64,000 nt of DNA, taken from positions 446,005-510,004 of the forward strand of contig PKTK01000001.1 of assembly GCA_002869165.1 (NCBI GenBank), in the 5' to 3' direction. The position numbers and the translations under genes are program-made. The notes below the pieces were generated by a model. The model saw only the letters and a list, made by a program, of their open reading frames with translations, did no database searches and had not been told where the DNA came from. This document shows positions 1 to 64,000 of the stretch, one piece after another; positions within the stretch are counted from its first letter, which is position 1; the number at the start of each line of letters is the position of its first letter. The stretch is from Candidatus Parcubacteria bacterium. Its GTDB lineage: Bacteria; Patescibacteriota; Patescibacteriia; Patescibacteriales; UBA12075.

Positions 1-489
1 TTCTTTTACTAGATTATCTTTGGTATCTCGAAATGCATGATACCATTCACTTTCATGCTTGTGTCTAATCTTCTCAATATCCTTTTTTTCAACTTCATCA
101 GGTAATTTTGATAAAGTTTCAGACAAGGTAATGTTTTCTAACTTTTGCTTGGCGAATAACCTAGCAGAAACAGGTTCACTCTGAGCTAGTTCGACAAAAT
201 CACTATTATTTTTTTGATAAAGCCTATTAAGTCTAAAATCCTTAGCTACCTTTTCATGGGTAAGCATAAATTCATCTTTAGCTTTTTGATACAACCTAGC
301 TATCCTAAAATCTTCAGCAACTTTTTCATGCGTTAAAACACGTGGAGCTTTTGCAGACTCCGCGAATCCAGTAATTCTAAAGCTTTTAGCAAACCTTTCA
401 TGCGCTAATCGCAATCCTTCTCCTTTGATATCAAAATAGGAAAGTAAAAATTGATCAAAAGATAGTTTTTGATTGTTTTTTTCTGGCAT
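1..489 (-). CDS. hypothetical protein, C-terminus cut by window edge
   Basis: Open frame from ATG at 489-487 to position 1 (absent from ORF track because no stop lies in the window); MPEKNNQKLSFDQ...; three ~22-aa tandem repeats of form (A/T)HE(R/K)(F/V)AxxFRxxRLYQK; no family recognised. Confidence 0.4.
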   Translation of the reverse strand, partial: MPEKNNQKLSFDQFLLSYFDIKGEGLRLAHERFAKSFRITGFAESAKAPRVLTHEKVAEDFRIARLYQKAKDEFMLTHEKVAKDFRLNRLYQKNNSDFVELAQSEPVSARLFAKQKLENITLSETLSKLPDEVEKKDIEKIRHKHESEWYHAFRDTKDNLVKE

Positions 490-590
490 AGGGATTAAAG
501 TTATACACAGAGTTTTTTATCTTATGTAATTATAACACATTTTCACAATTTAGGAAAACAATATAAATATTTTATTAAAAATATATTTAA

Positions 591-781
591 AAAAACCAAA
601 CAATCTAATGATGTTTGGTTATTTTTTATTCTAATTTGTTTGTTTTTTGTGTCCTTGCGTCCTATTTTTGTCATTCTCGAGCCACTCCCTGTGTCATTAT
701 GCCTGTCCCGTCTTTTCTACTGTTTACGGAATTCTTCGCTAAAACTCAGAATGTCACTTAAGGAAAGGTATTCTTAATTCG
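591..781. repeat. composite intergenic repeat, copy 1 (terminator-like hairpin module + GTCAT-hairpin element + one TTCTTAA unit)
   Basis: Hairpin AACCAAACA-n9-TGTTTGGTT plus T-run (595-629), conserved tail CTAATTTGTTTG, hairpin element tgtcattctcgag...ctcagaatgtcac (669-757), then aggtattcttaatt. Near-identical modules at 30525-30688 and 60265-60480. Confidence 0.75.
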
Positions 782-992
782 TAAAAAAATAGCTTATTTT
801 TACACAAATATTACATCAATTTAAAACAAAAACTGCATTCAAAAAACCATTTATTTCATTATATTTCTCATAAACACCAAAACCCTTGCCAAAAAGTAAA
901 TAATATGTTAGTATTTTCATAGCTAAATTAAATTTTTATTTATAACAAAAAATAGCGAAATTCGCGCTTTTTTTTGTTTTCAATACATCCGT

Positions 993-1274
993 ATGAAAAA
1001 AGGTATTCATCCAGATTACAAAGAGGCAACAGTAGAATGTGTTTGTGGACATAATTTCAAAACTGGTTCCACCAAAGAGAAAATCACTACAGAGCTATGT
1101 TCAAACTGTCATCCTTTTTATACTGGTAAACAAAAATTGGTTGATACAGCTAGAAGAGTTGAAAAATTCCAAGCCAAACAAAAAGCTAAAGCTGAAATCA
1201 GTAAAACCAAAAAAGGGAAAACTGCTAAAAGAGCTATAAGGGCCAAAAAGCAAGAACAAAAAGCTGAAAAATAA
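993..1274 (+). CDS. rpmE: 50S ribosomal protein L31
   Basis: MKKGIHPDY...CxC...[13 protein letters not shown] signature; Lys-rich tail; TAA stop. Confidence 0.95.
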
Positions 1275-1399
1275 ATATACAAGCGGTTGTATTTTTATTG
1301 TATTTTTTTATTTAGAAAGAGTATAATAAAAATACGACCGCTTTTTTTAAATTCTAAGTTTTAAGAAAGGTGGAAAAATTTTAAAATAATAATATTCAC

Positions 1400-1439
1400 G
1401 AGATTCCCTTTCCTTCCTTCGGTCGCCGGGAATGACAAG
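1400..1439. repeat. GTCAT-hairpin element, right half only
   Basis: gagattccctttccttccttcggtcgccgggaatgacaag, matches right arm of element at 4706-4895; ends 7 nt before prfA ATG. Confidence 0.6.
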
Positions 1440-1445
1440 AAATAA

Positions 1446-2492
1446 ATGTACGAAGAAATTTTAAAAAAATACGAAGAACTTGAAAACCAAATGCAGGATC
1501 CTGCTATTATTTCTGATGTTTCAAAAATGACTAAAACATCCAAGGAACTATCAGAATTAAAAGATGTTGTTACAAAAATCAAAGAAATCAATTCCATCCT
1601 TATATCTATAAAAGAAAACGAAGAAATAATGGACTCCGAACCAGATTCTGAACTAGCTGAAATTGCTGAAATGGAAATAAATGATATGAACACAAGAAAA
1701 GCGAATCTAGAAGAAAAAATTGAAGAAGAGTTAAATCCCGATGATCCAAACGACAAAAAAAATATTATTATGGAAATCAGAGCCGGAACAGGTGGAGATG
1801 AGTCTGCTCTATTTGCTGCTGAACTATTTCGTATGTATTCACGTTTTGCTGAAACAAATGGTTTTAAAATAAATATACTTGATTCAAATACTATTGGAAT
1901 TGGCGGGTTCAAAGAAGTCATCTTTGAAATAAAAGGAACTGGCGCTTATAGTATATTCAAATACGAAGCAGGAACTCATCGCGTACAAAGAGTACCAGAA
2001 ACTGAAAAACAAGGTCGAGTACATACCTCTGCAGTTACAGTAGCAGTTTTGCCTGAAGTTGAAGAAGTAGAAATAGATATTAAAAACGAAGATCTACGAA
2101 TCGATACCTATGCTGCTTCCGGGCCTGGTGGACAATGTGTAAATACCACCAATTCAGCCGTAAGAATCACTCATATCCCAAGCGGACTAGTAGTTCAATG
2201 CCAAGACCAAAAAGATCAGCACCAAAATAAAGACAAGGCCATGCAAATACTACGAAGTCGTTTACAAGCCAAAATCGATGAAGAAAAGCAGGCTACTGAA
2301 TCAGCGCAAAGAAAATCGCAAATCGGTTCAGGCGACAGATCAGAAAAGATCAGAACCTATAACTTTCCTCAAGACAGAATTACAGACCACAGGATAAAAA
2401 AATCCTGGTCAAATATGCAGAACATCCTTGGTGGAGACCTAAGCGATGTCCTTGCCTCGTTAAAACAAGCAGAAAAAGAACAAAGGCAATAA
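1446..2492 (+). CDS. prfA: peptide chain release factor 1
   Basis: GGQ motif ([11 protein letters not shown]) and RF1-type block [18 protein letters not shown] (PxT tripeptide is PET here); followed by prmC as in many bacteria. Confidence 0.95.
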
Positions 2493-2493
2493 A

Positions 2494-2527
2494 AAAACGA
2501 TTTCCCTTTTTGGAAAATCGTTTTTAA
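2494..2527 (+). terminator. rho-independent terminator after prfA (usable on both strands)
   Basis: aacgatttcc-ctttt-tggaaaatcgtt stem-loop followed by ttttt. Confidence 0.65.
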
Positions 2528-2537
2528 ATTTTTAAAA

Positions 2538-2837
2538 TCAAATTTCTAATAATCTCTTGATATCAGTTACGGTTCTTTTATCTCTGAATGGTTTTAATCT
2601 AGCGTCTAGATAAAAAATTGACTTGTAGGTAATTTTTCTTGAAAATGGTTTTTCCTTTTCTTTGGAAAATATTTTTAGTTCTACGATCCAACCCCCTTCT
2701 CTGTAGTTCTCATTCCAAATCTCCAAAACTGTCAAAGCAGTCCTTTTTGCCAAATAGTGAGATCTGTCTACGAAATCAATTGATCGATAAAAACTAGAAT
2801 TACTTACTCTTCTTATCTCAATCTTATAAAAATTCAT
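2538..2837 (-). CDS. hypothetical protein
   Basis: ORF track 2538..2873; likelier start MNFYKIEIRR at 2837, which avoids overlap with prmC; no recognisable family. Confidence 0.35.
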   Translation of the reverse strand: MNFYKIEIRRVSNSSFYRSIDFVDRSHYLAKRTALTVLEIWNENYREGGWIVELKIFSKEKEKPFSRKITYKSIFYLDARLKPFRDKRTVTDIKRLLEI

Positions 2838-2855
2838 TGCTCCCCTCCCGATTTT

Positions 2856-3758
2856 ATGAAAAACATAAAACAAATATTAAAAGAACATAATAAAATAATA
2901 GCAAAAAATCTTTTAAATAATCAAGACCTTGAACTCTTACTGTCTCATGCCATAAAAAAAGACAAGATTTTTTTATTTACCTATCCTGAGACCAAGCTTA
3001 ACATTCTAGAATATATTAAATTTAAGTATTACATAAAAAAACGCCTAGCTGGCTTTTCAGTTGCCACAATTACAGGCAAAAAAAGCTTCTATGGTATAGA
3101 ATTCTTAGTAAACAAACATGTACTTGTTCCTCGTCCAGAAACTGAAATGATGGTTGATGAAGTACGTACATATGTACGTACATATAAACCTACAAATATT
3201 ACCATGATAGACATTGGCACCGGCACAGCATGTATTCCTATTAGTATTTTAAAAAATATTGATGTAGAAAATACTAATTTTTATGCTATAGATATTTCAA
3301 AAAAAGCATTAAAGATTGCTAAGCAAAACATTAAAATACATGGATTAAATAATAAAATTGAACTGAAAAAAAGTGACCTTTTAAAAGAAATTGTAAGCCC
3401 GCCTGAATCGGAACGGGCAAGTTGGAAATTGAAAATTGAAAATTCTGACATTATAATAACTGCTAATCTTCCCTATCTTACCAAAGAACAAATCCAAGGC
3501 TCGCCTAGTATTCACAAAGAGCCTAAACTTGCCTTGGACGGTGGGAAAAACGGTATGGATCTTTATATAAAACTTTTTACACAAATAAAACATGTCACAC
3601 AGGAATACCAGCCAAGTTCCCTATTCCTTTTATGTGAAATAGGCGCCTTGCAATCAAAAATATTCAAAAAAAGCTTACTTCACATATTACCAAATGCTAA
3701 AATAAATATAAAAAAAGACCTAGCTGGTCTTGATAGAATTGTGACAATCAATTGTTAA
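2856..3758 (+). CDS. prmC: release factor glutamine N5-methyltransferase (HemK/PrmC)
   Basis: SAM-binding DIGTGTACI and catalytic ITANLPYL (NPPY-type motif, here NLPY); sits directly after prfA. Confidence 0.85.
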   Translation: MKNIKQILKEHNKIIAKNLLNNQDLELLLSHAIKKDKIFLFTYPETKLNILEYIKFKYYIKKRLAGFSVATITGKKSFYGIEFLVNKHVLVPRPETEMMVDEVRTYVRTYKPTNITMIDIGTGTACIPISILKNIDVENTNFYAIDISKKALKIAKQNIKIHGLNNKIELKKSDLLKEIVSPPESERASWKLKIENSDIIITANLPYLTKEQIQGSPSIHKEPKLALDGGKNGMDLYIKLFTQIKHVTQEYQPSSLFLLCEIGALQSKIFKKSLLHILPNAKINIKKDLAGLDRIVTINC

Positions 3759-3775
3759 TTTAAAAGGAGGGGATC

Positions 3776-3940
3776 GTGAAATACGAAGAAATAATTGATC
3801 TTATTCTTTCAGAAAGAAACAAAATAGATGAAACAGTTAACGATATCCTAAAACAAAACAGTAGCCTCTCTATGAGACCAGACACTCCTCCCGTTGATTT
3901 AAAATATCTTGAAAAGAATAAATCTATTTTCATCCGCTAA
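3776..3940 (+). CDS. small hypothetical protein (54 aa, GTG start)
   Basis: Strong SD aaaaggagggg 5 nt upstream of GTG 3776; VKYEEIIDLILSERNKIDETV...; followed by terminator; below ORF-track size cutoff. Confidence 0.35.
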   Translation: MKYEEIIDLILSERNKIDETVNDILKQNSSLSMRPDTPPVDLKYLEKNKSIFIR

Positions 3941-3955
3941 TAAAAAATAAAAAAA

Positions 3956-3984
3956 CCTACGCTAAATGCTCGTAGGTTTTAATT
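3956..3984 (+). terminator. rho-independent terminator
   Basis: cctacg-ctaaatgct-cgtagg followed by ttttaatttt. Confidence 0.65.
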
Positions 3985-4066
3985 TTGTTTAATCTATATG
4001 GTGACTTGACCACAATTCATGATCTATAACTTTGCTCTTAATATTATTTTGCGAAGAAAAAATTTA

Positions 4067-4462
4067 CTATTCTCTTACAATCGGTTTAACATCTTGAATA
4101 AAATACGTAGTTGAACCAAGCCATGGCCTTAATAATAAATTTTGATGGTACGATAGTTTAACCATTTCTTGTTTTTCTAACGCATCCTGGATATATCCAA
4201 TTAAAACTTCGTTATTCTTATCAACACTAAAATCCCATGTGTTGGTAGTTACTGTTCCCTGTCCTCCTAAAATTAATTGTCCCTCCCAAGTTTTCCAACG
4301 AATACCTTTGTGTGAAAACTTAGTTACGATCCCTACGCGATCACCATCCCCAATACAAAAACCACCACTACCAGCTACTACAGCAAACAAAATGCCAACA
4401 ATAGAAAGGGCAATCATTAATTCAATCAAAGTAAAACCTTTAGCGTTAAATAAATGTTTCAT
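4067..4462 (-). CDS. type IV pilin-like protein (prepilin N-terminal cleavage/methylation domain)
   Basis: N-terminus MKHLFNAKGFTLIELMIALSIVGILFAVV is the class III signal (G/FTLIELMI) with hydrophobic helix. Confidence 0.8.
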   Translation of the reverse strand: MKHLFNAKGFTLIELMIALSIVGILFAVVAGSGGFCIGDGDRVGIVTKFSHKGIRWKTWEGQLILGGQGTVTTNTWDFSVDKNNEVLIGYIQDALEKQEMVKLSYHQNLLLRPWLGSTTYFIQDVKPIVRE

Positions 4463-4705
4463 TACTTTCTCCTTTTAGATTAAAATTATAAAAAATATTC
4501 AAAACAACATTTTTATTATCCAAATTTTTAAATAGAAATAAAACAATTTTCAAAAGGACAATAAATTAAAATATCACAATCATCGCATTTCGTCAAGTTA
4601 ATGTAGCTCTGCACCATTTAGTGTGGTGCAAAAGTCTATTTGAGTCTATAAGTTATTGGCTAAAATAGGCTTTCTCAAAAAAGATATTTTAAAAATAAAA
4701 ATAGT

Positions 4706-4895
4706 TGTCATTCCCGGCCGGAGCCTTATGAGCGGAGCGAATAAGCGCAGGGGAAGGGAATCTAGGGATCAAAGCTACAAATATTAACAAATAAAACAAA
4801 TATAATTAACTTTTTTTGCTGTTTTTATTTTGAATTGATATTATTACGGATCTCCCCTGGATTCCCTTCCCTCGCTATCGCTCGCCGGGAATGAG
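4706..4895. repeat. GTCAT-hairpin element, long form
   Basis: Left arm tgtcattcccggccgg...ggggaagggaatc, right arm ggattcccttccctcgc...cgccgggaatgag, AT-rich ~85-bp spacer. Confidence 0.8.
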
Positions 4896-5060
4896 AAAAG
4901 AGAATGCTGTCAGTGAATTAGTTAACATCCACAAGAATAACAAAAAATGCCACGCTAAATATTATAGAGTTGTTAATGTACTATTAAGGTACATAGGTAA
5001 CACTTTATAATATTTAAATAATTAGAAAGGCGGCATTACTTCTAATTTAAAAATAAAAAA

Positions 5061-5118
5061 GTGTTACTCTGAGTGAAGCGAATAATCTCGAAATCATTCG
5101 CTTCACTCAAAATAACAC
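5061..5118. repeat. GTCAT-hairpin-family element, compact variant
   Basis: gtgttactctgagtgaagcgaataatc / gaaatcattcgcttcactcaaaataacac inverted arms; followed by degenerate ttaattcttaatt. Confidence 0.7.
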
Positions 5119-5153
5119 CTAAGACAAAACATCCTTATTTTTAATTCTTAATT

Positions 5154-6284
5154 TTAATTAAAACTATACTCAATCTCTGGCCTCACCACCTCTACCCAGG
5201 TCATACCTGGATTAAACTTTAATTCTTTACCTTCTTCAGTATAAAATCTTGTTCTATCACTAGTATGTTCTTTTTTCCAAGACGCTGTCTTACATGTTCC
5301 GTCCATACAAACAAGGGCTTTTCCTGAGCCAATATTCTCCATTTCCAATCGAAGCTCTTCATCCACTTCTTCTGCTTCCGCTATTTGAATAAGTACATTC
5401 TTGGCGGTAATTATTTCACCACTAGCATCCATGTACGGATCTTCTGCTACATATCTTATATAACTATTATCTATTTTATCATATTTCCATTCTACCTTAT
5501 GCGTTTCCAAGCGATAAGATATATTTATCGAACCTGAATCTGGTCGCTCTTCTTCGCTGGCCTCATCCTTAAACTCCCAAGGTATAAATCTATTTGAATC
5601 TACGCTACTATCTGCCATATACTCCTCTAAAAGTTCAGTTGAAGTAAAAACATTGTGAGGCATATCTCTATTGTCATCTCGCCAAAAATACTGACCATTA
5701 TAGAATTCATTTATTGATTCTATTTTATCCATTTGTAACTTGACAAGCGCATCAGGACTTCCGCCAACATGTGTATAAAGTGCTGAAAGTTCCCTAGCCC
5801 AGTCTATAAAATATGGCCTAGCACTTCTAACTGGTCCAATTTTTTCAATTTCTTGTCCAGTAGAAAAAACTCCCATTATTCTAGTTATACCTCCCTCGAC
5901 TTCAGCTTCAAAAACTAAATGAGCTTTTGAAAGTCCAGCTGGAGGTCTAGCATCCCAATGATTATCAATCATAACTGCTATTAAATAATTTGCATCTTCT
6001 CCTTCTGGAACTAACACTCCATCAATCTTCCGCTTGACCAGTTTTTCCCCTTCTTCTATTTCACTTTTTTTTGCATCACCAATTATCAATCCAGCATCTT
6101 GCTTATCTTGATTAAAAAGATAAAAAAACACAAAAACCAAAACAAGCAAAGATACAACAAAAATGACTAGATTAACCATTAAGAATATCTTTGCTCTTTT
6201 TTTTCTTTTTTGGATTTCGTCATTTAGACTCAAATCTGTTTTTTCAACAGCAGAATCGTCTTGAGAAATATTTTCTTCCTCCAT
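5154..6284 (-). CDS. DUF3048 (YerB-like) membrane-anchored protein
   Basis: N-terminal TM helix; core DNHWDARPPAGLSKAHLVFEAEVEGGITRIMGVF typical of DUF3048. Confidence 0.7.
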   Translation of the reverse strand: MEEENISQDDSAVEKTDLSLNDEIQKRKKRAKIFLMVNLVIFVVSLLVLVFVFFYLFNQDKQDAGLIIGDAKKSEIEEGEKLVKRKIDGVLVPEGEDANYLIAVMIDNHWDARPPAGLSKAHLVFEAEVEGGITRIMGVFSTGQEIEKIGPVRSARPYFIDWARELSALYTHVGGSPDALVKLQMDKIESINEFYNGQYFWRDDNRDMPHNVFTSTELLEEYMADSSVDSNRFIPWEFKDEASEEERPDSGSINISYRLETHKVEWKYDKIDNSYIRYVAEDPYMDASGEIITAKNVLIQIAEAEEVDEELRLEMENIGSGKALVCMDGTCKTASWKKEHTSDRTRFYTEEGKELKFNPGMTWVEVVRPEIEYSFN

Positions 6285-6298
6285 CTATTTAAAAAAGT

Positions 6299-6943
6299 TT
6301 ATTTTTGTTCTTGAGCCTCATCTTCTTTTGCAGGCTCTGCTACAGCTTCTGCACTTTCCTCAGTTACAGTCGACTCCTCTTCGACAACTTGAACCTCTGA
6401 AGTCGATACGATTGCATCTGTTTCCAATGTGATCAATTTATAACTTTCAGGCAAAGCGATATCCCCTACTTTGATTGTATCACCGAATTTTTTAATTTTT
6501 GACATATCTACTTCAAACTTTTCTACTAAATCACCTGGTAAACACCTTACATTAATTGTTTCAAGATTTTTAACAATTGACACAGTAGAGTCTTTCTCCA
6601 GGATGCTTTCGCCTACAAACTCAAGTGGAATTTCTACATCAATTGTTTCTTTCATATCTACTTGATAAAAATCAACATGTTCAATTTTGTCTTTCACTGC
6701 GTTGAATTGAACATCTTTAATAATAACTGTTGCTTTTTCTTTGTCAATTTCTACATCAATCAAAGTTGATTCACCAGCACTCTCGTAGATTTTCTCAAAA
6801 TCAACTAAATTAATCTTAATTGATTTATTTTTAATTCCTTTTCCGTAAATATTGGCAGGAATAAGACCTGTTTTTCTTAACTCATTTACATTTTTATCTT
6901 CTGCTGACCTCAAAATAGCAGTTAAATTCATTTTTTTTGTCAT
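6299..6943 (-). CDS. rplY: 50S ribosomal protein L25/general stress protein Ctc
   Basis: LRKTGLIPANIYGKG N-terminal L25 signature, two-domain Ctc length, acidic tail. Confidence 0.9.
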   Translation of the reverse strand: MTKKMNLTAILRSAEDKNVNELRKTGLIPANIYGKGIKNKSIKINLVDFEKIYESAGESTLIDVEIDKEKATVIIKDVQFNAVKDKIEHVDFYQVDMKETIDVEIPLEFVGESILEKDSTVSIVKNLETINVRCLPGDLVEKFEVDMSKIKKFGDTIKVGDIALPESYKLITLETDAIVSTSEVQVVEEESTVTEESAEAVAEPAKEDEAQEQK

Positions 6944-6975
6944 GATTTTATTGTTCGTACAATTCTAGTACTTTC

Positions 6976-8079
6976 TTAATATTTAAACTTGGACCGTATT
7001 ATAATGCTTTCACATATACCGATCAATATAAGGCTAGCAACAATAGCTGAGCCCCCATAACTTAAAAAAGGCAAAGAAATACCCACAACGGGCAGTATGC
7101 CTATATTCATACCTATATTAATAAACATTTCAATAAAAAGCAAGGTGCAGGTGCCAAGAAGGAAATATACCGCGAAATCATTGTTTATTAGCCTAGCTGC
7201 TCGTATTAATCTATAAAAAATAACTGCAAAAAACAAAATTATTAACATTACTCCCAAAAACCCCAATTCTTCAGCTACCACTGCAAAAATGAAGTCATTT
7301 TGACTTTCTGGAAGAAACTTTAATTGTGATTGAGAACCAAAACCAATACCTCTGCCAGCAATACCACCTGAACAAACCGCAATTATTGCCTGAGTTATAT
7401 TATAACCTTCATCCAAAGAGTTTGCAGTTGGATTTAAAAATGTCATCAACCTTTCCTTTTGATAATCTTCAAAAAATACAAACCACCCGCTTAAAAAAGT
7501 CAAAAAAATTACACCTGCTATCACAACAAAATACTTCTTGGGGATTCCTGAAACGAACACCATACCTGACCATAAGGCAAAAAGTAGGAGTGCTGATCCA
7601 AAATCTGGCTGAAGTAAAACTAATGCTATAAAAACCACTGTTCCTAGTCCAGAAAGAACCAAGTGCCTAAAAGGATTTAACTTAACTGATACACCTGAAT
7701 AATATCTTGCTAAAAACACGATTAAAATAATTTTTATAAATTCAACCGGTTGCATGCTTATCCCACCAAAATCAAACCAACCAGTAGTTCCTCTAACGGT
7801 TTTACCGAAAAGCAATACTGATACAAGCATTACAACGCCAAAAATATACAAATAAACACTAAAGCTTCTAAAATTTAAAAAATCTAAAAATGATATGATG
7901 AAAATTAAAGCAACCCCTAAAAAAGCAAAAGCTAATTGCTTCTTAAAATTAACTAAACCAATCGTGTCGTTACCCAAAGCAATACTATAAATTTCTGCCA
8001 AACCAAAACTAATCAGTAAAATAGTTGCTGAGAAAAGTATCCAATCAAAATTTTTTAGATAAACAAATAGTCTATTCAT
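6976..8079 (-). CDS. FtsW/RodA/SpoVE (SEDS) family peptidoglycan glycosyltransferase
   Basis: ~10 TM segments, conserved QLKFLPESQNDFIFAVVAEELGF and PFLSYGGS blocks. Confidence 0.85.
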   Translation of the reverse strand: MNRLFVYLKNFDWILFSATILLISFGLAEIYSIALGNDTIGLVNFKKQLAFAFLGVALIFIISFLDFLNFRSFSVYLYIFGVVMLVSVLLFGKTVRGTTGWFDFGGISMQPVEFIKIILIVFLARYYSGVSVKLNPFRHLVLSGLGTVVFIALVLLQPDFGSALLLFALWSGMVFVSGIPKKYFVVIAGVIFLTFLSGWFVFFEDYQKERLMTFLNPTANSLDEGYNITQAIIAVCSGGIAGRGIGFGSQSQLKFLPESQNDFIFAVVAEELGFLGVMLIILFFAVIFYRLIRAARLINNDFAVYFLLGTCTLLFIEMFINIGMNIGILPVVGISLPFLSYGGSAIVASLILIGICESIIIRSKFKY

Positions 8080-8094
8080 TTAGCAAGAGCTCTT

Positions 8095-9081
8095 CTATCT
8101 AAATTCTCCCACAGGTGTATAAAATCTTTTATATATATCATCTTGAGTTATGTTTACATCTGGTTCAATTTTTATATCCGTTACGGCTTTTAACTTACCT
8201 GGCCAAGCAAAACTAACATTTCTTTCTGTTTCTGACTCAAAATCATTTACATTATATTTTGATACAGAAATAATATAAGAATAATTATACAATGAGATTA
8301 TTACAGGAAAATTCCAATAGTTATAAGAGCTATTATTACTTATATCAAAAGACAAAGTACTAAGCGGTATTCTTTCACTTAACTGCGTATTACCACTTGG
8401 TGCAAAAACTACATTAAAAATATCAACATCCATATGAGTTTCTTCAAAATTATCCCAGTCACCAAACAAGTGAGGATTAGTTCTATAGAACTGAATATCA
8501 CTAACTTCAACTTGTAACCCACCCAAAGCGCTGTCTAATTCATACCCCAAACTTAATAGATGTTTAGTTTCATCAGGTAAAATAAAGCCATCTTCTTCGG
8601 TGAGTATTTCACCATTATTTTTAAAAGTATATTTAAAAGTAGCATAGTGATCTTTGTTTGGATTTTTTATTTGTGTCAATAAATCACTTTTGGTGCCATT
8701 TCCTGGTATTACCTGCACTGGATAATACATCAAATTAGTGGCGGCTTTTTCATAATAAAAATCTATAGAAGGAAGCTTGTTATACATCACTTCTCTAGTT
8801 ACGTCTCTATTTTCAGTTATGCCATAAACAAGATATGAAAAAAATTGAAAAAAGAAAAATGACCAGGAAGCAAAAGCAAAGAGAAGTAAACTAAAATAAA
8901 AAGCGCTTACTAAATTTGATTTATTGCTAAGTATCCAAAAACCAAAATCCATTTTAGCCACACTAAGGCCTTCAGGATCATGATACCTATTGATATTAAC
9001 TCTACTGGGTGGCTCTAATTCAATTTGTTCGGAATCTGTTTGATTTGGATTTTGATTGTTTTTTATATTCTCCTCCATCAT
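8095..9081 (-). CDS. hypothetical membrane-anchored protein
   Basis: Long ORF with two predicted TM helices (FGFWILS..., AFASWSFFFFQFF...); no family recognised. Confidence 0.5.
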   Translation of the reverse strand: MMEENIKNNQNPNQTDSEQIELEPPSRVNINRYHDPEGLSVAKMDFGFWILSNKSNLVSAFYFSLLLFAFASWSFFFFQFFSYLVYGITENRDVTREVMYNKLPSIDFYYEKAATNLMYYPVQVIPGNGTKSDLLTQIKNPNKDHYATFKYTFKNNGEILTEEDGFILPDETKHLLSLGYELDSALGGLQVEVSDIQFYRTNPHLFGDWDNFEETHMDVDIFNVVFAPSGNTQLSERIPLSTLSFDISNNSSYNYWNFPVIISLYNYSYIISVSKYNVNDFESETERNVSFAWPGKLKAVTDIKIEPDVNITQDDIYKRFYTPVGEFR

Positions 9082-9263
9082 GTTTTAATTATACAATAGA
9101 AATGGGTATTTTAGCAAACCCATCAAATTACATAATATAAACATTTAAATAAAGGTGGTTTAACACAACGAATACTATTAACCACATAAATTATGTAATT
9201 TGTTTAAAAAAAATTTATTAATTGTTTTGGTTTTACCGCTATTTACTGCCAATCTTTACTTGC

Positions 9264-9362
9264 ACGCTTCTCAGGATGGGTTCGAATAATCTTTGTCAAC
9301 TCAAAATAAAAAATCGCCTCTTCGAGACGATTGTTTATTCTGAGCCGACAAAGGGACTCGAA
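9264..9362. repeat. 99-bp direct repeat, copy 1 (terminator flank + last ~20 nt of tRNA-Thr)
   Basis: Nearly identical to 9447-9545; ends ...gccgacaaagggactcgaa, the T-loop-to-3' end of tRNA-Thr, then diverges. Confidence 0.85.
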
Positions 9363-9446
9363 GAGGCGGAAGCCTCACACCCTCATTTTTTCATTGTAGT
9401 ACTATATTGTTAGCCATTCCTAGATTTAGTGCTAGTTTTTTCTTCT

Positions 9447-9545
9447 ACGCATCTCAAGATGGATTCGAATAATCTTTGTCAACTCAAAATAAAAAATCGC
9501 CTCTTCGAGACGATTGTTTATTCTGAGCCGACAAAGGGACTCGAA
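9447..9545. repeat. 99-bp direct repeat, copy 2 (overlaps the real tRNA-Thr 3' end)
   Basis: Same sequence as 9264-9362, offset 183 bp. Confidence 0.85.
9488..9514 (-). terminator. terminator after tRNA-Thr
   Basis: Minus strand cgtctc-gaa-gaggcg hairpin followed by atttttt; the same hairpin follows tRNA-Lys. Confidence 0.55.
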
Positions 9546-9598
9546 CCCATGACCCACGGTTTACAAAACCGTTGCTCTACCAGCTGAGCTATGTCGGC
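9526..9598 (-). tRNA. tRNA-Thr (anticodon UGU)
   Basis: Manual cloverleaf: acceptor gccgaca/tgtcggc, D arm gctc-agctggta-gagc, anticodon stem acggt/accgt with loop tTTGTaa, T arm with ttcgagt; no encoded CCA. Confidence 0.9.
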
Positions 9599-9753
9599 AT
9601 ATTATTTAACATCAATATTTAAATATCAATATTTATCTTTTCAATAAAACTTATAATACACAATATTTCAAAATAGGTCAATACTGTGGATAAAAAGACA
9701 TTTTATATTCAAAAACCATTCATATCACCAAAAACACCTTGTTTTAGAGGGGC

Positions 9754-9781
9754 TTGACAATACTATATGTTGTGGTAAAAT
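9754..9781 (+). promoter_or_regulatory. sigma70-like promoter with extended -10
   Basis: TTGACA (9754-9759), 16-nt spacer, TGgTAAAAT (9773-9781); no ORF before the terminator at 10004-10040. Confidence 0.4.
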
Positions 9782-10003
9782 AGATAATATAATACAAGAT
9801 ATAGTATTTCCAAAAATAAAACTTTGCTTTAATTACGCCCTTAGTATTGTACTTGAGACGGTTGCTAAATTACTAATACACATGTGATTTTCACGTATTA
9901 CGATGTTTAGCCCATCTTAGGTATAATTCTGGGGGTGTATTTTTTACTAAAAACTAATAAAGTGTTAAACAATTTTTTTCTTATTTATAGTTATTACAAA
10001 ATT

Positions 10004-10040
10004 AAAACAGGCGCTTATTTTAAGATCGCCTGTTTTTTGT
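10004..10040. terminator. bidirectional rho-independent terminator
   Basis: aaaacaggcg-13 nt-cgcctgtttt with T-runs on both strands; closes the promoter-defined plus transcript and the minus zinc-ribbon ORF. Confidence 0.7.
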
Positions 10041-10041
10041 T

Positions 10042-10173
10042 TTAATTTCTTTTTTGTCCTGCCCCACCGCAAACACAACAATCATTGTCTGATTTTCCCG
10101 TCCCCTTACAATGAGCACATTTGACAACTACCTTTTCTTATAATTTAAACTTAGGCATTTTATTGCTTGTCAT
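10042..10173 (-). CDS. small zinc-ribbon protein (CxxCxGxG x2) interrupted by in-frame TAA
   Basis: SD aggaag 7 nt before ATG 10173; MTSNKMPKFKL[TAA 10138-10140]EKVVVKCAHCKGTGKSDNDCCVCGGAGQKRN; the zinc-finger part has no start codon of its own. Confidence 0.4.
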
Positions 10174-10202
10174 GACAAACTTCCTACTTAGTGTTTTAAA
10201 TT

Positions 10203-10442
10203 TCACCGGATAAAAATTGAAAAGTAAAAATACATAACACATGATATTAAAAATATTTTTCCACAAAAAATCCCTTTACTTAGCAACCCACCGACTTCTT
10301 CTTCAAAATAATAGTCCTCTATAAACAAAGGTGAAATAATTACTCTTATAAATGCTATGAAAAAAAGATAGACAAATAATACTAATGTGTAAGTAAGTAA
10401 CATCAAAAAGACTGACAATGTGATTTGAAATACAGCCTCCAT
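10203..10442 (-). CDS. hypothetical small membrane protein
   Basis: Strong SD aaggaggg before ATG; two hydrophobic helices. Confidence 0.45.
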   Translation of the reverse strand: MEAVFQITLSVFLMLLTYTLVLFVYLFFIAFIRVIISPLFIEDYYFEEEVGGLLSKGIFCGKIFLISCVMYFYFSIFIR

Positions 10443-10633
10443 TTCTACCCTCCTTTTTTAAAAGATCTTTCATTTTTATTATCACAAAAATAGTTTTTAA
10501 TCAAGTATTAATTGTAAATTTGTATTTATTGTTAATATTTTAAAATAAAAAGATTAAATTTAATCCTTTTTATTAAATTAGTAATTACAATTCAGTAACA
10601 TCTCAGGGCAGGTTCTCATCTGCTAGTCACACA

Positions 10634-10660
10634 AAACAAAAAACGCCTCTTCGAGACGTC
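10634..10660 (-). terminator. terminator after tRNA-Lys
   Basis: Minus strand cgtctc-gaa-gaggcg hairpin followed by ttttttgtttt. Confidence 0.55.
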
Positions 10661-10669
10661 TTTTTTTTG

Positions 10670-10742
10670 TGCGCCCACCAGGATTCGAACCTGGGACCTT
10701 CTCCTTAAAAGGGAGCTGCTCTACCAGCTGAGCTATAGGCGC
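10670..10742 (-). tRNA. tRNA-Lys (anticodon UUU)
   Basis: Manual cloverleaf: acceptor gcgccta/tgggcgc, D arm gctc-agctggta-gagc, anticodon loop cTTTTaa, T arm ccagg-ttcgaat-cctgg; no encoded CCA. Confidence 0.9.
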
Positions 10743-10765
10743 TTTAAATCTATGATATTTATTTT

Positions 10766-10797
10766 TGTCATTTCGTAGCGAAGCGGAGAAATCCCTT
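10766..10797. repeat. GTCAT-hairpin element, single arm
   Basis: tgtcATTTCgtagcgaagcggaGAAATccctt; internal 5-bp stem around GCGAAGC. Confidence 0.65.
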
Positions 10798-11008
10798 AAA
10801 CACTACAAAATCATAAAACAAAAAAACATCAAAAGTATTAAAATTTTATTTAATAATAGCTAAAATTAAAACAAACTGCCCTAACGGCAGAAGTTGCATT
10901 ATTAATATAACAAATAAATTAAATTTTGTAAAGAGTTTAAAAATAGTGGAAAAATAGTGGAAAAATAAGCTAATTCCAAGCTTGTCTTAAGCTAAAAACT
11001 CCTGTACT

Positions 11009-12406
11009 ATGAGTAATATGTCTAACCAAATATTAGAAAAATTACCACCCCAGAACCTAGAAGCTGAACAGCATTTTCTAGGCTCTATTTTGCTTGACAA
11101 GGATGCTATCATCAAAGTCGGTGACATGATCAGACCTGATGATTTTTATGACTCAAAACACAGGTTGCTTTATGAAATAATGATTGAATTATATTCAAAA
11201 CATGAACCAATTGATGTTGTTAGTATTAGTAATCTCTTAAAAGAAAAAAACAAGCTTGAACAAGTCGGTGGTAGAACTTATCTTGCCAAACTATCAAATG
11301 TTGCTATTACTCCTACTAGCATAGTTAACTATGCTCATATTATCCAAAAAAAGGCTACTCTGAGACGTCTACTAAAAGCTGCTTCAGAAATAACAGAACT
11401 AGGGCAAAAAGAAGATGAGGAAGTTGATGCACTACTAGACAACGCTTAAAGAAAACTTTTTTCCGTTTCTCATAATTACTTAAAAGAATCCTTTACCCCA
11501 GTTGACACACTTCTAAATGATGCCTTTGAAAGAATTGATGAATTACATAAAATGAGCGGAAAACTCAGGGGTATCCCAACTGGATTCGGTGATTTGGACA
11601 ATCTTCTAACAGGATTACAGAAATCTGACTTGATCATCCTGGCTGCTAGACCATCTGTAGGTAAAACATCGTTTGCCCTAGATATAGCCAGACAAGCAGC
11701 CGTAACACACAAAGCAGCTGTAGGAATATTTTCACTTGAAATGAGTAAGGAACAGCTAGTTGATCGTATGCTTTGCGCTCAATCAAATGTTAGTCTATGG
11801 AAAATGAGATCTGGTAAGCTATCTGACTCTGACGCCAATAATGACTTTGCCAAAATTGCTGAAGGTATGGGACATCTTTCTGAGGCACCTATATACATCG
11901 ACGACTCCCCTAACTGCTCAGTAATGGAGATTCGAACTAAAGCTAGGAGATTAAAGGCTGAAAAAAATCTTGATTTGCTAATAATTGACTACCTCCAACT
12001 CATGGAAGGTCGTGGTAAACATTCTGACAATCGTGTTCAAGAAGTAGCTGAAATTTCTAGTGGTCTCAAGGGTATTGCTCGTGAATTAAATATCCCAGTT
12101 ATTGCCCTCTCACAGCTTTCTCGTGCAGTTGAACAAACCAAACCAGCTATCCCAAAGCTTGCTCATCTTAGAGACTCTGGTTCTATTGAACAAGATGCTG
12201 ATGTAGTTATGTTTATTTATAGAAAATCCGCTGACAGGAACTACAACAAAGAAGAATTATCAGCCGAAGAAAAGAACGCTGGTGAAATCCATGTTGCCAA
12301 ACACAGAAATGGTCCAACCGGAAAAGTAAATCTATTCTTTGATGAAGTAACCGTTAGTTATAAAAACATGGCTAGAGTTGATTACCAAGAGCCACCTCAA
12401 CAATAA
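11009..12406 (+). CDS. dnaB: replicative DNA helicase DnaB, single in-frame TAA at 11447-11449
   Basis: ORFs 11009..11449 and 11552..12406 are in one frame; N-terminal domain (PPQNLEAEQHFLGSILLD), linker, Walker A ARPSVGKTSF, IDYLQLM, SQLSR; total 465 codons, as expected for DnaB. Confidence 0.9.
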
Positions 12407-12506
12407 TAAGTAAATAACAATAATATAATTTAATATCGAAACTCTAATCTGCCCTATAAATTATTATTCGTAAATTCGTACAGATTCGTATTTTCGTAAC
12501 CCTACT

Positions 12507-12782
12507 ATGTTCAACAAACTAAAACAAGTAAAAGACCTAAGAAACCAAGCTAAAACCATGCAAGATGCCCTATCAAACGAGTCAGTAACTCTAGATAAAG
12601 GTGGAATCACCCTAAGCATGGATGGAAACATGAAAATAACAAGTCTTAAAATAGAAGATGATGTTAAAAAAGAAAAAATAGAAAAAATAGTTCCTGATCT
12701 AGCAAATGATGCTACTAAAAAAATCCAAAAAATCATGGCTCAGAAAATGCAAGAAATGGGAGGACTACAAGGACTGTTCTAG
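12507..12782 (+). CDS. ybaB: YbaB/EbfC family nucleoid-associated protein
   Basis: ~90 aa, MFNKLKQVKDLRNQAKTMQDAL...; directly upstream of recR as in the conserved ybaB-recR pair. Confidence 0.8.
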   Translation: MFNKLKQVKDLRNQAKTMQDALSNESVTLDKGGITLSMDGNMKITSLKIEDDVKKEKIEKIVPDLANDATKKIQKIMAQKMQEMGGLQGLF

Positions 12783-12791
12783 TCCTGCCTT

Positions 12792-12903
12792 TGTCATCTC
12801 GCAGCGAAGCGGGGAGATCCCTTATACATTTTAATTTGTAATGGTGAAGCGATTTACCACAGGCACCTTGTCTCCAGTCGTTTCACTCCTTACGAAATGA
12901 CAA
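12792..12903. repeat. GTCAT-hairpin element
   Basis: Left arm tgtcATCTCgcagcgaagcgggGAGATccc, right arm ...cgtttcactccttacgaaatgacaa; abuts the recR 5' end. Confidence 0.8.
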
Positions 12904-12943
12904 ATATCTGAACTATCCAAATTCTATCCAAAATCTAATAGAC

Positions 12944-13510
12944 ATGCTCACCCGTCTCCCCGCAGTTGGCCCGAAAACTGCTGAGAGATACGTTTTTTGG
13001 TTTCTTCAGCAAAATAGCAACGATCTTCAGGAGTTCGCCCAAACCATTGCTGAACTCAAAGAAAATACCCTGATTTGCAAGTCATGTTTTGCTGTTAGCG
13101 ATACTAATCCTTGTGATATTTGCGTAGACAAAAAAAGAAACCATCAATTAATTTCAGTAGTTTCAAATACCAGAGACATGATTTCTATTGAGTCAACTAA
13201 GACTTATAACGGCATCTATTTAGTTCTAGGAGGCGTCCTAAATCCCATCAAAGGAATTGAACCTAAAAATCTAAAGGTAAAGGCGCTACTAGAAAAAATC
13301 AAAGAAAACAAAGCCACCGAAGTAATCCTCTGCCTAAACCCCAACATAGAAGGTGAAACCACATCCATCTACCTAGCCAAACAAATCAAAAATAACTTCC
13401 CCAAGGTAACTGTCACCAAATTGGCCAGAGGTTTAGCTATGGGAGCTGACCTTGAGTACGCTGACGAACAAACTCTAAACAATGCTCTGAAATTCAGAAA
13501 TAAAATATAA
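12944..13510 (+). CDS. recR: recombination protein RecR
   Basis: LPAVGPKTAERY helix-hairpin-helix, C4 zinc finger CKSC...CDIC, Toprim; the conserved N-terminus (NYPNSIQNLID) lies upstream of the track ATG, so the true start may be CTG 12908. Confidence 0.9.
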   Translation: MLTRLPAVGPKTAERYVFWFLQQNSNDLQEFAQTIAELKENTLICKSCFAVSDTNPCDICVDKKRNHQLISVVSNTRDMISIESTKTYNGIYLVLGGVLNPIKGIEPKNLKVKALLEKIKENKATEVILCLNPNIEGETTSIYLAKQIKNNFPKVTVTKLARGLAMGADLEYADEQTLNNALKFRNKI

Positions 13511-13552
13511 GATCCTTGTGCTACTAGTAGTCCCTAGTAGCTTTTAAATAAA

Positions 13553-13588
13553 ATACCACCGGCAAAAGCTGGTGGTATTTATTTTTTT
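13553..13588 (+). terminator. rho-independent terminator after recR
   Basis: ataccacc-ggcaaaagct-ggtggtat followed by ttatttttttt. Confidence 0.7.
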
Positions 13589-13677
13589 ATATGTGAGTAC
13601 AAATATTTTAATGTAAATATTCTTCCATTCTGTTTTTACTTATACCATCAATAAGACAATCATACTCCTTTTTGCTT

Positions 13678-13709
13678 CTTGGGTCGGTATATCAATATAT
13701 CGACCCAAG
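13678..13709. other. near-perfect 15-bp-stem palindrome
   Basis: cttgggtcggtatat-ca-atatatcgacccaag; no adjacent T-run. Confidence 0.5.
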
Positions 13710-13817
13710 CGCTTAAGCAAACTCTCTTTTTTTAGACGTTTTAGCTATACTTTAAGATATTAAAATGTCTTAGTATGATCTATAGTAGCTGCATAAAAGT
13801 GCTACAAAGAAAACCTC

Positions 13818-13851
13818 AAAATAAAAACGCACCTTTTTAAAAGATGCGTTA
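13818..13851 (-). terminator. terminator after the 242-aa gene
   Basis: Minus strand aacgca-tcttttaaaaagg-tgcgtt followed by tttattttg. Confidence 0.5.
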
Positions 13852-13873
13852 TATAAAACAGCAATCAGCTTTT

Positions 13874-14602
13874 TTATTCACCTAAGTAGGATTTTGCAAA
13901 AGCGATTTCAGATTCACCTAGGTGAGTCTCTCCCCAGTCTAAGTCTTGATCACTCATTATTTTTTTAGCAAGCAAGAAATCCTCTTCTATGTTTAAATAT
14001 GCTGAAATTTTTTTTGCGTCCTTAACAATTTCGAACACCCTCCACTCTCCATGGTATTTCAGGGACTCTAAAATCTTATCTTCTACTTCCACCATATCGG
14101 ACTCTTGAAAACTAGAACCCAATTCAGTAAGTTTGTTTTGAATTTTTTGATAACCTTCTTCAAGGCAATGATAAGTATTACTACCTTTACCATCGCATTT
14201 AAGAGTTAACCAATATGCTTCATTTTTTAGATCTGAAATTTTTACATTCTTAAATAATCTTTCCTTTTTTTCTTCTGAAAAACCAATATCAGTGTAGTTA
14301 AGATCATGCTCAAGTAACAAATTATCCAGATTGTTAAGGCTATTGTTAATATCACCATGACCATTCTCAAGTATTATTCCACGCAACATCTTTGAGGCCT
14401 CACTTTTTGCCTCATCGATGTCATTATAATGCGTATGATAGTACTTATTTTCGTCTGCTTCCTCTCCGATGATATCAGAAAAATATTTACTAATCCCTAC
14501 CTTAATTGGTTCATAAAAAACAAACCCAGAAACTATATTAAAACTAAGACTCACAATAAAAATTGCCCAAAAAATTTTAGAACTTTTCTTATCCTTTACC
14601 AT
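13874..14602 (-). CDS. hypothetical membrane-anchored protein
   Basis: N-terminal TM (IFWAIFIVSLSFNIVSGFVF), acidic soluble domain; no family recognised. Confidence 0.5.
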   Translation of the reverse strand: MVKDKKSSKIFWAIFIVSLSFNIVSGFVFYEPIKVGISKYFSDIIGEEADENKYYHTHYNDIDEAKSEASKMLRGIILENGHGDINNSLNNLDNLLLEHDLNYTDIGFSEEKKERLFKNVKISDLKNEAYWLTLKCDGKGSNTYHCLEEGYQKIQNKLTELGSSFQESDMVEVEDKILESLKYHGEWRVFEIVKDAKKISAYLNIEEDFLLAKKIMSDQDLDWGETHLGESEIAFAKSYLGE

Positions 14603-14658
14603 TGCAATTCTCCTTTTTATTAGAATTTATATATTTTAAGGTACAAAAATAACTAATT

Positions 14659-14687
14659 ATTTTAACATTTATTTAAATTTTTGTCAA
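14659..14687 (-). promoter_or_regulatory. sigma70-like promoter for 13874..14602
   Basis: Minus strand TTGACA (14687-14682), 17 nt, TAAAAT (14664-14659). Confidence 0.45.
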
Positions 14688-14896
14688 TAGCAATGGTAAT
14701 ACGTACTTATACGTCTCATTTTTTACCAAAAATAGTACTTTATGAATACATACTTTTTTATCATTTAATACAAATTTACTTACATAAATTAATAACATTA
14801 AAATAAAAAGGATATCAGGTATAGCCCAGGGACAGTTCTTTGTTTAAATAGAATTCAAATAAGCATTTGCTTATTACCCTGAATTATTATTAATTA

Positions 14897-14930
14897 ACAA
14901 AAAACCGGTTCAAGCTGAACCGGTTTTTTC
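14897..14930 (-). terminator. terminator after rplU (palindromic, bidirectional)
   Basis: aaccggttc-aagct-gaaccggtt flanked by A-run and T-run. Confidence 0.75.
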
Positions 14931-15245
14931 TTATTTGATGGAAATGATTTCTACTTTTGTAAAATGTTGTCTATGTCCTTTATTTCTTAGGTATCTAGTC
15001 TTGTTTTTATATTTTACAACATTGATTTTTTTGTCTTTAGCGTTTTCAAGTACTTTTGCCTCAACTTTTTCTCCTAGGCTTGGTTTACCGATTTGCACGT
15101 CTTTACCATCTGTTGAAGCTATTAGAAGTGTATCGAATTTTACTTTATCGCCTTCTTTTGTATCAAGTTTTTCAATTTTCAAACTTTCTTTTTCACGGAC
15201 TTTATACTGTTTTCCTCCAGTTTTAATGATTGCAATCTTGCTCAT
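14931..15245 (-). CDS. rplU: 50S ribosomal protein L21
   Basis: MSKIAIIKTGGKQYKV... L21 signature; track ORF extends to TTG 15263, likelier start ATG 15245. Confidence 0.9.
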   Translation of the reverse strand: MSKIAIIKTGGKQYKVREKESLKIEKLDTKEGDKVKFDTLLIASTDGKDVQIGKPSLGEKVEAKVLENAKDKKINVVKYKNKTRYLRNKGHRQHFTKVEIISIK

Positions 15246-15467
15246 ATATTTTTGCATTAACAAGTGAAACTATATAGTTTTACATTTAGACTTGTTAAAT
15301 TAGTTTTATAAACGAAAAAGGCCAGAGCCAGATAGGAGTTGCACTAGTAAGGCAAATTCATCCTAAATGTTGCGTATTACGCACTCATGACCTGTGTAAA
15401 TATACTAACTTAAAAGTTATTTTTTGTCAATGTTTTAGTATATATTTAACTAATATTAAATAAAAAA

Positions 15468-16607
15468 TTACTTTTTTGAAATAGCTCCTGCTATCGCCTT
15501 CACCGCATTTTTATCTGTAACTTTGGGTAAAATTTTATTTTTCGTAGGTTTTTTTACTGTATAAGCTAGAGCTGTAGCTGCGCTTATTTTCATTTTCTCA
15601 GTTACCTGCTTTACTCTCGCATCTAACAATCCTCTAAAAATACCAGGGAAAACTAAAGCATTATTTATTTGATTGGGAAAATCAGACCTACCAGTCCCTA
15701 CTACAGCAGCACCAGCATTGTAGGCCTCTTCAGGAAATATTTCTGGCTCAGGATTGGCCATGGCAAATATTATTGGATTATCATTCATTGACTGAATCAT
15801 TTTTTTATTTAGTTGCTTTGACTTTGAAACACCAATAAATACATCAGCACCAACCAAAGCATCCTCTTTCCAGCCTTTCATTTTCTTTCGATTGGTCTTT
15901 TTGGCTATCTCTTTTTTGTATTTATTTAGCTCTCGTCTGCCTCCATAGATTATTCCCTGAGAGTCACACAGGATAATATCTTTAACTCCAAAACTCATAA
16001 GCAATCTAGTAATAGAAATGCCAGCAGCTCCTGCCCCATTCACCACCACCTTAAGCTCTTTCATGACTTTTCCAGTAACTCGACAAGCATTGATAAGAGC
16101 GGCCATAGTTACAATAGCTGTTCCATCCTGGTCATCATGAAAAACTGGAATGTCCAATTCCTTTTCCAGTCTTTCCAATATATCAAAACACCTTGGTGCT
16201 GAAATGTCTTCTAGATTAATTCCCCCAAAACTTGGTTCAATTTGTTTTACAAACTTAATTATCTCATCAACGTCAGTTGTGTTTATTGCCAAAGGGATAG
16301 CATCTACATCTGCAAAATCCTTAAAAATAGCAGACTTACCTTCCATAACTGGCATCCCAGCTTCTGGTCCAATATTACCTAGACCAAGGATGGCTGTGCC
16401 ATCAGTTACAATCGCTACTTGATTGGCCCTATTGGTCAATTCCCAAGTCATTTTAGGTTTTTTGTGTATCTCCATACACACCGCCCCTACTCCTGGTGTA
16501 TAGGCCATGGATAGATCTTCGGGCGTTTTTAACGGAGCTTTAGATTTTATCTCAATTTTACCTCTATTTTTTTTATGCAAATCAATTGATTTCTTTTTTA
16601 TATCCAT
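15468..16607 (-). CDS. NAD(P)-dependent malic enzyme
   Basis: DLSMAYTPGVGAVC, dinucleotide fold VVNGAGAAGISI, ANPEPEI; track ORF starts at 16685, likelier start MDIKKKSIDLHKKNRGKIEI at 16607. Confidence 0.85.
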   Translation of the reverse strand: MDIKKKSIDLHKKNRGKIEIKSKAPLKTPEDLSMAYTPGVGAVCMEIHKKPKMTWELTNRANQVAIVTDGTAILGLGNIGPEAGMPVMEGKSAIFKDFADVDAIPLAINTTDVDEIIKFVKQIEPSFGGINLEDISAPRCFDILERLEKELDIPVFHDDQDGTAIVTMAALINACRVTGKVMKELKVVVNGAGAAGISITRLLMSFGVKDIILCDSQGIIYGGRRELNKYKKEIAKKTNRKKMKGWKEDALVGADVFIGVSKSKQLNKKMIQSMNDNPIIFAMANPEPEIFPEEAYNAGAAVVGTGRSDFPNQINNALVFPGIFRGLLDARVKQVTEKMKISAATALAYTVKKPTKNKILPKVTDKNAVKAIAGAISKK

Positions 16608-16794
16608 ATATTTTACTAACTCAATCTTGTTGTTTTTATTAATTCTTAGTAGTCTAATTATAGTACATATTTTTCTTTTTTTCAAAGCTTAAATTATTTT
16701 TAAATGTTTATTTACAAATTAAACATTTTTTGTTAATATATTTCAAAAGATTCGATACTTTATTATAAAAAAACCACTACAACAGGAGAGGAAA

Positions 16795-17337
16795 ATGGAA
16801 AAAAATTTTATTGTTATTGATGTTGAAGATGATGGGATTGTAATAAATTATAAAAAATGTTCTAGCAAAGACGATCTTTTAAACCATTTTATTGTATATT
16901 CAGATGAAGATTTGAAATTAATAATTTCTTTTTTTGTAGAGAATCTCCACTATTTGCCAATTTTTGCCTCAGAGGTATTAGATGAAATCGATAAAAAATT
17001 TCTACCTAAAAATGAAAATGAAATTAATTCAGTGGTAGATGTGTGTTTAGAAAGTAACCAGTTTGACAGCACAGATGGTACATCGATTGGGCATACTCCT
17101 TCTGAGCCCAAAAAAATTATTCATACGTATGAAAGAATTGGAATAGAAAAAGGTAAAATTGTCTTGGATGGAAGATCTTTTAATTCAACCAAGGAATATG
17201 AAAACTTTCTGGAAACCATGGATAAAAATGAAAAAGAAGCAATCAAAAAAGGACTTAAAAATTTCGAAAAAGGAATACAGCTACTGCTTGATGATCTTCA
17301 AGATTCAATAGATGAATTAGACTCATATAAGCACTAA
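16795..17337 (+). CDS. hypothetical acidic protein
   Basis: SD aggagagg before ATG; no family recognised. Confidence 0.5.
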   Translation: MEKNFIVIDVEDDGIVINYKKCSSKDDLLNHFIVYSDEDLKLIISFFVENLHYLPIFASEVLDEIDKKFLPKNENEINSVVDVCLESNQFDSTDGTSIGHTPSEPKKIIHTYERIGIEKGKIVLDGRSFNSTKEYENFLETMDKNEKEAIKKGLKNFEKGIQLLLDDLQDSIDELDSYKH

Positions 17338-17342
17338 ATTTA

Positions 17343-17379
17343 AAAAACTGCCTAACTCTATGGCAGTTTTTGTTTTTTT
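17343..17379. terminator. bidirectional terminator between convergent genes
   Basis: aactgcc-taactctat-ggcagtt flanked by A-run and T-run. Confidence 0.7.
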
Positions 17380-17381
17380 AA

Positions 17382-18584
17382 TCAAAGATATTTTCTTTTT
17401 TTCAACTCTTCAGGAAAATATTCCTGATCTTCTTTGTAGTCATAATCATGGCTATATTTATAACCATTACCATATCCTAAGTTTTTCATTAATTTGGTAG
17501 GCGCATTTCTAATATGCATAGGAACTGGAAGGTTGCCATATTCCTTGACATCACTTCTTGCTTTTTTAATCCCTGTGTATAACTTATTTGATTTGTCACT
17601 TTTAGCTAGATAAACTACAGCTTGCGCTAGTATCACATCACACTCAGGCATACCAATAAAATGACAAGCTTGATACGCTGCTACTGTCTGTTCAAGTGCT
17701 CGTGAATTTGCTAGGCCAATATCTTCTGAGGCTATCCTTATTAATCTTCGAGCAATGTAGAGTGGCTCCTCGCCTGCCTCCATCATCCTGGCTAACCAAT
17801 AAAGAGCGGCATCAGCATCTGAACCACGAATAGATTTGTGTAATGCTGAAATAATATTATAATGTTCTTCCCCATTCTTGTCATAATACAAATTAGACCT
17901 CTGGAAAGCCTCCTTTATCAGTTTCTCTGTTATACTCTTACTAACTGAGGAAGAATACTCCAAGATATTTAGTGCGGTCCTAGCATCTCCATTACTTAGT
18001 TTGGCAATTAAAGAAATATTTTCTTTAGAGATTTTAATTTTTAGACCTCCAAGACCCTTATCCTTATTAGATAAAGCTTTTTTCAATATCTCTTCTATGT
18101 GTATGCTACTAAGTTTTTCTAATACAAAAACTCGGCAGCGAGAAAGCAAAGCTCCTCGCACCTCAAAACTAGGATTCTCTGTAGTAGCACCAATCAAAAC
18201 AACCGTGCCTCTTTCAATAAAAGGAAGCAAGGCATCCTGTTGAGCCTTGTTCCATCTATGAATCTCATCTATAAAAAGAATCGTCTTCTTACCAAGACGT
18301 TTGTCCTGTTCGGCTATCTCCAAAATACTCATTAAGTCTTTTTTTCCAGATATAACAGCTGACATTTGTTTAAACTCAGAATCAGTCTGTTCTGCTATAA
18401 TGCTAGCTAAAGTAGTTTTACCTGTTCCTGGAGGTCCCCAAAAAATAATAGAAGGCAGGCTATCACTTTCAATAGCCTTTCTTAATATCTTGTTTTTCCC
18501 AACTATCTCTTCCTGCCCAAAAAAACCTGATAAATCAACAGGTCGCATCCGATCTGCTAATGGATTTTTGTTATAATTAGTCAT
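17382..18584 (-). CDS. rarA: replication-associated recombination protein A (RarA/MgsA AAA+ ATPase)
   Basis: Walker A GPPGTGKTT, Walker B LFIDEIHR, C-terminal MgsA block HYNIISALHKSIRGSD; likely start MTNYNK (18584). The track N-terminal extension runs into a repeat element. Confidence 0.9.
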   Translation of the reverse strand: MTNYNKNPLADRMRPVDLSGFFGQEEIVGKNKILRKAIESDSLPSIIFWGPPGTGKTTLASIIAEQTDSEFKQMSAVISGKKDLMSILEIAEQDKRLGKKTILFIDEIHRWNKAQQDALLPFIERGTVVLIGATTENPSFEVRGALLSRCRVFVLEKLSSIHIEEILKKALSNKDKGLGGLKIKISKENISLIAKLSNGDARTALNILEYSSSVSKSITEKLIKEAFQRSNLYYDKNGEEHYNIISALHKSIRGSDADAALYWLARMMEAGEEPLYIARRLIRIASEDIGLANSRALEQTVAAYQACHFIGMPECDVILAQAVVYLAKSDKSNKLYTGIKKARSDVKEYGNLPVPMHIRNAPTKLMKNLGYGNGYKYSHDYDYKEDQEYFPEELKKRKYL

Positions 18585-18643
18585 ATTCCCATTATAACCC
18601 TTAAAACGCCTAAGCTCAAACAAAAATGTCAAGCAAATAAAAA

Positions 18644-18719
18644 GTGCCATTCAGAGCAATGCGAATAATCTCGTTTTTTCTATTATTTACAAGATGCTTC
18701 GTTTTGTTCAAGATGACAC
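18644..18719. repeat. GTCAT-hairpin element (degenerate termini)
   Basis: gtgccattcagagcaatgcgaataatctcg ... agatgcttcgttttgttcaagatgacac. Confidence 0.7.
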
Positions 18720-18732
18720 CTAAAAAAGAATA

Positions 18733-18762
18733 TTCTTAATTCTTAATTCTTAATTCTTAATT
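18733..18762 (+). repeat. (TTCTTAA)4 heptamer array
   Basis: Four perfect units plus TT, 13 nt after the hairpin element and 2 nt from the uppS stop codon. Confidence 0.95.
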
Positions 18763-18764
18763 GA

Positions 18765-19466
18765 CTAGTCCCCTCCTCTTCTCCTATCTCTTTCGGCATA
18801 TTCATTCACAATAATCTGTGCATCAATCTTCTCAAAATCAGGCCAATACTTTTCTATAAACATAAGTTCAGAATAATTACTTTGCCACAATTGAAAACCA
18901 GATAGTCTCTTTTCTACACTAGTACGAACAATTATATCAGGATCAATCAAATCTTTTTGGTAGAGGTATTTTTTTATCATTCCTTCATGAACTTGATCTA
19001 CTCCAATATTATTCTTTACCATCTTTTTGATAGCATCAACTAATTCTGCTCTACCGCCATAATTAATACAAATATTTAAAATACCTTTGGTATTGGTTTT
19101 TGTCTTTTCTACTGCTTCCCTGCACACTTCTGGTAAATCTCCAGGTAATTCTTCAATACGACCTGTTATTAAAAGTCTAATATTCCTTTCGTTAAATGCT
19201 TCAAAATCTTTCGTAAGAGCATTCTTTAATAGTTTCATTAAATAGTTAACTTCCTCCCTTGAGCGACTCCAGTTTTCTGTTGAAAAGGCATAAACCGACA
19301 CAATCTCAACACCCAAAGAAAAAAACCACTCAGGTAAATTTATCATCACCTCATATCCTCTTCTGTGACCTTCTATGGTGGGTAAATTTCTTTCTTTAGC
19401 CCATCGTCTATTCCCATCCATTATTAATCCCACATGGATTGGTATTTTTTTTATTTTATCTTCCAT
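18765..19466 (-). CDS. uppS: isoprenyl transferase (undecaprenyl diphosphate synthase)
   Basis: HVGLIMDGNRRWA, SVYAFSTENWSR, RTSVEKRLSGFQLWQSNYSEL. Confidence 0.9.
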   Translation of the reverse strand: MEDKIKKIPIHVGLIMDGNRRWAKERNLPTIEGHRRGYEVMINLPEWFFSLGVEIVSVYAFSTENWSRSREEVNYLMKLLKNALTKDFEAFNERNIRLLITGRIEELPGDLPEVCREAVEKTKTNTKGILNICINYGGRAELVDAIKKMVKNNIGVDQVHEGMIKKYLYQKDLIDPDIIVRTSVEKRLSGFQLWQSNYSELMFIEKYWPDFEKIDAQIIVNEYAERDRRRGGD

Positions 19467-19470
19467 ATTT

Positions 19471-19749
19471 TTAAAAATTTTTATTTTTTACAATTTTAAA
19501 TAATTTTAATCTAGAACTTGCACCACTTATCAATTTAATATTCTTTTTATCAAGACCAAATTCTTTGACCAAATATTTAATTAACTCTGTATTAGCCTTA
19601 CCCTTTTCAGGCACCGCTCCAACTGAAATTTTATATGTCCCATCAGCCATTCTGTCTTTAAACTCTGTTTTACTAGCGTTGGGTACTGCTTTTATTTTTA
19701 AATAAATTTCCCCTTTATTTTTTAGTTCTTTTTTTATTTCCTCAATCAT
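19471..19749 (-). CDS. DUF167 (YggU) family protein
   Basis: LKIKAVPNASKTEF...VGAVPEKGKANTELIKYL pattern; likelier start MIEEIKK at 19749. Confidence 0.7.
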   Translation of the reverse strand: MIEEIKKELKNKGEIYLKIKAVPNASKTEFKDRMADGTYKISVGAVPEKGKANTELIKYLVKEFGLDKKNIKLISGASSRLKLFKIVKNKNF

Positions 19750-20971
19750 TTTTTTCTCGAAAAAGAATAACATTAGGAACATCTCTGCCTGGTCCTGACA
19801 TATACTCATCATTATACCAAAGTGCAGTTGAATATCCACCGTCCAAATTCAAAGCAATATCAACATCCATTTCCTTCAAAATTTCAGCCAGATCAAGAAC
19901 TGTGGCGTTATAAACGATAACTAATAATAATTCTCCCTTTTTTCCTTCTTCTGCTCTGTAAGCCAGAGCGTTCCTTGCTGCTTTTGCTGTTTCTTGTTTT
20001 TTATCTACGTCCCATACGATAAGCTGGTTCATGCCATTTTCTATAAGTCTTGGTTTATTACTAATGGCGGCTTGCAAAGTAGCTCCAGTTGAACTTTCAA
20101 AACTAGCCACACTTTCAAATTCTCTTGAGTCTTTATAATAATAAAGATTATTCTCTGTATCAAAGGCCATAACTGGACCAGTAGTCCAATATTTAAGCTG
20201 ATCTTCATTTATCAAAACTCCTACCTCAGTATTATATACCGGAGAAAAATAGTAATTTAATTTTGACGAATAAGCCTCAAAATAAGTCCCATTCATACCA
20301 ATAGTCGCATCATTCTCTACTACAAACTCACCCAAAGTCTTTGCCTGACAATTACTATCGCAATCGCTTTCCATTGCTGTATCAGTGATAATCTCAAGAT
20401 TGGGATTATCTAGATCGATTATTACAATATCAGCCTTAAAATTTCCCATACTAGTCTCTAATGTCTTGTGTTCATAACTACTATAAGAATTAAGTGATTC
20501 GCTCAAACCTGGTTTATGTATTTTCGCTAAATTTTCTCGACTAATACCTAGCGACAATTCTCGCATTACCCGAAAAGCGTCATCAGGTCTACCAAGAAAA
20601 TAAAGACGTAAATCATCAGGGTTCATATACCAAGCTTCACCGTTCTCCTCAATCTGCAATAAAATTTTTCCAGAAAGTTTACGTGCCAATTCCAAATCAC
20701 CCTTCAAATCATCTGGCATACCTTCTTTGGCTAATTTCTGAATATTATAATTACTAATACCAAGTCCGAGTTCACGCATTAAAAAAAAGGCATCAGCGGG
20801 CCGCCCCAAAAAATACCTTTTATTATCACTTGGATTTATATACCAAGCTTCACCATCTTTTTCAACATTCAAAAGAATCTTACCAGAAAGCTTCTCTCCT
20901 AATGAAGCAGCTTGAGTAGGTAAGGCAAAACAAAATATAAATAAAAATATAATTAAACTTTTTTGCATCAA
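19742..20971 (-). CDS. secreted phosphodiester glycosidase family (DUF2233) protein with two N-terminal ~50-aa repeats
   Basis: Signal peptide; duplicated LSGKILLxxEdGEAWYxNPdDxrxYFLGRPdDAFxxMRELgLGIS; C-terminal ALNLDGGYSTALW. Confidence 0.65.
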   Translation of the reverse strand: MMQKSLIIFLFIFCFALPTQAASLGEKLSGKILLNVEKDGEAWYINPSDNKRYFLGRPADAFFLMRELGLGISNYNIQKLAKEGMPDDLKGDLELARKLSGKILLQIEENGEAWYMNPDDLRLYFLGRPDDAFRVMRELSLGISRENLAKIHKPGLSESLNSYSSYEHKTLETSMGNFKADIVIIDLDNPNLEIITDTAMESDCDSNCQAKTLGEFVVENDATIGMNGTYFEAYSSKLNYYFSPVYNTEVGVLINEDQLKYWTTGPVMAFDTENNLYYYKDSREFESVASFESSTGATLQAAISNKPRLIENGMNQLIVWDVDKKQETAKAARNALAYRAEEGKKGELLLVIVYNATVLDLAEILKEMDVDIALNLDGGYSTALWYNDEYMSGPGRDVPNVILFREKND

Positions 20972-21342
20972 CTTAAATACTGCTTAACTTTCTCGTGCAG
21001 TTCATCAAGTGTTACATTTACTTTAATTAAATATTCTTTTGCGCCCAATTTCTTACATTTAAAAAGACTAACCCCATCGCTCTTGTTTGATACAACCAAA
21101 ACCGGTATATTTTCAGTAAGACCCTTTTTGTGCATAGCCTCCAAAACCTCTTCTCCATTCATCTCTGGCATTAAAATATCCAAGATAACCAAATCAGGAC
21201 CAATACTTTCAATTAATTCTAATCCTTCTTTGCCATTATCTGCTGTCATTACATTATAACCATAAGATTCAAAGCCTTTTTTAAAAGCTCCTTGTATTGC
21301 TTTTTCGTCTTCTACAATTAATATTGTTTTTTGATTATCCAT
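20968..21342 (-). CDS. single-domain response regulator (CheY-like receiver)
   Basis: ILIVEDE, phospho-acceptor context DLVILDILMPEMNG, conserved K in LIKV region; no output domain. Confidence 0.8.
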   Translation of the reverse strand: MDNQKTILIVEDEKAIQGAFKKGFESYGYNVMTADNGKEGLELIESIGPDLVILDILMPEMNGEEVLEAMHKKGLTENIPVLVVSNKSDGVSLFKCKKLGAKEYLIKVNVTLDELHEKVKQYLS

Positions 21343-21394
21343 TTTATTAATATTACACAATTAAATTTAACATTTTTTTTAAAAAAATACAAAT

Positions 21395-21745
21395 TTATTT
21401 GGTTGAAAATAATTTATGCAATAGAAATGAAATTATCGATAAAACTATACTAAATAAAAAAGCAGTTAAAAATGAATCAACACTAAAATCTTGAATAACC
21501 GAAGAAGCCAAAACTATGATCAAAGAATTAATAACAAATATAAACAAGCCTAGTGTTACTATTGTTATTGGCAAAGTAAGAATTACTAAAATTGGCTTTA
21601 AAACTATATTAAGAAAAGCTAAGAATAAAGCTAGCCACAAAGCTATCCAAAAGCTTCCCACACTTACACCTGGAATAATATAGGCACTTAGCATAATAGC
21701 CAAAGCCTGAACTATCCATTTTAGAAATATATTCATATTAGTCAC
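21395..21745 (-). CDS. phage holin family IV / DUF360 membrane protein
   Basis: Four TM helices with [25 protein letters not shown] core typical of PF04020-like proteins. Confidence 0.6.
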
Positions 21746-22481
21746 TTAAAACAGCAGATTCGATAACTATATCTTCTATTGGCCAATTTTCATGCATTCC
21801 GTTTGTCGTAGTCTTAACACCTGCAATCATATCTACCACATCCATACCTTCTGTAACTTCACCAAATACAGCATAACCATAATTTGAGTCATCTTGATAA
21901 TTCAAAAAGTCATTATCTACTAGATTGATAAAAAATTGAGAAGTGGCAGAATCAACCACCATGGTTCTGGCCATAGCAAGTGTTCCTCGATTGTTTTTAA
22001 GTCCATTCTTGGCTTCATTTTTGATTGGTGCTTCAGTTTTTTTCTGATCTCCATTTGCTGTAAATCCTCCGCCTTGAATCATGAATCCAGACATTACACG
22101 ATGGAAAATTGTACCATCGTAAAATCCGTTTATAACATATTTCTTAAAATTATCAGATGAAATTGGAGCATTTTCAGTGTATAATTTAATAACAATCTTA
22201 CCTTTATTGGTTGTTAATGTAGCTGTATTCATATTTTTTACTTCTTCGTTAATTTTATAGGTATTATTTTGTTGACTTGTTTGATCTCCTTTGTTTTGAG
22301 TGCTTTGACTCTGATTATTTGCACTAGAGCTTGTTTGGTTTTTTTCCAAAGCGTTTAATTCAGGGTTTAATAACTCACTTGAATTCATAGGCTTTGCACT
22401 GTTTTCATCTAGTATTACATCCGCTGACTGAGTGCAGGCAGTCAGTGAAAAAATAACTAATATTAGTAGAATTTTTCTCAT
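21738..22481 (-). CDS. cyclophilin-type peptidyl-prolyl isomerase, lipoprotein
   Basis: Lipobox LTAC; low-complexity linker; [14 protein letters not shown] and SQFFINL cyclophilin blocks. Confidence 0.9.
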
Positions 22482-22498
22482 AATAACAACTATTTTAT

Positions 22499-22981
22499 TT
22501 ATAAATTAATTATATTTTTAACTTTATTTTTTTCAAAACAAAATCTTTTCTTAATAAATTTGCCATTCAAAGCATCGTTTAACCAATATTTGTCATCATC
22601 CCACATCTCTTCGTATGGTATTTCCTCTTTTTTAAACCATTTTAACTTCCCTTCTCCAGTATTACGCTCTTTACCTCTAAAATCTTTACAAATAAACACA
22701 TAACAATAATTGTTTATATTATTCTGGTCCATAAATACAAATTCTAACTCAGCAATCTTTTTTATTTTACCAAGTTCTAAATCAGTTTCCTCCTTTATCT
22801 CTCTTCTTACTGAATCTTCAATTGTTTCATCTGGCTCCACTTTTCCGCCAGGACCATTCCAATTCCCTTTCCCAAAACCCCTAGCCTTTTGCTGAAGCAA
22901 AACTTCCCCCTTCTCGTTGATTATATAACAAATATTAACTGTGTACTGAAATTTATATTTTTTTTCGTTTTCTTTTGTCAT
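22499..22981 (-). CDS. NUDIX hydrolase (MutT-like)
   Basis: Nudix box [26 protein letters not shown]. Confidence 0.85.
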
Positions 22982-22990
22982 TTTGCTCTT

Positions 22991-23068
22991 GTGTCATTCT
23001 AAAACGTTAGTGAATAATCCCGTTTCTTCTTCTTTCTACATGATATTTCACTGAGTTCAGAATGACAC
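22991..23068. repeat. GTCAT-hairpin element
   Basis: gtgtcattctaaaacgttagtgaataatccc ... atttcactgagttcagaatgacac. Confidence 0.75.
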
Positions 23069-23080
23069 CAAAAAGGAAAA

Positions 23081-24523
23081 CTATTTAACCTTATATCCTC
23101 TCCTCATCTTTCTGTCCTCCTCCTCGCGCTTTTCCTCTATTTTATCTTTAGCTTTTTCACGTAATTGTTCAATATCTTCTTTGTTTAATTCAAGTGCTTT
23201 TTTGGATAGATATTCTTTGGTATTAAGTTTAGGTTCTTCGATAACTTCTGCAAGCAAACAGTCTAAAACCGCCCCCATCTTAGGACCTGGTTCAAAGCCA
23301 AGATTCTTGATCATCTCATCTCCATTTAGCTCCAACATTCCCACATTCACTGGATCATTTTGCACTCTTTCAAACATATACTCGAGATGTTTAAGCTTGT
23401 ATGGCTTACCTTTTGGAGTATTGGAACCAAGTCTATCAGCAATCCGAACATCTATCAAGTCCTTTAAATTATCTTTACCAACTTTTTTTATCAATCTCCT
23501 TACCGAGCTTGCAGTTACTTCTCCTGTGTTATAGTAAAACATATGATTTCTCACTAGATTAGTTACTCGATCAGAATCTTTGGTTGAAAATTTAAGTCTC
23601 TTCATTATCTTCCTAGTTAATTTTTCACTTACATATTCATGATTATAAAATGTAACCTGATTATTAATTATCTTGTAGGTTCTAGGCTTCCCAACATCAT
23701 GAAGAAGAGCCGCTAGTCTAACCTGCCACTCTTTGCTTGGACAATTTTTAAGAGATAAAAAATTATGCTTTAAAACAGCGTAAATATGATGATGGTTTTG
23801 TTTAACACCATCGCCCTCAAGTAACTCTGGGATAATATAGTTAAGCAAATTCAAACGATATAATTTCAAAAATCCTTCATACGGCTTATCTGATTTGAGT
23901 ATTCTAACAAGCTCATCTTTGATACGTTCCTTGGCTACAAATTTAATACTTCCAGCCAGTTTCTTGGTAGCGCGTTCAGTTTTTTCCTCTATTGTGTACC
24001 CTAGCTCTGCATGGAACCTAACTGCCCTCATAAGACGCAAGGCGTCCTCCTTGAATCTATTCTCTGGTTCCCCAACTGCCCTAATAATCTCTTTTTCAAT
24101 ATCCTTTTGCCCACCAAAAAGATCTACAATATTTTGATTATTTATATTCATGGCCATTGCATTCACGGTAAAATCCCTTCTTTCCAGATCCTTATCAAGT
24201 TCTTTTTCAAATTTTACTTCATCAGGATGTCTACTATCACTATAGCCTTGCTCACTTCGATAAGTCGTAATCTCATAAACATCATCTACTTCAGCATCTT
24301 TATTTTTCACAGGATAAATAACTGTACCAAAATCATTCTCGTATTTTCCTTCTGGTAATACCTTTAAAATCTCTTCTGGCCTAGCATTTGTAGTAATATC
24401 CCAATCTTTTGGCTCAACATTACGTAAATAATCTCGAACACAACCGCCAACCAAAAAAGCCTCAAAACCAGCATTTTCAAGCTTTTTTACTATATTCTCT
24501 AAGTTTTTCGGAATATTAATCAT
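23081..24523 (-). CDS. cca: CCA-adding tRNA nucleotidyltransferase with HD domain
   Basis: GGCVRD, DWDITT, RDFTVNAMA, HD-domain LLHDVGK; fits tRNA genes lacking encoded CCA. Confidence 0.9.
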   Translation of the reverse strand: MINIPKNLENIVKKLENAGFEAFLVGGCVRDYLRNVEPKDWDITTNARPEEILKVLPEGKYENDFGTVIYPVKNKDAEVDDVYEITTYRSEQGYSDSRHPDEVKFEKELDKDLERRDFTVNAMAMNINNQNIVDLFGGQKDIEKEIIRAVGEPENRFKEDALRLMRAVRFHAELGYTIEEKTERATKKLAGSIKFVAKERIKDELVRILKSDKPYEGFLKLYRLNLLNYIIPELLEGDGVKQNHHHIYAVLKHNFLSLKNCPSKEWQVRLAALLHDVGKPRTYKIINNQVTFYNHEYVSEKLTRKIMKRLKFSTKDSDRVTNLVRNHMFYYNTGEVTASSVRRLIKKVGKDNLKDLIDVRIADRLGSNTPKGKPYKLKHLEYMFERVQNDPVNVGMLELNGDEMIKNLGFEPGPKMGAVLDCLLAEVIEEPKLNTKEYLSKKALELNKEDIEQLREKAKDKIEEKREEEDRKMRRGYKVK

Positions 24524-24847
24524 ATATAAAATATAATATAATTAGCTTTTAAAGTCAAAAAATTGTAGATTCGTAATCTCCCCAAACAAAAAACTCCCCT
24601 GTCAGGAGCTAGTACAATTGGGATATGTAAGAGAGAGATAATTGCCTTGACTTGAACTGAAAAAGCACATAATAATGCTCAAATTACTCTTTGAATTAAT
24701 TTGGCGAAAGTAAATTAATCCAAATTACAATTTTAGCTATTCCAGTACATTCACAAATCCCTTTTTCCATAGAACAAGTAGCCCAAAAATCTCTCTTCTT
24801 ACTATCGCTTTTATAATAACAGGTCAAACTTAAAAAAACATTAAAAT

Positions 24848-25114
24848 CTAGTCTGTCATAATATTCACCTTAGCAACTATTCCATAAAGATCATTAAGCT
24901 CCTTAGTTAGAGCTTTTATTTCTTTGATTCTCCCCTCGCAAGCAACTGTAATCATACCAGTACAATAAGCAACACAAGATCGCTGAACATTGACTCCTAG
25001 TCTTGCCATGATAATTTTGCCATGTTTAGACAAAATATCATTAACATCACCTGAATGAGTTTGGCGATCTTTAATAAGTATTGAAATTGTAGCTAAATGT
25101 ATTCTATCACCCAT
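24848..25114 (-). CDS. TM1266-family putative iron-only hydrogenase system regulator
   Basis: 88-aa ACT-like protein, ISILIKDRQTHSGDVNDILSKHG...ARLGV pattern, located beside hydA. Confidence 0.6.
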   Translation of the reverse strand: MGDRIHLATISILIKDRQTHSGDVNDILSKHGKIIMARLGVNVQRSCVAYCTGMITVACEGRIKEIKALTKELNDLYGIVAKVNIMTD

Positions 25115-25115
25115 A

Positions 25116-25649
25116 TTAAATTCTTCTTAAATATTTTAAAACCACAAAAGCAATCATTGAACCAATTAAAGATGAAGATAACTGTGGCCAGGAAAAAAGC
25201 AATACCACCTTTGAAGCAACAGCACTTTTTACAATATAATGCAGTATATAATTAGCACTCAAATATAAAAATATAAATTTCAATATTGATGCTATAACTG
25301 TAGCATAAATATAAGAATTATTTTTTGTTAACATTTTATCGTAAAAATATTTGCTACTCAAAACAAACAAAGCATTAGAAACCATTATAAATGGTACAAC
25401 TGGTGCCATTATCACAGGCAAAAGTCCTCCTGCTAGAGCCATGAGACTTGGCACTACACCAATAACTACAGCGCTACGAGTCCCCAAAATAAATAAAGCT
25501 ATCAAAAGTACTGCATTTACCAATGGGCCTGTTATCCATTGCAAATGTATAAAAAATGGCAATATGGTTGCAAAAACAGCCAAACCCACAAACAAACTAG
25601 CACTTTGAGTTTTTGGTAAAGAAATAACTTTGGAATTTTCTTTATACAT
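25116..25649 (-). CDS. polytopic membrane protein (ECF S-component-like, uncertain)
   Basis: 5-6 TM helices; ATG 25649 is 2 nt from the hydA stop (translational coupling); family not securely recognised. Confidence 0.5.
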   Translation of the reverse strand: MYKENSKVISLPKTQSASLFVGLAVFATILPFFIHLQWITGPLVNAVLLIALFILGTRSAVVIGVVPSLMALAGGLLPVIMAPVVPFIMVSNALFVLSSKYFYDKMLTKNNSYIYATVIASILKFIFLYLSANYILHYIVKSAVASKVVLLFSWPQLSSSLIGSMIAFVVLKYLRRI

Positions 25650-25650
25650 A

Positions 25651-27381
25651 CTAATATCCTTTTTTCTTTTTATAAGTTGTATGCAAGACACTATGTTCGT
25701 AGTGATGCCCCTTGGCCCTTAGCCAGTCTAATACTTTCTTCACTGCCATATTGTCGTGGGCTTTCCTAATCTTCCTGTCTTTATCGTGCTTGTATAATGC
25801 TTCTATTCTCTTTTTTCTTATCTCCCAGCTAGTGGGAATTGGTTGTCCACCTCCTCCAATACATCCACCCGGACAACTCATTACTTCAATATAATGATAA
25901 TCATCCAGTTTTTCTAAAACTTTTTTAATATTTCCAATACCGTTTACCACTGCAACATTATATTTATTGCCAGCTATTTATACTTCAGCTTCCTTTAAGC
26001 CATCTATGCCTCTTACGTCTTCAAATTCAAGCCTAGAGTCACAAAGTGAATCATCACTTCCCTGACAAGCCAAATATTGAGCAGTTCGCAAAGCTGATTC
26101 CATTACTCCTCCGCTAGCCCCATAAATTGCAGCTGCGCCACTATATTCGCCAAGAGGATTATCAGCTTGACTTGGATTAATCTTAGCTAGGTTAATCTCA
26201 TTTTTTTTAAGTAAAAAAGCTAGTTCCCTATTGGTCAAAACATAATCAACTGGCAAACTACCTTTAACCTTCATCTCTCCTCTACTCGCCTCATATTTTT
26301 TAGCTGTACAGGGCATCACTGACACTATCTCAATATCTTTGGGTTTTATGCCCATATTTTGCGCCCAATAAGTCTTGATAATACCCCCCATATGCATATT
26401 TGGAGAACGTGAAGTGGTAATATTCGGAATTAAATCGGGACGATATATTTCTACGTAATTCACCCAGGCAGGACAGCAAGAAGTCATCATAGGTAAGGGC
26501 TTTTTTTCGACAATACGTTCGATTAACTCGCCTGCTTCAACCATGGTGGTAACATCTGCTGCAAAATTAACATCAAATACATAGTCGAAACCGAGCTGTC
26601 TAAGAGATGAAACTATTCTATCTGTTGTTTCTTCACCAGGTTCCAAACCGAATTCTTCACCAATACTTACTCTGATCGAAGGGGCAAAAATGGCAACTTT
26701 TGTTTTTTTCTTTTTACTGATAAGTTTTTCAACATCAGCACAATTAAACTGCTCCTGTGCTGCGCTAACTGGACAATGAACAGCACACTGACCACACAAT
26801 ATACACTGAACTTTTGAATCCTTAACTGGTCTAACTTCTTGATTTTCTCCCTTGCCAGCTATTTCTAGATAGTTTATCCCTTGCATCGCACAAGCATCAA
26901 TGCAATTCCGACAATCAATACACTGTGTAGCATCAAGCTCAACAGCATTTGCAAATTTATATACCTTTCTGTCTCCTTTTCTATCTTCAAATCTATTTAT
27001 ATTTAAATTATATTCCTTAGCGTATTTAAGTAACGGGCAGTTAAAGCGCCATAAACAATCAGGGCACTTCTCAACATGGTCAGCGTAAATTAGTTCTAAA
27101 TTGGTTTTACGAGATTTTTGCACTCTATCGGTGTTTGTTTCGATTTCCATACCTTCCTCAACTTTTGTAGAACATGATGTTTGTAAATTTTTTCTATTTT
27201 TAACTTCTACCACACAAACCCGACAGTTTGCATGTGGTGGAAAATCATCATGCTGACAAAGAGTAGGGATGTCTATTCCTTTTTCTCTAGCAACCTGAAG
27301 AATAGTCATTCCTTCATCACAAGAGACTTGTTGGCCATTCAATTTAATTTTTATTTTCTTCCTTGGCATCTTTGCTGTCAT
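25651..27381 (-). CDS. hydA: [FeFe]-hydrogenase HydA (2Fe-2S + 4Fe-4S + H-cluster domains), single in-frame TAA at 25978-25980
   Basis: ORFs 25978..27381 and 25651..25950 are in one frame; TSCCPAW, MPCTAKKYE upstream and CPGGCIGGGGQP downstream of the TAA; total ~576 codons, as for clostridial HydA; real start may be MPRKK (27369). Confidence 0.9.
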
Positions 27382-27494
27382 TCTGGGGCTCCGGTGAAAC
27401 GGAGCGGAACCGGAGAACCCGGAGTCCAGAATCGTTAATTTATGGTGGATCCCGGGTCCTCTTCCACTTACGCTCCAGAGCCCCAGGATGACAA
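27376..27494. repeat. GTCAT-hairpin element
   Basis: tgtcattctggggctccggtgaaacggagcgg...ccagaatcg / gatcccgggtcc...cgctccagagccccaggatgacaa; its terminal ATGACA supplies the first ATG of the hydA track ORF. Confidence 0.8.
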
Positions 27495-27528
27495 AGTAAT
27501 TATTTTTTATTCACTAATAATAAAAATG

Positions 27529-27705
27529 TTATCTCCAATCTTCAATAATCAACCTTTTCCGCTTCTTATCCTGTTTCACAACTACCTTCTGTCCCTCCCG
27601 CCAACCAAAATCTCGCATTGCGTCCATTGGTAAAGTTAAAGCGTAGCTATAACCACCTGAACGACTTATTTTTCTAATATTCTTATCATTATTTTTTCTT
27701 CTCAT
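27529..27705 (-). CDS. AbrB/MazE/SpoVT-type DNA-binding protein (58 aa)
   Basis: MRRKNNDKNIRKISRSGGYSYALTLPMDAMRDFGWREGQKVVVKQDKKRKRLIIEDWR; swapped-hairpin-type motif; below ORF-track cutoff. Confidence 0.6.
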   Translation of the reverse strand: MRRKNNDKNIRKISRSGGYSYALTLPMDAMRDFGWREGQKVVVKQDKKRKRLIIEDWR

Positions 27706-27710
27706 AAAAA

Positions 27711-27748
27711 ATATACGGATATATATACGGATATATATCCGTATATAT
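27711..27748. promoter_or_regulatory. candidate operator: 28-bp perfect palindrome plus extra half-site
   Basis: atatatacggatat|atatccgtatatat (27721-27748) centred on ACGGATATATATCCGT, third ATACGGAT at 27713-27720; just upstream of the AbrB-like gene; followed by 2x ttatgtgatatgt. Confidence 0.45.
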
Positions 27749-27786
27749 TATTATGTGATATGTGCTGTGTGTTATGTGATATGTTA

Positions 27787-28833
27787 CTAACTAAAACAAT
27801 CACAAATCATCTTCTTTTCATAATCAGGTAGGTCAATTTTCTTTTCTGGAATATTAACCAAAACATTTTCAATATAGCTTCGAATCGCAATTGGAGCTGC
27901 GCAACCAAGACCACAAAAACTTGACTCCGCTAGATTATCTAAAATTTCTCCAACCACATCCCAGTCAGGTTCATCATCAACAAGCATTTCTTTCAAACGA
28001 TACAGACCATCTCTACAGGGAGTACATTGACCACATGACTCTTTTTGAAAAAAATCGATCCATTTTCGAAACAATTCAATTGGTTCATATTTATAAGTAC
28101 TATAAACAGTTATAGAACCACTCCCTAATACAGGTTTGTTTATTTGATCGCCATTTAGAACCACTCCACTAGCATCACCGCCTACCTGAACAAAAAAATC
28201 AAAATCAGGATAATTATTGGTTTTTTTAAGAATTTCATCCATATTCAGTGATTCTGGCATTTCATACACACCTCTTTCAAAGCAATCACCATTTATTGTT
28301 ACAAATCTTTTACCTTCATATCTGTTTTGCGAAATCAAACATACATGATAGAAGGTTTCTGGATTATTTACCAAAGTAGGCATATTCCAAAGACCATTAG
28401 TAGTTGGGAATGGTGGTCTAAGTCTTGGTTCAACCTTGTGGCCTTCTATATGATTAAGGGCTGATGTTTCTTCTCCGCCAATATATCCGGCTGTATGAGA
28501 TTTTTTGAATATTTCAAAATTTTTACCTTTGCTTAGCTCTTTGAGATTTTTGTAATATTTTTTGTAATAATCAGGATTTAAATACACAAAAGCATCTTCA
28601 GCACCAATTGTATCCATGGCAATCTTCATTCCTTCAATCATTTCAAGCGCATAATTCTTTAAAATATACTCGTCCTTTTTTACCCCTGGCTCTCCTTCAG
28701 AAAAATTACACACTACATATTTTTTAGGACCAATTGCCTTTGCGACCATTTCCCATTTTTTTGCAGTCGGAAAACAGCCACCCCCACGGCCGACTAAATT
28801 CGCTTTCTCAATTTTCTTAATAATATCCTCCAT
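27787..28833 (-). CDS. NuoF-like flavoprotein/Fe-S subunit (hydrogenase partner HydB-like, short form)
   Basis: GRGGGCFPTAKKW, GEPGVKKD, GGEETSALN, ESCGQCTPCRDG, SFCGLG blocks of the NADH dehydrogenase 51-kDa family. Confidence 0.75.
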   Translation of the reverse strand: MEDIIKKIEKANLVGRGGGCFPTAKKWEMVAKAIGPKKYVVCNFSEGEPGVKKDEYILKNYALEMIEGMKIAMDTIGAEDAFVYLNPDYYKKYYKNLKELSKGKNFEIFKKSHTAGYIGGEETSALNHIEGHKVEPRLRPPFPTTNGLWNMPTLVNNPETFYHVCLISQNRYEGKRFVTINGDCFERGVYEMPESLNMDEILKKTNNYPDFDFFVQVGGDASGVVLNGDQINKPVLGSGSITVYSTYKYEPIELFRKWIDFFQKESCGQCTPCRDGLYRLKEMLVDDEPDWDVVGEILDNLAESSFCGLGCAAPIAIRSYIENVLVNIPEKKIDLPDYEKKMICDCFS

Positions 28834-28959
28834 TGTTTCTCCTTTGTTTTTATCCTTGTTATATGAAGATACTTATATATTAAATTCTAAAATCTAATAC
28901 CTAAATCCTAAATAATTTCAAAATTACAATTCTTTAAATTCAAAAAAATTTCTATTAAT

Positions 28960-29319
28960 TTATTTACATTTTTCTATGATTGAGCCGAATATTTTTGTTA
29001 ATTCTATTGATTCTTTTATTAAGTTTTTTCTTTCTATCTCTAAATCTTCGTTAAAATTTATCAATTTAAGCCAATAGGTGCTTTCTTTTGCTTCTTTTCG
29101 GCTAATTTTAATTCTATGAATAAAATCTTTTTTACTTAATGACTCGTTAGCTTCAATATAATTTGCCCCAACTGAACCAGATGATCTGACTAGTTGTTTT
29201 GAATCTTCTAAATTACAAATATCTTTCTTAATTCTTCTCACCAATAATCTCACATCTCTAGCAAACGCAAATGTCCTATCTTCCAAATCATAATAATTTG
29301 CGCTTTTTGTTTTGGGCAT
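28960..29319 (-). CDS. four-helix-bundle protein (23S rRNA intervening-sequence protein family, TIGR02436-like)
   Basis: SVGANYIEANESLSKKDFIHRIKISRKEAKESTYWLKLI signature. Confidence 0.8.
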   Translation of the reverse strand: MPKTKSANYYDLEDRTFAFARDVRLLVRRIKKDICNLEDSKQLVRSSGSVGANYIEANESLSKKDFIHRIKISRKEAKESTYWLKLINFNEDLEIERKNLIKESIELTKIFGSIIEKCK

Positions 29320-29381
29320 TTTTATTTAAATAATTTGTATTTGTTTAGGATTTATAATTTAGGGTTTAGGATTTTAAAAAG

Positions 29382-30395
29382 TTATATTAACTTTTTCTTC
29401 CCAATATACTCAACCAAATCAGCTAATCTAGCTGAATAACACCATTCGTTGTCGTACCAGGCTACTACCTTGAGTAAATCTCCATCAATCACCTTGGTAC
29501 ACGATAAATCAACTGTAGAACTAGCAGGATTACCAATAAAGTCTGAAGAAACTAATGGCTCATCAGTAACCGATAAATAGTCTTTTAATTTGGCTGATTT
29601 ACTTGCTTTCTTGAAAACCGCATTCACTGTTTTTTCGTCAACTTTTTTCTTGGTAACAAGAACCATATCTACTAGCGAAGCCACTGGAGTTGGCACCCTG
29701 ACTGCCATACCATCAAATTTGCCTTTCAAACTTGGAATAGTGATAGTAGTAGCGATAGCAGCGCCAGTTGTCGTTGGTACGATATTAGCAGCTGCTGCTC
29801 TAGCTCGACGCAGATCTTTGTGAGGGGCATCTACAATACGCTGATCAGCTGTATATGAATGAATAGTGGTCATCATAGCTTTCTTGATGCCAAAATTATC
29901 TTTCAAAACTTTTGTAATTGGTGCTAAACAATTAGTAGTACATGAAGCATTGGAAATAACTTTGTCCGTCTTTTTTAGTTTTTCTTCATTTACTCCAAGA
30001 ACAATTGTTTTTACTCCCCCACCTTTGGCTGGTGCTGAGATAAGTACTTTTTTAGCACCTGCTTTGATATGCTTACTTGCTGTTTCTTTTGTTCTAAAAA
30101 TCCCAGTACATTCAAGAACTATATCAACCTGCATGTCTTTCCATGGCAAGTTTTCCGGTTCGCGTTCTGCTAGAATCTGTATTTTCTTGCCTGCAATTTT
30201 TACAAAATCCTTTCCTACTTCAACTTTTTTCTTATATTGCTTATAGCAAGTATCATACTTAAATAAATGCATCAAAGTTTCTGAATCAGTTAAATCATTG
30301 ATGGCAACAACATTAAGATTTGCATTCTTTTTATCCAAAAGAATCTTTAAAGTGGCCCTACCGATACGGCCAAACCCATTAATAGCGATATTCAT
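29382..30395 (-). CDS. gap: glyceraldehyde-3-phosphate dehydrogenase, type I
   Basis: INGFGRIGR, catalytic SNASCTTNCLAP, WYDNEW. Confidence 0.95.
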   Translation of the reverse strand: MNIAINGFGRIGRATLKILLDKKNANLNVVAINDLTDSETLMHLFKYDTCYKQYKKKVEVGKDFVKIAGKKIQILAEREPENLPWKDMQVDIVLECTGIFRTKETASKHIKAGAKKVLISAPAKGGGVKTIVLGVNEEKLKKTDKVISNASCTTNCLAPITKVLKDNFGIKKAMMTTIHSYTADQRIVDAPHKDLRRARAAAANIVPTTTGAAIATTITIPSLKGKFDGMAVRVPTPVASLVDMVLVTKKKVDEKTVNAVFKKASKSAKLKDYLSVTDEPLVSSDFIGNPASSTVDLSCTKVIDGDLLKVVAWYDNEWCYSARLADLVEYIGKKKLI

Positions 30396-30524
30396 AATAA
30401 TTTCTTAATAATTTTTATATTTATTTATCCACTATATTATACCATAAAACAATAAAATAACAAAAATACCAAGAAAAAAGGATGCAAGGCTAAGTAATTA
30501 AAAATTGAAAAATTTCATTTCTTC

Positions 30525-30688
30525 TGTCATTCTAAACGAAATGAAGAATCTTGTAGAAAGAGGAAAAAGCAGAATTCTTCGGCAAAGCCTTAATACTAAA
30601 CATAAGAAAAATAACCAAACATTATTTATTTATGTTTGGTTATTTCTATTTATATCTTGTAATTTGTTTGTATCTTTTATCCTTACGC
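30525..30688. repeat. composite intergenic repeat, copy 2 (hairpin element then terminator-like module)
   Basis: tgtcATTCTaaacgaaatgaAGAATc arm, degenerate partner, then AACCAAACA-n11-TGTTTGGTT (30613-30641) and tail gtaatttgtttgtatc. Confidence 0.7.
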
Positions 30689-30690
30689 CT

Positions 30691-31512
30691 TTATTTATTA
30701 TGTCTATTCAAATCCACCTCTATCACTGTCTTACCATCTCCATTTTCAGCTTCAAACTCTACATCAACTGATTGTTTTAATACATGATGACCGACCACCT
30801 TGCCTTTTTTGCCGTCCACATTTACTCTTCTTCCGATATCATGTAATTTTTTCATAGATTCTTCATAGCCTTTTTGCTCGTATGAAAGACAACACATCAA
30901 TCTACCACACACTCCGGAAATCCTATCAGAGCCCCTGTGAGAACATTGCTGCATTTCTGCCATATCTGAAGTAATAGAACATAATTCTTTTAAATATCCT
31001 CGACAACACAAACATCTTCCACAGGCCCCCAAATCCCCCATAATATTGGCCTCATCTCTAATACCAATTTGTTGAAGTCTGATTGATTTACTGAAATGCC
31101 TGGTCATATCTTTGACCATATTTCTAAAATCAACTCGTCCATCAGCAATAAAGGCAAATGTTATTCTGGATCTATCAAATGAAAAATGCACATCCACAAA
31201 TTTCATGGGTAAATCGTATTTGTCTTTCAAGCTTTTGGCAAATTCAAGCGCTTCGTTTCTTTCTTTTGGCCCAGCCAACTCACCAGTATCGTGAATTGCT
31301 GCCATTCTTATAATATCATTTATTTCTTCTTCGGTTACTTCTGGATTCTCTTTTTTAACGTCGCTTAGTGTAGTAAATCCGATAACTGCTCCAATCTCAG
31401 TTGCATTATCTATTTTAACAATCACTTTATCGTTTTCAGATATTTCCAAGTCATTGAGCTTAAAAAAATGGATCTTATCCCAAGAAGCAAATTGTACTTT
31501 AGCTAATCTCAT
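30691..31512 (-). CDS. PSP1 domain protein (RicT/YaaT-like)
   Basis: PSP1 C-terminal domain with Cys cluster CGRCLCC...C...CGRLMCCL. Confidence 0.8.
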   Translation of the reverse strand: MRLAKVQFASWDKIHFFKLNDLEISENDKVIVKIDNATEIGAVIGFTTLSDVKKENPEVTEEEINDIIRMAAIHDTGELAGPKERNEALEFAKSLKDKYDLPMKFVDVHFSFDRSRITFAFIADGRVDFRNMVKDMTRHFSKSIRLQQIGIRDEANIMGDLGACGRCLCCRGYLKELCSITSDMAEMQQCSHRGSDRISGVCGRLMCCLSYEQKGYEESMKKLHDIGRRVNVDGKKGKVVGHHVLKQSVDVEFEAENGDGKTVIEVDLNRHNK

Positions 31513-31552
31513 ATATTTAAAGGGTTAAATTGTTATATTGTTTATAAAGTTT

Positions 31553-31658
31553 TGTCATCCTGGGGCTCGGAATGAAGTGAAGAGAACACGGGATCCAGTA
31601 TCATTCTATCACGTATAAGGGATTTCTTCAGTCGTTCCACTCCTTACGAAATGACAAG
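31553..31658. repeat. GTCAT-hairpin element
   Basis: tgtcatcctggggctcggaatgaagtgaagagaacacgggatcc ... gggatttcttcagtcgttccactccttacgaaatgacaag. Confidence 0.75.
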
Positions 31659-31722
31659 TTAAGTATAAAGCTTTTAAGTTTTAATTGAAGAGCAGGAATA
31701 CTCCTGCTCTCTATATCAAAAT

Positions 31723-32523
31723 TTAAAGTGAGAATCTTACAAACTTTTCAATTTTAGCATCTCCGAGAACATCTTCAATTTTTTTCTTATCATCTTTGAT
31801 AAATTCTTGCTTTAGAAGACATACTTCAGAATAATATTTTTCAATTTTTCCTTTCAAAATATTTTCAATAATATTTTCTGGCTTACCTTCTTTTAGAAGT
31901 TGCTCTTTATATATTTCTTTTTCCTTGTCTGTTTCATCAGCTGGAACTTCACTAGGATCAATATATTTAGGACTTGAGGCAGCAATATGCATGGCAATGT
32001 CTTTAGCTAGTTCATTATCGATCTTTTTGTCAAATGATACTAAAACACCAATTTTACCACCCATATGAGAATAAGCAGCTACTGAACCATTTTCTGATTT
32101 TAGCATTTCTATCCCTTTAACGCCCATTTTTTCGCCAATTGTTCCACTTAGATTATCTAGGGTTTCTTGAGCTGTTCCTTCTGACATGGGTTCTGCCATT
32201 AACTCTTCAAGTGAAGCTGGTTTTTTACTTTTTAGAATTTAAAATAACTCTTTGGCATAAGCTTGAAATTTATCGTTTTTTACAACAAAATCAGTTTCAG
32301 CGTTTATTTCAAAAGCATAACCTTCGGTATTATCTTCATTTGTTTCAACTAACACAATACCTTCATTGGTTTCTCTTTCACCTCTTTTAGCTGCTTTTGC
32401 AATTCCTTTTTTACGTAGGATCTCTACTGCCTTTTCAATATCTCCGCCAGTCTCATCAAGAGCTTTTTTACATTCAACCATGCCTGCTCCTGTTTTTTCA
32501 CGAAGTAATTTAATTTTTTCCAT
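31723..32523 (-). CDS. tsf: elongation factor Ts, single in-frame TAA at 32239-32241
   Basis: ORFs 32239..32523 and 31723..32199 are in one frame; UBA-like N-terminus [24 protein letters not shown], then ...KPASLEEL...IGEK... and C-terminal module; downstream of rpsB. Confidence 0.9.
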
Positions 32524-32533
32524 AGAATTCGTA

Positions 32534-32662
32534 TGTCATTGCGAGCGACAGCGAAGCAATCTCGATTTTTTACAATGACTTTAAATATTATTTATTCATT
32601 ACGAAAAATTCAAGCGATATATTCATGAGATTGCCACGTCGCTTCGCTCCTCGCAATGACAA
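32534..32662. repeat. GTCAT-hairpin element (best-preserved copy), inside the rpsB-tsf intergenic region
   Basis: tgtcATTGCgagcgacagcgaaGCAATctc ... gagATTGCcacgtcgcttcgctcctcGCAATgacaa, ~70-bp AT-rich spacer. Confidence 0.85.
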
Positions 32663-32668
32663 AAGTTT

Positions 32669-33358
32669 TTAGGCTTTCTTTTTTACTCCACTCAATGTAT
32701 CTTTGATAGCATTCAAAACCAATTTAATAGTTTTAGTTGCATAATCATTTGATGGAATTGGATATTTAATTCCAGTTGGATTGGTGTTGGTATCACAAAT
32801 CGCCACTACTGGAATATTCTTCTTTTTTGCTTCCAAGATTGCGGTTTTTTCAATTTTGATGTCCCAAATAAACAAAGCATCAGGAAGTTTGTTCATATTA
32901 GTCAAACCACCTACCTTAAGCTCTAATTTTTCGATCTCTCTAGAAATTTCCAGTTGCTCTTTTTTGGTATATCTACTTAATTTACCAGTTGACTTATCAT
33001 CAAGAAGGTCTTTGTACTTTTTAATAAGTTTTTTGATTACCAAAAAATTTGTCAAAGTTCCACCCATCCATTTCTCACAAATATAAGGTTGGTTAAGATC
33101 TGTAGCTGTTTTTTTAATAAGTTCTTTGACTTGCATTTTTGTACCTACAAAAAGAATGGTTTTTCCTTCTTCTGTAAGCTTGGTCATAAAGGCAAGCGCA
33201 TCTTCAAATTTTTGCTTAGATTGAACTAAGTCAATAATGTGAACACCGTTTCTTTTGCCAAAAATAAAAGGCGCCATTTTGGGATGCCACTTACTAGTTC
33301 GGTGGCCAAAATGCATGCCTGACTTAAGCATTTGTTCAATGCTAGGAATTTTACTCAT
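32669..33358 (-). CDS. rpsB: 30S ribosomal protein S2
   Basis: MLKSGMHFGHRTSKWHPKM, ILFVGTK, classic S2 blocks. Confidence 0.95.
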   Translation of the reverse strand: MSKIPSIEQMLKSGMHFGHRTSKWHPKMAPFIFGKRNGVHIIDLVQSKQKFEDALAFMTKLTEEGKTILFVGTKMQVKELIKKTATDLNQPYICEKWMGGTLTNFLVIKKLIKKYKDLLDDKSTGKLSRYTKKEQLEISREIEKLELKVGGLTNMNKLPDALFIWDIKIEKTAILEAKKKNIPVVAICDTNTNPTGIKYPIPSNDYATKTIKLVLNAIKDTLSGVKKKA

Positions 33359-33440
33359 ATTTTTTCCTTTGTTCTTCTATCTAGATTCACGCTAATTTTT
33401 AATTCTCTTATTTTAAGATTTAACATTTTTCTTAAAAATT

Positions 33441-33530
33441 TGTCATTTCGACCGAAGGGAGAAATCTATAATATTTAAATAGTAACACGTATTATAGATC
33501 TCTCCTCCATCCTGTCGTCGAGATGACAAG
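33441..33530. repeat. GTCAT-hairpin element in the rpsB upstream region
   Basis: tgtcATTTCgaccgaagggaGAAATc ... agatctctcctccatcctgtcgtcgagatgacaag. Confidence 0.75.
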
Positions 33531-33660
33531 AAGAAGAGATATAAATAAACTAATATTAGCGAAGGAATTGTTTTTCTAGATATGAAAGATTTTAATAAAT
33601 AAATTATATAAAAAGCCAGAGGCTTTTTGTATAGTTAAGGACAAAATACGTCCAATAACT

Positions 33661-33690
33661 AAAACATGACCCAAAAATGAGTCATGTTTT
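33661..33690 (-). terminator. hairpin after the paralog operon
   Basis: aaaacatgac-ccaaaaatga-gtcatgtttt, 10-bp stem with T-run on the minus strand; a TTGACA/TATAAT-like pair (33720-33692) overlaps just upstream. Confidence 0.5.
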
Positions 33691-33721
33691 AATATTATAT
33701 AATTTGAGTATTTTTGTCAAG

Positions 33722-34147
33722 TTATATTTCACAACAAATAAGTCTTGCTTGAATTCCACAATCAGTATCATTTATTGTATATAGCACGGTTCTTTCATCC
33801 TGCATATAGTCACCAACATAATCCTTATCCACCGTACAACCATGATATTCATACCCCTGTCTTCTTTTCATTGAATGACTTACTATAATCTCGTCTGCGT
33901 CACAGCTTAATGTCAAGTTTTTGTCAAATGTTAAGCCTTCAACTACACGACACTTGTTTGATATTCCTCCAAAATCATCATCTAGATTATTCCACATCGT
34001 CTGGGTAACAGTATCTCCAGCTGACATATTATAACTATTTAAATAAGCTAATACATATGCTCCAAAAGGAGAAAGAACAGCGGCCGAGATAATTAAAACA
34101 AACATAATAACAAATATGGCCGTCAATTTTATTTTAATATTTTTCAT
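33722..34147 (-). CDS. Cys-rich small membrane-anchored/secreted protein, paralog 3
   Basis: Shares AYLNSY...MWNNLDDDFGGIS..C..V.G....L.LSCDADE..V.HSM.R...C......DERTV......DCGIQA.L.CC with 34247..34663 and 34676..35089; likelier start MKNIKIK (34147). Confidence 0.7.
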   Translation of the reverse strand: MKNIKIKLTAIFVIMFVLIISAAVLSPFGAYVLAYLNSYNMSAGDTVTQTMWNNLDDDFGGISNKCRVVEGLTFDKNLTLSCDADEIIVSHSMKRRQGYEYHGCTVDKDYVGDYMQDERTVLYTINDTDCGIQARLICCEI

Positions 34148-34246
34148 ATTTTTTATTATTATAAAATTAAATAAACTTATAGGGTTCAAAACATTTTATC
34201 CCTAGTTTAAAGCTAAAATAAAACCTAGTTTCCAGCTGAAATTATT

Positions 34247-34663
34247 TCAGTCCAATTTACAACAAAGCAATGTTGCCTGAATGCCACAATCAGCATCATC
34301 CAGTCTAAAAAAAACAGTTCTTTCGTCTTGTATCTCATCACCAAAATAATGTTTCATTTCACAATTAGCACTCTCAGGAACCCTTCTCATAGAATGACTA
34401 ACAACAACTTCATCAGCAGCACAAGAAAGAGTCAAAGTTTCTGCATATTCTAAGCCTTCAACAATATGACAATCACTAGAGATTCCTCCAAAATCATCAT
34501 CTAGATTATTCCACATTTCTTCTGTCAATAAGTCCCCCTCTGCTTTTTCGTAACTATTTAGATATGCCAAAACATAAGACCCAAAAGGCAAAAGAACGGC
34601 AACGGAAACAATCAAAACAAATATGATTACAAATGATGTAGTTAGAAATTTTAAATTTTTCAT
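34247..34663 (-). CDS. Cys-rich small membrane-anchored/secreted protein, paralog 2
   Basis: Same architecture: N-terminal hydrophobic helix, six conserved Cys, C-terminal CGIQATLLCC. Confidence 0.7.
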   Translation of the reverse strand: MKNLKFLTTSFVIIFVLIVSVAVLLPFGSYVLAYLNSYEKAEGDLLTEEMWNNLDDDFGGISSDCHIVEGLEYAETLTLSCAADEVVVSHSMRRVPESANCEMKHYFGDEIQDERTVFFRLDDADCGIQATLLCCKLD

Positions 34664-34675
34664 ATTTTTTATATT

Positions 34676-35089
34676 TTAAATATCACAACAAATTAACTTT
34701 GCACGAATTCCACAATTTACATCCTCTATGCTAAACCAAACTGTTCTTTCATCTCGTACACTATCTCCAACATATGCTCTTATATCACAGCCAGAATCAT
34801 TTCTCCTTATCATTGAGTGGTTAATAACCGTCTCATCTGCATCACAAGAAAGAGTCATTTCTTGCGCATATGTTTCACCTGAAACCACACGACAATCGCC
34901 ACTAATTTTACCAAAGTCATCATCAAGGTTATTCCACATCTCTACAGATAATAAATCTCCAGACGACTTTTCGTAGCTATTTAAATAAGCCATAACATAA
35001 GATCCAAAAGGCGACAAAACAGCAACGGAAACGACAAAAACAAACACAGTAACAAACGAAATAGCTAATGTTGATTTATAGTTTTTCAT
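34676..35089 (-). CDS. Cys-rich small membrane-anchored/secreted protein, paralog 1
   Basis: Same architecture; C-terminal CGIRAKLICCDI. Confidence 0.7.
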   Translation of the reverse strand: MKNYKSTLAISFVTVFVFVVSVAVLSPFGSYVMAYLNSYEKSSGDLLSVEMWNNLDDDFGKISGDCRVVSGETYAQEMTLSCDADETVINHSMIRRNDSGCDIRAYVGDSVRDERTVWFSIEDVNCGIRAKLICCDI

Positions 35090-35116
35090 AAATTTTATTA
35101 TTTAATATAATATATT

Positions 35117-36808
35117 TTAATTACAAATATATTCGATAATAGCTTGACCATCTGCTCCATTACCTCCTACGGATTGACCTGGTCCAACAGCTCCACCAGC
35201 TCCAACTACTAAGGTGTAAGTGTTTCCTGCTGCTACAGTTGAAGTGTAATTAACATAGGCTCCGCCTCCGCCTCCGCCAGTAGCACAACTAAAAGAACTA
35301 TATACGGATCCGCCTCCGCCTCCGCCTGGAATAGCACCATCTCCTCCAGAACTTGGTCCAGTAATATCAGTATCTCCAGCTCCTCCTGTCCCTGGTGCAT
35401 TCCCGCCATCACCACCATCACCAGCAGTAGCACAATCAACTCTACCCAAACCTGCACCGCCATCAATATTTATATCACCACCTATAGCAACACCGCCTAC
35501 TGCATCTACTATATCTCCGCCATAGTGCCCACCTCCTGCGAATAAGCCTGCTAGCGTAGTGTCTCCACCTGATTGACCAACATCTGCTGAAAAACCATCA
35601 CCTTTTCCACCTCCACCGCCACCCCAAAGGGAAATCTCAACAGAATCAACATCATCTGGAACAGTAAAAGTATAGGAACCTGGGGTATATGTTGTCACAG
35701 AAGAACAAGTAGAAGGAGGTTCAGGAGATGAAGCTGAACAAAGAGTACAAGGAAATACTGAGGCATCCAAAGTACAGCAAGGAGATGAAACATTAGGTTC
35801 AACTAAAATTCTTGGACTACCCTCAGAATATATACGAGCATTTGTTGCCCATGGATGTGAAGCGTCATTAACCAAACCTACACTATAAGCTTTTCCGTCT
35901 TTGTAAACCTTTAGTGGTGAATAGCTTGTCTTTTCTTCTACGTAAGGAATGATTAAATTATCATCTTCTGCATCATCATAAATACGTAAACCAATATCAA
36001 TATATGAATTCTGAGCTGTACAATAATCGCCTGTTAAATCATACGATGTTACTTGAGGATTTAGATAAGGATTGGAGCTATAGCCACATGTCCAATTCCA
36101 TTCTGTTCCATATTCGGGAAATGATAAGCTCTGAGGATCACCAAATTCACAAAGATCAGTAGATGGAGCTGAATTAATCTCACTCACTTCTGCATATACA
36201 TCATCAGAACTGTCGCTGTTACACTTACCACAGAGTCTTGCTTCATCTGCCTGATTTGAACAACTAGTACCACCTGTAGAACTCCAATTAATAGTTCCAG
36301 CTAGTTGTACTCCAGTACTACAATCTGTTGAAAAATTACTTACTGAAGATACATAGTGGCATGTCTTGGTAATATTGCTTTCTGTGTAGGTATTACTGTG
36401 TGGGAGAGGTGCATTATCACACCACACACCAGACTCATAGTTTGATTTCCAAGGACATATGTCTCTATAATAATTTCCATAAAATGACTTACTACTACAA
36501 CCTATTGAACTACATGTAGGATCCTTGACATACGTATTACCATCACCATCTGTAAAATATAACCAACCTGTATATCCATTATCTGAACAATCTTCTTTGG
36601 GGCTTGAACATTTATACGAAGTATCAATCTTATCCCAACAACTCTCTGTCCAAGAAGTTACTGATTCTGTCCAACAAGCAGGATCCCAATTGGAAGGAGA
36701 AGCTGTATTTACATTACTAGGACATTTATCAGCTGCATTTACTATTGAAGGCAAGGTAAGAAAACCTAAAGCAAAAACTAAGATGGTTAAAAATATTTTT
36801 TTATGCAT
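35117..36808 (-). CDS. secreted Cys/Trp-rich protein with C-terminal glycine-rich domain
   Basis: Signal peptide ...PSIVNA/AD; ~30 Cys; C-terminus TYTPGSYTFTVPDDVDSVEISLWGGGGGGKG...GGGGGAYVNYT...TYTLVVGAGG resembles glycine-rich domains of phage fibre-like proteins. Confidence 0.7.
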   Translation of the reverse strand: MHKKIFLTILVFALGFLTLPSIVNAADKCPSNVNTASPSNWDPACWTESVTSWTESCWDKIDTSYKCSSPKEDCSDNGYTGWLYFTDGDGNTYVKDPTCSSIGCSSKSFYGNYYRDICPWKSNYESGVWCDNAPLPHSNTYTESNITKTCHYVSSVSNFSTDCSTGVQLAGTINWSSTGGTSCSNQADEARLCGKCNSDSSDDVYAEVSEINSAPSTDLCEFGDPQSLSFPEYGTEWNWTCGYSSNPYLNPQVTSYDLTGDYCTAQNSYIDIGLRIYDDAEDDNLIIPYVEEKTSYSPLKVYKDGKAYSVGLVNDASHPWATNARIYSEGSPRILVEPNVSSPCCTLDASVFPCTLCSASSPEPPSTCSSVTTYTPGSYTFTVPDDVDSVEISLWGGGGGGKGDGFSADVGQSGGDTTLAGLFAGGGHYGGDIVDAVGGVAIGGDINIDGGAGLGRVDCATAGDGGDGGNAPGTGGAGDTDITGPSSGGDGAIPGGGGGGSVYSSFSCATGGGGGGAYVNYTSTVAAGNTYTLVVGAGGAVGPGQSVGGNGADGQAIIEYICN

Positions 36809-36819
36809 ATTATTAAATT

Positions 36820-38193
36820 TTAATTTAGTAATTCTTTAGCCTTCTCCTCATACTCAGCTTGTTTTGAACTATCTCCCATTTCCCTATAATCAAAAGAAAT
36901 CTGATAATAAGAACTTATCAAGAGACTTTCCTTTTCTGGAAGTAATATTGAAACATCACTAGAAACTAATTCTATCGCCCTTTCAGCTTCCCCAATCGAC
37001 TCTTCATATTTTTCCTGCATATACAATGCCTGAGCTAAAGTTAAATGATTTCCAGCTTGATTTGTGTTTATATCAACTGCTTTTCTAGCGTAATCTACTG
37101 ATGAATCATAATCTTTTTCATATATGCTAAGCTTTGAAAAAGCAACGTATAAACTTGCTTCCATTGGCGCCATAAGCAAGGCCTCTTCAAGATTCTCCCT
37201 AGCACCAATCAAATTCATATTTCTTAAATCAATAGATGATAAAACCCTATAAGCATTCATCTTTTCACCTGAATCTGAACTTTCGTTACTTATTACTTTT
37301 TGACAGTTTAATTTTGCTTTTTCAAACTCCCCTTTTGAAACATACAAATTGCACAGGTTAGAATAAATAAAAGAATGTTTGTCTGTGTCATCTAACTCAC
37401 TGGCTGTTTCAAGATCTTCTACTGCATTATCTAATAATCCTAACATTCTATTGCTATGCCCTCTACCTGCGTAAGCTTTAAAATTTTCTGAGTCTAACTC
37501 TATTGCCTTGGTATAATTGTCTTTTGCATTTTCGTAGTGTGGCTCTATTTCATAAATATAAGCTTTTACTCTAAATACTTCAGAATTTTCTGGATCGAGT
37601 TGCTCTGCTGATGCGACTGCTTCAAAGGCTTTCTCTACATACTCATCCTGACTACCACCCATTGCCTGATCGTTAAGGGCTTTTTCAGCATAAGCTAAAG
37701 CCAACGATAGAAATGAATCTATATCACTAGCATCTGCTTCTGTTTTTTCTGTGAGAAGTTCAATTCTGTTAAGATTTTTATTTCTTATGTATATTGCCTC
37801 AAGTTCGTCTGGATAATTCTCTCTCAAATAAGCTTCTTTTGACCTAAGGGCTAACAAGCACGCAGAAATTTGATCAGCTACTGATATAGCTTCACAAAAA
37901 GATTCATCCAAAGTTGCTAGAGCCTGATTGTAATAATGAATATCTGTTATGGCTTGCTTACAGTTTTCTTTCATTTTCTCACTTTTTATCTTGTCACAAT
38001 CATCGATATTCTTGGAGTAAACAGCGGAAGCAAAATTATCAGAATCACTAGGAATTTTCTTTTGAATCTGGGAAATTGATTGATTTGCATTTTGGTCTGA
38101 GTTGTCATTCTTGAAGACAAAAAAAGCAAGCACTCCTAGGGCGATTACAGCAAATAATACAAATACAATCCAAATTATTTTATCTTTATTCAT
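36820..38193 (-). CDS. membrane-anchored TPR repeat protein
   Basis: N-terminal TM helix; multiple 34-aa TPR-like units (AxxxYxxAIELD...). Confidence 0.7.
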   Translation of the reverse strand: MNKDKIIWIVFVLFAVIALGVLAFFVFKNDNSDQNANQSISQIQKKIPSDSDNFASAVYSKNIDDCDKIKSEKMKENCKQAITDIHYYNQALATLDESFCEAISVADQISACLLALRSKEAYLRENYPDELEAIYIRNKNLNRIELLTEKTEADASDIDSFLSLALAYAEKALNDQAMGGSQDEYVEKAFEAVASAEQLDPENSEVFRVKAYIYEIEPHYENAKDNYTKAIELDSENFKAYAGRGHSNRMLGLLDNAVEDLETASELDDTDKHSFIYSNLCNLYVSKGEFEKAKLNCQKVISNESSDSGEKMNAYRVLSSIDLRNMNLIGARENLEEALLMAPMEASLYVAFSKLSIYEKDYDSSVDYARKAVDINTNQAGNHLTLAQALYMQEKYEESIGEAERAIELVSSDVSILLPEKESLLISSYYQISFDYREMGDSSKQAEYEEKAKELLN

Positions 38194-38258
38194 ATTTCAA
38201 ATTTATAGTTAATTATTTTATTATCTGACATTCTCATTAAAACAGCCAGAAAAATAAT

Positions 38259-38534
38259 TTACTGAACTAACCACATGCTACCATTTTCAACCTCTGCTGG
38301 TAGATCACTTCCTGTCATTTTTTGAATAACTAAACCACCTTCAGCCTGAAATTTACCTGATTTAGCCTGAGTGTCATCACCGGTATTTATTGGAGCTGGT
38401 ACATTACCTTCAACTGGAGCATCAGTTGGAGAGGTCCAGGCGGCCAAAAGACCCTGAAAAGAAAGTGAAAGTCCTAGAGTGATTGCAACTGCAAAAAAAA
38501 CAATTGTAAAAATTTTAAAATTTTCCTTTTTCAT
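38259..38534 (-). CDS. small secreted/anchored protein with AWTSPTxAP...N.PAPINTG...Q.KSG motif
   Basis: N-terminal TM/signal; motif block recalled from N-termini of fibre-like proteins in small-genome bacteria (recollection, not searched). Confidence 0.5.
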   Translation of the reverse strand: MKKENFKIFTIVFFAVAITLGLSLSFQGLLAAWTSPTDAPVEGNVPAPINTGDDTQAKSGKFQAEGGLVIQKMTGSDLPAEVENGSMWLVQ

Positions 38535-38591
38535 AAAAGTTTTATTTGAAGACTTGTCTTCAATTTGATTATTAATTTAATATATTATTAA

Positions 38592-39752
38592 TTATAACAC
38601 ATTTTGCCGAATATCGCATCCGCAGTTTTTACTTATAACTCCTCCCCCTATTAGCCTGTCTCCCTGATACCAAACCACACTCTGGCCAACAGTGATAGCT
38701 CGCTGTTTTTCATAAAATCTTGACTTTACAATCTTCCCATTTTTAAATATTTTATTTAATATTGGCCATTTTATTATATTATTAATTATTAATTTTGTTT
38801 TAACGGGCTTATGTCTATACCTAATTACTGCCTCACAATCAGATCTCTTTTTTGGTTTTTTATTGCTAATAAAATTATTTTCTTCTGATTCCAAACAATC
38901 ACTCATGAGCAAACTATCCACAGGATCACTTACGACATACAAAATATTTCTAACATTATCCACACCTGCTACATAGTATGGGCCTGTTCCTCCAATATTG
39001 ACCCCTCTTCTTTGGCCAATAGTGTAAAGTGGTAAACCATCATGTTCGCCAATCTCTTTTGTTACTCTTTTGTCTTTTTCTTTCTTGTCAGTAACTAATA
39101 TTATTTTTCCCTTTGTTAACTTTAACTTCTTTTTTAAAAAATCATTCTGTTCAATCGCTTTTCCAGATTCGGTCAAAAAGCAAATATCCATGCTCTCCTT
39201 TTCAAGTATTGGGATTCCTTCTTGTTTTACCATCTTTTTAATATCTTCCTTTTCATAATTACCCAAAGGAAACAAAATATTTTTTAGCTGATCTTGTTTT
39301 AGGTTATAAAGAAAATAACTTTGGTCCTTGGTCTTGTCTATACCCTTAAAAATCTCAAACTCTTTTATTTCTTTGTTGTATTTATTAATCACATAATGCC
39401 CAGTTGCTAAAAAGTCCGCTCCCAATCTATCTTTCCACTTCATCAACTCACCAAATTTTATAACCTTGTTGCATTTTACGCATGGATTTGGCGTCTGCCC
39501 CTGTTCATACGACTCAATAAAATAATCAATTATTTCTCTTTTGAATTCTTGGCTGACATTAACAGGATAAAACTTAATTTTTAAAAAATCACAAACCTTT
39601 CTTGCAGCAAGCTCTGCTTCCTGGTAATTATCTCCAATTCGCATAAAAACCCCCTCTACTTGATACCCTTGTTTTTTTAATAAAAAAGCAGCGGCGCTAC
39701 TATCAACACCGCCAGAAATTGCTACTAGTACTTTTTGTTTTGGTTTACTCAT
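38592..39752 (-). CDS. mnmA: tRNA 2-thiouridine(34) synthase MnmA
   Basis: PP-loop VAISGGVDSS, NPCVKCN, DQSYFL, full length. Confidence 0.9.
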   Translation of the reverse strand: MSKPKQKVLVAISGGVDSSAAAFLLKKQGYQVEGVFMRIGDNYQEAELAARKVCDFLKIKFYPVNVSQEFKREIIDYFIESYEQGQTPNPCVKCNKVIKFGELMKWKDRLGADFLATGHYVINKYNKEIKEFEIFKGIDKTKDQSYFLYNLKQDQLKNILFPLGNYEKEDIKKMVKQEGIPILEKESMDICFLTESGKAIEQNDFLKKKLKLTKGKIILVTDKKEKDKRVTKEIGEHDGLPLYTIGQRRGVNIGGTGPYYVAGVDNVRNILYVVSDPVDSLLMSDCLESEENNFISNKKPKKRSDCEAVIRYRHKPVKTKLIINNIIKWPILNKIFKNGKIVKSRFYEKQRAITVGQSVVWYQGDRLIGGGVISKNCGCDIRQNVL

Positions 39753-39821
39753 ATATTCATCGCCCGCTATTTTACAAATAGCTTACAAATTTACTAATAT
39801 AATCATTCAAGCCTCCTTTTT

Positions 39822-39868
39822 TGTCATTATCTGCGAGCCGCCAACTGGCAGGTTGCCGGGAGTGATAC
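39822..39868. repeat. GTCAT-hairpin-family element, short divergent copy
   Basis: tgtcattatctgcgagccgccaactggcaggttgccgggagtgataca. Confidence 0.5.
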
Positions 39869-39874
39869 AATTAT

Positions 39875-41392
39875 TTACAATAAATAAATCACATCAAACC
39901 CACTTTCCAAATAATGAAAATTTACAAATAACAAACCGGCTATCAAGATGATCACTGTCAGAGTTTGGACTATGACTGGTTTGTGTTGGACTTCATACCT
40001 AACAATTATTTTGATAGTCAAAGATGCTATCAAAATACAAAGGATAATTGCTAATATGATTTGGGATAAATGTACGGCTTCTGATGAGAATATAAAATTA
40101 CTTTTATCGCTGTATTCAGTGGCAATGCTAGCAATTGGTAGACTCTTTTCATCTGCTTCAACATTCACAGCTTTTTCTCTGGGGTCACTTAACAGAGCTA
40201 TGTCATTACTATGTCTGAATACTTTTATTAATTCAACTGGAATTTCTTCAGAGTTATCCATTGTAGCGGAGACATCTTGATCTTTGTTTATGTTAAGAGG
40301 GGTGGAATCTTCCTTGCTTGACTGGACAATCGGTTCACTAGACGCTTTTACTTCTTCTTCTGGCTCTTGAGTAGCTATATCTGATTCTATTCCTAGTACC
40401 TCACTCTCTTCATCTTGTTTACTCTCAAGAAAAGCGCCTTTGGGAAGTTCTAATGCCTGAATATTATAATCGTCTTCTTGAATAGTCTCTGGCTCTTTAG
40501 TATCAGCCTCAACTTTAGCTATTTCAATTTTTTCACCAATTGGATGTTTGATCTCTTCGACTTTTTCAACTATTTCCTCCTCTACCTGGGTGGCTTCAAC
40601 CAAGTTCTGGCTCTCGTGACCCAAGTCTCGTTCGGAAAATAACTCAACCAACACATTCGTTTCCTTGCCATCAATCTCTCCACGAATTAATGCTAATCCG
40701 ATTTCATTGTATTGTTTATTCAAAATATTCTTTCTGTGACTCACTGAATTCATTAGCGCTGAATGAACTGCTTCGGCGGTATTAAAACTCATGGCCAGGT
40801 TCTCTCCTACAATCTTGTAAGCATACTGGCTTCTATCTATAAAATCCCAAGGTTTTAAACCTTCGGGGGTGGTGTGAGAAAAATAATTTTTCAAAACCAT
40901 ATCATTGGCCTTGTTCAAAGCATAGCCACTGAGAAGAGCATTCTTCTCTAGTGGAGGAACTGAATTTTCAATTCTTGATTGATTGGTAAGCTCCAGGATC
41001 CTGGCTATAAGTAGATCATCCGCTTTACTTTTACTAGGAAAAATAAAATACAAATATGACACAACTGATATTTTTACCAATATAGAAAGCAAAACAAATA
41101 TTGCCAATGATTTGGTTTTTAAAATACGTGGCAAATGATTATTACAATCACAAGGAACAAAATATTCTTTCAAAATAGAACAAGAATGATTACAAAAATC
41201 ATAAAAGCCTTCTCTATCTTTTTCATATTTTTTTATTTCCTTTTCTTCTTTGCCTAAAAATTCTTTGAAATTCTTTTCAATATGTCCTAATCGTTTATTA
41301 AAAAACCCCAATTTCTTCAAAAACAAAAAAGAACTGATGCCAAAAAACACCCAGAACTTTATTCCATGTTTTTTATTCTTTTTATCTTTCAT
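39875..41392 (-). CDS. membrane protein with extracellular CAP/SCP (YkwD-like) domain
   Basis: SCP block NYFSHTTPEG...ENLAMSF...AVHSALMNSVSHRKNIL...YNEIGLAL; acidic linker; C-terminal TM helices; likelier start MKDKKNKK (41392). Confidence 0.7.
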   Translation of the reverse strand: MKDKKNKKHGIKFWVFFGISSFLFLKKLGFFNKRLGHIEKNFKEFLGKEEKEIKKYEKDREGFYDFCNHSCSILKEYFVPCDCNNHLPRILKTKSLAIFVLLSILVKISVVSYLYFIFPSKSKADDLLIARILELTNQSRIENSVPPLEKNALLSGYALNKANDMVLKNYFSHTTPEGLKPWDFIDRSQYAYKIVGENLAMSFNTAEAVHSALMNSVSHRKNILNKQYNEIGLALIRGEIDGKETNVLVELFSERDLGHESQNLVEATQVEEEIVEKVEEIKHPIGEKIEIAKVEADTKEPETIQEDDYNIQALELPKGAFLESKQDEESEVLGIESDIATQEPEEEVKASSEPIVQSSKEDSTPLNINKDQDVSATMDNSEEIPVELIKVFRHSNDIALLSDPREKAVNVEADEKSLPIASIATEYSDKSNFIFSSEAVHLSQIILAIILCILIASLTIKIIVRYEVQHKPVIVQTLTVIILIAGLLFVNFHYLESGFDVIYLL

Positions 41393-41454
41393 ATTTATAT
41401 TATAACACAAAAATCAAATATCATGAAGCACGTATCACATAACACAAAACAAAA

Positions 41455-41534
41455 GTGTCATTCTAAACGTAAGTGAAGAATCACATGGCTCAATAATTTT
41501 AAACCGGGATTATTCGCTCCGCTCAGAATGACAC
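41455..41534. repeat. GTCAT-hairpin element
   Basis: gtgtcATTCTaaacgtaagtgaAGAATcac ... ggattattcgctccgctcagaatgacac. Confidence 0.8.
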
Positions 41535-41547
41535 TTAAAGAAGAGTA

Positions 41548-41584
41548 TTCTTAATTCTTAATTCTTAATTCTTAATTCTTAATT
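41548..41584 (+). repeat. (TTCTTAA)5 heptamer array
   Basis: Five perfect units plus TT, 13 nt after the hairpin element, 4 nt from the sortase stop codon. Confidence 0.95.
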
Positions 41585-41588
41585 AATA

Positions 41589-42260
41589 TTAATTCTCGAT
41601 TGGTTCTGCTATAACAACCAAACGATTTTCAGTTGAATAAATTGGAGTACAGGTAAACATGGTTAATCTAGGCTCGACAGTCTGGTCCATGATGCTTATT
41701 TCTGTTTCAGGAACCACCTTGGTTTCGATTATATGGTAATTTATCTCTTCTTTATTCCATAAAACAGTAACTAAGTCCCCTTTCTCTAGTTTATCAAAAG
41801 AATAAAAAGTCACATTATGGGGCGGTAGATATTTAAACCTGTGGCCTGTAATAACAGTATTTCCTCCTTGATCAGGCGTAGAAGAATCTGGCACTCGCCA
41901 AGCACCCATGGAAAGTCCTTGTTGTTCATTATCAGACTCCACAATTGGGGCATTTACGCCTATTTTAGGGATTATAAGCCTATTTGGGGATACATCGTAG
42001 TCAATACTAGGCAAAACGCTATTTATGACCCTTTTGTGCGCTTCTAGGCTAGTGGTGGCATTCGAACTCTCATATGGCACAAATTCTACTTTATCCTCAT
42101 ATTTAAACTTATAAACCAACCAGGGATAAAAAGGAAATAAAAGCAAATAAAGCAAGATTAAAACTGCTAAAATCTCTAATCCATAAATAAAATATTTTAA
42201 TATTTTTTGCTTGTTAATATTCATAATTTTATTATAACACAAATAAATAACAGAAAACAT
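41589..42260 (-). CDS. sortase family transpeptidase
   Basis: N-terminal TM, catalytic His (VITGHR), Cys motif LTMFTCTP (TLxTC), Arg (NRLVVIAE); likelier start MNINKQK (42224). Confidence 0.85.
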   Translation of the reverse strand: MFSVIYLCYNKIMNINKQKILKYFIYGLEILAVLILLYLLLFPFYPWLVYKFKYEDKVEFVPYESSNATTSLEAHKRVINSVLPSIDYDVSPNRLIIPKIGVNAPIVESDNEQQGLSMGAWRVPDSSTPDQGGNTVITGHRFKYLPPHNVTFYSFDKLEKGDLVTVLWNKEEINYHIIETKVVPETEISIMDQTVEPRLTMFTCTPIYSTENRLVVIAEPIEN

Positions 42261-42582
42261 ATAAATTTCATTATTATAAATATACTAAAATTATATTATA
42301 TTTTTGTTAAAATTGTAAGTTTTATTTTTTTGTTTTTGTAGATGTTAACTAATTCGCTAAAAAATATGATTCTCCCCTTGAAGTGGGGTGCTCCCAAGGG
42401 GGGGGTGTTAGGCCGTGAATTATTTAATTATCTAATATCAAATATAACACACCCCTAGCACGCTTATCTTGAAATAACGACTATACGGTGAATTGGCATA
42501 AGATTTATTTTTTAGACAACCAACCCTTCTCAAGAAGGGAGTTCTTGGTAAATTATGAATATAAACAGGAATGATAAAGAAA

Positions 42583-42620
42583 ATAAAAAAAAGACTCGCC
42601 TTTTATTGGGCGAGTCTTTT
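42583..42620 (-). terminator. rho-independent terminator after the surface-protein gene
   Basis: agactcgcc-ttttattg-ggcgagtct with a long T-run on the minus strand. Confidence 0.8.
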
Positions 42621-42654
42621 CTATATATTTTAATATATATTTAAATATATATTT

Positions 42655-45600
42655 CTAGGCTAATAATTTTTCTCTTCCAACTCTAGCGCCAACCAAAGAA
42701 GTTAAGGCAAACATCATTAGTGCCATGAGTTCATTTACTGAAAAACCAGTCTCAGCAAGAACCATTACTTCTTCCACGCTGACATCAGCTGATGAGCTTA
42801 CTTCAGAATAGTTATCAGCTATTGCTGTAGCTGTATTTGTAATAACACCAGCGGCTTGATCTGCATCGATCATAGCTTTGAAGGTCACTTCCCTGCTTTC
42901 ATTGGCTGGGATATCTCCCAAGTTCCATGACTTGCTAGTAGTATCATCATCATATGTCAATCCTGCAGGCAAAACATCATTTACCACTACATTGAAAGCA
43001 TCTAGACTTCCAGTGTTGCTTACCACCACAGTATAATTTAATTCGTCTCCTGGGTTAGCATTGTTTATATCAACAGATTTAACGATATTCAATACTGGAG
43101 CACCTTCTTCACCTAAAACAACTGGAGTTTCTTCAGTAGGTTCGGATGTGCTTATTTCTGTAGTGGTTATTCTCCAGCCAGTTCCACCGCCTCCGCCAGT
43201 ACTTCCACCGCCACCAGAGGTAGTTACGGTGCTACAGTCAGAGCTACAATAACCTTCTTGACCATTGTTTGCTCCACTATCACAAGCTTCATCGCCTTCT
43301 ATTATGCCGTCTCCACAAACTGGTTCGTCACCTCCACCACCTTCAGTGGTACAATCAGATGAACAACCGTCACCATCTGTTTGATTTCCATCATCACATT
43401 GTTCCCAGCTTTGATTTACATAGCCGTCGCCACAATATTCATCAGAACCTCCGCCAATGGTTTCACAGTCAGAAGTACAATAATCAGAACCATTTGGTCC
43501 GTCATCACATTCTTCCCAATCTTGATTCACTTCTCCGTCTCCACAAATTGGATCATTATCTTCTGGAGGTATATTATAGAAATTTACAAACCATGGATCA
43601 ATGCCATCAAAACTTCCATCCATGTATTTGTATTCATAAAAATTCCAATCTCCATAGTCCCAATCACCACCGATCTTTTCCTCTACTCTATAGTCGCCAG
43701 CTTCTGGGAAGAAACAATAGTAACCATTCTCATCTGTTACTGTTTCGTCAACAATCTCTTCAAAACCACAATGTAGGGCTTTTACTGCATCTACATCATA
43801 ACCATCACCACCATCAAAATCTTCAGGATTTGAAGCATCAACTAGCTTAATTCTATAAGTATAGTCAAGATCTCCAAGATCAAATGTGCTATCGCCTTCT
43901 TGGCAATCAGGTTCTCCTAGACTTACCCAATCACTTGCGTCTTCATCCCAGGCAAAAGCTTCAATGTATTCTGGATATGCATCACAACTGGCATCTCCAT
44001 TAGTTGTTTCATAGACCATGACATCATCGCCATCACCATTTATTACTCTATTTTCAAAATTCAAAATAATTTCACCACCAAATCCTAATGAAACAAAAAC
44101 ATCATCATTTTCACCAAGTGCTTGACTAGTGTCTTTTCTGTCATCAGCAATCTCGCCTACTAAATTGTAGCCATAAACCTCATCTGCCCATTCATCACCT
44201 TCTTCACAAGTCTCAATCTGTTTAAGGTAAATAGGCCAACCCTCTACGGTTGCATCAGTATTATAATTATATTTATAACCACAGATTCCTGGTTCATTAT
44301 AAAAATCTAATCCTGATTCGAAACTAGGTGGTAATCCAATAAATGCATCACCAGGAATTATAGTTGCAGAATCAGAAAGTGAACTTATCTTTACTGCTTC
44401 CACTTCTCCCAAGGTAACATCATAATAATACTGCTTAGTTTCTTCATAAGGATAAACTTGTCTCCAACCGTCTTGCATCACCTCATGTACTTCAAAGTCA
44501 CCTGCGCACAATCCTTCAAAAAAGTAATAACCTTCTTCGTCAGTAGTTGTAGCAAATACTAATTCATTATCTTGCCAAAGTTGAATATCCCAACCTGACA
44601 AATACTGCCTATCATTAGCGTGCATCTTGTATCCTTCAATTGAGTAGTCACAGACTTCATCATACGTACAGCTCTTATCATCAACAGTTGCACTTGGGTC
44701 ATAGTTGTTAGCTTCTGGGTCAGTACAACCATAAACTGGATAAACACATGAATCATCATCAATAGTTGCTGTTTCATCATAGTTTGTTGCTTCAGGATCT
44801 GTACAACCTGAGTATACACAACTTTGATCATCTTCTGTTGCACTCTCATCATAATTATCAGCGTCTGGGTCAGTACAACCCAAATAATAACAAGAACCAT
44901 CTTCTACATCAGCTGATTCATCGTAGTTGTCAGCTAATGGATCAGTACAACCATAATATTCGCATGTTCCATCATCGTCTGTTGCACCTTGATTGTAATT
45001 AGCAGCAGTCTCATCAGTACAGCCATAAACTGGGTAAGTACATGAACCGTCATCAAAATTAGCTTCTGGATCATAGTTATCTGCTTCTTCGTCTGTGCAA
45101 CCTTCAATTTTAGCTATACAAGAACCGTCGTCTTCGGTTGCTTCTGTGTTATAATTAATCGCACTTTGATCAGTGCAGCCAGTTATTGGATAAATACAAG
45201 AACCGTCGTCTTCAGTTGCTGAAGAATTGTAATTAGAAGCCTCTTCATCGGTACAACCAAGAATAGGATAAGTACATGAACCATTATCAAAGTTAGCTCC
45301 TGGGTCATAGTTATCTGCAGAGTCGTCTGTACAACCATAATACAAACATGAACCATCATCTATATTAGCGCCTGAATCATAATTGTCAGCAGTATCATCA
45401 GTACAACCAAGATATTCACATGAACCATCGTCTATATTAGCGCCTGAATCATAATTGTCAGCAGTATCATCAGTACAACCAAGATATTCACATGAACCAT
45501 CGTCTTCAGTGGCTGATTCACTGTAATTATTTGCTTCTGGGTCAGTGCAACCAGAGATCTCTAGTTTATTAACTTGTATAGGCACGTCTTTATTTCCTAC

Positions 45601-46161
45601 ACTTTCATTATTAACACCGTCTATTAATCTTGAATGAAGCTGTGCTCCGCTCCAATTACTTGCATTGTCGGCCAACAAACCATAATATTGCAATTCAACT
45701 TCACTTGAATCAGCGGTAAAAAACAATGTATAGGTAACAGTATTCGGCAGGCTTGCACTAACAGTCCCCGCTGATAAAGAAATACCACTAGCACTACCAT
45801 CCCATGTACCAGGAGTATTAAAATTTTCATAACCCACCAATCCTGTACTGTCTTGATAGTCATGCTGAATATCTAGCTCATAGCTCATACCTGAAGTTAA
45901 ACCCCCAATAGTTAATTTAAAAGGTACGTTATCTCCTTCAGAATAACAAGAACCAGCTTGACAAATATTGCCAGTAGTAAATGTTCCTGCCTTTGTTTGA
46001 CCTTCTAACTTATACTGAATAGTTGAAGATACAGCACTAGCATCTTCAATATTAAAAAACACGCCTAAAAATGACATGTTGAAGATGAGCACTAACATTG
46101 TGAAAATGTTTAAACATTTGTAAAAATTAAACCCTCCTATGTGTTTTTTACTTTTACTCAT
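42655..46161 (-). CDS. 1168-aa sortase-anchored surface protein (LAETG sorting signal)
   Basis: Signal/TM; 12 repeats GCTDxxAxNYxxxAxxDDGSCxY; three CGDGxxxxxxExCDxG Cys-rich repeats; DUF11-like domain (NYTVVVSNTGSLDAFNVVVNDVLPAGLTY); C-terminal LAETG + hydrophobic helix + RVGREK. Confidence 0.85.
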   Translation of the reverse strand: MSKSKKHIGGFNFYKCLNIFTMLVLIFNMSFLGVFFNIEDASAVSSTIQYKLEGQTKAGTFTTGNICQAGSCYSEGDNVPFKLTIGGLTSGMSYELDIQHDYQDSTGLVGYENFNTPGTWDGSASGISLSAGTVSASLPNTVTYTLFFTADSSEVELQYYGLLADNASNWSGAQLHSRLIDGVNNESVGNKDVPIQVNKLEISGCTDPEANNYSESATEDDGSCEYLGCTDDTADNYDSGANIDDGSCEYLGCTDDTADNYDSGANIDDGSCLYYGCTDDSADNYDPGANFDNGSCTYPILGCTDEEASNYNSSATEDDGSCIYPITGCTDQSAINYNTEATEDDGSCIAKIEGCTDEEADNYDPEANFDDGSCTYPVYGCTDETAANYNQGATDDDGTCEYYGCTDPLADNYDESADVEDGSCYYLGCTDPDADNYDESATEDDQSCVYSGCTDPEATNYDETATIDDDSCVYPVYGCTDPEANNYDPSATVDDKSCTYDEVCDYSIEGYKMHANDRQYLSGWDIQLWQDNELVFATTTDEEGYYFFEGLCAGDFEVHEVMQDGWRQVYPYEETKQYYYDVTLGEVEAVKISSLSDSATIIPGDAFIGLPPSFESGLDFYNEPGICGYKYNYNTDATVEGWPIYLKQIETCEEGDEWADEVYGYNLVGEIADDRKDTSQALGENDDVFVSLGFGGEIILNFENRVINGDGDDVMVYETTNGDASCDAYPEYIEAFAWDEDASDWVSLGEPDCQEGDSTFDLGDLDYTYRIKLVDASNPEDFDGGDGYDVDAVKALHCGFEEIVDETVTDENGYYCFFPEAGDYRVEEKIGGDWDYGDWNFYEYKYMDGSFDGIDPWFVNFYNIPPEDNDPICGDGEVNQDWEECDDGPNGSDYCTSDCETIGGGSDEYCGDGYVNQSWEQCDDGNQTDGDGCSSDCTTEGGGGDEPVCGDGIIEGDEACDSGANNGQEGYCSSDCSTVTTSGGGGSTGGGGGTGWRITTTEISTSEPTEETPVVLGEEGAPVLNIVKSVDINNANPGDELNYTVVVSNTGSLDAFNVVVNDVLPAGLTYDDDTTSKSWNLGDIPANESREVTFKAMIDADQAAGVITNTATAIADNYSEVSSSADVSVEEVMVLAETGFSVNELMALMMFALTSLVGARVGREKLLA
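44670..45560. repeat. coding tandem repeats (12 x ~24-26 codons, GCTD...DDGSC units)
   Basis: Periodicity is visible in both DNA and protein; includes a perfect 2 x 72-bp duplication at 45361-45504. Confidence 0.85.
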
Positions 46162-46439
46162 AAGTTTTTGTAAATAATATTTATATTGTGTATAAAATTG
46201 TTCTTACTATTAAAATTACAGTTTTTTTAAGCACTTGTCAATAAAAATCTAATTTAATATTAACAAATTTTAATTAGAACTGCATTAATTACTTTTTTAT
46301 ACTAAAGTATATTTTTTTATCATATTTACAATAATTTGTCAAGAGCTGAATTTACTAAAACTTAACCATACTTTTAAGTAAATCCAATGTTAATATTTTA
46401 TAATAATATTAGCGAAAAAATAAATTATCTGGATACTTT

Positions 46440-48539
46440 ATGATATTTTTTGATAAAAAGCACAAAAGAAAAATCTTGTTTAGAATTATTATAATTTTCT
46501 TAATAGTTATGTTTTTTGCACTAAGTGGTAACTTGGCCATTAGTTTAGCTACCACTAAATATGGGGAAATCTACATTGATTATAGTGCTTATTACACTGA
46601 TGACAAAGAAAAAAAACTGGCCCTTACATTTGATGATGGTCCGCATAAAAGAAACACGCTAAAAATCCTCAAAGTCCTAAACGATAACGATATTAAAGCC
46701 ACTTTTTTCTTTCAAGGGCAAAATATTATTAGCAACCATGATGTAGTCAAACAAGTCTATGAAGCTGGCATGGAAATCGGTAATCACAGTTTTACTCATT
46801 CGAAAAATGTTCACAGTTCTCCAACTAGGTTGAAATACGAACTAAACTTAACCAGCGAATTATTGGAAGATATCACAGGAGAGCCAGCTCTTCTGTACCG
46901 ACCACCGTTTCTACTTGATGTTGGTGGAGATCCAATCTACTTTCCCCAAGACAATATTCCTATACTAGACCAAATTCAAGCTGAGGGTTATATTGTAATT
47001 GGCGCTGATATAGACCCTAAAGACTGGGATGTAAAAAGCCCTCAAGAGGTAGTAGATAATATTGATAAGGTAATTGATAATGGCAATATAATACTTCTTC
47101 ATGATGGAGGAAAAGAAGTTAGACACACGGTTTATGCGCTAGACACTATTATAAAAAAATACAAAGATCAAGGCTACACCTTCACAACAGTATCAGATAT
47201 TATTGGTTTAAAAGAAGATAAGACAACTAAAACGACTAACAATTCCCTATTATCTACCATCCAAGCTAAACTAGACTCTATTTATCTTTATCTTCTAACT
47301 ATTTTTAGTTTCCTGTTTATTGATATTATTATAAAAGCCCTGGTGATACTGGCTCTTCTTAGACTTGTTTTTGTTTTAATATTATTTAATATTGATAATC
47401 TCAAAAAATTCAAAAGAGAGAAAAAACCTGACAAATCCCCTCCAAGTGTAGCCGTAGTAATTCCTGCCTATAACGAAGAAGCTAGCATTGCTTCAACTAT
47501 CAAAAGTGTACTAAACAATACCTATAAGGTAGACGAAATAATAGTAATGAACGATGGATCCACTGACAGCACAAAAAAAATAGTAAAAGATTTAGCATTG
47601 AAATACTCGCAAATAAAGTTATTTAATCTTAAAAACGGGGGTAAAGCCAGAGCCCTGAATCACGCCTTCCTAATCTCTCAAAAAGATATTCTGATCTGCA
47701 TGGATGGTGATTCAATCTTTGAAAAGAATGCTATCGGCCATTTGATAAAGAATTTTGATGACCCACTAGTAGCTGCTGTAGCCGGCAAGGTATCAGCTAT
47801 TGTAAAGAAGAATTACATTGGGGGCTTTCAGCAAATCGAATATATTATAGGTCAAAACATTGAAAAAGCCTCTTTTAGTACTGTAAATGCTGTTGGGGTG
47901 GTGCCGGGCCCAATCGGTGCTTGGAAAAGAAGGGTCGTAAATGCGCTTGGTGGATACTCAAAAGACACACTGGTAGAAGACCAGGACTTAACTCTGGCCA
48001 TACTTAGTCAGGGGTTTGAAATTCGTTATGAACCGCGCGCCCTATGCTATACCGAAGCCCCTACCAATATCAAAGATTTTTCCAAACAAAGATTTAGATG
48101 GATATATGGTACTATGCAATGCTTCTGGAAATACAAAAAATTTCTCTTTAATCCAAAGAGAAAAAATCTGGGTATGATGATCATGCCAAATATACTTTTA
48201 TATAACACTTTTGTCCCGTTTTTCTCGCCAATGATTGATCTGTTTGCTATTCTTGCTATCTTTACCGGCCAATTCCATGGTGCTTTACTTGCTTATAATT
48301 TCTTTACTTTATTTGATATTTTGTATGCGGGGTCAGCTTTTCTCATTGGCAATGAAAAGAAAAATTGGCACTTGCTTCTACTCATACCTGCCCAAAGAAT
48401 TTTCTACAGACAAATCCTTTATTATATTGTCATCAAATCTCTTATCAAAGCTATAGAAGGGACCAGTGCTTTTTGGAACAAAGTTGAAAGAAACGGTAAT
48501 CTGGAAAAATTTTACTCTAATAATTTAAAACACGCCTAA
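46440..48539 (+). CDS. fusion protein: NodB-type polysaccharide deacetylase + processive family-2 glycosyltransferase (PgaB/PgaC-like)
   Basis: TFDDGP, NHSFTH, LLHDG (deacetylase); VVIPAYNEE, DGSTD, MDGDS, QRFRW plus C-terminal TMs (GT2 synthase). Confidence 0.8.
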   Translation: MIFFDKKHKRKILFRIIIIFLIVMFFALSGNLAISLATTKYGEIYIDYSAYYTDDKEKKLALTFDDGPHKRNTLKILKVLNDNDIKATFFFQGQNIISNHDVVKQVYEAGMEIGNHSFTHSKNVHSSPTRLKYELNLTSELLEDITGEPALLYRPPFLLDVGGDPIYFPQDNIPILDQIQAEGYIVIGADIDPKDWDVKSPQEVVDNIDKVIDNGNIILLHDGGKEVRHTVYALDTIIKKYKDQGYTFTTVSDIIGLKEDKTTKTTNNSLLSTIQAKLDSIYLYLLTIFSFLFIDIIIKALVILALLRLVFVLILFNIDNLKKFKREKKPDKSPPSVAVVIPAYNEEASIASTIKSVLNNTYKVDEIIVMNDGSTDSTKKIVKDLALKYSQIKLFNLKNGGKARALNHAFLISQKDILICMDGDSIFEKNAIGHLIKNFDDPLVAAVAGKVSAIVKKNYIGGFQQIEYIIGQNIEKASFSTVNAVGVVPGPIGAWKRRVVNALGGYSKDTLVEDQDLTLAILSQGFEIRYEPRALCYTEAPTNIKDFSKQRFRWIYGTMQCFWKYKKFLFNPKRKNLGMMIMPNILLYNTFVPFFSPMIDLFAILAIFTGQFHGALLAYNFFTLFDILYAGSAFLIGNEKKNWHLLLLIPAQRIFYRQILYYIVIKSLIKAIEGTSAFWNKVERNGNLEKFYSNNLKHA

Positions 48540-48541
48540 AA

Positions 48542-49366
48542 TTAATAATTTACCTGGCTTTCAGTTACTATCGTCTTCCAAGGTCCGCTCGGAACTTCAT
48601 CTTCTTCAATAAATCGCCAAGCAGTAACAACATTTGTCTCCATCCCCAAACAATCTCTCAATGCAGGAGACACATCCAGACCAGCCTTCACACCAAAATC
48701 ATTTTCTGGCATCGCAGAACCAAACACATAATCATAATCATCAGTATTCATCGGACCAACATCCTCCCATTGCCCATAACAGACTTGGTTTTTATAAACT
48801 ATTTCTATCCAACGGTTCTTTAAAATAGACTCATCAATGTCTTCACCTCTATACCAATTCAAATCCCTCAAACTATCCTTATGCTCTCCATCCTCATCAT
48901 AATCACCATACGGCAAGGCAAAATAAAAAGGATTTTCTTGCGGTTCAAACTCACATGGCCAATATCCACATCTATTATTGGGGTCATCAATTCCTCCAAA
49001 ACTCTCCATCCAATCAACATCCCAATAGCTTTCACGATTGCTTATATAATCATTGCTTGCGTCTGCGCCCTCTCCTGCCCAAAAAACACTTGTCATTGTA
49101 TACTTATACTCGTCATTCAAGTAATTTTTTAATTGTACTATTTGTTTACTGCTAAAATAACTATATGGCTTTACAATATAATCTTCCAATCTCCACTCTG
49201 AAGCATTGGCAATATTTCTTCTATTCTTTAGCACCTCTTCATTATTGTTTGACAAAATCATTAATTCAATTTTTTCCAATTTAAAATAGCTATTAATTTC
49301 TACAATAAATAAAACTGCTAGCAATACAAAAATTATTGAATAAATTTGTTTCTCATTACTTTTCAT
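48542..49366 (-). CDS. hypothetical secreted protein
   Basis: N-terminal TM/signal from MKSNEKQIY (49366); conserved-looking NPFYFALPYGDY...NRWIEIVYKNQVCYGQWEDVGP (possible double-psi beta-barrel; uncertain). Confidence 0.5.
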   Translation of the reverse strand: MKSNEKQIYSIIFVLLAVLFIVEINSYFKLEKIELMILSNNNEEVLKNRRNIANASEWRLEDYIVKPYSYFSSKQIVQLKNYLNDEYKYTMTSVFWAGEGADASNDYISNRESYWDVDWMESFGGIDDPNNRCGYWPCEFEPQENPFYFALPYGDYDEDGEHKDSLRDLNWYRGEDIDESILKNRWIEIVYKNQVCYGQWEDVGPMNTDDYDYVFGSAMPENDFGVKAGLDVSPALRDCLGMETNVVTAWRFIEEDEVPSGPWKTIVTESQVNY

Positions 49367-49490
49367 ATTATTTTCTTTGCTACCATTATAATAAACAAAT
49401 ATTAATAGTAAATTATTTTCTGTAAAAAAATCACTGAATACTGAAACACACAGCACGAACCATTGTTTACAAATAAAAATTATACCCATT

Positions 49491-49519
49491 TGTCATTCCT
49501 GCGAAAACAGGAATGACAA
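49491..49519. repeat. minimal GTCAT hairpin
   Basis: tgtcATTCCTGcgaaaaCAGGAATgacaa. Confidence 0.7.
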
Positions 49520-49674
49520 AAAAAGTAAGAAATATTATAAGGTGGTGATAATACTATTCTAATTTATATCAAAGGGATAATTATATTCATCATGAATAAC
49601 AAAAATGAAATTAGGAATCACAAAAAATACTAAAATATAAAATTAAAATACACCATACAAAACTTTTATTCAAA

Positions 49675-49711
49675 ACAAAAAACTCCTCGAAATTTCGAGG
49701 AGTTTTTTTAT
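49675..49711 (-). terminator. rho-independent terminator (perfect palindrome)
   Basis: aactcctcgaaa|tttcgaggagtt flanked by A-run and T-run, directly after the stop at 49730. Confidence 0.85.
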
Positions 49712-49729
49712 TTAAGTTCTTTAACTCTT

Positions 49730-52183
49730 TTAAAAAGAATTAGGAAATTGTTGCTGTATGGCTGCTTTGGTGGTTGGGTCAGTGACTACCTGCAAAAGCT
49801 GAGTAACAACTGCTTTTAAATTATCAGTTTCTCCAATCTTATCATACAAAACAGCTAAAGAATACAAAGCATTAGCATGATTTTGGCTAACTGTAAGTAT
49901 GCTTAAAAATACTTGTTCAGCTGCAATTAAATCATCATTCTTTTCCACTACTTCCCCACTAGTATTTCCCTCTACGCTTAATTCATCAGCGGGTAGTGGT
50001 TCACCTGTTTCTGGATCAATGTCATTGGTGGCAATGTCTGCTTCCGCTGTTTGTTTGATACCAGCATTAGCAATACCACGATTGAATAAAAGTCTACCTA
50101 ACTCAAATCTATAATCAATATTGGTTCCAGCAATCAAGTTAACACTTTTCATTTCCTCAATAGCCTGATCCATGTCTGACAACTTCTCGTAAGCTACTGC
50201 TTTTCCGTAATGCGCTGCTGCTAGATAAGATTTTTTCTCAATTGATTTGTCATAATATTTTAAAGCTTCGTTGATATAATACTTCTTCTCTTCTTGATCA
50301 GTTTCAGAATTTGCCCTAGCCATATTAACCAAAGCAATTCTCATATATGGAGTTGGGTTGGTTGGTTCAAGAACAATCAGTTCGTTATATAATTTTTCAG
50401 CCCACTCAAGCGCTCCTCTGGTATAGAAGGAAGCATTTTCATATATAAGTGCTAATGACTCATTATTACTAGCACTCTTGGGCGCTATTTCAATTGCTTT
50501 TTTACCAGAATCAATTGATTGAGACAAAACTGAAGAGATAGTGCTAGCATCCTTGCCATCTATTACAGCCTGATTAGCTTGCGCCATATATGCATTGGCA
50601 AGTGATAAATAATATTTATCCTGATATGGGGCCAAAGAGATTGATTTATTCAACAATTCTATTTTTTTAGCATTTTGGCCTGTTAACAAAGCATCTTTGG
50701 CATACATATCTGCCATATATGTTTTTAGGCCCATGGTAAATAACACAACCACACCAGCACTTACTGAAAGAAATATTGCCGCTAGCGCTAGAGCATATTT
50801 AGGAGCGGCTCTAAAAGATAAATTAATATTAGCAAATTTCTCAGGATAAATTGTTATAGCAATTGCTATTGATAGCACTGCCACCAAAACATTTAAAAGT
50901 ATTACTGAATTCTCTTGAGCAAACAAAAGTGACAATAAAACCATAGCAATAAAACTAGCAAACATACCTAGCATAATCGGATTAGAGTCATTTTCTTTTG
51001 TTTTTATCAAAGTCAAAAATATCAAAGAAAATACTATAAGTACAACCACTGAAACAGCCAAAGTTCCCAAAGCACCAACAGTTGCCAATAGTTCAAAAAA
51101 TGAACTAGAAGCTGAATCAAATCTTACATTCCATAACTGAGTGCCATTAAACTCTGGGGATTTAAACTTAGAAAAACTGTAATAAAAAGTCGAGGGACCA
51201 GAACCAAATACTGGATTTTCCATAATACTGGCCTTGGCTATATTCCAACTTGCCCCTCTACTTAAACTGATTTCAGTTGGAAGTTGCAAATCACTAACAC
51301 TGAAATTGCCCATTACAAAGAAAATAACTGAGGCCAAAAATACTAACAATGTTATCATCAAATTCCCTGTATTGATAGGAATAATTTTGGCCATAAAAAA
51401 CATAAGAACAATCACTGATGAAATGATAACCGCTGGCCAAAATGTGAATAGATTGAGTACTCCAAGCACATAGAGTGATAAAAGTACGGCGATTATTGAT
51501 AATAACTTAATCAAAATTACTAGTTGATTTTTCATTCCTGCAAATATCATTTCTGTCTTTGCAGCTAGTATTGTTAAAATCGGTAAAGCTATTGTCAAAG
51601 CCATGGTTAGACCTGATAGCGAGCCAATTGGATTAAAGCTAATAACCTTTGAAAATGAAAATGGCAAAACAAACCACCCACTTAACTGAAAGAATGAATA
51701 CAATGCCAACAAGAACATTGAGGCAGCAAAAGAAGTAAAATAAAGTCTTACTCTTTTCTTGTCAATATTATTTACCACCAAAAAGAAAAATAGCGCAAAA
51801 ACAATAAAGGCAATCAAGCCCTTGGCTGGTGAGCCATACGCTCCAATAAATGAGTCTTTTTGTGAAATTGAAAATATTGTTGATAATGCAAACAGAACAA
51901 ATGTTGCTAAAATCGGATAATCAAGTGGAGTCCTCTTGATATCTAATTCCCCCTTAAATACACCTTTGGTTACCCAAAGAACAGCTCCGAGTAACACAAG
52001 AAAATAAAAGATTGCCATCTTTTCAAAGGCAATTCCCTGAGCTACTACGCCTGTAAAAAATATTGGGCACAAGAAAAAAATTAAAGCGATCACTCCATAG
52101 ATCGTGTTATCAATAGCTTTAGTAGAAACCCTCTCGGCTACTGACTTTTTCTCCTCTGCTTTTTTGCTTTTTGCTTCAACCAT
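49730..52183 (-). CDS. O-antigen ligase/polymerase-like polytopic membrane protein with C-terminal TPR domain
   Basis: More than 12 TM helices, loop with GSGPSTFYYSF, TPR-like units in the last ~300 aa. Confidence 0.6.
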   Translation of the reverse strand: MVEAKSKKAEEKKSVAERVSTKAIDNTIYGVIALIFFLCPIFFTGVVAQGIAFEKMAIFYFLVLLGAVLWVTKGVFKGELDIKRTPLDYPILATFVLFALSTIFSISQKDSFIGAYGSPAKGLIAFIVFALFFFLVVNNIDKKRVRLYFTSFAASMFLLALYSFFQLSGWFVLPFSFSKVISFNPIGSLSGLTMALTIALPILTILAAKTEMIFAGMKNQLVILIKLLSIIAVLLSLYVLGVLNLFTFWPAVIISSVIVLMFFMAKIIPINTGNLMITLLVFLASVIFFVMGNFSVSDLQLPTEISLSRGASWNIAKASIMENPVFGSGPSTFYYSFSKFKSPEFNGTQLWNVRFDSASSSFFELLATVGALGTLAVSVVVLIVFSLIFLTLIKTKENDSNPIMLGMFASFIAMVLLSLLFAQENSVILLNVLVAVLSIAIAITIYPEKFANINLSFRAAPKYALALAAIFLSVSAGVVVLFTMGLKTYMADMYAKDALLTGQNAKKIELLNKSISLAPYQDKYYLSLANAYMAQANQAVIDGKDASTISSVLSQSIDSGKKAIEIAPKSASNNESLALIYENASFYTRGALEWAEKLYNELIVLEPTNPTPYMRIALVNMARANSETDQEEKKYYINEALKYYDKSIEKKSYLAAAHYGKAVAYEKLSDMDQAIEEMKSVNLIAGTNIDYRFELGRLLFNRGIANAGIKQTAEADIATNDIDPETGEPLPADELSVEGNTSGEVVEKNDDLIAAEQVFLSILTVSQNHANALYSLAVLYDKIGETDNLKAVVTQLLQVVTDPTTKAAIQQQFPNSF

Positions 52184-52306
52184 AATTTTATTATTTGTTA
52201 AATTTAATTACTAATATAATAATATTACCAAAATAAGAAAAGATTGTCTAATTACATTCACAAAAAAAATTAACTAAAATTAGCTATTTTTTTTAGATTT
52301 TATTTA

Positions 52307-53452
52307 TTATGTCCCCTCAAATACGCGATATACTTGCTCGGCTGTGTTCATCCAATTGTATTTTTCCACAAATTTTTGACTATCTTTAAGGATTTTTTCC
52401 TTCAATTTGTTATTATCTAAAACTTCTTTCATGGCCAATTCTATGCTTACAACATCTTTGGCATCAACATACAAAGCGCTCTGCCCAAGAATCTCTGCCA
52501 AACTAGAATTAGCACTAGTAATTACAGGGGTGCCACATACAATTGCTTCAAGTGGAGGAAAACCAAAGCCTTCATAAAAAGAAGGATAAACAAACACGCT
52601 TGCTAAATTATATAAATATTTTTTATCGTCGCTATTGATATAACCCAAAAATCTTATTTTATCCTTAATTTTGGAATTTTGCCAGTACTTAACAATCTTC
52701 TTATACTTCCATCCTTTAGCACCTGCTATTATAAGCTCATAATTATTATACCTGGGGCTATTTTCAAGTAAAGACTCAAAAGCCTTAATTAGGCCTAATA
52801 TATTTTTTCTTGGTTCAATATTTCCTAAATAAAAAATATAAGGCTTATTTAAGTTATACTCATCTCTTACCTCGTTTATTTTTTTATCCATTACATCAAT
52901 GTTTTTATATTCACTGGGGATTCCTGAGTAAATTACTTCTATCTTTTCTTTATCAATACCCAAATATTTTACAATATCATTTTTTGTATTTTTGCTAACT
53001 GAAATAATTTTATCAAAACTTGCCAACATTTTTTCAAGACCAATGCTTTTATGCCAAATATTTTTCCGTAGTGAAAAATATTCGGGATACATCACAAAAG
53101 AAAGATCGTGAACAGTAACAATCTTCTTCACCTTATTGCTCAAAGCTATGAAATTGATATGGGGCATAAAAAACACATCTACTTCAAGCAACTTATCAAT
53201 CTTGGGCCACTTCAATGTTTTCTGTAAAATATAATTAAATATCTTATTGGGAAACTTAGTGCGATAGTAACTAACATTAGGTTTTTTAAAATCAGGCAGA
53301 GAATCACTTATATTCTTCCAAGAATTATAAAAAAGAACGTATTCGTTCTCCTTATCAATTTCTAAAATATTCTTAATAATTTTATAACTATATTCAGGAA
53401 TACCACTATAATGTTTATCCATCAATGTTCGAATATCAATGCCAATACGCAT
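52307..53452 (-). CDS. family-4 glycosyltransferase
   Basis: GT-B/GT4 C-terminal block YPSFYEGFGFPPLEAIVCGTPVI; likelier start MRIGIDIRT (53452). Confidence 0.8.
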   Translation of the reverse strand: MRIGIDIRTLMDKHYSGIPEYSYKIIKNILEIDKENEYVLFYNSWKNISDSLPDFKKPNVSYYRTKFPNKIFNYILQKTLKWPKIDKLLEVDVFFMPHINFIALSNKVKKIVTVHDLSFVMYPEYFSLRKNIWHKSIGLEKMLASFDKIISVSKNTKNDIVKYLGIDKEKIEVIYSGIPSEYKNIDVMDKKINEVRDEYNLNKPYIFYLGNIEPRKNILGLIKAFESLLENSPRYNNYELIIAGAKGWKYKKIVKYWQNSKIKDKIRFLGYINSDDKKYLYNLASVFVYPSFYEGFGFPPLEAIVCGTPVITSANSSLAEILGQSALYVDAKDVVSIELAMKEVLDNNKLKEKILKDSQKFVEKYNWMNTAEQVYRVFEGT

Positions 53453-53453
53453 A

Positions 53454-54560
53454 TTAATCTTCGGATAAATTTGTTTTCCTCTCCACAAATTCTCTTATTT
53501 GTTTTTTAAAATTATCTTTGGAAAATTTCAAAGCATGTTCTCTGATCTTTTCTGGATTATATTTACTAGTATCAAAATCTTGAATAACTTTTTTCAAGTC
53601 TTCAACTGTTTCATTCTCAAACAACTCCCCTGTTTCACCTGGGATAACAGTCTCGGTAGCACCCCCTTGTCCAAGAGCAATTACTGGTCTGCCTGAAGCC
53701 ATAGCCTCAACAATCGTAATCCCAAAATCCTCTTTTTGAGGATTTATATAGGCCTGACACTCGGAAAATAATTTATTTCGCTCATCGTCACTAACCCGAC
53801 CCAGAAATTCAATATTATCACAATCCTTAGCCATTGCTTTGAGGTCATCTTGCCCAAGCCCATCACCAAAAATTTTAAGCTTTTTATCACTTCCCCTAAA
53901 AGCTTCTATTATAATATCAATTCGTTTATATGGAACTAGTCTACAACCAGCCAAAAAATAATCCCCTTGTTTATTGCTAATGTAAAACTTTTCTTCTTCT
54001 ATTGAAGGATAAATAATTTCTGAATCTCTTTTATAGTACTTTTTAATTCTTTTCTGAACAGTTTCAGAATTAGCAATAAAATAATCTACCCGATCAGCAG
54101 CCAGTTTATCCCAAATACGTATATAATTTAAGACTAAAGAAATAATCTTCTTAAAATATTTGTTATACTTAAGCTCAGCAATATATTGATGGGTGTCGCT
54201 CCATAAATATCTAGTTGGCGTATGACAGTAGCATATATGAACAGTCTCGGGTTTTGTAATTACCCCCTTAGCAAAAGAGCTGGTATCTGAAATAACTAAA
54301 TCATAATCAGACAAATCAAAAAACTCTACCGCCATTGGCATAAGTGCCAAATACCAACGGTAGCGTTTCACACCCCAAGGAAGTTTCTGAATAATAGAAG
54401 CTAAAATTGTTCTATTCTTGAAATACTTTTCCACCACTTCTTTTTTGTATAAAAGCACATAAATAGGCGCATCCGGATACATCTCGGCCAAGACCTCCAA
54501 AACCTTTTCTGCCCCTCCCTGTTGCGCTAGATGATCATGCACTAAAGCTACTTTCATCAA
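53454..54560 (-). CDS. family-4 glycosyltransferase
   Basis: MKVALVHDHLAQQGGAEKV N-terminus and EDFGITIVEAMASGRPVI block. Confidence 0.8.
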   Translation of the reverse strand: MMKVALVHDHLAQQGGAEKVLEVLAEMYPDAPIYVLLYKKEVVEKYFKNRTILASIIQKLPWGVKRYRWYLALMPMAVEFFDLSDYDLVISDTSSFAKGVITKPETVHICYCHTPTRYLWSDTHQYIAELKYNKYFKKIISLVLNYIRIWDKLAADRVDYFIANSETVQKRIKKYYKRDSEIIYPSIEEEKFYISNKQGDYFLAGCRLVPYKRIDIIIEAFRGSDKKLKIFGDGLGQDDLKAMAKDCDNIEFLGRVSDDERNKLFSECQAYINPQKEDFGITIVEAMASGRPVIALGQGGATETVIPGETGELFENETVEDLKKVIQDFDTSKYNPEKIREHALKFSKDNFKKQIREFVERKTNLSED

Positions 54561-54714
54561 TTTAGTTTAAAAATAAAAAGTTAAAAAGTTCATAAAGTCT
54601 TTTTAGCTTTTTAACTTTACAAACTTTTAAATCTTCAACTAGTTTAATAATACTCTTATTTTTATTATTTATCAAGAAAACAATAATATAAATTATAAAA
54701 AATAACTAAATAAA

Positions 54715-54766
54715 AATAGTGTCCTCTATAGTGGTAACTATAGCTACCACTATAGAGGACACTATT
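54715..54766. other. 22-bp perfect inverted repeat with 8-nt centre
   Basis: aatagtgtcctctatagtggta-actatagc-taccactatagaggacactatt, between the sugar transferase and GT4 genes. Confidence 0.8.
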
Positions 54767-54838
54767 GATAAGCAAATAAAAAAACGCGGACATTAAAAAT
54801 CCACGCTTAGATCAAAATTTGTAGTTCATAATTGATAA

Positions 54839-56275
54839 CTATTCGGCTTTTCTCTCTCGAATGACAGCCAAAGGAGTCCTAAGTAAAATTGATAAATCAA
54901 GAAGCATTGACCAATTTTCTATATAATATGTATCTAATTTTACTTCTTCATCAAAGCTAAGATCGGATCTTCCTGAAATCTGTGCAAGACCAGTGATGCC
55001 TGGTTTGATGGCAAAAACTTTCTTATGTCTTGATTCGTAAAGCGCTGTTTCCATGGTCATGTGGGGTCTGGGGCCAACCAACGAAATGTCTCCTCGTATT
55101 ACATTGAATAGTTGAGGTAACTCGTCAATGCTCCAACGTCTGATAAACTTCCCTACCCTGGTAATGCGAGGATCGTCTTTGATTTTGTGAAGCTGTTGAT
55201 CATTTCTGGTGTTAAGACGAGAATCAGCGGCTAACTTTTGCATAGCTTTATTGCCAGCGTCAGTGGCTGAGGGACCTTCACCATCGCAAAGATCTGCGAC
55301 CATTGATCTAAATTTAAAAAACAAAAATCTTTTGCCATATTGGCCAGTTCTATAATCAAGGTAGAGTATTGGCCCCCTTGAATCAATCTTGATAGCAATT
55401 ATAGCTAGTAGCATTACTGGCGACAAAACAATTATCAAGATTAATGCTGCTAAAAAATCAGCTATTCTCTTGGCTATCCTCCCCCAACCATCAAGTGGTG
55501 TCTTCTTAACTTCTACAACGGGGATACCAGATAGTTCAGACACTTCGGTCTTTAAAACTTTGGTGCCAAGTAAATCTGCTGCATATTTAAAAGTAAGATG
55601 ATTTTCATCTGCAAAATCAAAAAGTAATAGAGTTTCAGCCTTGCTTAAATTTGGGTCTGACTGAATAATCTCATCAACTTCCTTGCTTTTCAAAAATTCG
55701 AATACTTCCTGAGAAGTTTCTATTTTAAAATCCCTAACTCTTTTTACGATATTATAACCAATTCTTTTGTTAGTTGAAAACTCCTGCATCAAGACATCGG
55801 TAGTTTTTGTATTTCCCACTAGTACAACATTCCTAACTCCAATACCTTTTTTAAAAAGAAGCCTTTGGAAAAGTCTAATCAAGATTCTGTATAAAGAAAT
55901 ATAAAGAATAGCAAATAACAATCCGGCTAATACAATAAAACGAGAGTCAAATAGCTCTCGTTGCATAAAAATTAATATCACAATAAACATGAAACCAGTT
56001 GAACAAGCTGACACCACCGCATAAAATTCTTTCACAATCTTTTTGGTTCCTTTGATATTATAAAGACCTAAAAAAGCAAAAATAATTACCCAAAGAAGGG
56101 CAATTAAAAAAAGTGCATTTAAATAATCTCTAAACGGCAAAGTAAAAATAGCCGGTATTATACTAGTAGTAAAATCGGCAAAACGAATATAATATGCTGT
56201 TAGTCCAGCTAGTACTATCGCAATGTAATCTAGTGGAACTAACAAAAATGAAAAAAATAATTCTGAACGCTTCAT
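54839..56275 (-). CDS. polyprenyl-phosphate glycosylphosphotransferase (WbaP/EpsB-type priming sugar transferase)
   Basis: N-terminal TM bundle, C-terminal bacterial sugar transferase domain (RWSIDELPQLFNV, GDISLVGPRP, KPGITGLAQI); likelier start MKRSELFF (56275). Confidence 0.85.
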   Translation of the reverse strand: MKRSELFFSFLLVPLDYIAIVLAGLTAYYIRFADFTTSIIPAIFTLPFRDYLNALFLIALLWVIIFAFLGLYNIKGTKKIVKEFYAVVSACSTGFMFIVILIFMQRELFDSRFIVLAGLLFAILYISLYRILIRLFQRLLFKKGIGVRNVVLVGNTKTTDVLMQEFSTNKRIGYNIVKRVRDFKIETSQEVFEFLKSKEVDEIIQSDPNLSKAETLLLFDFADENHLTFKYAADLLGTKVLKTEVSELSGIPVVEVKKTPLDGWGRIAKRIADFLAALILIIVLSPVMLLAIIAIKIDSRGPILYLDYRTGQYGKRFLFFKFRSMVADLCDGEGPSATDAGNKAMQKLAADSRLNTRNDQQLHKIKDDPRITRVGKFIRRWSIDELPQLFNVIRGDISLVGPRPHMTMETALYESRHKKVFAIKPGITGLAQISGRSDLSFDEEVKLDTYYIENWSMLLDLSILLRTPLAVIRERKAE

Positions 56276-56403
56276 ATTTATTATAATTCTAATACTACGA
56301 ATAATATCCAAATACTACAAAATATAATTCGTAGTACCCGGATAAAATTATAGATTAGTATCATTTTTGGTCTTTTCAAGGCAGAAATAAGCCGGATTCT
56401 GTC

Positions 56404-56566
56404 AGAAGCTACTGGCTATAATTACTTTGATTAAATCACTTTTAAATTTTGAGGAAATTTTTTTGAAATTTTTTTTAGCAATATGGATATATTGGTCAAA
56501 AAAATTTAATAAAAATTTACCGAAATTTAAAATGATTTTGCAATGAAATTATAGCCAGTAGCTTCT
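56404..56566 (-). other. insertion 2 in rnpB: 20-bp perfect stem with a 123-nt AT-rich loop
   Basis: agaagctactggctataatt (56404-56423) pairs with aattatagccagtagcttct (56547-56566); sits immediately 5' of the conserved ACAGAAUCCGG. Confidence 0.8.
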
Positions 56567-56665
56567 ATGTATAGTTATTTATCTAGGCCTACTGTTACCA
56601 GTAAGCTCATGCGAACTACTTATAACCAGAGCGAAGTTCTGCAAACTCCAAACTAAATACTGTTT

Positions 56666-56762
56666 TGTCATCTCGTAGCGAAGCGGAGAGATCTCTTAAA
56701 TGCAAATAGCTTCACGTCTAAGGGATTTCTCCATTCGCTCTCGCTCCTTGCGAAATGACAAG
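56666..56762. repeat. GTCAT-hairpin element inserted inside rnpB
   Basis: tgtcATCTCgtagcgaagcggaGAGATctc ... gggatttctccattcgctctcgctccttgcgaaatgacaag, at the tip of the helix formed by ccagaacgaagttct/agaacttcgctctgg and aaatact/agtattt. Confidence 0.85.
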
Positions 56763-57070
56763 AGTATTTTTTAGAATTTCTAGAACTTCGTTCTGGCTTT
56801 GTTCTTGCTCCAGGTAGGGTTTACCACGAACATGCTGTCACCAGCAGTCGAAATTAGTAGCCATTTGTCTCGAGAACAAATAACACCTAAAAACTTTTCA
56901 CCTTTTATCTCGACATATGTCGAAACTAGTATAGTCTCTGCGGCACTTTCCCTAGGGTTTCCCCCGGTGGATGTTATCCACTACCCATAACCAGAGCGAA
57001 GCTCTGGCTGGAGTCCGGACTTTCCTCCCCGTTTTAATTTTGAAACGAGGCAACTATATATCTGCCTTGA

Positions 57071-57104
57071 AAAAACCAAAAGGGCAAAACTGCACCCTTT
57101 TGGG
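57071..57104 (-). terminator. terminator after the small-membrane-protein genes, abutting the rnpB 5' end
   Basis: ccaaaaggg-caaaactgca-cccttttgg with a T-run on the minus strand. Confidence 0.7.
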
Positions 57105-57114
57105 TTGTATTTAT

Positions 57115-57405
57115 TTAAGGAGCTTCTTTGGCTTCTCGCATATTTTTTGCATATGCAGAATCCAACTCTTCTTTTGTTTTGATTATGTTTTTATTCGCTC
57201 TCCTTCTTTCAAAAAAAAGCAAAAAAATTATAATCAAAAAAATAACTGAGAACGCCCCGCCTGAATCTTCATTGAATAAATTACTCAATGAGATCAAGAA
57301 ACAAAGCAAAGAAGCGATCATGCAGATCCCATAGACACCCTTCCATATTCGCTGGTTTTCGTACTTTCCTTCGAGCACCTTGGCTTTGTCAATTTCAGGA
57401 TTCAT
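57115..57405 (-). CDS. small 2-TM membrane protein E
   Basis: Soluble N-terminus, two TM helices, basic tail ERRRANKNIIKTKEELD similar to the tail of 57395..57649. Confidence 0.5.
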   Translation of the reverse strand: MNPEIDKAKVLEGKYENQRIWKGVYGICMIASLLCFLISLSNLFNEDSGGAFSVIFLIIIFLLFFERRRANKNIIKTKEELDSAYAKNMREAKEAP

Positions 57406-57649
57406 TCGCGCCCTCTTCTAACTGTGATTTTATGGTATTGATTTTCCTTTTGCTCACTACGACGTTTATAATAACACCAATTGCAAGCAGCAGGCAAATT
57501 GAACCGACAACAACTGACTTGTAAAAAGATAACGCTGACAATAACAGCAGTGGAATAATCCACTGAAGACTAATCTCTAATGAAAAATCTTCTACTCTAA
57601 TTTCTGCAAATGCTACATCGTCACTCGCCATAATCTCAATATCTGTCAT
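57395..57649 (-). CDS. small 2-TM membrane protein D
   Basis: Likely start MTDIEIMASDD (57649); two TM helices; tail SKRKINTIKSQLEE; 11-nt overlap with the next gene; TTGACT-17-TATGAT promoter-like pair near 57740-57710. Confidence 0.5.
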   Translation of the reverse strand: MTDIEIMASDDVAFAEIRVEDFSLEISLQWIIPLLLLSALSFYKSVVVGSICLLLAIGVIINVVVSKRKINTIKSQLEEGANES

Positions 57650-57822
57650 CTCTCTTCTCCTTAAATTTGTTAATAAAAAGTACACAATCTTCTAAAAAGA
57701 ATATATAATATCATAGCAAAAAATGCTTAATTAGTCAAGTTCAAATATTATGATTTTATTTAATGTTAGCTAATTATCTAAAAATAAAAAGCGTATTCTT
57801 ATTAAGAAATACGCTTAAATTC

Positions 57823-58254
57823 TTATTTTTCCCTTTCTCCTCTTTCAAACTCGCACTCTTTTTCAAAAATCTCTGCTTCTCTGCCTAAAACCATGCAAAG
57901 AATAATTATAGATGGAATTAACATAAAAACCCCAAACAGCCGCCCCATAACACCATTATCATACATCAGATGTAGCAGTAATCCACAGAATAACACTACA
58001 ATGGGAAAACTTGTTATTAATTTCTGCTTGTAGAGGGTAATTTCTGGACTGACCTCCCCTTGCTCGATTCTATAACTATAGTCAAGCTCAACGAGAATAT
58101 CTAAACATACCACAAATGCAATAAATGATACTATGGAAGCTATCACTACCAGTGGAATATTCTCATAACAAATCCAGGCAGCAACGACTAATACTATTGC
58201 CAGATATATCAGCTTAATTACGGTTCGAATACTTTTTACAGTTTTTTCTTTCAT
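57823..58254 (-). CDS. small 4-TM membrane protein C
   Basis: 143 aa, four hydrophobic helices, acidic C-terminus; hairpin terminator aagcgtatt/aatacgctt follows at ~57789-57815. Confidence 0.5.
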   Translation of the reverse strand: MKEKTVKSIRTVIKLIYLAIVLVVAAWICYENIPLVVIASIVSFIAFVVCLDILVELDYSYRIEQGEVSPEITLYKQKLITSFPIVVLFCGLLLHLMYDNGVMGRLFGVFMLIPSIIILCMVLGREAEIFEKECEFERGEREK

Positions 58255-58296
58255 TATTTCTCCTCTAAAAAATTACTTTTCTTAGAAAAAAATTTA

Positions 58297-58482
58297 TTAT
58301 CCAAGTGCCGTCTTAAAAATATAGCAACCTAACCCCGAAAAAACTAAAGTAAAACTGGAATAAACAATAATTTTATTAACTAGTGTTACCTTTTCTTCTT
58401 TTTCAAAATATGACTCAGGAATTCTAAAGGTTATCCCGATAAATATTCCAAAAAAAATTAAGACACTGCCGATTGTGTTCAT
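58297..58482 (-). CDS. small 2-TM membrane protein B
   Basis: 61 aa; ATGA overlap with the upstream gene. Confidence 0.45.
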   Translation of the reverse strand: MNTIGSVLIFFGIFIGITFRIPESYFEKEEKVTLVNKIIVYSSFTLVFSGLGCYIFKTALG

Positions 58483-58766
58483 TTTTTTATCTTCTCCTTA
58501 AATTTATATTCTATTTCAACAAGTTCTACGTCGTCTTTGAAGGAAAATATTGCAAAAAGTATCATCATAAATACCATCACTACTTGAAATGGTATTTTCA
58601 TATAAGTTAATGGAATGAAAAAATTCGCAAGCACAGCAAGTATTCCAAAGTAAATCGATGTCAGTTGCCCATCAACTACTAATGACTTCATGTTGGCTAA
58701 AATCAATCCTCTAGTAAAATTTGGTCCATAAGAAACTACTGCGGGTTTTTCTCTGAACATTTTCAT
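58479..58766 (-). CDS. small membrane protein A
   Basis: 95 aa, two TM helices, first gene of the cluster. Confidence 0.5.
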   Translation of the reverse strand: MKMFREKPAVVSYGPNFTRGLILANMKSLVVDGQLTSIYFGILAVLANFFIPLTYMKIPFQVVMVFMMILFAIFSFKDDVELVEIEYKFKEKIKK

Positions 58767-58801
58767 CTCCTATTTTAAATGAACGATTTATTTGATTACC
58801 T

Positions 58802-58830
58802 ATATTAGAATATTTAAGTGCTTTTGTCAA
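58802..58830 (-). promoter_or_regulatory. sigma70-like promoter for the small-membrane-protein cluster
   Basis: Minus strand TTGACA (58830-58825), 17 nt, TAATAT (58807-58802). Confidence 0.45.
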
Positions 58831-58838
58831 TTTTCGCT

Positions 58839-59017
58839 TGTCATTCTGAATGAAGTAAAAAATCCCAAGAACGTCGCAATAAATTATAATATTCTTCTCC
58901 GCAAGCTAACAGATTAGAATGACAAGTGGAAGAACTTTGTTCATGATGGCTGTCACCTGTGGTGACCTGCCTATCCCCACGTCCAAGGGATTCTTCGCTT
59001 ACGCTCAGAATGACAAC
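58839..59017. repeat. two adjacent GTCAT-hairpin elements
   Basis: tgtcattctgaatgaagtaaaaaatccc...ttagaatgacaag (58839-58926), then ...gggattcttcgcttacgctcagaatgacaac (to 59017). Confidence 0.75.
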
Positions 59018-59029
59018 TAAAAAGAAATA

Positions 59030-59078
59030 TTCTTAATTCTTAATTCTTAATTCTTAATTCTTAATTCTTAATTCTTAA
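59030..59078 (+). repeat. (TTCTTAA)7 heptamer array
   Basis: Seven perfect units, 13 nt after the hairpin element and 46 nt upstream of the ATG at 59124. Confidence 0.95.
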
Positions 59079-59123
59079 TCCAAAACCCTAGCCTTTCCTT
59101 TGTGAGAATGATACAATTAAAAC

Positions 59124-60221
59124 ATGATCAAAAAAATCTACAAAAAAACTAAAGCTTGGCTTGATAAATATGAAAAATACCTCTCGCCCGTTGCCATGGG
59201 CTTTGGTTTTGTTATTGACAATCTAACACTCCAAAGAATCGATCTTTGGATTGAGAACCTGGTCATTATCACTTATCTTTCTATTGCTGTTTTTTCTATT
59301 CTCTATCTAAATATTTACAAAAAGAAAAAATATAAAAACCGTTTCTTGTCCTTGCTAAATCTGATTTTACCTTTTATTCTACAAATTGTTTTTGGTGGCC
59401 TCTTCAGTGCTTTTATGGTTTTTTACTCCAGAAGTGCTACCTTATTTGTTAGCTGGCCTTTTCTCCTGATCCTCGTATCAATGTTAATTGGAAATGAACT
59501 TTTTCGTGAGCGCTATGAACGTCTAAATTTTCACCTTAGCATATTATACCTAGCTTTCTTTGCCTATTCAGTTTTTGCGGTACCTGTCTTAGTAGGAAGA
59601 ATAGATGTTGATATTTGGATGGCTAGCGGTGGTCTTAGTCTGCTTTTGATAATTGTAGTTATACTGCTACTTCATCGAATTGACCCTGAAGCCATAAAAA
59701 AGAACAAGGATTATCTACTCGGAAGCATTATCTTCATCTACGCACTTTTCAATGTCCTCTATTTTACCAACCTTATTCCACCTATACCTTTAAGTTTAAA
59801 ATCTGCTGGCGTCTACCACGGAATCAATCGGAGTGATTCAAGATATGAACTTTTTTTTGAAAAGCCAGCCTGGTATGAATTTTGGAAAGAAACTTCTAGC
59901 ACCTACCATTGGCAAAAAGGAGAAAGAGTCTATATCTTCTCAGCTATCTTTGCTCCTACTCGCTTCAAGCAAAAAATATACCACAAATGGCAAATCTATG
60001 ACGAAGAAAACAATGAATGGTTAGAACGTGATAGACTTGGTTATTCAATATCTGGTGGTAGAGATGGAGGTTACCGTGGATATACATATAAAACTAATTT
60101 GGAACTTGGAAAATGGCGAGTTGATGTGATTACTGATGATGAAAAAATAATTGGCAGAGTGAAGTTTGAAATAATAGAAAAAAATTCTGATTTGATTTTT
60201 GATCAAGAAATAAACAACTAG
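59124..60221 (+). CDS. DUF2914-type membrane protein
   Basis: ~7 TM helices then a C-terminal beta domain ...YHKWQIYDEENNEW...GGYRGYTYK...GKWRVDVITDDEKIIGRVKFEI. Confidence 0.65.
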   Translation: MIKKIYKKTKAWLDKYEKYLSPVAMGFGFVIDNLTLQRIDLWIENLVIITYLSIAVFSILYLNIYKKKKYKNRFLSLLNLILPFILQIVFGGLFSAFMVFYSRSATLFVSWPFLLILVSMLIGNELFRERYERLNFHLSILYLAFFAYSVFAVPVLVGRIDVDIWMASGGLSLLLIIVVILLLHRIDPEAIKKNKDYLLGSIIFIYALFNVLYFTNLIPPIPLSLKSAGVYHGINRSDSRYELFFEKPAWYEFWKETSSTYHWQKGERVYIFSAIFAPTRFKQKIYHKWQIYDEENNEWLERDRLGYSISGGRDGGYRGYTYKTNLELGKWRVDVITDDEKIIGRVKFEIIEKNSDLIFDQEINN

Positions 60222-60264
60222 GTTTACAAAGCATAAAAATACAAAGATAAAAAAATACCAACAA

Positions 60265-60480
60265 AAATAACCAAACAATATTTAATGTTTGGTTATTTTT
60301 TATTTCTAATTTGTTTGTTTCTTATATCCTTGTATCTTTCAAATCCCAACGAAGTCAAAAAATATCATAGTTAATCCCAATATTCTCGAGATTCTTCGCT
60401 TCCGCTCAGAATGACACTAAGGAGAAGTATTCTTAATTCTTAATTCTTAATTCTTAATTCTTAATTCTTAATTCTTAATT
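60265..60480. repeat. composite intergenic repeat, copy 3 with (TTCTTAA)7
   Basis: AACCAAACA-n8-TGTTTGGTT + T-run (60269-60300), tail ctaatttgtttgtttc, right arm gagattcttcgcttccgctcagaatgacac (60388-60417), seven TTCTTAA units + TT (60430-60480). Confidence 0.85.
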
Positions 60481-60501
60481 GATAAACCCATTAATCCAAC
60501 C

Positions 60502-60945
60502 CTACACTCCATAAACACTTCCCTCCGACAACTTCTTTAATATCTCCTCCTTCAAATAATCACTCAATTCCCTATCAAGTTTTGGATAGAGAGTACCTGC
60601 TTCGAGAGCTTCATGTTTAGCCAGGATATCTTTCAAGTCATCAACAGTTTCCTCATCAAGTCTAGCAAAATCAACCAACATTCTTCTAATCTGACTATGC
60701 TCTTCCAAGAGTTTGACAAAGATTTGCTTCATTTCATTACTTCCAATATCTTCTATGTTAAAAATCGCCTGTTCCTCTAGTTTCATGTGCGCAAGTAGAT
60801 CATCCTTAAAGCTCTTGATAAGTTCGAGCATTTCTTTTTTATCTACAACAGATCCATCCAAAATTTTATTAAATTTGGCGAATATCACTTTGTGCTCGTT
60901 GCTCATTAAAAATGTTATTGAATTTTGCATATTTTTAAAATTCAT
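60502..60945 (-). CDS. hemerythrin-like (HHE cation-binding) domain protein
   Basis: Four-helix pattern with H/E ligand motifs (NEHKVIF, LLAHMKLEE, LLEEHSQIRR, LAKHEALE). Confidence 0.65.
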   Translation of the reverse strand: MNFKNMQNSITFLMSNEHKVIFAKFNKILDGSVVDKKEMLELIKSFKDDLLAHMKLEEQAIFNIEDIGSNEMKQIFVKLLEEHSQIRRMLVDFARLDEETVDDLKDILAKHEALEAGTLYPKLDRELSDYLKEEILKKLSEGSVYGV

Positions 60946-62086
60946 CTTTCAAAATATCATTTTGAACTTTTTGCATTAAAGTAGTGTAAAATTCCAAGTT
61001 GTGTAAGCTAGCAAGTCTGGCTCCGAGTGGATCTTTGATCTTTTGCAGATGATGAAGATAACTTTTCGAATGATTTCGCAACAAAGACAAGTTTGAACTT
61101 TCATTTATAGCTGACTCATCACTAAAATATTTTGAATTAGCAATATTTAATGTTTTTTAAAACTTAAGAACTTTCCCTTTGGCACCGACCAACTTTTCTG
61201 AACTAAAATAAAATAACCTGCCATGTCGTCCTTCCCTAGTTGGTATAACACAATCAAAAATATCCCATCCCATTAGAACAGACCTGACAATATCTTCTGG
61301 TGTACCTACCCCCAAAGCAAAACGAAAATTATTCGTAGGGATAGAAATGGCTGTAGCTTGCATCACCTTATCCAAAAAGTTTCCCTCTTCATCAACCGGC
61401 CTAGCTCCATAACCATAACCATCAAAACCTATTTTCTGTAACTCTAAAGAACAAAACTCTCTTTTATCAATATCCTTTGCCCCTTGAATAACAGCTATAA
61501 GTAAAGGGCGATTTTTTTTATTTATTTTTCGTCTTATCAACTCTTCTTCAAAGCTGTGCTTACAATCCTTGGCCCACTCTATGGTTCTATTGATAGCTTG
61601 GTCAAGCTTCTTTTCTGAAGCATCATTGGGATGACAATCATCGAGACAGATTACCATATCAGTTCCCAAATCCATTTGTATCTGAATAGATTTTTTTGGT
61701 GTTAATTCGTGCCACGAACCATCAATCGGTGATTTGAACCTAGCTCGTTCGTTATTAATACTTCCCATTTTCCCTTCACCTCTATGTATCAATGAAAAAA
61801 CCTGAAAGCCGCCTGAATCAGAAATCAAAGGGATATTGGTATTCATGAACTTGTGGACTCCTCCTTGTTTTTTAATTAACTTGGCGCCAGGCTGGAGATA
61901 AAGATGAAAAGTATTTACTACCATTGCGGGTAAGCCTAAATCTTCAATTTCAGACTGTGACAAGCCCTTGAGTACCGCCCGAGTAGCATCAGGCATAAAG
62001 AATGGTGTCTTAAGTATGCCATGGGGAGTTTTAAGCTCTGTCACCCGAGCTTTTGTAATATTTGATTGTTTAATTATGTTTAACAT
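60935..62086 (-). CDS. tgt: tRNA-guanine transglycosylase (Tgt) homologue, single in-frame TAA at 61157-61159
   Basis: Track ORF 61157..62086 (DSGGFQVFSL, LGVGTPEDIV, FDCVIPTREGRHG) continues in frame after the TAA for 73 codons: ...NSKYFSDE...SYLHHLQKIKDPLGARLASLHNLEFY...; total 383 codons, as for Tgt. Confidence 0.85.
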
Positions 62087-62098
62087 GTAATAATTCCC

Positions 62099-62168
62099 AT
62101 ACTACAAATGGTATCCGAATAATACAAATATATAATTATTCGTAGTATTCGGATACCATTTGTAGTAT
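62099..62168. other. 23-bp perfect inverted repeat with 24-nt loop
   Basis: atactacaaatggtatccgaata ... tattcggataccatttgtagtat, between the 593-aa gene stop and the tgt start; related words at 56291-56336. Confidence 0.8.
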
Positions 62169-62183
62169 TTGGATTATACTATT

Positions 62184-64000
62184 TTATTCTACCAAGCCAT
62201 GACTACCACCGATCTCATCATCCTCTAGTTTGGTAGTCTTAGCTTTACTGGATATTTTTAACTCAGTTTCAGTTACAGCGTCAACTGCTTGTACGTTTGA
62301 ACCTGGCAAGACAACCATTATTTTATTCTCGTCATCTTCGCTTGGCGTAACTGAAACACTAAAATAAGCACTGGCTTCATACACCGAAACTGGCAAACGC
62401 CCAATATTCCAGACTAACTCATGACCTTCTTCAGAATAGATCAAGGAACCAATGGTTGCGTTTGATTTATCTTCATATTTAATGTAGTCAGGTAATTTCA
62501 AACTAACGGCCAACTTATTCAATTCATGTAGATTGTTTTCAATATCCCAATAAACTTTATATGTGGTAGTTTTGTCAACTTGTGGAGGATTTGGCCCAGA
62601 ACCGACTGGAATATTATCTTCATTAAAGTACCTCAAACTTTCCGTAAAACTAAGATCACTATTTATCTGTAGTTTGATAGCATTACTTTTATTATCCTGC
62701 TCGTCGCTAGAAATATCTTCGCCCCCAAAACTAACTTGGGCATATGTTTCTATACCATAATCTTTTTCCAAATCTACCGCTCCAAAATCAGCAACATTGA
62801 TAGAAAAATCAATCACTCCCTCTTGATCACGAGACACAAGCGCCAAAGCTGGAATTTCCTCTTTGCTCCAAGTGATAGTATTGCCTCGTTCTCTGCCTTG
62901 ATTTAAATCCTGTAAAGTTGTCCAATCTAGAAAATCTCCATCCAAAACGGCCATAACCACTACATCATTTACATCAGAATCACCTTTATTATTATAGACT
63001 ATAGAAAAATTCAAAAGCTCACCAAAATCAACCCCTTTAGACTCTCGTTCACCATTGACTATCATTGTTAAATTCAAATCACTTTTCATGATATTTAATT
63101 CAATCTCCTCTCTGTAAAATTCATAATATTCCTCATCTATATTATCCTTTTTTTCGAACTTAAAAATAAGTTTTTGCTTGTCTTCATTTTTTTCTACAAC
63201 CTTAAATTGAATAGGCAAAACCTGCTCCTCATCTAAAACTCCGTTCACCTCCCATATACCAGCCCTATCAATGGTATAACTTGCATAATTCTGCTCGCTA
63301 TCATTTATATCATCAGGAATATATGAAAAAATTTCGATGTTCTCTTGTGGCTCCACACTAATCCGAAAATCCTTGATATATGATTTTTCATTAGCTGAAA
63401 AATGAATAGACATATCTTCTATTTCTCCGACCAAAGCGGTTTCTAAAAAATCAAAATCTATATCTAATCCCGTATCAATTATCATAGTAGTAACAAAAGC
63501 CTCCTTTTTATATTCTGAGCTTAATCCTTCTGGTGAGTATGTTAAATATGCCGAAATAACCCCATTTGCATCTTTTGCTCCTAGCATTTGCCCCTTGAGT
63601 ACAATATCCCCCCTAGTAAATGGCTCTACCCTGCCTACTTCCCAAGAATTATTCTGAAAATCATCATCAGATTCAAGGAGAATATAATTATTTGGTAATG
63701 TTACATTTACTCTAACATTTTCCAAGGTCACTCGACTTTCATTTACATAAACCAACTTATACTCGAATTCCTCGCCAGCCACAACTTCTTTGTCTCCTTC
63801 AATTTTAATACTGATTTTACTAGCATCAAACGAAGCATTCTTGTACCAATTATCATACAACCAGTAACCACCTCCGCCCAAAGCCATAATTACAAACAAA
63901 AAATTAACAATAGACAGAATAATGCTATGTTTCTTTATTTTTTCTAATTTGTGCACATCAACCAAATGACCCTCGTCATCTTGATAAATCTCGGTTAAAC
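62184..64000 (-). CDS. large membrane-anchored surface protein, N-terminus probably outside the window
   Basis: The frame stays open upstream of the track TTG start to position 64000 (...LTEIYQDDEGHLVDVHK); TM helix then repeated beta-sandwich-like segments (YKLVYVNESRVTLENVRVNVTLP, NFSIVYNNKGDSDVNDVVVMAVL). Confidence 0.6.
   Translation of the reverse strand, partial: LTEIYQDDEGHLVDVHKLEKIKKHSIILSIVNFLFVIMALGGGGYWLYDNWYKNASFDASKISIKIEGDKEVVAGEEFEYKLVYVNESRVTLENVRVNVTLPNNYILLESDDDFQNNSWEVGRVEPFTRGDIVLKGQMLGAKDANGVISAYLTYSPEGLSSEYKKEAFVTTMIIDTGLDIDFDFLETALVGEIEDMSIHFSANEKSYIKDFRISVEPQENIEIFSYIPDDINDSEQNYASYTIDRAGIWEVNGVLDEEQVLPIQFKVVEKNEDKQKLIFKFEKKDNIDEEYYEFYREEIELNIMKSDLNLTMIVNGERESKGVDFGELLNFSIVYNNKGDSDVNDVVVMAVLDGDFLDWTTLQDLNQGRERGNTITWSKEEIPALALVSRDQEGVIDFSINVADFGAVDLEKDYGIETYAQVSFGGEDISSDEQDNKSNAIKLQINSDLSFTESLRYFNEDNIPVGSGPNPPQVDKTTTYKVYWDIENNLHELNKLAVSLKLPDYIKYEDKSNATIGSLIYSEEGHELVWNIGRLPVSVYEASAYFSVSVTPSEDDENKIMVVLPGSNVQAVDAVTETELKISSKAKTTKLEDDEIGGSHGLVE

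Follow-up and report, generated by a model that had tools for sequence, protein, structure and literature searches.

In-frame TAA codons in four genes of a Candidatus Parcubacteria assembly are very probably G:C>T:A consensus errors

The stretch of DNA analysed here, a window of 64,000 nt, belongs to a 584,723-bp contig of the NCBI metagenome-assembled genome 'Candidatus Parcubacteria bacterium' (locus tags C0583_), and it contains conserved genes whose reading frames are each broken by a single TAA codon. The question raised by this locus is whether UAA is decoded as an amino acid at these sites, whether the genes are decaying, or whether the deposited sequence is in error. A first-pass annotation had listed five equivalent cases, in dnaB, hydA, tsf, tgt and a small 'zinc-ribbon' open reading frame (ORF), and had offered context-dependent readthrough or a suppressor tRNA, G-to-T errors and gene decay as explanations. 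Comparison with other assemblies of the same genome suggests that the TAA codons in the four genes are, with high probability, G:C>T:A consensus errors of this deposited assembly, pointing to a data-quality artefact instead of a new genetic code. The stops are truly present in the deposited sequence, yet they would not be a biological feature of the organism.

Four interrupted genes and a native fifth stop codon

The TAA in dnaB is seen on translating positions 11009-12406, and the cases in hydA, tsf and tgt were recovered by a six-frame scan for long open stretches split by a single stop (Table 1). As previously described, each of the four genes contains one in-frame TAA and no indel, and the protein reading carries on past every stop. 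The same scan also returned several chance pairs in non-coding frames, as well as position 34676, which is an ordinary boundary of tandem paralogues. The window has a GC content of ~33% and is densely coding, with gene models occupying 84% of positions 1018-64000. When gene models are carried over from sister assemblies, none of the 61 has an in-frame stop apart from these four, and no in-frame TAG or TGA occurs in any of them, upholding the statement that all of the gene-breaking stops are TAA.

The small CxxCxGxG-type open stretch does not belong with these genes, and the grouping of five equivalent cases therefore stands for dnaB, hydA, tsf and tgt only, because the small-ORF TAA is native: it is also present in ENA and JGI, the two assemblies that cover positions 10138-10140. 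The proposed reading on the minus strand is MTSNKMPKFKL-TAA-EKVVVKCAHCKGTGKSDNDCCVCGGAGQKRN, with no ATG, GTG or TTG within 31 codons after the TAA. The ORF was reported by no gene caller, has no Pfam match beyond a sub-threshold hit to DUF5351, and has no homologue in a search of 5.8 billion proteins; tblastn against 80 distant and two close syntenic loci returned only noise. It sits in a 1,071-nt spacer between tRNA-Thr and tRNA-Lys in which Rfam detects the two tRNAs and nothing else, and the corresponding spacers of two syntenic relatives measure 286 and 587 nt and lack the ORF. Its two CxxCxGxG-like motifs are a curiosity. By these comparisons the small ORF appears unrelated to the artefact, and they provide no evidence of an interrupted gene.

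Table 1. Coordinates of the genes, stop codons and assembly-private substitutions in the 64,000-nt window.
Feature	Position	Strand	Remarks
prfA (RF1)	1446..2492	+	intact; PxT tripeptide (PET) and GGQ
small CxxCxGxG-type open stretch	10042..10173	-	in-frame TAA 10138-10140, native; not shown to be a gene
dnaB, replicative helicase, 462 codons	11018..12406	+	in-frame TAA 11447-11449 = codon 144, very probably artefactual; GAA in other assemblies
dnaB stop	11447..11449	+	TAA via G>T at 11447; ENA, Logan and JGI all GAA
dnaB, second private change	12059		CGT>AGT, missense R348S
hydA, [FeFe]-hydrogenase-type, 576 codons	25651..27381	-	in-frame TAA 25978-25980 = codon 468, very probably artefactual; GAA elsewhere; C>A on + strand at 25980
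tsf (EF-Ts), 266 codons	31723..32523	-	in-frame TAA 32239-32241 = codon 95, very probably artefactual; GAA elsewhere; C>A on + strand at 32241
tgt, queuine tRNA-ribosyltransferase, 383 codons	60935..62086	-	in-frame TAA 61157-61159 = codon 310, very probably artefactual; TAC (Tyr) elsewhere; G>T on + strand at 61157
tgt, second private change	61632		missense P>H
private C>A	3068, 7374, 8121, 8277, 12059, 17218, 18916, 22181, 25172, 25980, 28852, 29441	+	
private C>A, rest	31045, 31588, 32241, 35187, 39561, 42216, 47167, 50227, 55985, 56157, 60558	+	
private G>T	3938, 5220, 11447, 14632, 30090, 30727, 30842, 36706, 44676	+	
private G>T, rest	45147, 48245, 55194, 55762, 56734, 59213, 59353, 61157, 61632	+	
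other private changes	40085; 47355		C>T; A>C

Private, unselected substitutions in the deposited assembly

Three further public assemblies of the same genome (ENA ERZ794999, Logan SRR5894289 and JGI 3300007102) were compared with the window over positions 1018-64000, that is, 62,983 of its 64,000 bases. The sister pieces, comprising an ENA contig, Logan contigs and the 129-kb JGI contig Ga0102541_1058941, were gathered via exact-protein look-ups. A search with the read-through DnaB protein led to P0001, whose 462 aa are listed at 100% identity; it carries Glu in place of the stop and Arg in place of the window's Ser348, and otherwise matches the window DnaB. The protein is encoded on a Logan SRR5894289 contig and on ENA ERZ794999 NODE_4, a contig of 500,921 bp with a coverage of 23. 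A scan of the genome collection for the dnaB site, with either G or T allowed at the variable base, returned no match, and the genome is accordingly not a GTDB species representative. At the dnaB, hydA, tsf and tgt sites the other assemblies carry the sense codons GAA, GAA, GAA and TAC, and the gene products called in them are intact (DnaB 462-465 aa, HydA 576, EF-Ts 266 and Tgt 383), including a 576-aa HydA in all three. The earlier suggestion that GAA to TAA fits the dnaB and hydA columns is thus borne out and extends to tsf, the tgt codon being TAC. The first-pass annotation had taken reads supporting a sense codon at these sites as the sign of an assembly or consensus error, and at the level of independent assemblies a sense codon is what is seen. 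Alignments to the sister assemblies are ungapped except for an extra 7-bp repeat unit in ENA, in an intergenic ATTCTTA array, and the window has no indels relative to JGI, in agreement with the reported lack of frameshifts.

The four stops are part of a larger set of differences. Relative to the other assemblies where these agree, the window has 43 private substitutions, consisting of 23 C>A, 18 G>T, one C>T and one A>C. G:C>T:A transversions thus account for 41 of the 43 (40-41 of these 41 being private to the window), and the probability of at least 41 of 43 falling in one of the six substitution classes is ~8e-30. All four gene-breaking TAAs are members of this private G>T/C>A set. ENA equals Logan wherever the two were compared, and JGI sides with both at all 35 of the window-private G:C>T:A sites that it covers. 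The window's private missense proteins are the NCBI nr entries PLX28027-PLX28076 (C0583_02xxx), and exact look-up returns the reference versions from JGI, Logan and ENA; since the private alleles are present in nr as PLX280xx, the errors belong to the deposited record. The protein collection likewise contains the GAPDH of the window (PLX28049.1). It lacks the window's C-terminal DnaB ORF, as would be expected if the NCBI pipeline flagged dnaB as a pseudogene.

The JGI assembly appears to have the same G:C>T:A problem at a lower dose, as eight of its nine private differences are of this class and occur at a lower rate than in the window; one of them, a TCA>TAA at 47194, splits a 699-aa glycosyltransferase/deacetylase gene. 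A C>A at 32743 (rpsB D206Y) is common to the window and JGI and lies outside the 41. A low-coverage contig from ERZ794998, a sister sample, has nine private SNPs of mixed types, which is how true strain variation looks here; it covers three of the window-private sites and matches the reference at each of them.

The G:C>T:A changes are spread over the window at ~0.65 per kb, altering ~0.19% of G/C positions, with no clustering on the scale of read length (4 gaps of <=200 nt vs 4.9 expected, simulation P=0.75). They are symmetric between strands, G>T making up 18 of the 41 vs 40.6% expected (p=0.75), and the plus-strand G>T:C>A ratio of 18:23 matches the 8,619:12,614 ratio of G to C sites. Sequence context is biased: 35 of the 41 strike a G with a purine 3' (a C after a pyrimidine) vs 21.8 expected (p=1.4e-5), and the TCA context is hit 12 times vs 4.8 expected, while CCG>CAG, with two events vs 0.8 expected, is not dominant.

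The private G:C>T:A changes show no sign of selection. When G>T or C>A is applied to all 21,233 G/C sites of the reference version, the neutral expectation is 10.6% nonsense, 67.6% missense, 8.3% synonymous and 13.4% intergenic, and the 41 observed changes are distributed as 4 nonsense, 27 missense, 5 synonymous and 5 intergenic vs 4.36, 27.73, 3.41 and 5.5 expected (chi-square p=0.84). Conservation was assessed both in homologues and in two relatives, L096 and L097, that have ~80% DnaB identity and are syntenic, both retaining the rpmE-prfA-prmC ... dnaB-ybaB-recR order; the closest DnaB relatives in the genome collection are Falkowbacteria/Patescibacteria with <=73% identity. Orthologue columns were checked, as had been proposed for these sites: DnaB column 348, Ser in the window, is R in 120 of 120 homologues, and the stop column 144 is E in 119 of 120 and in both relatives. 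At seven of ten tested non-synonymous sites, among them FtsW G236C, UppS G184V and DnaB E144, L096 and L097 keep the reference residue, and the window residue occurs in them only once, in a poorly aligned segment. The window alleles are thus derived and unfiltered.

The uniform use of TAA follows from how an AT-rich genome uses its codons and does not point to recoding. G:C>T:A can create 2,256 stops in this sequence, of which 1,441 (64%) are TAA, arising from GAA (951), TCA (341) and TAC (149), with TAG and TGA making up 18.5% and 17.6%. The probability that four of four new stops are TAA is therefore ~0.17 (0.639^4), and four nonsense changes among 41 compares with 4.4 expected from random hits.

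Origin of the changes and competing explanations

A G>T artefact would consist almost exclusively of C>A/G>T, would not be reproduced in other assemblies and would fall at random with respect to function. The window changes are of this class in 41 of 43 cases, are missing from the other assemblies, and occur in neutral proportions (p=0.84) with an invariant DnaB arginine among the residues lost. The option of G-to-T errors put forward earlier is accordingly the one favoured by the data, all four gene-breaking TAAs being assembly-private G>T or C>A changes amid 41 such unselected changes. The organism itself would encode GAA, GAA, GAA and TAC at the four sites, with G/C positions of the record converted randomly with respect to gene function; about one in ten such changes would produce a stop, mostly TAA, GAA being the most abundant codon that G:C>T:A turns into a stop.

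At the level of assembled sequence the changes are shown to be private and unselected, and their chemical or technical origin is inferred. The source would most likely be technical, either guanine oxidation to 8-oxoguanine (8-oxoG), whether of the DNA itself or during library making, or miscalling of G as T, and the assembly procedure would have carried oxidised or miscalled bases into the consensus. Guanine is most readily oxidised when it is the 5' base of a GG or GA step, and the context bias is compatible with oxidation at this position. Library-level oxidative artefacts normally occur at low allele fraction, and it sits uneasily with an artefact that 41 errors reached the consensus of a genome that was assembled elsewhere at ~23x; possible routes include a different or lower-coverage library, or the behaviour of the assembler. 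Two further observations do not fall naturally under the error model. The C>A at 32743 is present in more than one assembly, and an A lies directly 3' of all four TAAs, which the error model does not predict (P ~0.014 by composition, post hoc).

C>A/G>T changes are the signature of 8-oxoguanine arising in sample preparation, where they occur in a CCG>CAG context, at low allelic fraction, and are recognised by read orientation, with G>T in read 1 and C>A in read 2 (Costello et al. 2013, Nucleic Acids Res 41:e67; PMC3616734). The window resembles this artefact in that nearly all of its changes are C>A/G>T, in that they do not recur when the same DNA is treated independently and bear no signature of biological selection, and in that the mutated C mostly follows a pyrimidine, the published CCG>CAG context also having a 5' C. 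It differs in that the errors are found in an assembly consensus and are known from assemblies alone, and in that the main context in this 33% GC genome is TCA (12 of 41), not the CCG>CAG peak of PMC3616734.

The best-surviving alternative, though an improbable one, is that the assembly is the genome of a real sub-lineage with a G:C>T:A mutator phenotype and that the TAAs are genuine recent nonsense alleles, produced for example through loss of MutY/MutM-type 8-oxoG repair or because oxidative damage suffered in situ became fixed in a small population. Deficiency of MutY/MutM (the GO system) yields mainly G:C>T:A transversions that are strand-symmetric, so that a spectrum of 41 of 43 G:C>T:A without strand bias is also what such a lineage would produce; the C>A common to two assemblies and JGI's own private G:C>T:A changes would suggest variant molecules in the DNA pool. 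A living lineage of this kind, however, is filtered by purifying selection as it propagates, whereas nonsense and missense changes in the window occur at neutral proportions, with stops in dnaB and tsf and loss of the invariant DnaB arginine. The transitions or indels of the kind that accompany real divergence here, as represented by the ERZ794998 contig, are also lacking. By extrapolation, 0.65 changes per kb would place several hundred on the 585-kb contig, about one in ten of them nonsense, a load incompatible with a viable reduced genome.

A related scenario, which we regard as less probable again, places the lesions in vivo, in a Patescibacteria population without 8-oxoG repair, so that each assembly would draw on a swarm of genomes mutated by oxidation; cells with a TAA-bearing dnaB or tsf would survive temporarily, perhaps via leaky termination at UAA-A.

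Ordinary pseudogenisation in a reduced, symbiont-like genome is very improbable. Patescibacteria have reduced genomes in which gene loss is common, and in-frame stops would be annotated as pseudogenes, but decay would be expected to leave mixed lesions that persist in related genomes. The window has a single mutation class in neutral ratios and no indels or frameshifts, dnaB and tsf are among the genes struck, the population sampled also contains the intact alleles, and the flanks are otherwise identical, with no accumulated decay; the earlier proposal of gene decay finds no support on these grounds.

If an ochre-suppressor tRNA or context-dependent readthrough allowed UAA to be decoded at some sites, or if the codon were partly reassigned, full-length proteins would still be made. 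Known examples of stop recoding include UGA>Gly in Gracilibacteria/SR1, UGA>Trp in Mollicutes and TAG/TGA in phages, and the window shares with such systems a surface symptom only, namely conserved genes with one type of in-frame stop and no frameshifts. Four conserved genes, essential ones included, with one TAA each, Glu at three of the four columns and an A after every TAA would be in keeping with suppression. Reassignment would, however, place the same codon in independent data from the organism or its relatives, at columns of one amino acid, and the codon would rarely end genes; a cognate tRNA and a lost or altered release-factor specificity would also be expected. Here the stops are missing from ENA, Logan and JGI, which have sense codons, and the dnaB relatives have E; the residues replaced (E, E, E and Y) are not one consistent amino acid, the fourth column being Tyr.

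TAA is also the main terminator of the window, ending 41 of the 61 gene models, compared with 12 for TAG and 8 for TGA, as the first-pass annotation had recognised. That account also placed terminator hairpins after the TAAs of rpmE, prfA, prmC and recR, and the scan found a hairpin after TAA for recR only, which has two terminator-like hairpins 3' of its stop. RF1 is intact and retains its PET and GGQ motifs, providing evidence that UAA is read as stop. ARAGORN, run on the 64,000-nt window, identified tRNA-Thr(UGU) and tRNA-Lys(UUU) only, and no suppressor tRNA. The TAAs are accompanied by 27 missense changes of the same class, beyond rescue by any suppression. The readthrough, suppressor or recoding option is not supported and has almost no probability.

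Implications for the deposited genome

The four TAAs, as probable consensus errors, have no biological import and offer no evidence that this Patescibacteria genome recodes or suppresses UAA or that its genes are decaying. What they concern is data quality: a public metagenome-assembled genome with ~0.65 G:C>T:A consensus errors per kb in the window, which disrupt essential genes and change dozens of proteins now listed in NCBI nr as PLX280xx entries. Records of this kind can mimic alternative genetic codes, and G:C>T:A errors mimic TAA reassignment in particular because this error class makes mostly TAA in AT-rich genomes. Signals of a single stop type without frameshifts therefore need a check of the substitution spectrum and of sister assemblies before recoding is claimed.

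Differences among assemblies of the genome and a related strain

Private changes of the G:C>T:A class are not confined to the window: when the same genome is compared across assemblies, 8 of the 9 private differences of the JGI assembly (contig Ga0102541_1058941) belong to it. A TCA>TAA change private to JGI breaks the 699-aa GT2/polysaccharide-deacetylase gene into calls of 398 aa and 251 aa. The only G:C>T:A variant found in two assemblies is a C>A at window 32743 (rpsB D206Y), present in the window and the JGI assembly and absent from ENA and Logan; it may reflect either true polymorphism or an error that arose more than once. The sole indel between the assemblies lies in the ATTCTTA tandem repeat, where the ENA assembly carries one more unit than the window.

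The coding-strand base directly 3' of the artefactual TAA codon is A in all four affected genes, namely dnaB (window 11450), hydA (25977), tsf (32238) and tgt (61156). Calculated post hoc from first-codon-position composition, the probability of this is about 0.014; the pattern falls outside what the consensus-error model explains and is probably due to chance.

The sister-sample contig L010 carries nine private SNPs of mixed type, comprising transitions and several transversion classes, in contrast to the single-class differences of the window. The sister sample holds a second, slightly different strain.

Positions of repeat, gene and contig features within the window
Feature	Window position	Strand	Remarks
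PF05635 gene ('23S rRNA-intervening sequence protein' family), 119 aa	28960-29319	-	
Three tandem paralogous genes, about 140 aa each	33722-35089	-	
GT2/polysaccharide-deacetylase gene, 699 aa	46440-48539	+	
Sites of JGI private changes	47174 and 47194		JGI contig loci L004/L011
7.4 perfect tandem copies of the 7-bp unit ATTCTTA	60429-60480		spacer between hemerythrin-like and DUF2914 genes
L010 (ENA ERZ794998 NODE_11205)	28174-30280		coverage 2.5

The tRNA-Thr/tRNA-Lys spacer

The spacer between tRNA-Thr and tRNA-Lys (window 9598-10669) spans 1,071 nt, compared with 286 and 587 nt in the syntenic relatives, and contains the CxxCxGxG mini-ORF with its native in-frame TAA. The hairpin AATCGTCTCGAAGAGGCGATT is located just downstream of tRNA-Thr (9495-9515), with an identical copy outside the spacer (9312-9332), and a similar hairpin follows tRNA-Lys (10638-10664). 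A past insertion or duplication may have left this long spacer and the recurring hairpins as a remnant.

Tandem paralogues, a PF05635 gene and strand composition

The three tandem paralogues carry a hydrophobic segment at the N-terminus, and their C-termini end in ...CGI(Q/R)A.L(I/L)CC(E/D/K).... Adjoining them are genes for a TPR protein and for a glycine-rich protein of 563 aa. The single TAA that separates two of these paralogues, at 34676-34678, marks an ordinary boundary between genes. Elsewhere, the PF05635 gene is flanked by gap and a NuoF-like gene.

Across the whole window most genes are carried on the minus strand, and GC skew is negative in all 4-kb bins (C exceeding G on the plus strand, with a cumulative value of -3.0). 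Together, the skew and the strand bias are consistent with the window lying inside one replichore.

Follow-up and report, generated by a model that had tools for sequence, protein, structure and literature searches.

An in-frame TAA in the [FeFe]-hydrogenase gene of a Candidatus Parcubacteria MAG, probably an oxidative-damage-type error of the consensus sequence

The hydA locus

The window, which is the whole stretch of 64,000 nucleotides analyzed here, belongs to a metagenome-assembled genome (MAG) of a Candidatus Parcubacteria bacterium with the locus tags C0583_. It carries a gene for an [FeFe]-hydrogenase, hydA, the reading frame of which is interrupted by a stop codon. The following features, all of them on the minus strand, make up the locus.

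24848-25114, minus strand: TM1266-like gene ("iron-only hydrogenase system regulator"), downstream of hydA; a neighbour conserved in relatives
25651-27381, minus strand: complete hydA frame, group A, M3-type [FeFe]-hydrogenase, 576 codons plus TAG, according to translation, Pfam, and PDB
25651-25977, minus strand: C-terminal fragment of hydA, 108 codons, with motif L3 and the SSU-like tail
25978-25980, minus strand: in-frame TAA at hydA codon 468, the sole break in the 576-codon frame
25978-27381, minus strand: N-terminal fragment of hydA, 467 amino acids (PLX28046.1, "ferredoxin"), with the F-cluster domains and motifs L1 and L2
27787-28833, minus strand: NuoF/HydB-like flavoprotein gene, upstream of hydA, in an arrangement that is syntenic in relatives

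In the translation of the window, the hydA frame comprises 577 codons, including one internal stop and the terminal TAG (25651-25653). The three H-cluster motifs, L1 (TSCCP), L2 (MPCxxK), and L3 (ExMxCxxGCxxGGGQP), are all found in the joined frame. L1 is present as TSCCPAW at amino acids 300-306 (window 26464-26484) and L2 as MPCTAKKYE at amino acids 356-364 (window 26290-26316), both 5′ of the TAA; L3, CPGGCIGGGGQP, is located 3′ of it, at amino acids 503-514 (window 25840-25875). The intact allele, as encoded on a conspecific contig, contains the Pfam domains Fer2_4, NADH-G_4Fe-4S_3, Fer4 (Fer4_7/9; 4Fe-4S dicluster), Fe_hyd_lg_C (PF02906, 3.3e-88), and Fe_hyd_SSU. Among PDB entries it is matched end to end by the electron-bifurcating HydA1 of 8a6t (1.2e-145) and over the full length by CpI of Clostridium pasteurianum (about 1e-132), so that the alignments with CpI and HydA1 (4xdc, 1feh, 8a6t) span the whole protein at E values of 1e-132 to 1e-145. 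The domain order is likewise that of CpI and HydA1, namely, Fer2_4, a His-ligated 4Fe-4S cluster, two 4Fe-4S clusters, the H-domain, and an SSU-like tail, and it is shared with these systems that L1, L2, and L3 are present and that a NuoF/HydB-like gene lies upstream. Unlike in those systems, the NuoF-like partner is short (348 amino acids). Genes for the maturases HydE, HydF, and HydG were not seen within about 10 kb of hydA. Judged from its sequence, hydA is a normal single-polypeptide gene of a group A (M3, CpI-like) [FeFe]-hydrogenase.

A preliminary description of this DNA had claimed that the frame is broken only by the TAA at 25978-25980, that the H-cluster motifs are thereby divided between two open reading frames, that neither half could form an active site on its own, and that the joined length of about 576 codons is of the clostridial type. 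The minus-strand translation reveals no other break, the motifs are distributed over the two parts as given above, neither fragment possesses all ligands of the H-cluster, and the length as well as the full-length match to CpI agree with the proposed type.

GenBank lists the two parts of the gene as separate proteins. PLX28046.1 corresponds to the N-terminal 81% of HydA; the C-terminal part is called as PLX28045.1, a "hypothetical protein" of 99 amino acids, from a GTG at 25950. This GTG, nine codons on, is the first candidate start 3′ of the TAA, where neither an ATG nor a Shine-Dalgarno sequence is found. Since the GenBank proteins show the same fragments, the TAA is part of the publicly deposited sequence rather than a later alteration of the window. 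A literature search on the run, assembly, and protein accessions returned no paper.

Immediately upstream, a GC-rich leader hairpin of about 118 nt (27377-27494, minus strand) is predicted with a dG of -69.7 kcal/mol and a z-score of -7.7. Its GC content is about 55%, compared with 34% for the whole window, and its 3′ arm covers the ATG of hydA. The hairpin has no Rfam match and no second copy in the window, and it is missing in two syntenic relatives, where hydA is directly adjoined by either a small ORF or the NuoF-like gene. The hairpin may serve in regulation or may be a small element inserted at this place.

The locus in conspecific assemblies and relatives

Conspecific contigs were recovered via unaltered neighbour proteins, such as the NuoF-like protein. 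The contigs from JGI 3300007102, ENA ERZ794999 (NODE_4, 500,921 bp), and Logan SRR5894289 are 99.91-99.93% identical to the window, and each of these assemblies encodes the intact HydA of 576 amino acids together with an intact EF-Ts of 266 amino acids. The sole difference within hydA is base 25980 of the plus strand, which is A in the window versus C in the three assemblies; on the coding strand this is a G>T change, by which codon 468 is GAA (Glu) in the three assemblies and TAA in the window. The 108 codons following the TAA are otherwise identical to those of the intact alleles and, therefore, exhibit no decay. According to the preliminary description, the stop occupies the position of a Glu residue, and a sense codon in the reads would count against it. 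The former holds, as in the structure-sequence alignment the TAA faces the second Glu of KEAEVEINNNKYNVAV in CpI (Asp in HydA1 of 8a6t); as to the latter, a sense codon, GAA, is in effect what the JGI, ENA, and Logan assemblies carry at this site. The difference from CpI and HydA1 at codon 468, that is, TAA instead of GAA, is thus one of the deposited sequence only.

Among the matches listed in the homologue search there are 119 relatives, named Parcubacteria, Falkowbacteria, or Patescibacteria, with 61-70% identity, lengths of 564-606 amino acids, and a coverage of at least 95%. In all of these, as in the three conspecific assemblies, HydA is encoded by a single uninterrupted ORF, which is not the case in the window; the only truncated entry among the listed homologues is the window's own fragment of 467 amino acids. 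When 120 sequences are aligned, no gap occurs in the column of the stop, which is occupied by D (36), N (20), or E (19), and also by S, T, or K. The loci of two relatives are syntenic with the window, with the gene order GAPDH, NuoF-like, hydA, TM1266-like, 177-amino acid membrane protein, and CCA-adding enzyme, and in both of them hydA is unsplit.

These comparisons bear on the idea that the two ORFs encode separate functional subunits, in the manner of the Desulfovibrio enzyme with its large and its small subunit. Two-subunit [FeFe]-hydrogenases do occur naturally (1hfe_L and related chains), the Desulfovibrio enzyme 1hfe consisting of a large chain and a second, small one that resembles the C-terminal part. 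In that enzyme, however, the large subunit covers HydA residues 145-533, and because 1hfe_L aligns well past L3, the TAA does not coincide with the natural boundary between the subunits, which follows L3 and is some 50-65 residues further downstream than the TAA of the window. The TAA instead falls 35 codons before L3 and cuts PF02906 around position 190-200 of the 245 in the model, whereby L3 is parted from L1 and L2. A second chain would also have to be started without an ATG or a Shine-Dalgarno sequence, and a split gene is found neither in the 119 listed relatives nor in the two syntenic loci. Given where the break lies, a Desulfovibrio-like split is rejected, and there is hardly any probability left for two functional subunits.

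Private substitutions across the window

For a comparison beyond hydA, the window was tiled with the ENA contig and in part with the JGI and Logan contigs. It contains 41 private substitutions, namely, C>A at 21 sites, G>T at 18, and C>T and A>C at one each, so that 39 of the 41 are G:C to T:A transversions, at a density of about 0.6 per kb. These 39 changes are absent from ENA and Logan and, for the most part, from JGI. Four of them create stop codons.

11447-11449, plus strand: dnaB, E147 to stop, GAA>TAA (G>T); the DnaB of the ENA assembly is intact (462 amino acids)
25978-25980, minus strand: hydA, E468 to stop, GAA>TAA; HydA is intact (576 amino acids) in three assemblies
32239-32241, minus strand: tsf (EF-Ts), E95 to stop, GAA>TAA; EF-Ts is intact (266 amino acids) in three assemblies
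61157-61159, minus strand: tgt, Y310 to stop, TAC>TAA (C>A on the coding strand); Tgt is intact (383 amino acids) in JGI and ENA

The in-frame TAA of dnaB, which had been noticed earlier as a case like that of hydA, is thereby confirmed, with tsf and tgt as further examples. In GenBank, the fragments of EF-Ts (PLX28051.1, 158 amino acids, "translation elongation factor Ts") and Tgt (PLX28078.1, 309 amino acids, "tRNA guanosine(34) transglycosylase Tgt") are annotated like normal proteins.

That a TAA is found in each of the four interrupted genes, at a Glu position in three of them, would be compatible with TAA being decoded as sense or being read through, by ochre suppression or by reassignment, with full-length HydA, DnaB, EF-Ts, and Tgt being made. 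Against this stands the role of TAA as the main terminator in the window, where it ends 57 of the 92 ORFs of at least 90 codons. Further, 64% of the possible nonsense outcomes of G:C to T:A changes are TAA, which makes four TAA in four cases unremarkable (p=0.17 by chance). The amino acid replaced is not the same in all cases, being Glu in dnaB, hydA, and tsf but Tyr in tgt, and the conspecific assemblies contain GAA or TAC at all four sites. An RF1-type release factor gene (PET, GGQ) adjoins prmC, and the only tRNAs in the window are Thr(UGU) and Lys(UUU), with no suppressor tRNA among them. The way in which stop codons are used, the presence of an RF1 gene, and the occurrence of both Glu and Tyr sites speak against global reassignment of TAA, which is rejected; sense decoding or readthrough in general is very unlikely.

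Expected effects of the 39 changes were derived by applying the same G>T/C>A mutation to every G/C site of the window.

Missense: observed 25, expected 25.7
Synonymous: observed 5, expected 3.2
Intergenic: observed 5, expected 6.1
Nonsense: observed 4, expected 4.03

The effect classes do not deviate from those of random mutation (chi-square p=0.73), and the changes are uniformly positioned over the G/C sites (KS p=0.43). On the coding strand, G and C are hit in a ratio of 20:14, as predicted from the base composition, so that no coding-strand bias is evident. The effects match unselected random mutation, and the 39 changes thus bear one chemical signature, that of guanine oxidation, without any sign of purifying selection. 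The stop of hydA, being one of these 39 MAG-private changes, would accordingly be an error-like or unselected lesion. The changed C is preceded by a 5′ pyrimidine in 33 of the 39 cases, versus about 21 expected, and the context TCA occurs 11 times versus 4.5; an artefact and a mutator cannot be told apart by the trinucleotide context.

With regard to the proteins affected, nine altered products were retrieved by exact look-up, five of full length and four truncated by the stops, and they occur in the NCBI MAG alone, with the exception of the S2 protein with the change at 32743, which is present also in JGI. The unaltered versions from the same protein clusters are found in JGI, Logan, or ENA. 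In contig look-ups, no contigs encoding the truncated HydA or three proteins with private missense changes were found, and an exact scan for the hydA junction in which the variable base was left as N gave no match in genome and metagenome contig collections.

Several other elements were observed in the window. The only indel in the 64 kb concerns an intergenic (GAATTAA)n repeat at about 60428-60460, of which ENA has one copy more. A bacterial class A RNase P RNA is encoded at 56537-57069 (minus strand); its length of 533 nt as against a model of 367 positions implies large insertions, and one window-private G>T, at 56734, lies within this gene. Two paralogs arranged in tandem at 34247-35089 (minus strand) encode Cys-rich proteins of about 137 amino acids each with N-terminal hydrophobic segments. 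They are in frame with each other, separated by a genuine TAA, and have no Pfam family on record.

Origin of the stop codon

The hydA stop does exist in the sequence as deposited, but most likely the organism itself does not have it, and the stop together with the other G:C to T:A changes would most likely represent oxidative-damage (8-oxoG-type) errors that were fixed in the MAG consensus. Pairing of 8-oxoguanine with A leads to G:C to T:A transversions, and oxidation of guanine would leave this signature through such mispairing. In the proposed course of events, template or library DNA would have been damaged and the changes would have been fixed in the assembly consensus; in hydA, the C>A at 25980 of the plus strand, corresponding to G>T in the coding strand, would have converted the GAA of Glu468 into TAA in the MAG. 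The 39 changes would then not exist in the living population, full-length HydA would be made by the cell, and the two GenBank "proteins" would be annotation artefacts.

Consensus errors are favoured because the effect spectrum is neutral, the combination of stops would be lethal, and the changes are without independent support. An artefact of this type is documented: when 8-oxoG forms in the course of sample preparation, C>A/G>T changes appear in the sequencing data (Costello et al. 2013, PMC3616734). The changes of the window resemble it in that G:C to T:A is near-exclusive (39 of 41), and in the lack of a coding-strand bias, of a selection signature, and of any counterpart in independent assemblies. 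They differ from it in that they are known from an assembly consensus, while the published artefact, which originates upon shearing and shows at low allele fractions (PMC3616734), was described from reads, where it is marked by their orientation (G>T on read 1, C>A on read 2). This is a point against an artefact, since the changes are found in the consensus of a long MAG contig; for the consensus of a 585-kb contig to be affected, low coverage is needed, or damage before amplification with few templates.

The main rival to consensus errors is that the substitutions are real and that the MAG stems from a hypermutator sublineage of very recent origin, defective, for example, in 8-oxoG repair of the MutY/MutM type. 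Unselected G:C to T:A changes would have accumulated in such a sublineage, and hydA would be a newly made pseudogene. Mutators deficient in MutY/MutM are characterized by a G:C to T:A transversion spectrum, which is exactly the one dominating the window, and the length of the MAG contig (584,723 bp) argues against very low coverage. A second assembly, that of JGI, displays the same bias, as 10 of the 11 changes that set it apart from ENA are G:C to T:A, and two of them (8277 and 32743) are common to the window. Shared reads or real polymorphism would, therefore, have to be assumed. However, the JGI-private and window-private sets of changes are mostly disjoint, which would demand at least three haplotypes, and, apart from S2 in JGI, none of the nine window-private proteins and fragments occurs in another assembly. 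A surviving MutY/MutM mutator lineage is, moreover, not expected to combine lethal nonsense changes with an effect spectrum free of any selection. DnaB and EF-Ts are essential in bacteria, and the four nonsense changes within 64 kb, which include those in dnaB and tsf, would be jointly lethal. A hypermutator is, on balance, unlikely. A variant of it, in which a real failure of 8-oxoG repair is accompanied by an ochre suppressor rescuing the nonsense codons of dnaB, tsf, tgt, and hydA, is highly improbable, even if G>T could itself give rise to such a suppressor, as in tRNA-Tyr GUA>UUA.

Isolated changes were seen in related data sets as well. The JGI contig Ga0102541_1058941 has a stop of its own (TCA>TAA) at window position 47194, which cuts a gene for a 699-amino acid glycosyltransferase/deacetylase into parts of 398 and 251 amino acids. 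The ENA contig NODE_29711 of ERZ794998 (coverage 2.2), which originates from the same organism in a sibling sample, corresponds to window 57460-58509 and shows three differences in 1050 bp, including a missense change of the C>A type. Errors readily enter assemblies of this organism when coverage is low.

Of the preliminary reading, it is the single HydA gene cut by a TAA that stands, with none of the 119 listed relatives being split and no gap in the alignment across the site; recoding, programmed readthrough, or a two-subunit enzyme are not what it amounts to. The biological weight of the hydA stop is little, as the organism almost certainly possesses an intact HydA of the ordinary kind. A public MAG with about 0.6 G:C to T:A consensus changes per kb is, however, a warning concerning data quality, as 64 kb of it would contain four falsely split genes that are given as separate proteins by GenBank. 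Scans of CPR genomes for recoding, pseudogenes, or metabolic capacity would be misled by such changes, and a comparison of the transversion spectrum with the neutral expectation would serve as a quick filter for similar cases.

Follow-up and report, generated by a model that had tools for sequence, protein, structure and literature searches.

The question raised by this locus is whether a member of the Parcubacteria really makes elongation factor Ts (EF-Ts) from a gene divided by a stop codon, or whether the stop belongs to the deposited sequence and not to the organism. The gene, tsf, lies in a stretch of 64,000 nucleotides from the MAG of a Candidatus Parcubacteria bacterium, which is referred to here as the window. 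In the original prediction this essential gene was described as split by nothing more than one TAA, with the N-terminal domain and the start of the core in one open reading frame (ORF) and the remainder in the next. The features concerned are the following:

31723..32523, minus strand: tsf (elongation factor Ts), 266 codons plus a TAA terminator, identified by translation, TIGR00116 and PF00889
32239..32241, minus strand: in-frame TAA at tsf codon 95, written tta on the plus strand
32239..32523, minus strand: ORF of the N-terminal tsf fragment, 94 aa, covering the UBA-like N-domain, the conserved TDFV motif and the first part of the core
31723..32199, minus strand: ORF of the C-terminal tsf fragment, 158 aa, starting from a Met that is internal in the normal protein
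32669..33358, minus strand: rpsB (ribosomal protein S2), Ribosomal_S2, E 1.8e-79

Translation of the minus strand, which the original prediction did not mention, yields a single 266-codon EF-Ts frame in which the TAA at 32239-32241 is the sole internal stop, the gene's own terminator being the TAA at 31723-31725. As regards its layout, the locus was described correctly: one in-frame stop is all that splits the gene, the ORF list and Pfam agree on how the domains are shared between the two ORFs, both ORFs are in the same frame with no change of length (the 801-nt gene differs from an intact copy by one base), and the peptide that had been read around the stop is the one found in the translation. 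The joined product matches the Pfam family EF_TS (PF00889) through residues 70-265, covering profile positions 3-201 of 204 with an E-value of 2.9e-66; the N-terminal piece accounts for positions 3-26 and the C-terminal piece for positions 47-201, with the stop falling at about position 27 of the 204. The ATG from which the 158-aa piece starts is located 13 codons past the stop and corresponds to Met108.

The genomic context had also been read properly. The tsf gene is found directly 3' of rpsB, which lies immediately upstream on the same strand, with a spacer of 145 nt between them, so that the order of the rpsB-tsf operon is kept, and a PSP1-domain gene sits downstream of tsf. Compared with the canonical rpsB-tsf operon and EF-Ts, there is agreement in gene order, in length (266 aa) and in the match to the family over its full length, and only the one presumably erroneous base differs.

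A homology search with the joined product retrieved a protein of 266 aa (P0001), identical at all residues and with Glu at position 95, which scores 280 bits against the TIGR00116 tsf model (cut-off 104). An exact look-up showed that this protein is encoded on three public contigs with the same gene neighbourhood. The intact gene is present in four sibling assemblies, all of the same population:

ENA ERZ794999, NODE_4, 500,921 bp, coverage 23: intact tsf with GAA at codon 95
ENA ERZ794998, coverage 3: intact tsf with GAA at codon 95
Logan SRR5894289: intact tsf with GAA at codon 95
JGI 3300007102, Ga0102541_1058941: intact 266-aa tsf with GAA at codon 95 and two private changes

Throughout the 801 nt of the gene, a single base, 32241, sets the window's tsf apart from the ENA and Logan copies, the change being G>T on the coding strand and C>A on the plus strand. 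In the JGI copy, a private change is located 6 bases from the site of the stop. EF-Ts is encoded as one uninterrupted polypeptide in the four sibling assemblies and is not so encoded in the window. A 50-mer of the window taken at the stop had no match in the genome and metagenome contig collections, which lack the window's own record. The result that had been named as speaking against a split, a sense codon in the reads, is thereby found by proxy, in the form of GAA in four public assemblies.

The orthologues point the same way. Each of the best 120 EF-Ts homologues is a single protein of 262-307 aa, the nearest relatives being Patescibacteria, several of them labelled Falkowbacteria, with 62-79% identity. 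An orthologue alignment had been proposed as a check on the site, and in all 33 of the homologues aligned the column of the stop holds a sense residue, most often E and otherwise I, A, K, G, D, N or S, as corresponds to a variable position of surface type. The split was absent from every other assembly and homologue compared. Taking these data together, this member of the Parcubacteria/Patescibacteria very probably has an ordinary rpsB-tsf operon and an EF-Ts of 266 aa, with codon 95 reading GAA (Glu).

The change in tsf is one of many. The window was compared with the 23x contig of ENA ERZ794999 over 59,489 of its 64,000 bases, up to position 59,489, the comparison being tiled from loci fetched through unmutated window proteins. 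It revealed 41 substitutions and no indels. All but two of the substitutions (39 of 41) are G:C>T:A changes, seen on the plus strand as 23 C>A and 16 G>T, and a C>T and an A>C make up the remaining two. The probability of at least 39 such changes among 41 is 3e-28 if the class makes up one sixth of substitutions, and 4e-10 even if it makes up half. G and C changed at the same rate, 0.19-0.20% (p = 1.0), with no difference between strands; expressed otherwise, these changes affect about 0.07% of the window and roughly 0.2% of its G:C sites. As for sequence context, T[G>T]A accounts for 12 of the 39 where 4.5 were expected, and a G followed by A is the target in 22 of the 39. The context C[G>T]G was seen twice against 0.8 expected, which are small numbers.

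The 39 changes were also sorted by their effect, and compared with the classes expected if every G or C of the region were equally likely to change:

missense: 26 observed, 25.9 expected under random G:C>T:A change
synonymous: 5 observed, 3.1 expected under random G:C>T:A change
intergenic: 5 observed, 5.9 expected under random G:C>T:A change
nonsense: 3 observed, 4.0 expected under random G:C>T:A change

This split fits random mutation (chi-square p = 0.68), and there is therefore no sign of purifying selection; a dN/dS (omega) of 0.1, which is modest for housekeeping genes, is rejected with p = 1e-5. The missense changes fall in rpsB, ftsW, uppS and GAPDH, among other genes. The three nonsense changes, all of them GAA>TAA and all within 60 kb, affect dnaB, an [FeFe] hydrogenase gene and tsf, so that two essential genes, dnaB and tsf, are among those hit. 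Besides the one in tsf, they are:

11447..11449, plus strand: GAA>TAA in codon 144 of dnaB (gene 11018..12406), leaving ORFs of 146 and 284 aa
25978..25980, minus strand: GAA>TAA in codon 468 of the group A [FeFe] hydrogenase gene (gene 25143..27381), leaving ORFs of 467 and 99 aa; the protein has 576 aa in the reference

DnaB is intact elsewhere, with GAA at the site, its length being 462 aa in the reference and 462-465 aa across the ENA and JGI assemblies. As for tsf, 33 of its codons are GAA, it has 52 sites where G>T or C>A would make a stop, and a hit of this kind in the gene is therefore unremarkable at such an error rate.

Several other origins for these differences were considered and rejected. 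Strain divergence does not fit a stretch of 59.5 kb that is free of indels and has no more than two differences of any class but G:C>T:A. A single damaged long molecule, or a template of the MDA type, predicts blocks of changes on the same strand, and a hand count gave 18 runs where 19.9 were expected. Finally, a decaying pseudogene is not consistent with a tsf that differs from the intact gene in one base out of 801.

The distribution of the differences among assemblies is equally informative. ERZ794999 and Logan have no private differences, always agree with each other and with the majority, and lack the 39 changes of the window. The JGI assembly has a set of its own, with 12 private differences, 11 of them in the G:C>T:A class and one of them nonsense. 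Taking into account that two assemblies are free of private differences and that a third has its own set, the G:C>T:A scatter has to be considered a property of particular assemblies. The JGI nonsense change is TCA>TAA at window position 47194 (Ga0102541_1058941; locus L004, 10951-13050), and it divides a 699-aa GT2/polysaccharide-deacetylase protein into 398 and 251 aa; the gene is intact in the window.

Three of the G:C>T:A differences of the window are common to a second assembly: 8277 and 32743 are shared with JGI, and 35187 with ERZ794998. The G>T at 32743 is D206Y in rpsB. By our own arithmetic, about 0.02 shared sites would be expected for the window and JGI pair if the errors were independent and random, and two were seen. 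This recurrence indicates that at least some of the variants are not independent errors, and that at least some may reside in shared reads, be systematic errors, or be real minor alleles. The TAA of tsf is not among the three shared sites.

In light of these data, the TAA in tsf is, with high confidence, a single-base G>T consensus error in the deposited MAG and not a feature of the organism. What the original prediction implied, that an essential tsf is truly split in the organism, is not supported, given the finding of GAA in four sibling assemblies and of the stop within a window-wide, unselected scatter of G:C>T:A changes. With regard to the way in which such errors could be produced, it is suggested that they would arise either from 8-oxoguanine (8-oxoG) damage in the template or from miscalls by G/T and A/C dye cross-talk in four-colour Illumina sequencing, and that they would enter the consensus where the coverage of the MAG was low or of poor quality. 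In an AT-rich genome with many GAA codons, about 10% of errors of this class would create stops, one of which would have landed in tsf. Both the low coverage and the source of the errors, whether chemical or instrumental, are what we infer from the pattern.

Both sources have recognisable marks. G:C>T:A is the signature of 8-oxoG mispairing, and cross-talk in four-colour Illumina chemistry classically produces G>T and A>C miscalls; with respect to such cross-talk, G>T is dominant here and the sole other transversion is A>C. Shearing-induced 8-oxoG reportedly favours the CCG>CAG context, whereas TGA is favoured in the window. It has been described that 8-oxoG lesions form during acoustic shearing in library preparation, yielding C>A/G>T artefacts (Costello et al. 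2013, PMC3616734). In that source, these artefacts are described as being of low allelic fraction, and they should therefore reach a consensus only at low coverage. Like these artefacts, the differences found here are almost all G:C>T:A, strand-symmetric, unselected and assembly-specific, and are absent from the deeper assembly; unlike them, they are located in the consensus itself. A literature search retrieved no paper on SRR5894289, 3300007102, ERZ794999 or PLX28051.

Other explanations would take the stop as real. The frame runs on past the TAA without any change of length, and what lies downstream is a perfect EF-Ts core, as would be the case if TAA were decoded as a sense codon, through reassignment or programmed readthrough, to give a full-length EF-Ts. 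However, 39 of the 58 genes called for the reference contig end in TAA, tsf included (TAG and TGA end 10 and 9, respectively), and release factor 1 (RF1), which reads UAA and UAG, is encoded in the window:

1446..2492, plus strand: prfA, release factor 1, full-length, NF001859, 489 bits against a cut-off of 400

Since TAA ends most genes and RF1 is present, recoding of TAA is excluded, as far as the sequence can tell. ARAGORN found no suppressor tRNA in the window, whose only tRNAs are tRNA-Thr and tRNA-Lys, and Rfam gave no RNA element at the tsf stop, its matches in the window being the two tRNAs and the RNase P RNA. Moreover, in-frame TAAs in real genes are confined to dnaB, the hydrogenase and tsf, all of which have GAA in the same strain elsewhere, and the conservation of the stop that readthrough would entail is not observed, no orthologue in the alignment having a stop at codon 95. 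In genetic code 25, UGA is read as Gly in Gracilibacteria/SR1. The present case resembles this stop reassignment in Patescibacteria in that the organisms belong to one broad group and a conserved gene is interrupted in frame by a stop; it differs in that the codon is TAA and not TGA, that TAA is the main terminator while TGA and TAG also end genes, and that GAA occupies the site in other assemblies of the strain. Decoding of this TAA as sense is hence regarded as extremely improbable. The chance is likewise minute that EF-Ts is produced as two polypeptides, the 94-aa piece and a 158-aa piece restarted at Met108, which would assemble into a working factor. An ATG is indeed available 13 codons after the stop, and both halves are labelled as EF-Ts in GenBank. 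Nevertheless, this ATG and the sequence upstream of it are the same in the intact alleles, from which it follows that nothing has evolved for re-initiation; 13 residues of the conserved core, between the stop and the ATG, would be lost; and, among the assemblies and homologues, the split occurs in this record alone.

A different proposal accepts the termination and attributes it to a real nonsense allele of a subpopulation, for example a recent hypermutator without 8-oxoG repair (MutM/MutY-type), with either that lineage or a patchwork of its minor alleles ending up in the MAG consensus. The spectrum matches 8-oxoG mispairing exactly, the private changes of JGI belong to the same class, and the recurrence of three G>T variants in a second assembly would not be expected from random read errors, all of which is in agreement with such a subpopulation. 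Yet dnaB and tsf carry nonsense changes, rpsB, ftsW, uppS and GAPDH carry missense changes, and damaging changes show no depletion, which is incompatible with a viable clone; it is not credible that a clone could live with both DnaB and EF-Ts truncated. It has to be added that ordinary divergence is nearly nil, amounting to the one C>T and the one A>C, and that neither the 23x assembly nor the Logan assembly contains any of the changes. This proposal is consequently held to be unlikely. Even less probable is an extreme form of it, in which the scatter would be real and would reflect 8-oxoG-repair-deficient Parcubacteria in mutational meltdown, with the nonsense alleles of tsf and dnaB at appreciable frequency. 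If this were true, the alleles would perhaps be buffered by polyploidy or by the sharing of gene products within an episymbiotic consortium, and the meltdown would have its first hint in the three variants that recur in other assemblies.

Returning to a consensus error as the preferred reading, its biological importance would be nil, the EF-Ts of the organism being normal, and its relevance would be that of a warning about data quality. By an exact-sequence look-up, the 94-aa and 158-aa halves were found in GenBank as PLX28052.1 and PLX28051.1, each with the title 'translation elongation factor Ts [Candidatus Parcubacteria bacterium]' (MAG) and both encoded on a contig of 584,723 bp, so that the split of tsf has been propagated into public protein databases. 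The truncated hydrogenase was deposited as PLX28046.1, under the name 'ferredoxin'. A public MAG, and to a lesser extent the JGI assembly, would thus carry errors of the G>T type at a density of about one per 1.5 kb, and errors such as these cut essential genes into pieces that enter the databases as individual proteins. In AT-rich genomes of candidate phyla, searches for split genes, pseudogenes or recoding will keep meeting sites of this kind, for which the mutation-class test offers a quick filter. When a lone stop appears in an essential gene, sibling assemblies should be consulted first, after which all the differences should be examined for their class and for any mark of selection.

Some further features of the window can be mentioned. 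The 145-nt spacer between rpsB and tsf (32524-32668, minus strand) folds as a single long imperfect hairpin, with an MFE of -43.8 kcal/mol and a z-score of -4.3 against shuffled sequences. Its arms, at about 32533-32565 and 32627-32665, both start with GTCATTGCGAG, and the element may be an attenuator, a processing site or a palindromic intergenic element. A structure with GTCAT...ATGAC ends that resembles this hairpin is located downstream of tsf, at 31540-31660 (z -3.0). The RNase P RNA, of bacterial class A, occupies 56537-57069 on the minus strand with a score of 157 bits; since its 533 nt span a model of 367 positions, it must contain sizeable insertions. A G>T private to the window, at 56734, falls within it.

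At 33722-35089 on the minus strand there are three tandem paralogous genes encoding proteins of 137, 138 and 141-155 aa, with no match in Pfam. They have an N-terminal hydrophobic segment, the common motif 'MWNNLDDDFGGIS' and a C-terminal CC pair, and they adjoin the genes for a TPR protein and a Gly-rich protein of 563 aa. The family '23S rRNA intervening sequence protein' (PF05635) is represented by a gene at 28960-29319 on the minus strand, between GAPDH and the cluster containing the NuoF-like and [FeFe] hydrogenase genes. Lastly, two JGI contigs of the same population (369,492 bp and 129,438 bp) end at 9228-9282, just upstream of the tRNA-Thr at 9525-9598; the window and the ENA contig continue through this point, which is likely to be a repeat or a coverage break in the JGI assembly.

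Follow-up and report, generated by a model that had tools for sequence, protein, structure and literature searches.

The window analysed here, a 64-kb stretch of DNA from a Patescibacteria genome, carries a family of short hairpin-forming repeats, one of which (32533-32662, TGTCATTGCGAGCGACAGCGAAGCAATCTCG ... GAGATTGCCACGTCGCTTCGCTCCTCGCAATGACA) occupies the whole spacer between tsf and rpsB. About 27 repeat arms, spread over 18 loci, follow the same plan: a (T)TGTCAT head, a stem of variable sequence whose two complementary strands enclose a purine-rich loop, and finally ATC-YC. The commonest arrangement is a head-outward inverted pair of arms forming an element of 58-193 bp, and the 18 accepted loci comprise 14 head-outward pairs or clusters, three single arms and one two-headed single palindrome. 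They are given below, with strands for individual arms, together with one doubtful candidate (39822-39868).

669-757, arm pair; right arm (725-757, minus) strong, left end made of two degenerate TGTCAT head stubs
1397-1439, minus, single long-loop arm with an ATTCCC/GGGAAT stem; 6 nt separate its end from the prfA (RF-1) start
4705-4897, long pair of long-loop arms with ATTCCC stems; weak model scores
5061-5118, compact pair with degenerate heads of the GTGTTAC...GTAACAC type; a DUF3048 gene lies 35 nt upstream
10765-10798, plus, single arm TTGTCATTTCGTAGCGAAGCGGAGAAATCCC; adjoins tRNA-Lys
12791-12903, hetero-pair of a short-loop ATCTC arm and a long-loop ATTTC arm; ybaB-recR interval
18644-18719, pair of the GTG(C/T)CAT type; flanked by uppS and the gene of an mgsA-like ATPase
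22991-23068, pair; occupies the 99-nt spacer from a NUDIX gene to the CCA-adding enzyme gene
27375-27494, pair of arms with long GC-rich loops; the longest hydA ORF takes its ATG from a head
30524-30600, pair; gap-PSP1 interval, left arm strong, right arm degenerate
31552-31658, hetero-pair; interval between the PSP1 gene and tsf
32533-32662, pair whose two arms each have an ATTGC/GCAAT stem and GCGAAGC; tsf-rpsB spacer
33440-33530, hetero-pair with ATTTC and ATCTC stems; rpsB upstream region
39822-39868, TGTCAT head with a GC-rich hairpin; membership doubtful
41455-41534, pair of the GTGTCAT type with ATTCT stems; interval from a CAP-domain gene to a sortase gene
49490-49520, perfect 29-nt palindrome TGTCATTCCTGCGAAAACAGGAATGACA, one hairpin with two heads; marginal family member
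56665-56762, hetero-pair; inside rnpB (56537-57069, minus strand), where it lies in the apical P15-P17 part of the RNase P RNA
58838-59017, three-arm cluster (58838-58869, plus; 58885-58925 and 58984-59016, minus); flanking genes divergent
60385-60417, minus, single arm GTGTCATTCTGAGCGGAAGCGAAGAATCTCGAG with the top model score; flanking genes convergent

Census and anatomy of the arms

A covariance model was built from 24 arms and the whole window was scanned with it unfiltered, yielding 23 arms at E<0.005 plus another 4-6 with weaker scores. All the model arms fall within the roughly 20 loci listed in an earlier note made from the sequence alone, and the scan of the whole window added none; two entries of that list fared less well, 39822-39868, which gave no match to the arm model, and 49491-49519, whose palindrome scored at E about 6-10. 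Weak scores were also obtained for the long-loop arms of 27376-27494 and 4706-4895 (E 0.3-3) and for the left arm of 669-757. Several arms are near-consensus (40 bits) and many others are degenerate. The earlier note was right to see a single family of non-autonomous, REP/MITE-like hairpins, whose unit is the arm and whose usual pairing is head-outward, and all the stems that it named (ATTGC/GCAAT, ATTTC/GAAAT, ATCTC/GAGAT, ATTCT/AGAAT and ATTCCC/GGGAAT) were found. Altogether the elements amount to 1,631 bp, which makes up 2.5% of the window sequence and 14% of the non-coding DNA in it, and 16 of the 47 intergenic gaps of at least 30 nt hold one.

The flanking genes are co-directional at 12 of the 18 loci, and the elements often lie 10-50 nt from both ORFs. 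We could confirm the placements reported before, in the rpsB-tsf spacer, in the rpsB upstream region and in rnpB, as well as the element (12791-12903) that ends about 5 nt ahead of the recR N-terminal coding sequence and the hydA ORF that starts on the ATGACA of an arm. These positions matter for annotation, because the repeats yield spurious start codons and ORFs (e.g. the MT... start of hydA) and enlarge structured RNAs such as rnpB. Peptide strings that correspond to translated arms turn up in called proteins. Separately, some genes are split, but an alternative genetic code was rejected as the cause. Their in-frame stops are TAA codons, at least two of which are GAA in further assemblies of this genome.

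Conservation is concentrated at precise positions of the arm. The 24 window arms all have A6 and the same closing A and T. Conservation reaches at least 90% at each of G3, T4, C5, T7 and the C that follows the stem, with T7 forming a T-A pair in 23 of the 24; G3 T4 C5 are preceded by T or G, and the head reads (T/G)TGTC. When unique arms from all sources are taken together (n=93), A6, A26, T27 and C28 are invariant, pair 6-27 is A-T in 93/93 and pair 7-26 is T-A in 92/93, G.A occurs at 11/22 in 91/93 and A.G at 12/21 in 85/93, and the inner pairs 13-20 and 14-19 covary. The canonical arm consists of five Watson-Crick pairs, two G.A pairs and two further Watson-Crick pairs, topped by a loop of 3-4 nt and followed by a C-Y-C tail; about one third of the window arms have loops of 17-22 nt. 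Under a nearest-neighbour model, which leaves out the extra stability of sheared G.A pairs and GNA loops, single arms fold weakly (-2.4 to -5 kcal/mol, with a non-significant z).

A GNA loop closed by G-C and C-G is present in 62 of the 93 unique arms, and the N of GCGNAGC is free (A 30, G 27, C 22, T 14 in the 93 arms). The general core is GA-GCGNAGC-GA, of which GCGAAGC is one instance and, in the window, the minority form. GCGAAGC is enriched there (7 observed versus 2.0 +/- 1.45 expected); however, the statement that the loop usually contains it was too strong, since the exact motif is found in 5 of 27 arms and GCGN(1-2)AGC in 11. According to Hirao and co-workers, d(GCGAAGC) and d(GCGNAGC) reportedly form extra-stable DNA mini-hairpins. 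The same motif caps the canonical arm, where it is just the tip of a longer hairpin and its N is free.

Stem covariation and DNA-level pairing

The window alignment has 90.8% of its cells paired and contains 23 double-change cells versus 8.3 +/- 3.1 in shuffles, none of which (0/500) reaches the observed value; controls with slid partners gave 0-5. Two stem positions were left free in the patterns used to scan viral and metagenome collections, which avoids ascertainment bias. At these free positions, the viral scan returned 92 T-A and 59 C-G pairs with 0 wobble and 0 mismatch (Fisher 2e-43), and the metagenome scan 57 T-A and 29 C-G pairs, again with 0 wobble and 0 mismatch; pooled, this makes 237 Watson-Crick pairs without a single wobble or mismatch. 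The stem covariation is genuine, and the lack of G.T is consistent with DNA rather than RNA pairing. The covariation invoked earlier thus stands as an excess over chance, but it largely reflects differences among old sub-families common to many organisms and not compensatory change inside this genome. One exact 27-nt variant of the window occurs in 80 unrelated metagenome contigs; this 27-mer was tried as an organism-specific arm variant and discarded as cosmopolitan in the metagenome collection, where it retrieved no contig of the source sample.

A known repeat superfamily and its probable Ssn-like partner

The anatomy of the arms places them in a known family, the published features of the CGTC repeats and of the NTS/SsnA determinants agreeing closely with it. 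Di Nocera, De Gregorio & Rocco (2013, BMC Genomics 14:522; PMC3733652) described a superfamily of CGTC-tagged REPs which is defined by a (C/T)GTC head, an AT-opening stem, a short tail and head-to-head dimers, and includes dRS3 of Neisseria and RPE-4 and RPE-6 of Rickettsia. Their repeats have a stem of 8-9 positions, a loop of 4-5 nt and a short unpaired tail with the consensus CCA; the terminal CGTC is often replaced by TGTC, dimers have 20-100-bp spacers and are frequently heterodimers, and the repeats sit chiefly between co-directional or convergent genes, near ORF ends (PMC3733652). The window arms have CGTC/TGTC-type heads and AT-opening stems and are arranged head-to-head in intergenic, transposase-free positions, and CGTCAT and TGTCAT arms adjoin in two related contigs (L268 and L295). 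The repeats are real, but because their head, stem opening and dimers have all been published we consider the family as already described and very widespread, and not as a new kind of element; what is new is a sequence class, and the occurrence of a member of a known superfamily in a CPR host. As to whether the elements might belong to an annotated repeat or RNA family, a point raised in the earlier note, the answer is yes for the described superfamily and no for Rfam: scanning the window against Rfam returned only rnpB and two tRNAs at gathering score, with no family for the repeats, and merely generic miRNA-precursor hairpin noise at E up to 10. Full-text literature searches with the arm sequence and its translated peptides gave nothing or unrelated primers.

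Chenal et al. (2025, Nat Commun 16:2388; PMC11893778) described the Neisseria NTS and Ssn-related motifs (SRM) together with SsnA, a 94-aa GIY-YIG endonuclease that cuts only ssDNA, a few nt 5' of the head. In SsnA recognition the C after the palindrome determines binding and the three bases before it determine cleavage (PMC11893778); the enzyme is inactive when the palindrome sequence is altered, even though the hairpin is kept, and does not bind RNA (Chenal et al. 2025). In Neisseria, Ssn limits transformation by NTS-bearing DNA. The published SRM pattern, HGTCWYN(0-2)YYVSBRHN(0-5)WNVSBRGN(0-2)RNCYNB, has 0 matches on both strands of the window, which means that the class with G.A stems escaped that definition.

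Genes for such nucleases lie next to arms of this class in other genomes. Ssn-like genes flanked by it were found in seven loci (L202, L235, L268, L293, L295, L298 and L300), in two of which (L298 and L300) the ORF is enclosed by a single head-outward arm pair, and 12 of 14 distinct Ssn-like genes have an arm at most 100 nt away. Six single-domain PF01541 ORFs, 5-720 nt away from arms, are present on the metagenome contigs retrieved by the arm variant of the window. In the Patescibacteria MAG GCA_041662345.1, ssn lies between arms ending ...AAATCCCTTATAC, which are window-like; full elements border a 94-aa GIY-YIG gene on both sides in a Planktothrix plasmid, and viral homologues (L206-L209) have the flanking elements TGTCATCCCGG...CCGGGATGACA. 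The adjacent proteins are single-domain PF01541 proteins of 94-112 aa, with a full-length identity of 43-49% to the 94-aa SsnA ortholog of Neisseria gonorrhoeae, or 32-49% when the lower value of the 112-aa copy (L235) is included; the gonococcal protein itself is embedded among 16 canonical NTS copies. The partner suggested in the earlier note, a RAYT or IS200/IS605-type transposase, is not supported, the genes flanked by arms being small and GIY-YIG (Ssn-like). Genes encoding 79-aa GIY-YIG proteins beside tRNAs in two CPR relatives (L167 and L186) were not counted as partners because they have neither the C-terminal segment of Ssn, W-x-R-x-x-K-x-x-L-I-E-x-x-N-P-x-W-x-D-L, nor flanking TGTCAT arms.

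No ssn or GIY-YIG coding potential was detected in any frame of the window, nor in the adjoining sequence, 8.5 kb on one side and 4.8 kb on the other. Presumably, a cognate Ssn is encoded in this genome or was in the past, and Ssn would be the agent that spreads the elements. At least five stem variants coexist in the window and, given the strictness of SsnA towards its palindrome, this would require an enzyme that tolerates them, more than one enzyme, or a majority of dead copies.

Probable mobility and proposed origin of the elements

Across 18 relatives the rpsB-tsf spacer measures 3-246 nt and contains an element of the same family in one only (L125). The arms are sparse in relatives (24 in 881 kb, from 80 relatives' loci) compared with about 27 in the 64-kb window, and another locus (L068) has five tandem copies. 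Arms occur on more than 120 IMG/VR viral contigs, and ssn homologues on some viral ones; the gene families enriched in 120 viral loci are phage structural only, and partly linked through arm translations. An autonomous copy was sought between arms 350-3,350 bp apart, which enclose a phage portal gene, RF-1 and the like and no transposase, and the Pfam scan likewise bore out the earlier statement that the window has no transposase (none among 61 ORFs). At the level of sequence comparison, the filled and empty orthologous spacers, the tandem arrays, the presence of ssn within an arm pair and the DNA-type covariation support mobility. The tandem head stubs that lie outside some heads may be footprints of insertion.

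Spread by a REP-associated Y1 (HUH) transposase, as in a REPIN/RAYT system, is very improbable. Hairpins of 30 nt with a conserved 5' tag, found as inverted intergenic doublets and with no transposase nearby, do have the look of REPINs, and on one JGI contig a Y1_Tnp gene is located about 1.8 kb from an ssn-like gene. Nevertheless, the heads of the window are (C/T)GTC, whereas the RAYT subclasses that have REPs show GT[AG]G heads throughout (PMC6006769), and CGTC repeats were searched for beside Y1 transposase genes and never seen flanking them (PMC3733652). Moreover, about 2.5 Mb of element-bearing loci gave one Y1-like ORF, unflanked and 1.5 kb from an arm, and Y1_Tnp was absent from the 61 scanned window ORFs. 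We give as little credit to classical MITEs, i.e. deletion derivatives of a DDE-transposase IS whose terminal inverted repeats would be the arms and which would have moved as double-stranded DNA. Inverted head-outward arms around a variable internal spacer, present or absent at orthologous sites, are what MITEs would produce, but a direct target-site duplication was not seen at any complete copy, each arm is a hairpin of its own that covaries independently and often differs in stem from its partner, and single arms exist; in addition, distant arm pairs hold no transposase, and the sole gene seen within an arm pair is that of a GIY-YIG nuclease.

It is also unlikely that the elements are kept mainly as RNA structures in operon transcripts, acting in processing, stability or termination, with mobility being incidental. 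The 12 of 18 loci between co-directional genes and the long hairpins into which whole elements fold (z = -4.3 and -5.8) would suit such a role, and RNA-level effects of REPs are known; yet no G.U-type pair occurs in the 237 free stem cells, the sense strand is more stable than the antisense in only 5 of 12 dimers, the elements are not followed by a U-tract, the same 27-mers recur in hosts of 28-67% GC and in phage contigs in unrelated contexts, and SsnA does not bind RNA. Quite unlikely, finally, is that the copies are relics or depend on help in trans, the genome having no ssn of its own and owing its elements to past spread or to Ssn from a phage or another mobile element. The roughly 77 kb of this genome in which ssn was not found, the numerous degenerate arms and the viral contigs with arms or ssn homologues agree with this idea, but 77 kb is just about 8% of a genome of about 1 Mb, several arms remain near-consensus, and an ssn homologue is common in SRM-rich genomes (Chenal et al. 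2025).

We thus favour, with a probability of roughly 0.7, the view that these are CGTC/TGTC-tagged REP-type repeats of the Neisseria NTS/dRS3/SRM kind, whose pairs are non-autonomous derivatives of an arm-ssn-arm unit. The unit would be one arm of about 30 nt that folds on single-stranded DNA into a hairpin of five Watson-Crick pairs (A-T and T-A first), two sheared G.A pairs and a GCGNAGC top, flanked by a conserved (T)GTC on the 5' side and directly by a conserved C on the 3' side, the positions that SsnA reads in its NTS. Two head-outward arms would make the 58-193-bp element, and we read the pairs of the window as short derivatives because ssn is enclosed by such pairs in other genomes. 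Copies would insert into intergenic spacers and a peripheral loop of rnpB, where they may be tolerated because they fold on themselves. Since on any one strand only one arm of a pair is oriented for cleavage, a simple excision model does not follow. It is tempting to speculate further, although we hold this narrower version to be doubtful, that the arm pairs are MITE-like derivatives of a mobile arm-ssn-arm unit of about 370-500 bp with a GIY-YIG nuclease of about 95 aa as its sole protein, carried by phages, active in streamlined CPR genomes and common to phyla of 28-70% GC. If true, this would define a class of ssDNA-based mobile elements driven by a GIY-YIG and not by an HUH or DDE enzyme.

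What spreads the CGTC-type REPs has been a standing question since 2013, and the Ssn work of 2025 showed a nuclease partner but not mobility. Judged from the genomic comparisons, our data support mobility and point to Ssn as the resident gene of a full-length unit. They also extend the range of the family to the Patescibacteria, where it takes up 14% of scarce non-coding DNA, and the class with G.A stems points to Ssn enzymes with new ssDNA specificities, which is where the practical interest of the enzyme family lies.

Compared by description with the CGTC superfamily, the canonical window arms seem to be alike in their nine stem positions, short loop and short unpaired C-rich tail. The window arms differ in the two conserved G.A mismatches and the GNA triloop of their stems, in the 17-22-nt loops of many arms, in the lack of insertions inside protein-coding genes of the window (one copy lies in rnpB) and in their host, a Falkowbacteria-like member of the Patescibacteria, whereas the reported hosts are Proteobacteria, Chlorobi, Bacteroidetes, Spirochaetes and Thermotogae (PMC3733652). 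With REPINs and RAYTs (Bertels & Rainey 2011; Nunvar 2010; Ton-Hoang 2012) they share 5'-tagged hairpins in inverted pairs, a single-copy gene for an ssDNA-cleaving enzyme between its own repeats and a long intergenic persistence, but the tag is (C/T)GTC instead of GT[AG]G and the enzyme GIY-YIG instead of HUH/Y1. With the NTS/SRM they share the layout YGTCAT - palindrome - ATC - YNG. Outside the stem, the window arms are most conserved at the 3 nt that precede the palindrome, which in the NTS determine cleavage by SsnA, and at the C that follows it, which determines binding. The palindrome of the window is AT-rich with internal G.A pairs, unlike the TCCCGCG/CGCGGGA of the NTS, but the repeat-ssn-repeat architecture of the NTS-Ssn system recurs with this very arm class in other genomes.

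Anatomy and census of the arms

The element at 32534-32662 consists of TGTCATTGCGAGCGACAGCGAAGCAATCTCG, a 64-nt AT-rich spacer and GAGATTGCCACGTCGCTTCGCTCCTCGCAATGACA, as read directly from the sequence. An earlier note, made by eye, had described a family of hairpin repeats at some 20 loci; once extracted, all of these loci formed a single family in which the arm is the repeated unit. An arm opens with a (T/G)TGTCAT head and three bases that vary; after a loop rich in purines, typically GAGCG(N)AGCGAAG, come the bases complementary to these three, then AT and C-Y-C. A covariance model with 24 arms as input, run over the whole window with filters off, returned 23 arms at E<0.005 and 4-6 weaker ones, with no arm outside the loci already listed. 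The family is thus real, and 18 loci were accepted; the model did not recognize 39822-39868, whose membership is doubtful and which is left out of the following counts. Head-outward pairs or clusters of 58-193 bp occupy 14 of the 18 loci, three carry a single arm and one a lone two-headed palindrome. Altogether the elements cover 1,631 bp (2.5% of the window, 14% of its non-coding DNA) and lie in 16 of the 47 intergenic gaps of at least 30 nt, between co-directional genes at 12 of the 18 loci and often only 10-50 nt from both ORFs. Pfam scans of the 61 window ORFs revealed no transposase, and the description of the elements as REP-like, non-autonomous, structured repeats stands.

The canonical arm was defined from all sources together (93 unique arms): G.A occupies positions 11/22 in 91 and A.G positions 12/21 in 85, the inner pairs 13-20 (G-C or A-T) and 14-19 (C-G, G-C or T-A) covary, and the loop is G-N-A in 62. 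The stem therefore has nine positions, with five Watson-Crick, two sheared-type G.A and two further Watson-Crick pairs capped by a GNA loop. GCGAAGC, which had been taken for the usual loop, is one instance of the core GA-GCGNAGC-GA and is found exactly in only 5 of 27 window arms.

Some heads have short tandem "head stubs" immediately outside them, truncated heads of the ...CTCAGAATGACA type that recur at intervals of 12-26 nt; such stubs occur in the window, in Planktothrix, on one viral contig and beside copies of the Neisseria repeat NTS, and may be footprints left by events at the cleavage site. A tandem array of seven heptamers (ATTCTTA; 60430-60480; eight copies in the ENA assembly) lies 12 nt outward of the head of the single arm at 60385-60417.

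Marginal arm and head stubs
Window, 49491-49519: 29-nt palindrome with two heads, marginal family member
Window, 669-705: head stubs
L202 (Planktothrix plasmid), 10026-10100 and 10670-10715: head stubs
L059 (viral contig), 985-1050: head stubs
L291, 1400-1470: head stubs

The presence of elements in the rpsB-tsf spacer and inside rnpB was borne out. The bacterial class A RNase P RNA (56537-57069, minus strand; 157 bits, Rfam) is 533 nt long against a model of 367 positions; its Rfam alignment places the element towards the apex of the P15-P17 region, where it folds as an independent hairpin lengthening a terminal helix, and the ENA assembly has the same insert. The RNA also contains another small additional hairpin, CCAGAGC-UUCG-CUCUGG, near P5/P7 (56990-57010); it is the source of one plus-strand GCGAAGC match and is not a family arm.

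Covariation and the level of constraint

In the window alignment 90.8% of stem cells are paired, and 23 show double changes versus 8.3 +/- 3.1 after shuffling (0 of 500 shuffles) and 0-5 when the partner column is slid. Because part of the window arms had been chosen for having a stem, an unbiased test was sought in two collection scans whose patterns allowed any Y at one stem position and, independently of it, any R at the partner. The viral-contig scan (151 matches) gave 92 T-A, 59 C-G and no T.G or C.A (Fisher 2e-43, a type of p-value that copies sharing descent inflate), and the metagenome-contig scan (86 matches) gave 57 T-A, 29 C-G and neither mismatch type. Both paired states are scattered over many unrelated contigs. 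Covariation thus exceeds chance, as proposed.

A 27-nt arm variant occurring three times in the window had been expected to be organism-specific, yet it matched 80 metagenome contigs from soil, activated sludge, marine and other sources (28-67% G+C). The stem variants are therefore old sub-families common to many organisms rather than compensatory changes that arose locally.

A rival reading is that the elements are kept mainly as RNA structures. Whole elements form long hairpins (z = -4.3 and -5.8), and nearest-neighbour energies of single arms are weak, the parameters giving no credit to G.A pairs or GNA loops. Yet wobble pairs are entirely absent from the 237 free stem cells, the sense strand is no better a folder than the antisense (5 of 12 dimers) and the elements match no Rfam family, so that a function in RNA finds no support as the main constraint; operon transcripts may be affected secondarily.

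Host and distribution of the family

The window DNA is also found in contigs of JGI metagenome 3300007102 and in ENA assembly ERZ794999 (on NODE_4, 500,921 bp); its G+C content is about 33%, and its ribosomal protein S2 is closest (<=76% identity) to proteins of MAGs that bear the label Candidatus Falkowbacteria, Parcubacteria or Patescibacteria. The housekeeping genes tsf (32239-32241), dnaB (11447-11449) and hydA (25978-25980) are each interrupted by an in-frame TAA. Those of tsf and dnaB read GAA in ENA or JGI assemblies of the same genome, and 22 of 24 single-base differences are C:G in the assembly versus A:T in the window, a signature of oxidative damage or sequencing error; a recoded stop was rejected. 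Other genes of the window include three tandem paralogues at 33722-35089 (155, 138 and 137 aa) with an N-terminal hydrophobic segment, conserved Cys residues and no Pfam match, adjoining the gene for a Gly-rich 563-aa protein, and a lone small "23S rRNA intervening sequence protein"/four-helix-bundle gene (PF05635; 28960-29319) between nuoF-like and gap, a kind also found among the elements of the Planktothrix plasmid (L202 15587-15946).

The pattern TGTCATYCTGAGCG-N(1-3)-AGCGAAGRATC matched more than 120 IMG/VR viral contigs, with 32-70% G+C and a modal element length of 70-80 bp among the matches listed; on one contig, five copies stand in a tandem array that repeats every 87 bp. PLSDB plasmids of Planktothrix, Gloeothece, Hymenobacter and Phocaeicola also matched the element. 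Among relatives, 80 loci (881 kb) hold only 24 arms, 12 of them in one Parcubacteria MAG. The rpsB-tsf spacer, with its 129-bp element in the window, measures 3-246 nt in 18 relatives (shortest 3, 10, 15 and 18 nt), and only one of these, L125, carries a family element, a different 72-nt copy; several others have unrelated palindromes at the same site. The site is orthologous and thus shows presence/absence polymorphism.

The unrelated palindromic or repeat insertions are those of L123, L124, L129, L133 (for example CAACCCCGTCCCGCCATGGCGGGACAGGGTCAA) and L137, and it seems that hairpin repeats of various kinds settle in this spacer in these CPR genomes. On the Planktothrix plasmid, complete elements lie inside an annotated 4.7-kb MmeI-type restriction-modification CDS (L202 12001-12162 and 13658-13851), which would be either an intragenic insertion, as in Rickettsia RPEs, or a mis-annotated split gene. 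In a relative (L196 1359-2591) the called RF-1 ORF opens with MYPVSVIPAQAGIQ...LDSRLRGNDRKK, which is a GC-rich arm pair (GTCATTCCCGC...GCGGGAATC type) of this superfamily read as protein; such repeats can thus yield false N-terminal extensions.

Ssn-type nuclease genes and known repeat families

A RAYT had been suggested as the partner, but about 2.5 Mb of element-bearing loci contain one Y1-transposase-like ORF, unflanked, and the arms instead flank GIY-YIG genes. The Planktothrix agardhii plasmid NZ_LR882964.1 encodes a 94-aa "GIY-YIG nuclease family protein" with full elements on both sides (TTGTCATCCTGAATGTAGCGAAGCGAAATGAAGGATCTC on one, GAGATTCTTCGTTTCACTCAGAATGACA on the other), and elements in a GC-rich version, TGTCATCCCGG...CCGGGATGACA, flank four homologues on viral contigs. 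The 80 metagenome contigs with the window's variant hold six single-domain PF01541 ORFs (97-112 aa) 5-720 nt from arms, one of them with named homologues from Patescibacteria, Moranbacteria, Absconditicoccaceae, Margulisbacteria and Ignavibacteria. In Patescibacteria MAG GCA_041662345.1 the flanking arms end ...GAAATCCCTTATAC, with the inner junction of window 12791 and 31616, and in contigs L298 (31% G+C) and L300 one head-outward arm pair encloses the ORF, which directly adjoins one of the arms and is 20 nt away from the other. Overall, an arm lies no more than 100 nt away from 12 of the 14 distinct Ssn-like genes examined. Their proteins (all but a 112-aa copy) show full-length identities of 43-49% to a 94-aa protein of Neisseria gonorrhoeae that is encoded amid 16 canonical NTS copies in 3.3 kb, and they have in common with it a C-terminal W-R-x-K-x-x-LIE-x-NP-W-DL segment. 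Judged from these sequences, the partner of the family appears to be an Ssn-type GIY-YIG nuclease, not a RAYT. No GIY-YIG coding potential was found in any window frame or in the flanking DNA, covered for 8.5 kb on one side and 4.8 kb on the other; we infer that the organism encodes, or once encoded, a cognate Ssn.

The two enzyme types were seen together only on a JGI 3300072015 contig, where about 1.8 kb separate an ssn-like gene and a Y1_Tnp gene (PF01797). Shorter GIY-YIG genes (79 aa) adjoin tRNA genes in CPR relatives (L167 5843-6335, L186 1690-2200); in L167, a GC-rich double hairpin (GGTTCTGCGCCAAAGGCGCACTCGCCTCCGGCGAGGAATCC) in direct copies, together with a duplicated tRNA 3' end, borders the gene and its tRNA, which suggests a different small mobile unit.

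CGTC-tagged REPs, which include Neisseria dRS3 and Rickettsia RPE-4 and RPE-6, are mostly head-to-head dimers, frequently heterodimers, and the genes on either side of them are co-directional or convergent (Di Nocera et al. 2013, PMC3733652). In Neisseria the longer repeat, NTS (CGTCATTCCCGCGMAVGCGGGAATCYRG), is a substrate of the 94-aa GIY-YIG protein SsnA, which binds and cuts it only as ssDNA, and ssn homologues in many bacteria are flanked by "Ssn-related motifs" (SRM; Chenal et al. 2025, PMC11893778). The published SRM pattern has no match in the window, so the linkage of this arm class to Ssn had to be shown directly. The elements belong to the already known CGTC/TGTC-type REP/SRM family; they are a new member of it, found at high density in a CPR host, and a sequence class that the published search pattern does not capture. 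Only one arm per pair is in the cleavable orientation on a given strand. Since SsnA reads sequence as well as shape (PMC11893778), the coexistence of at least five stem variants in the window would call for either a tolerant enzyme or several of them, unless many copies are inactive. SsnA depends for binding above all on the C that directly follows the palindrome, and for cleavage on the three bases before it (PMC11893778); these are exactly the most conserved non-stem positions of the window arms.
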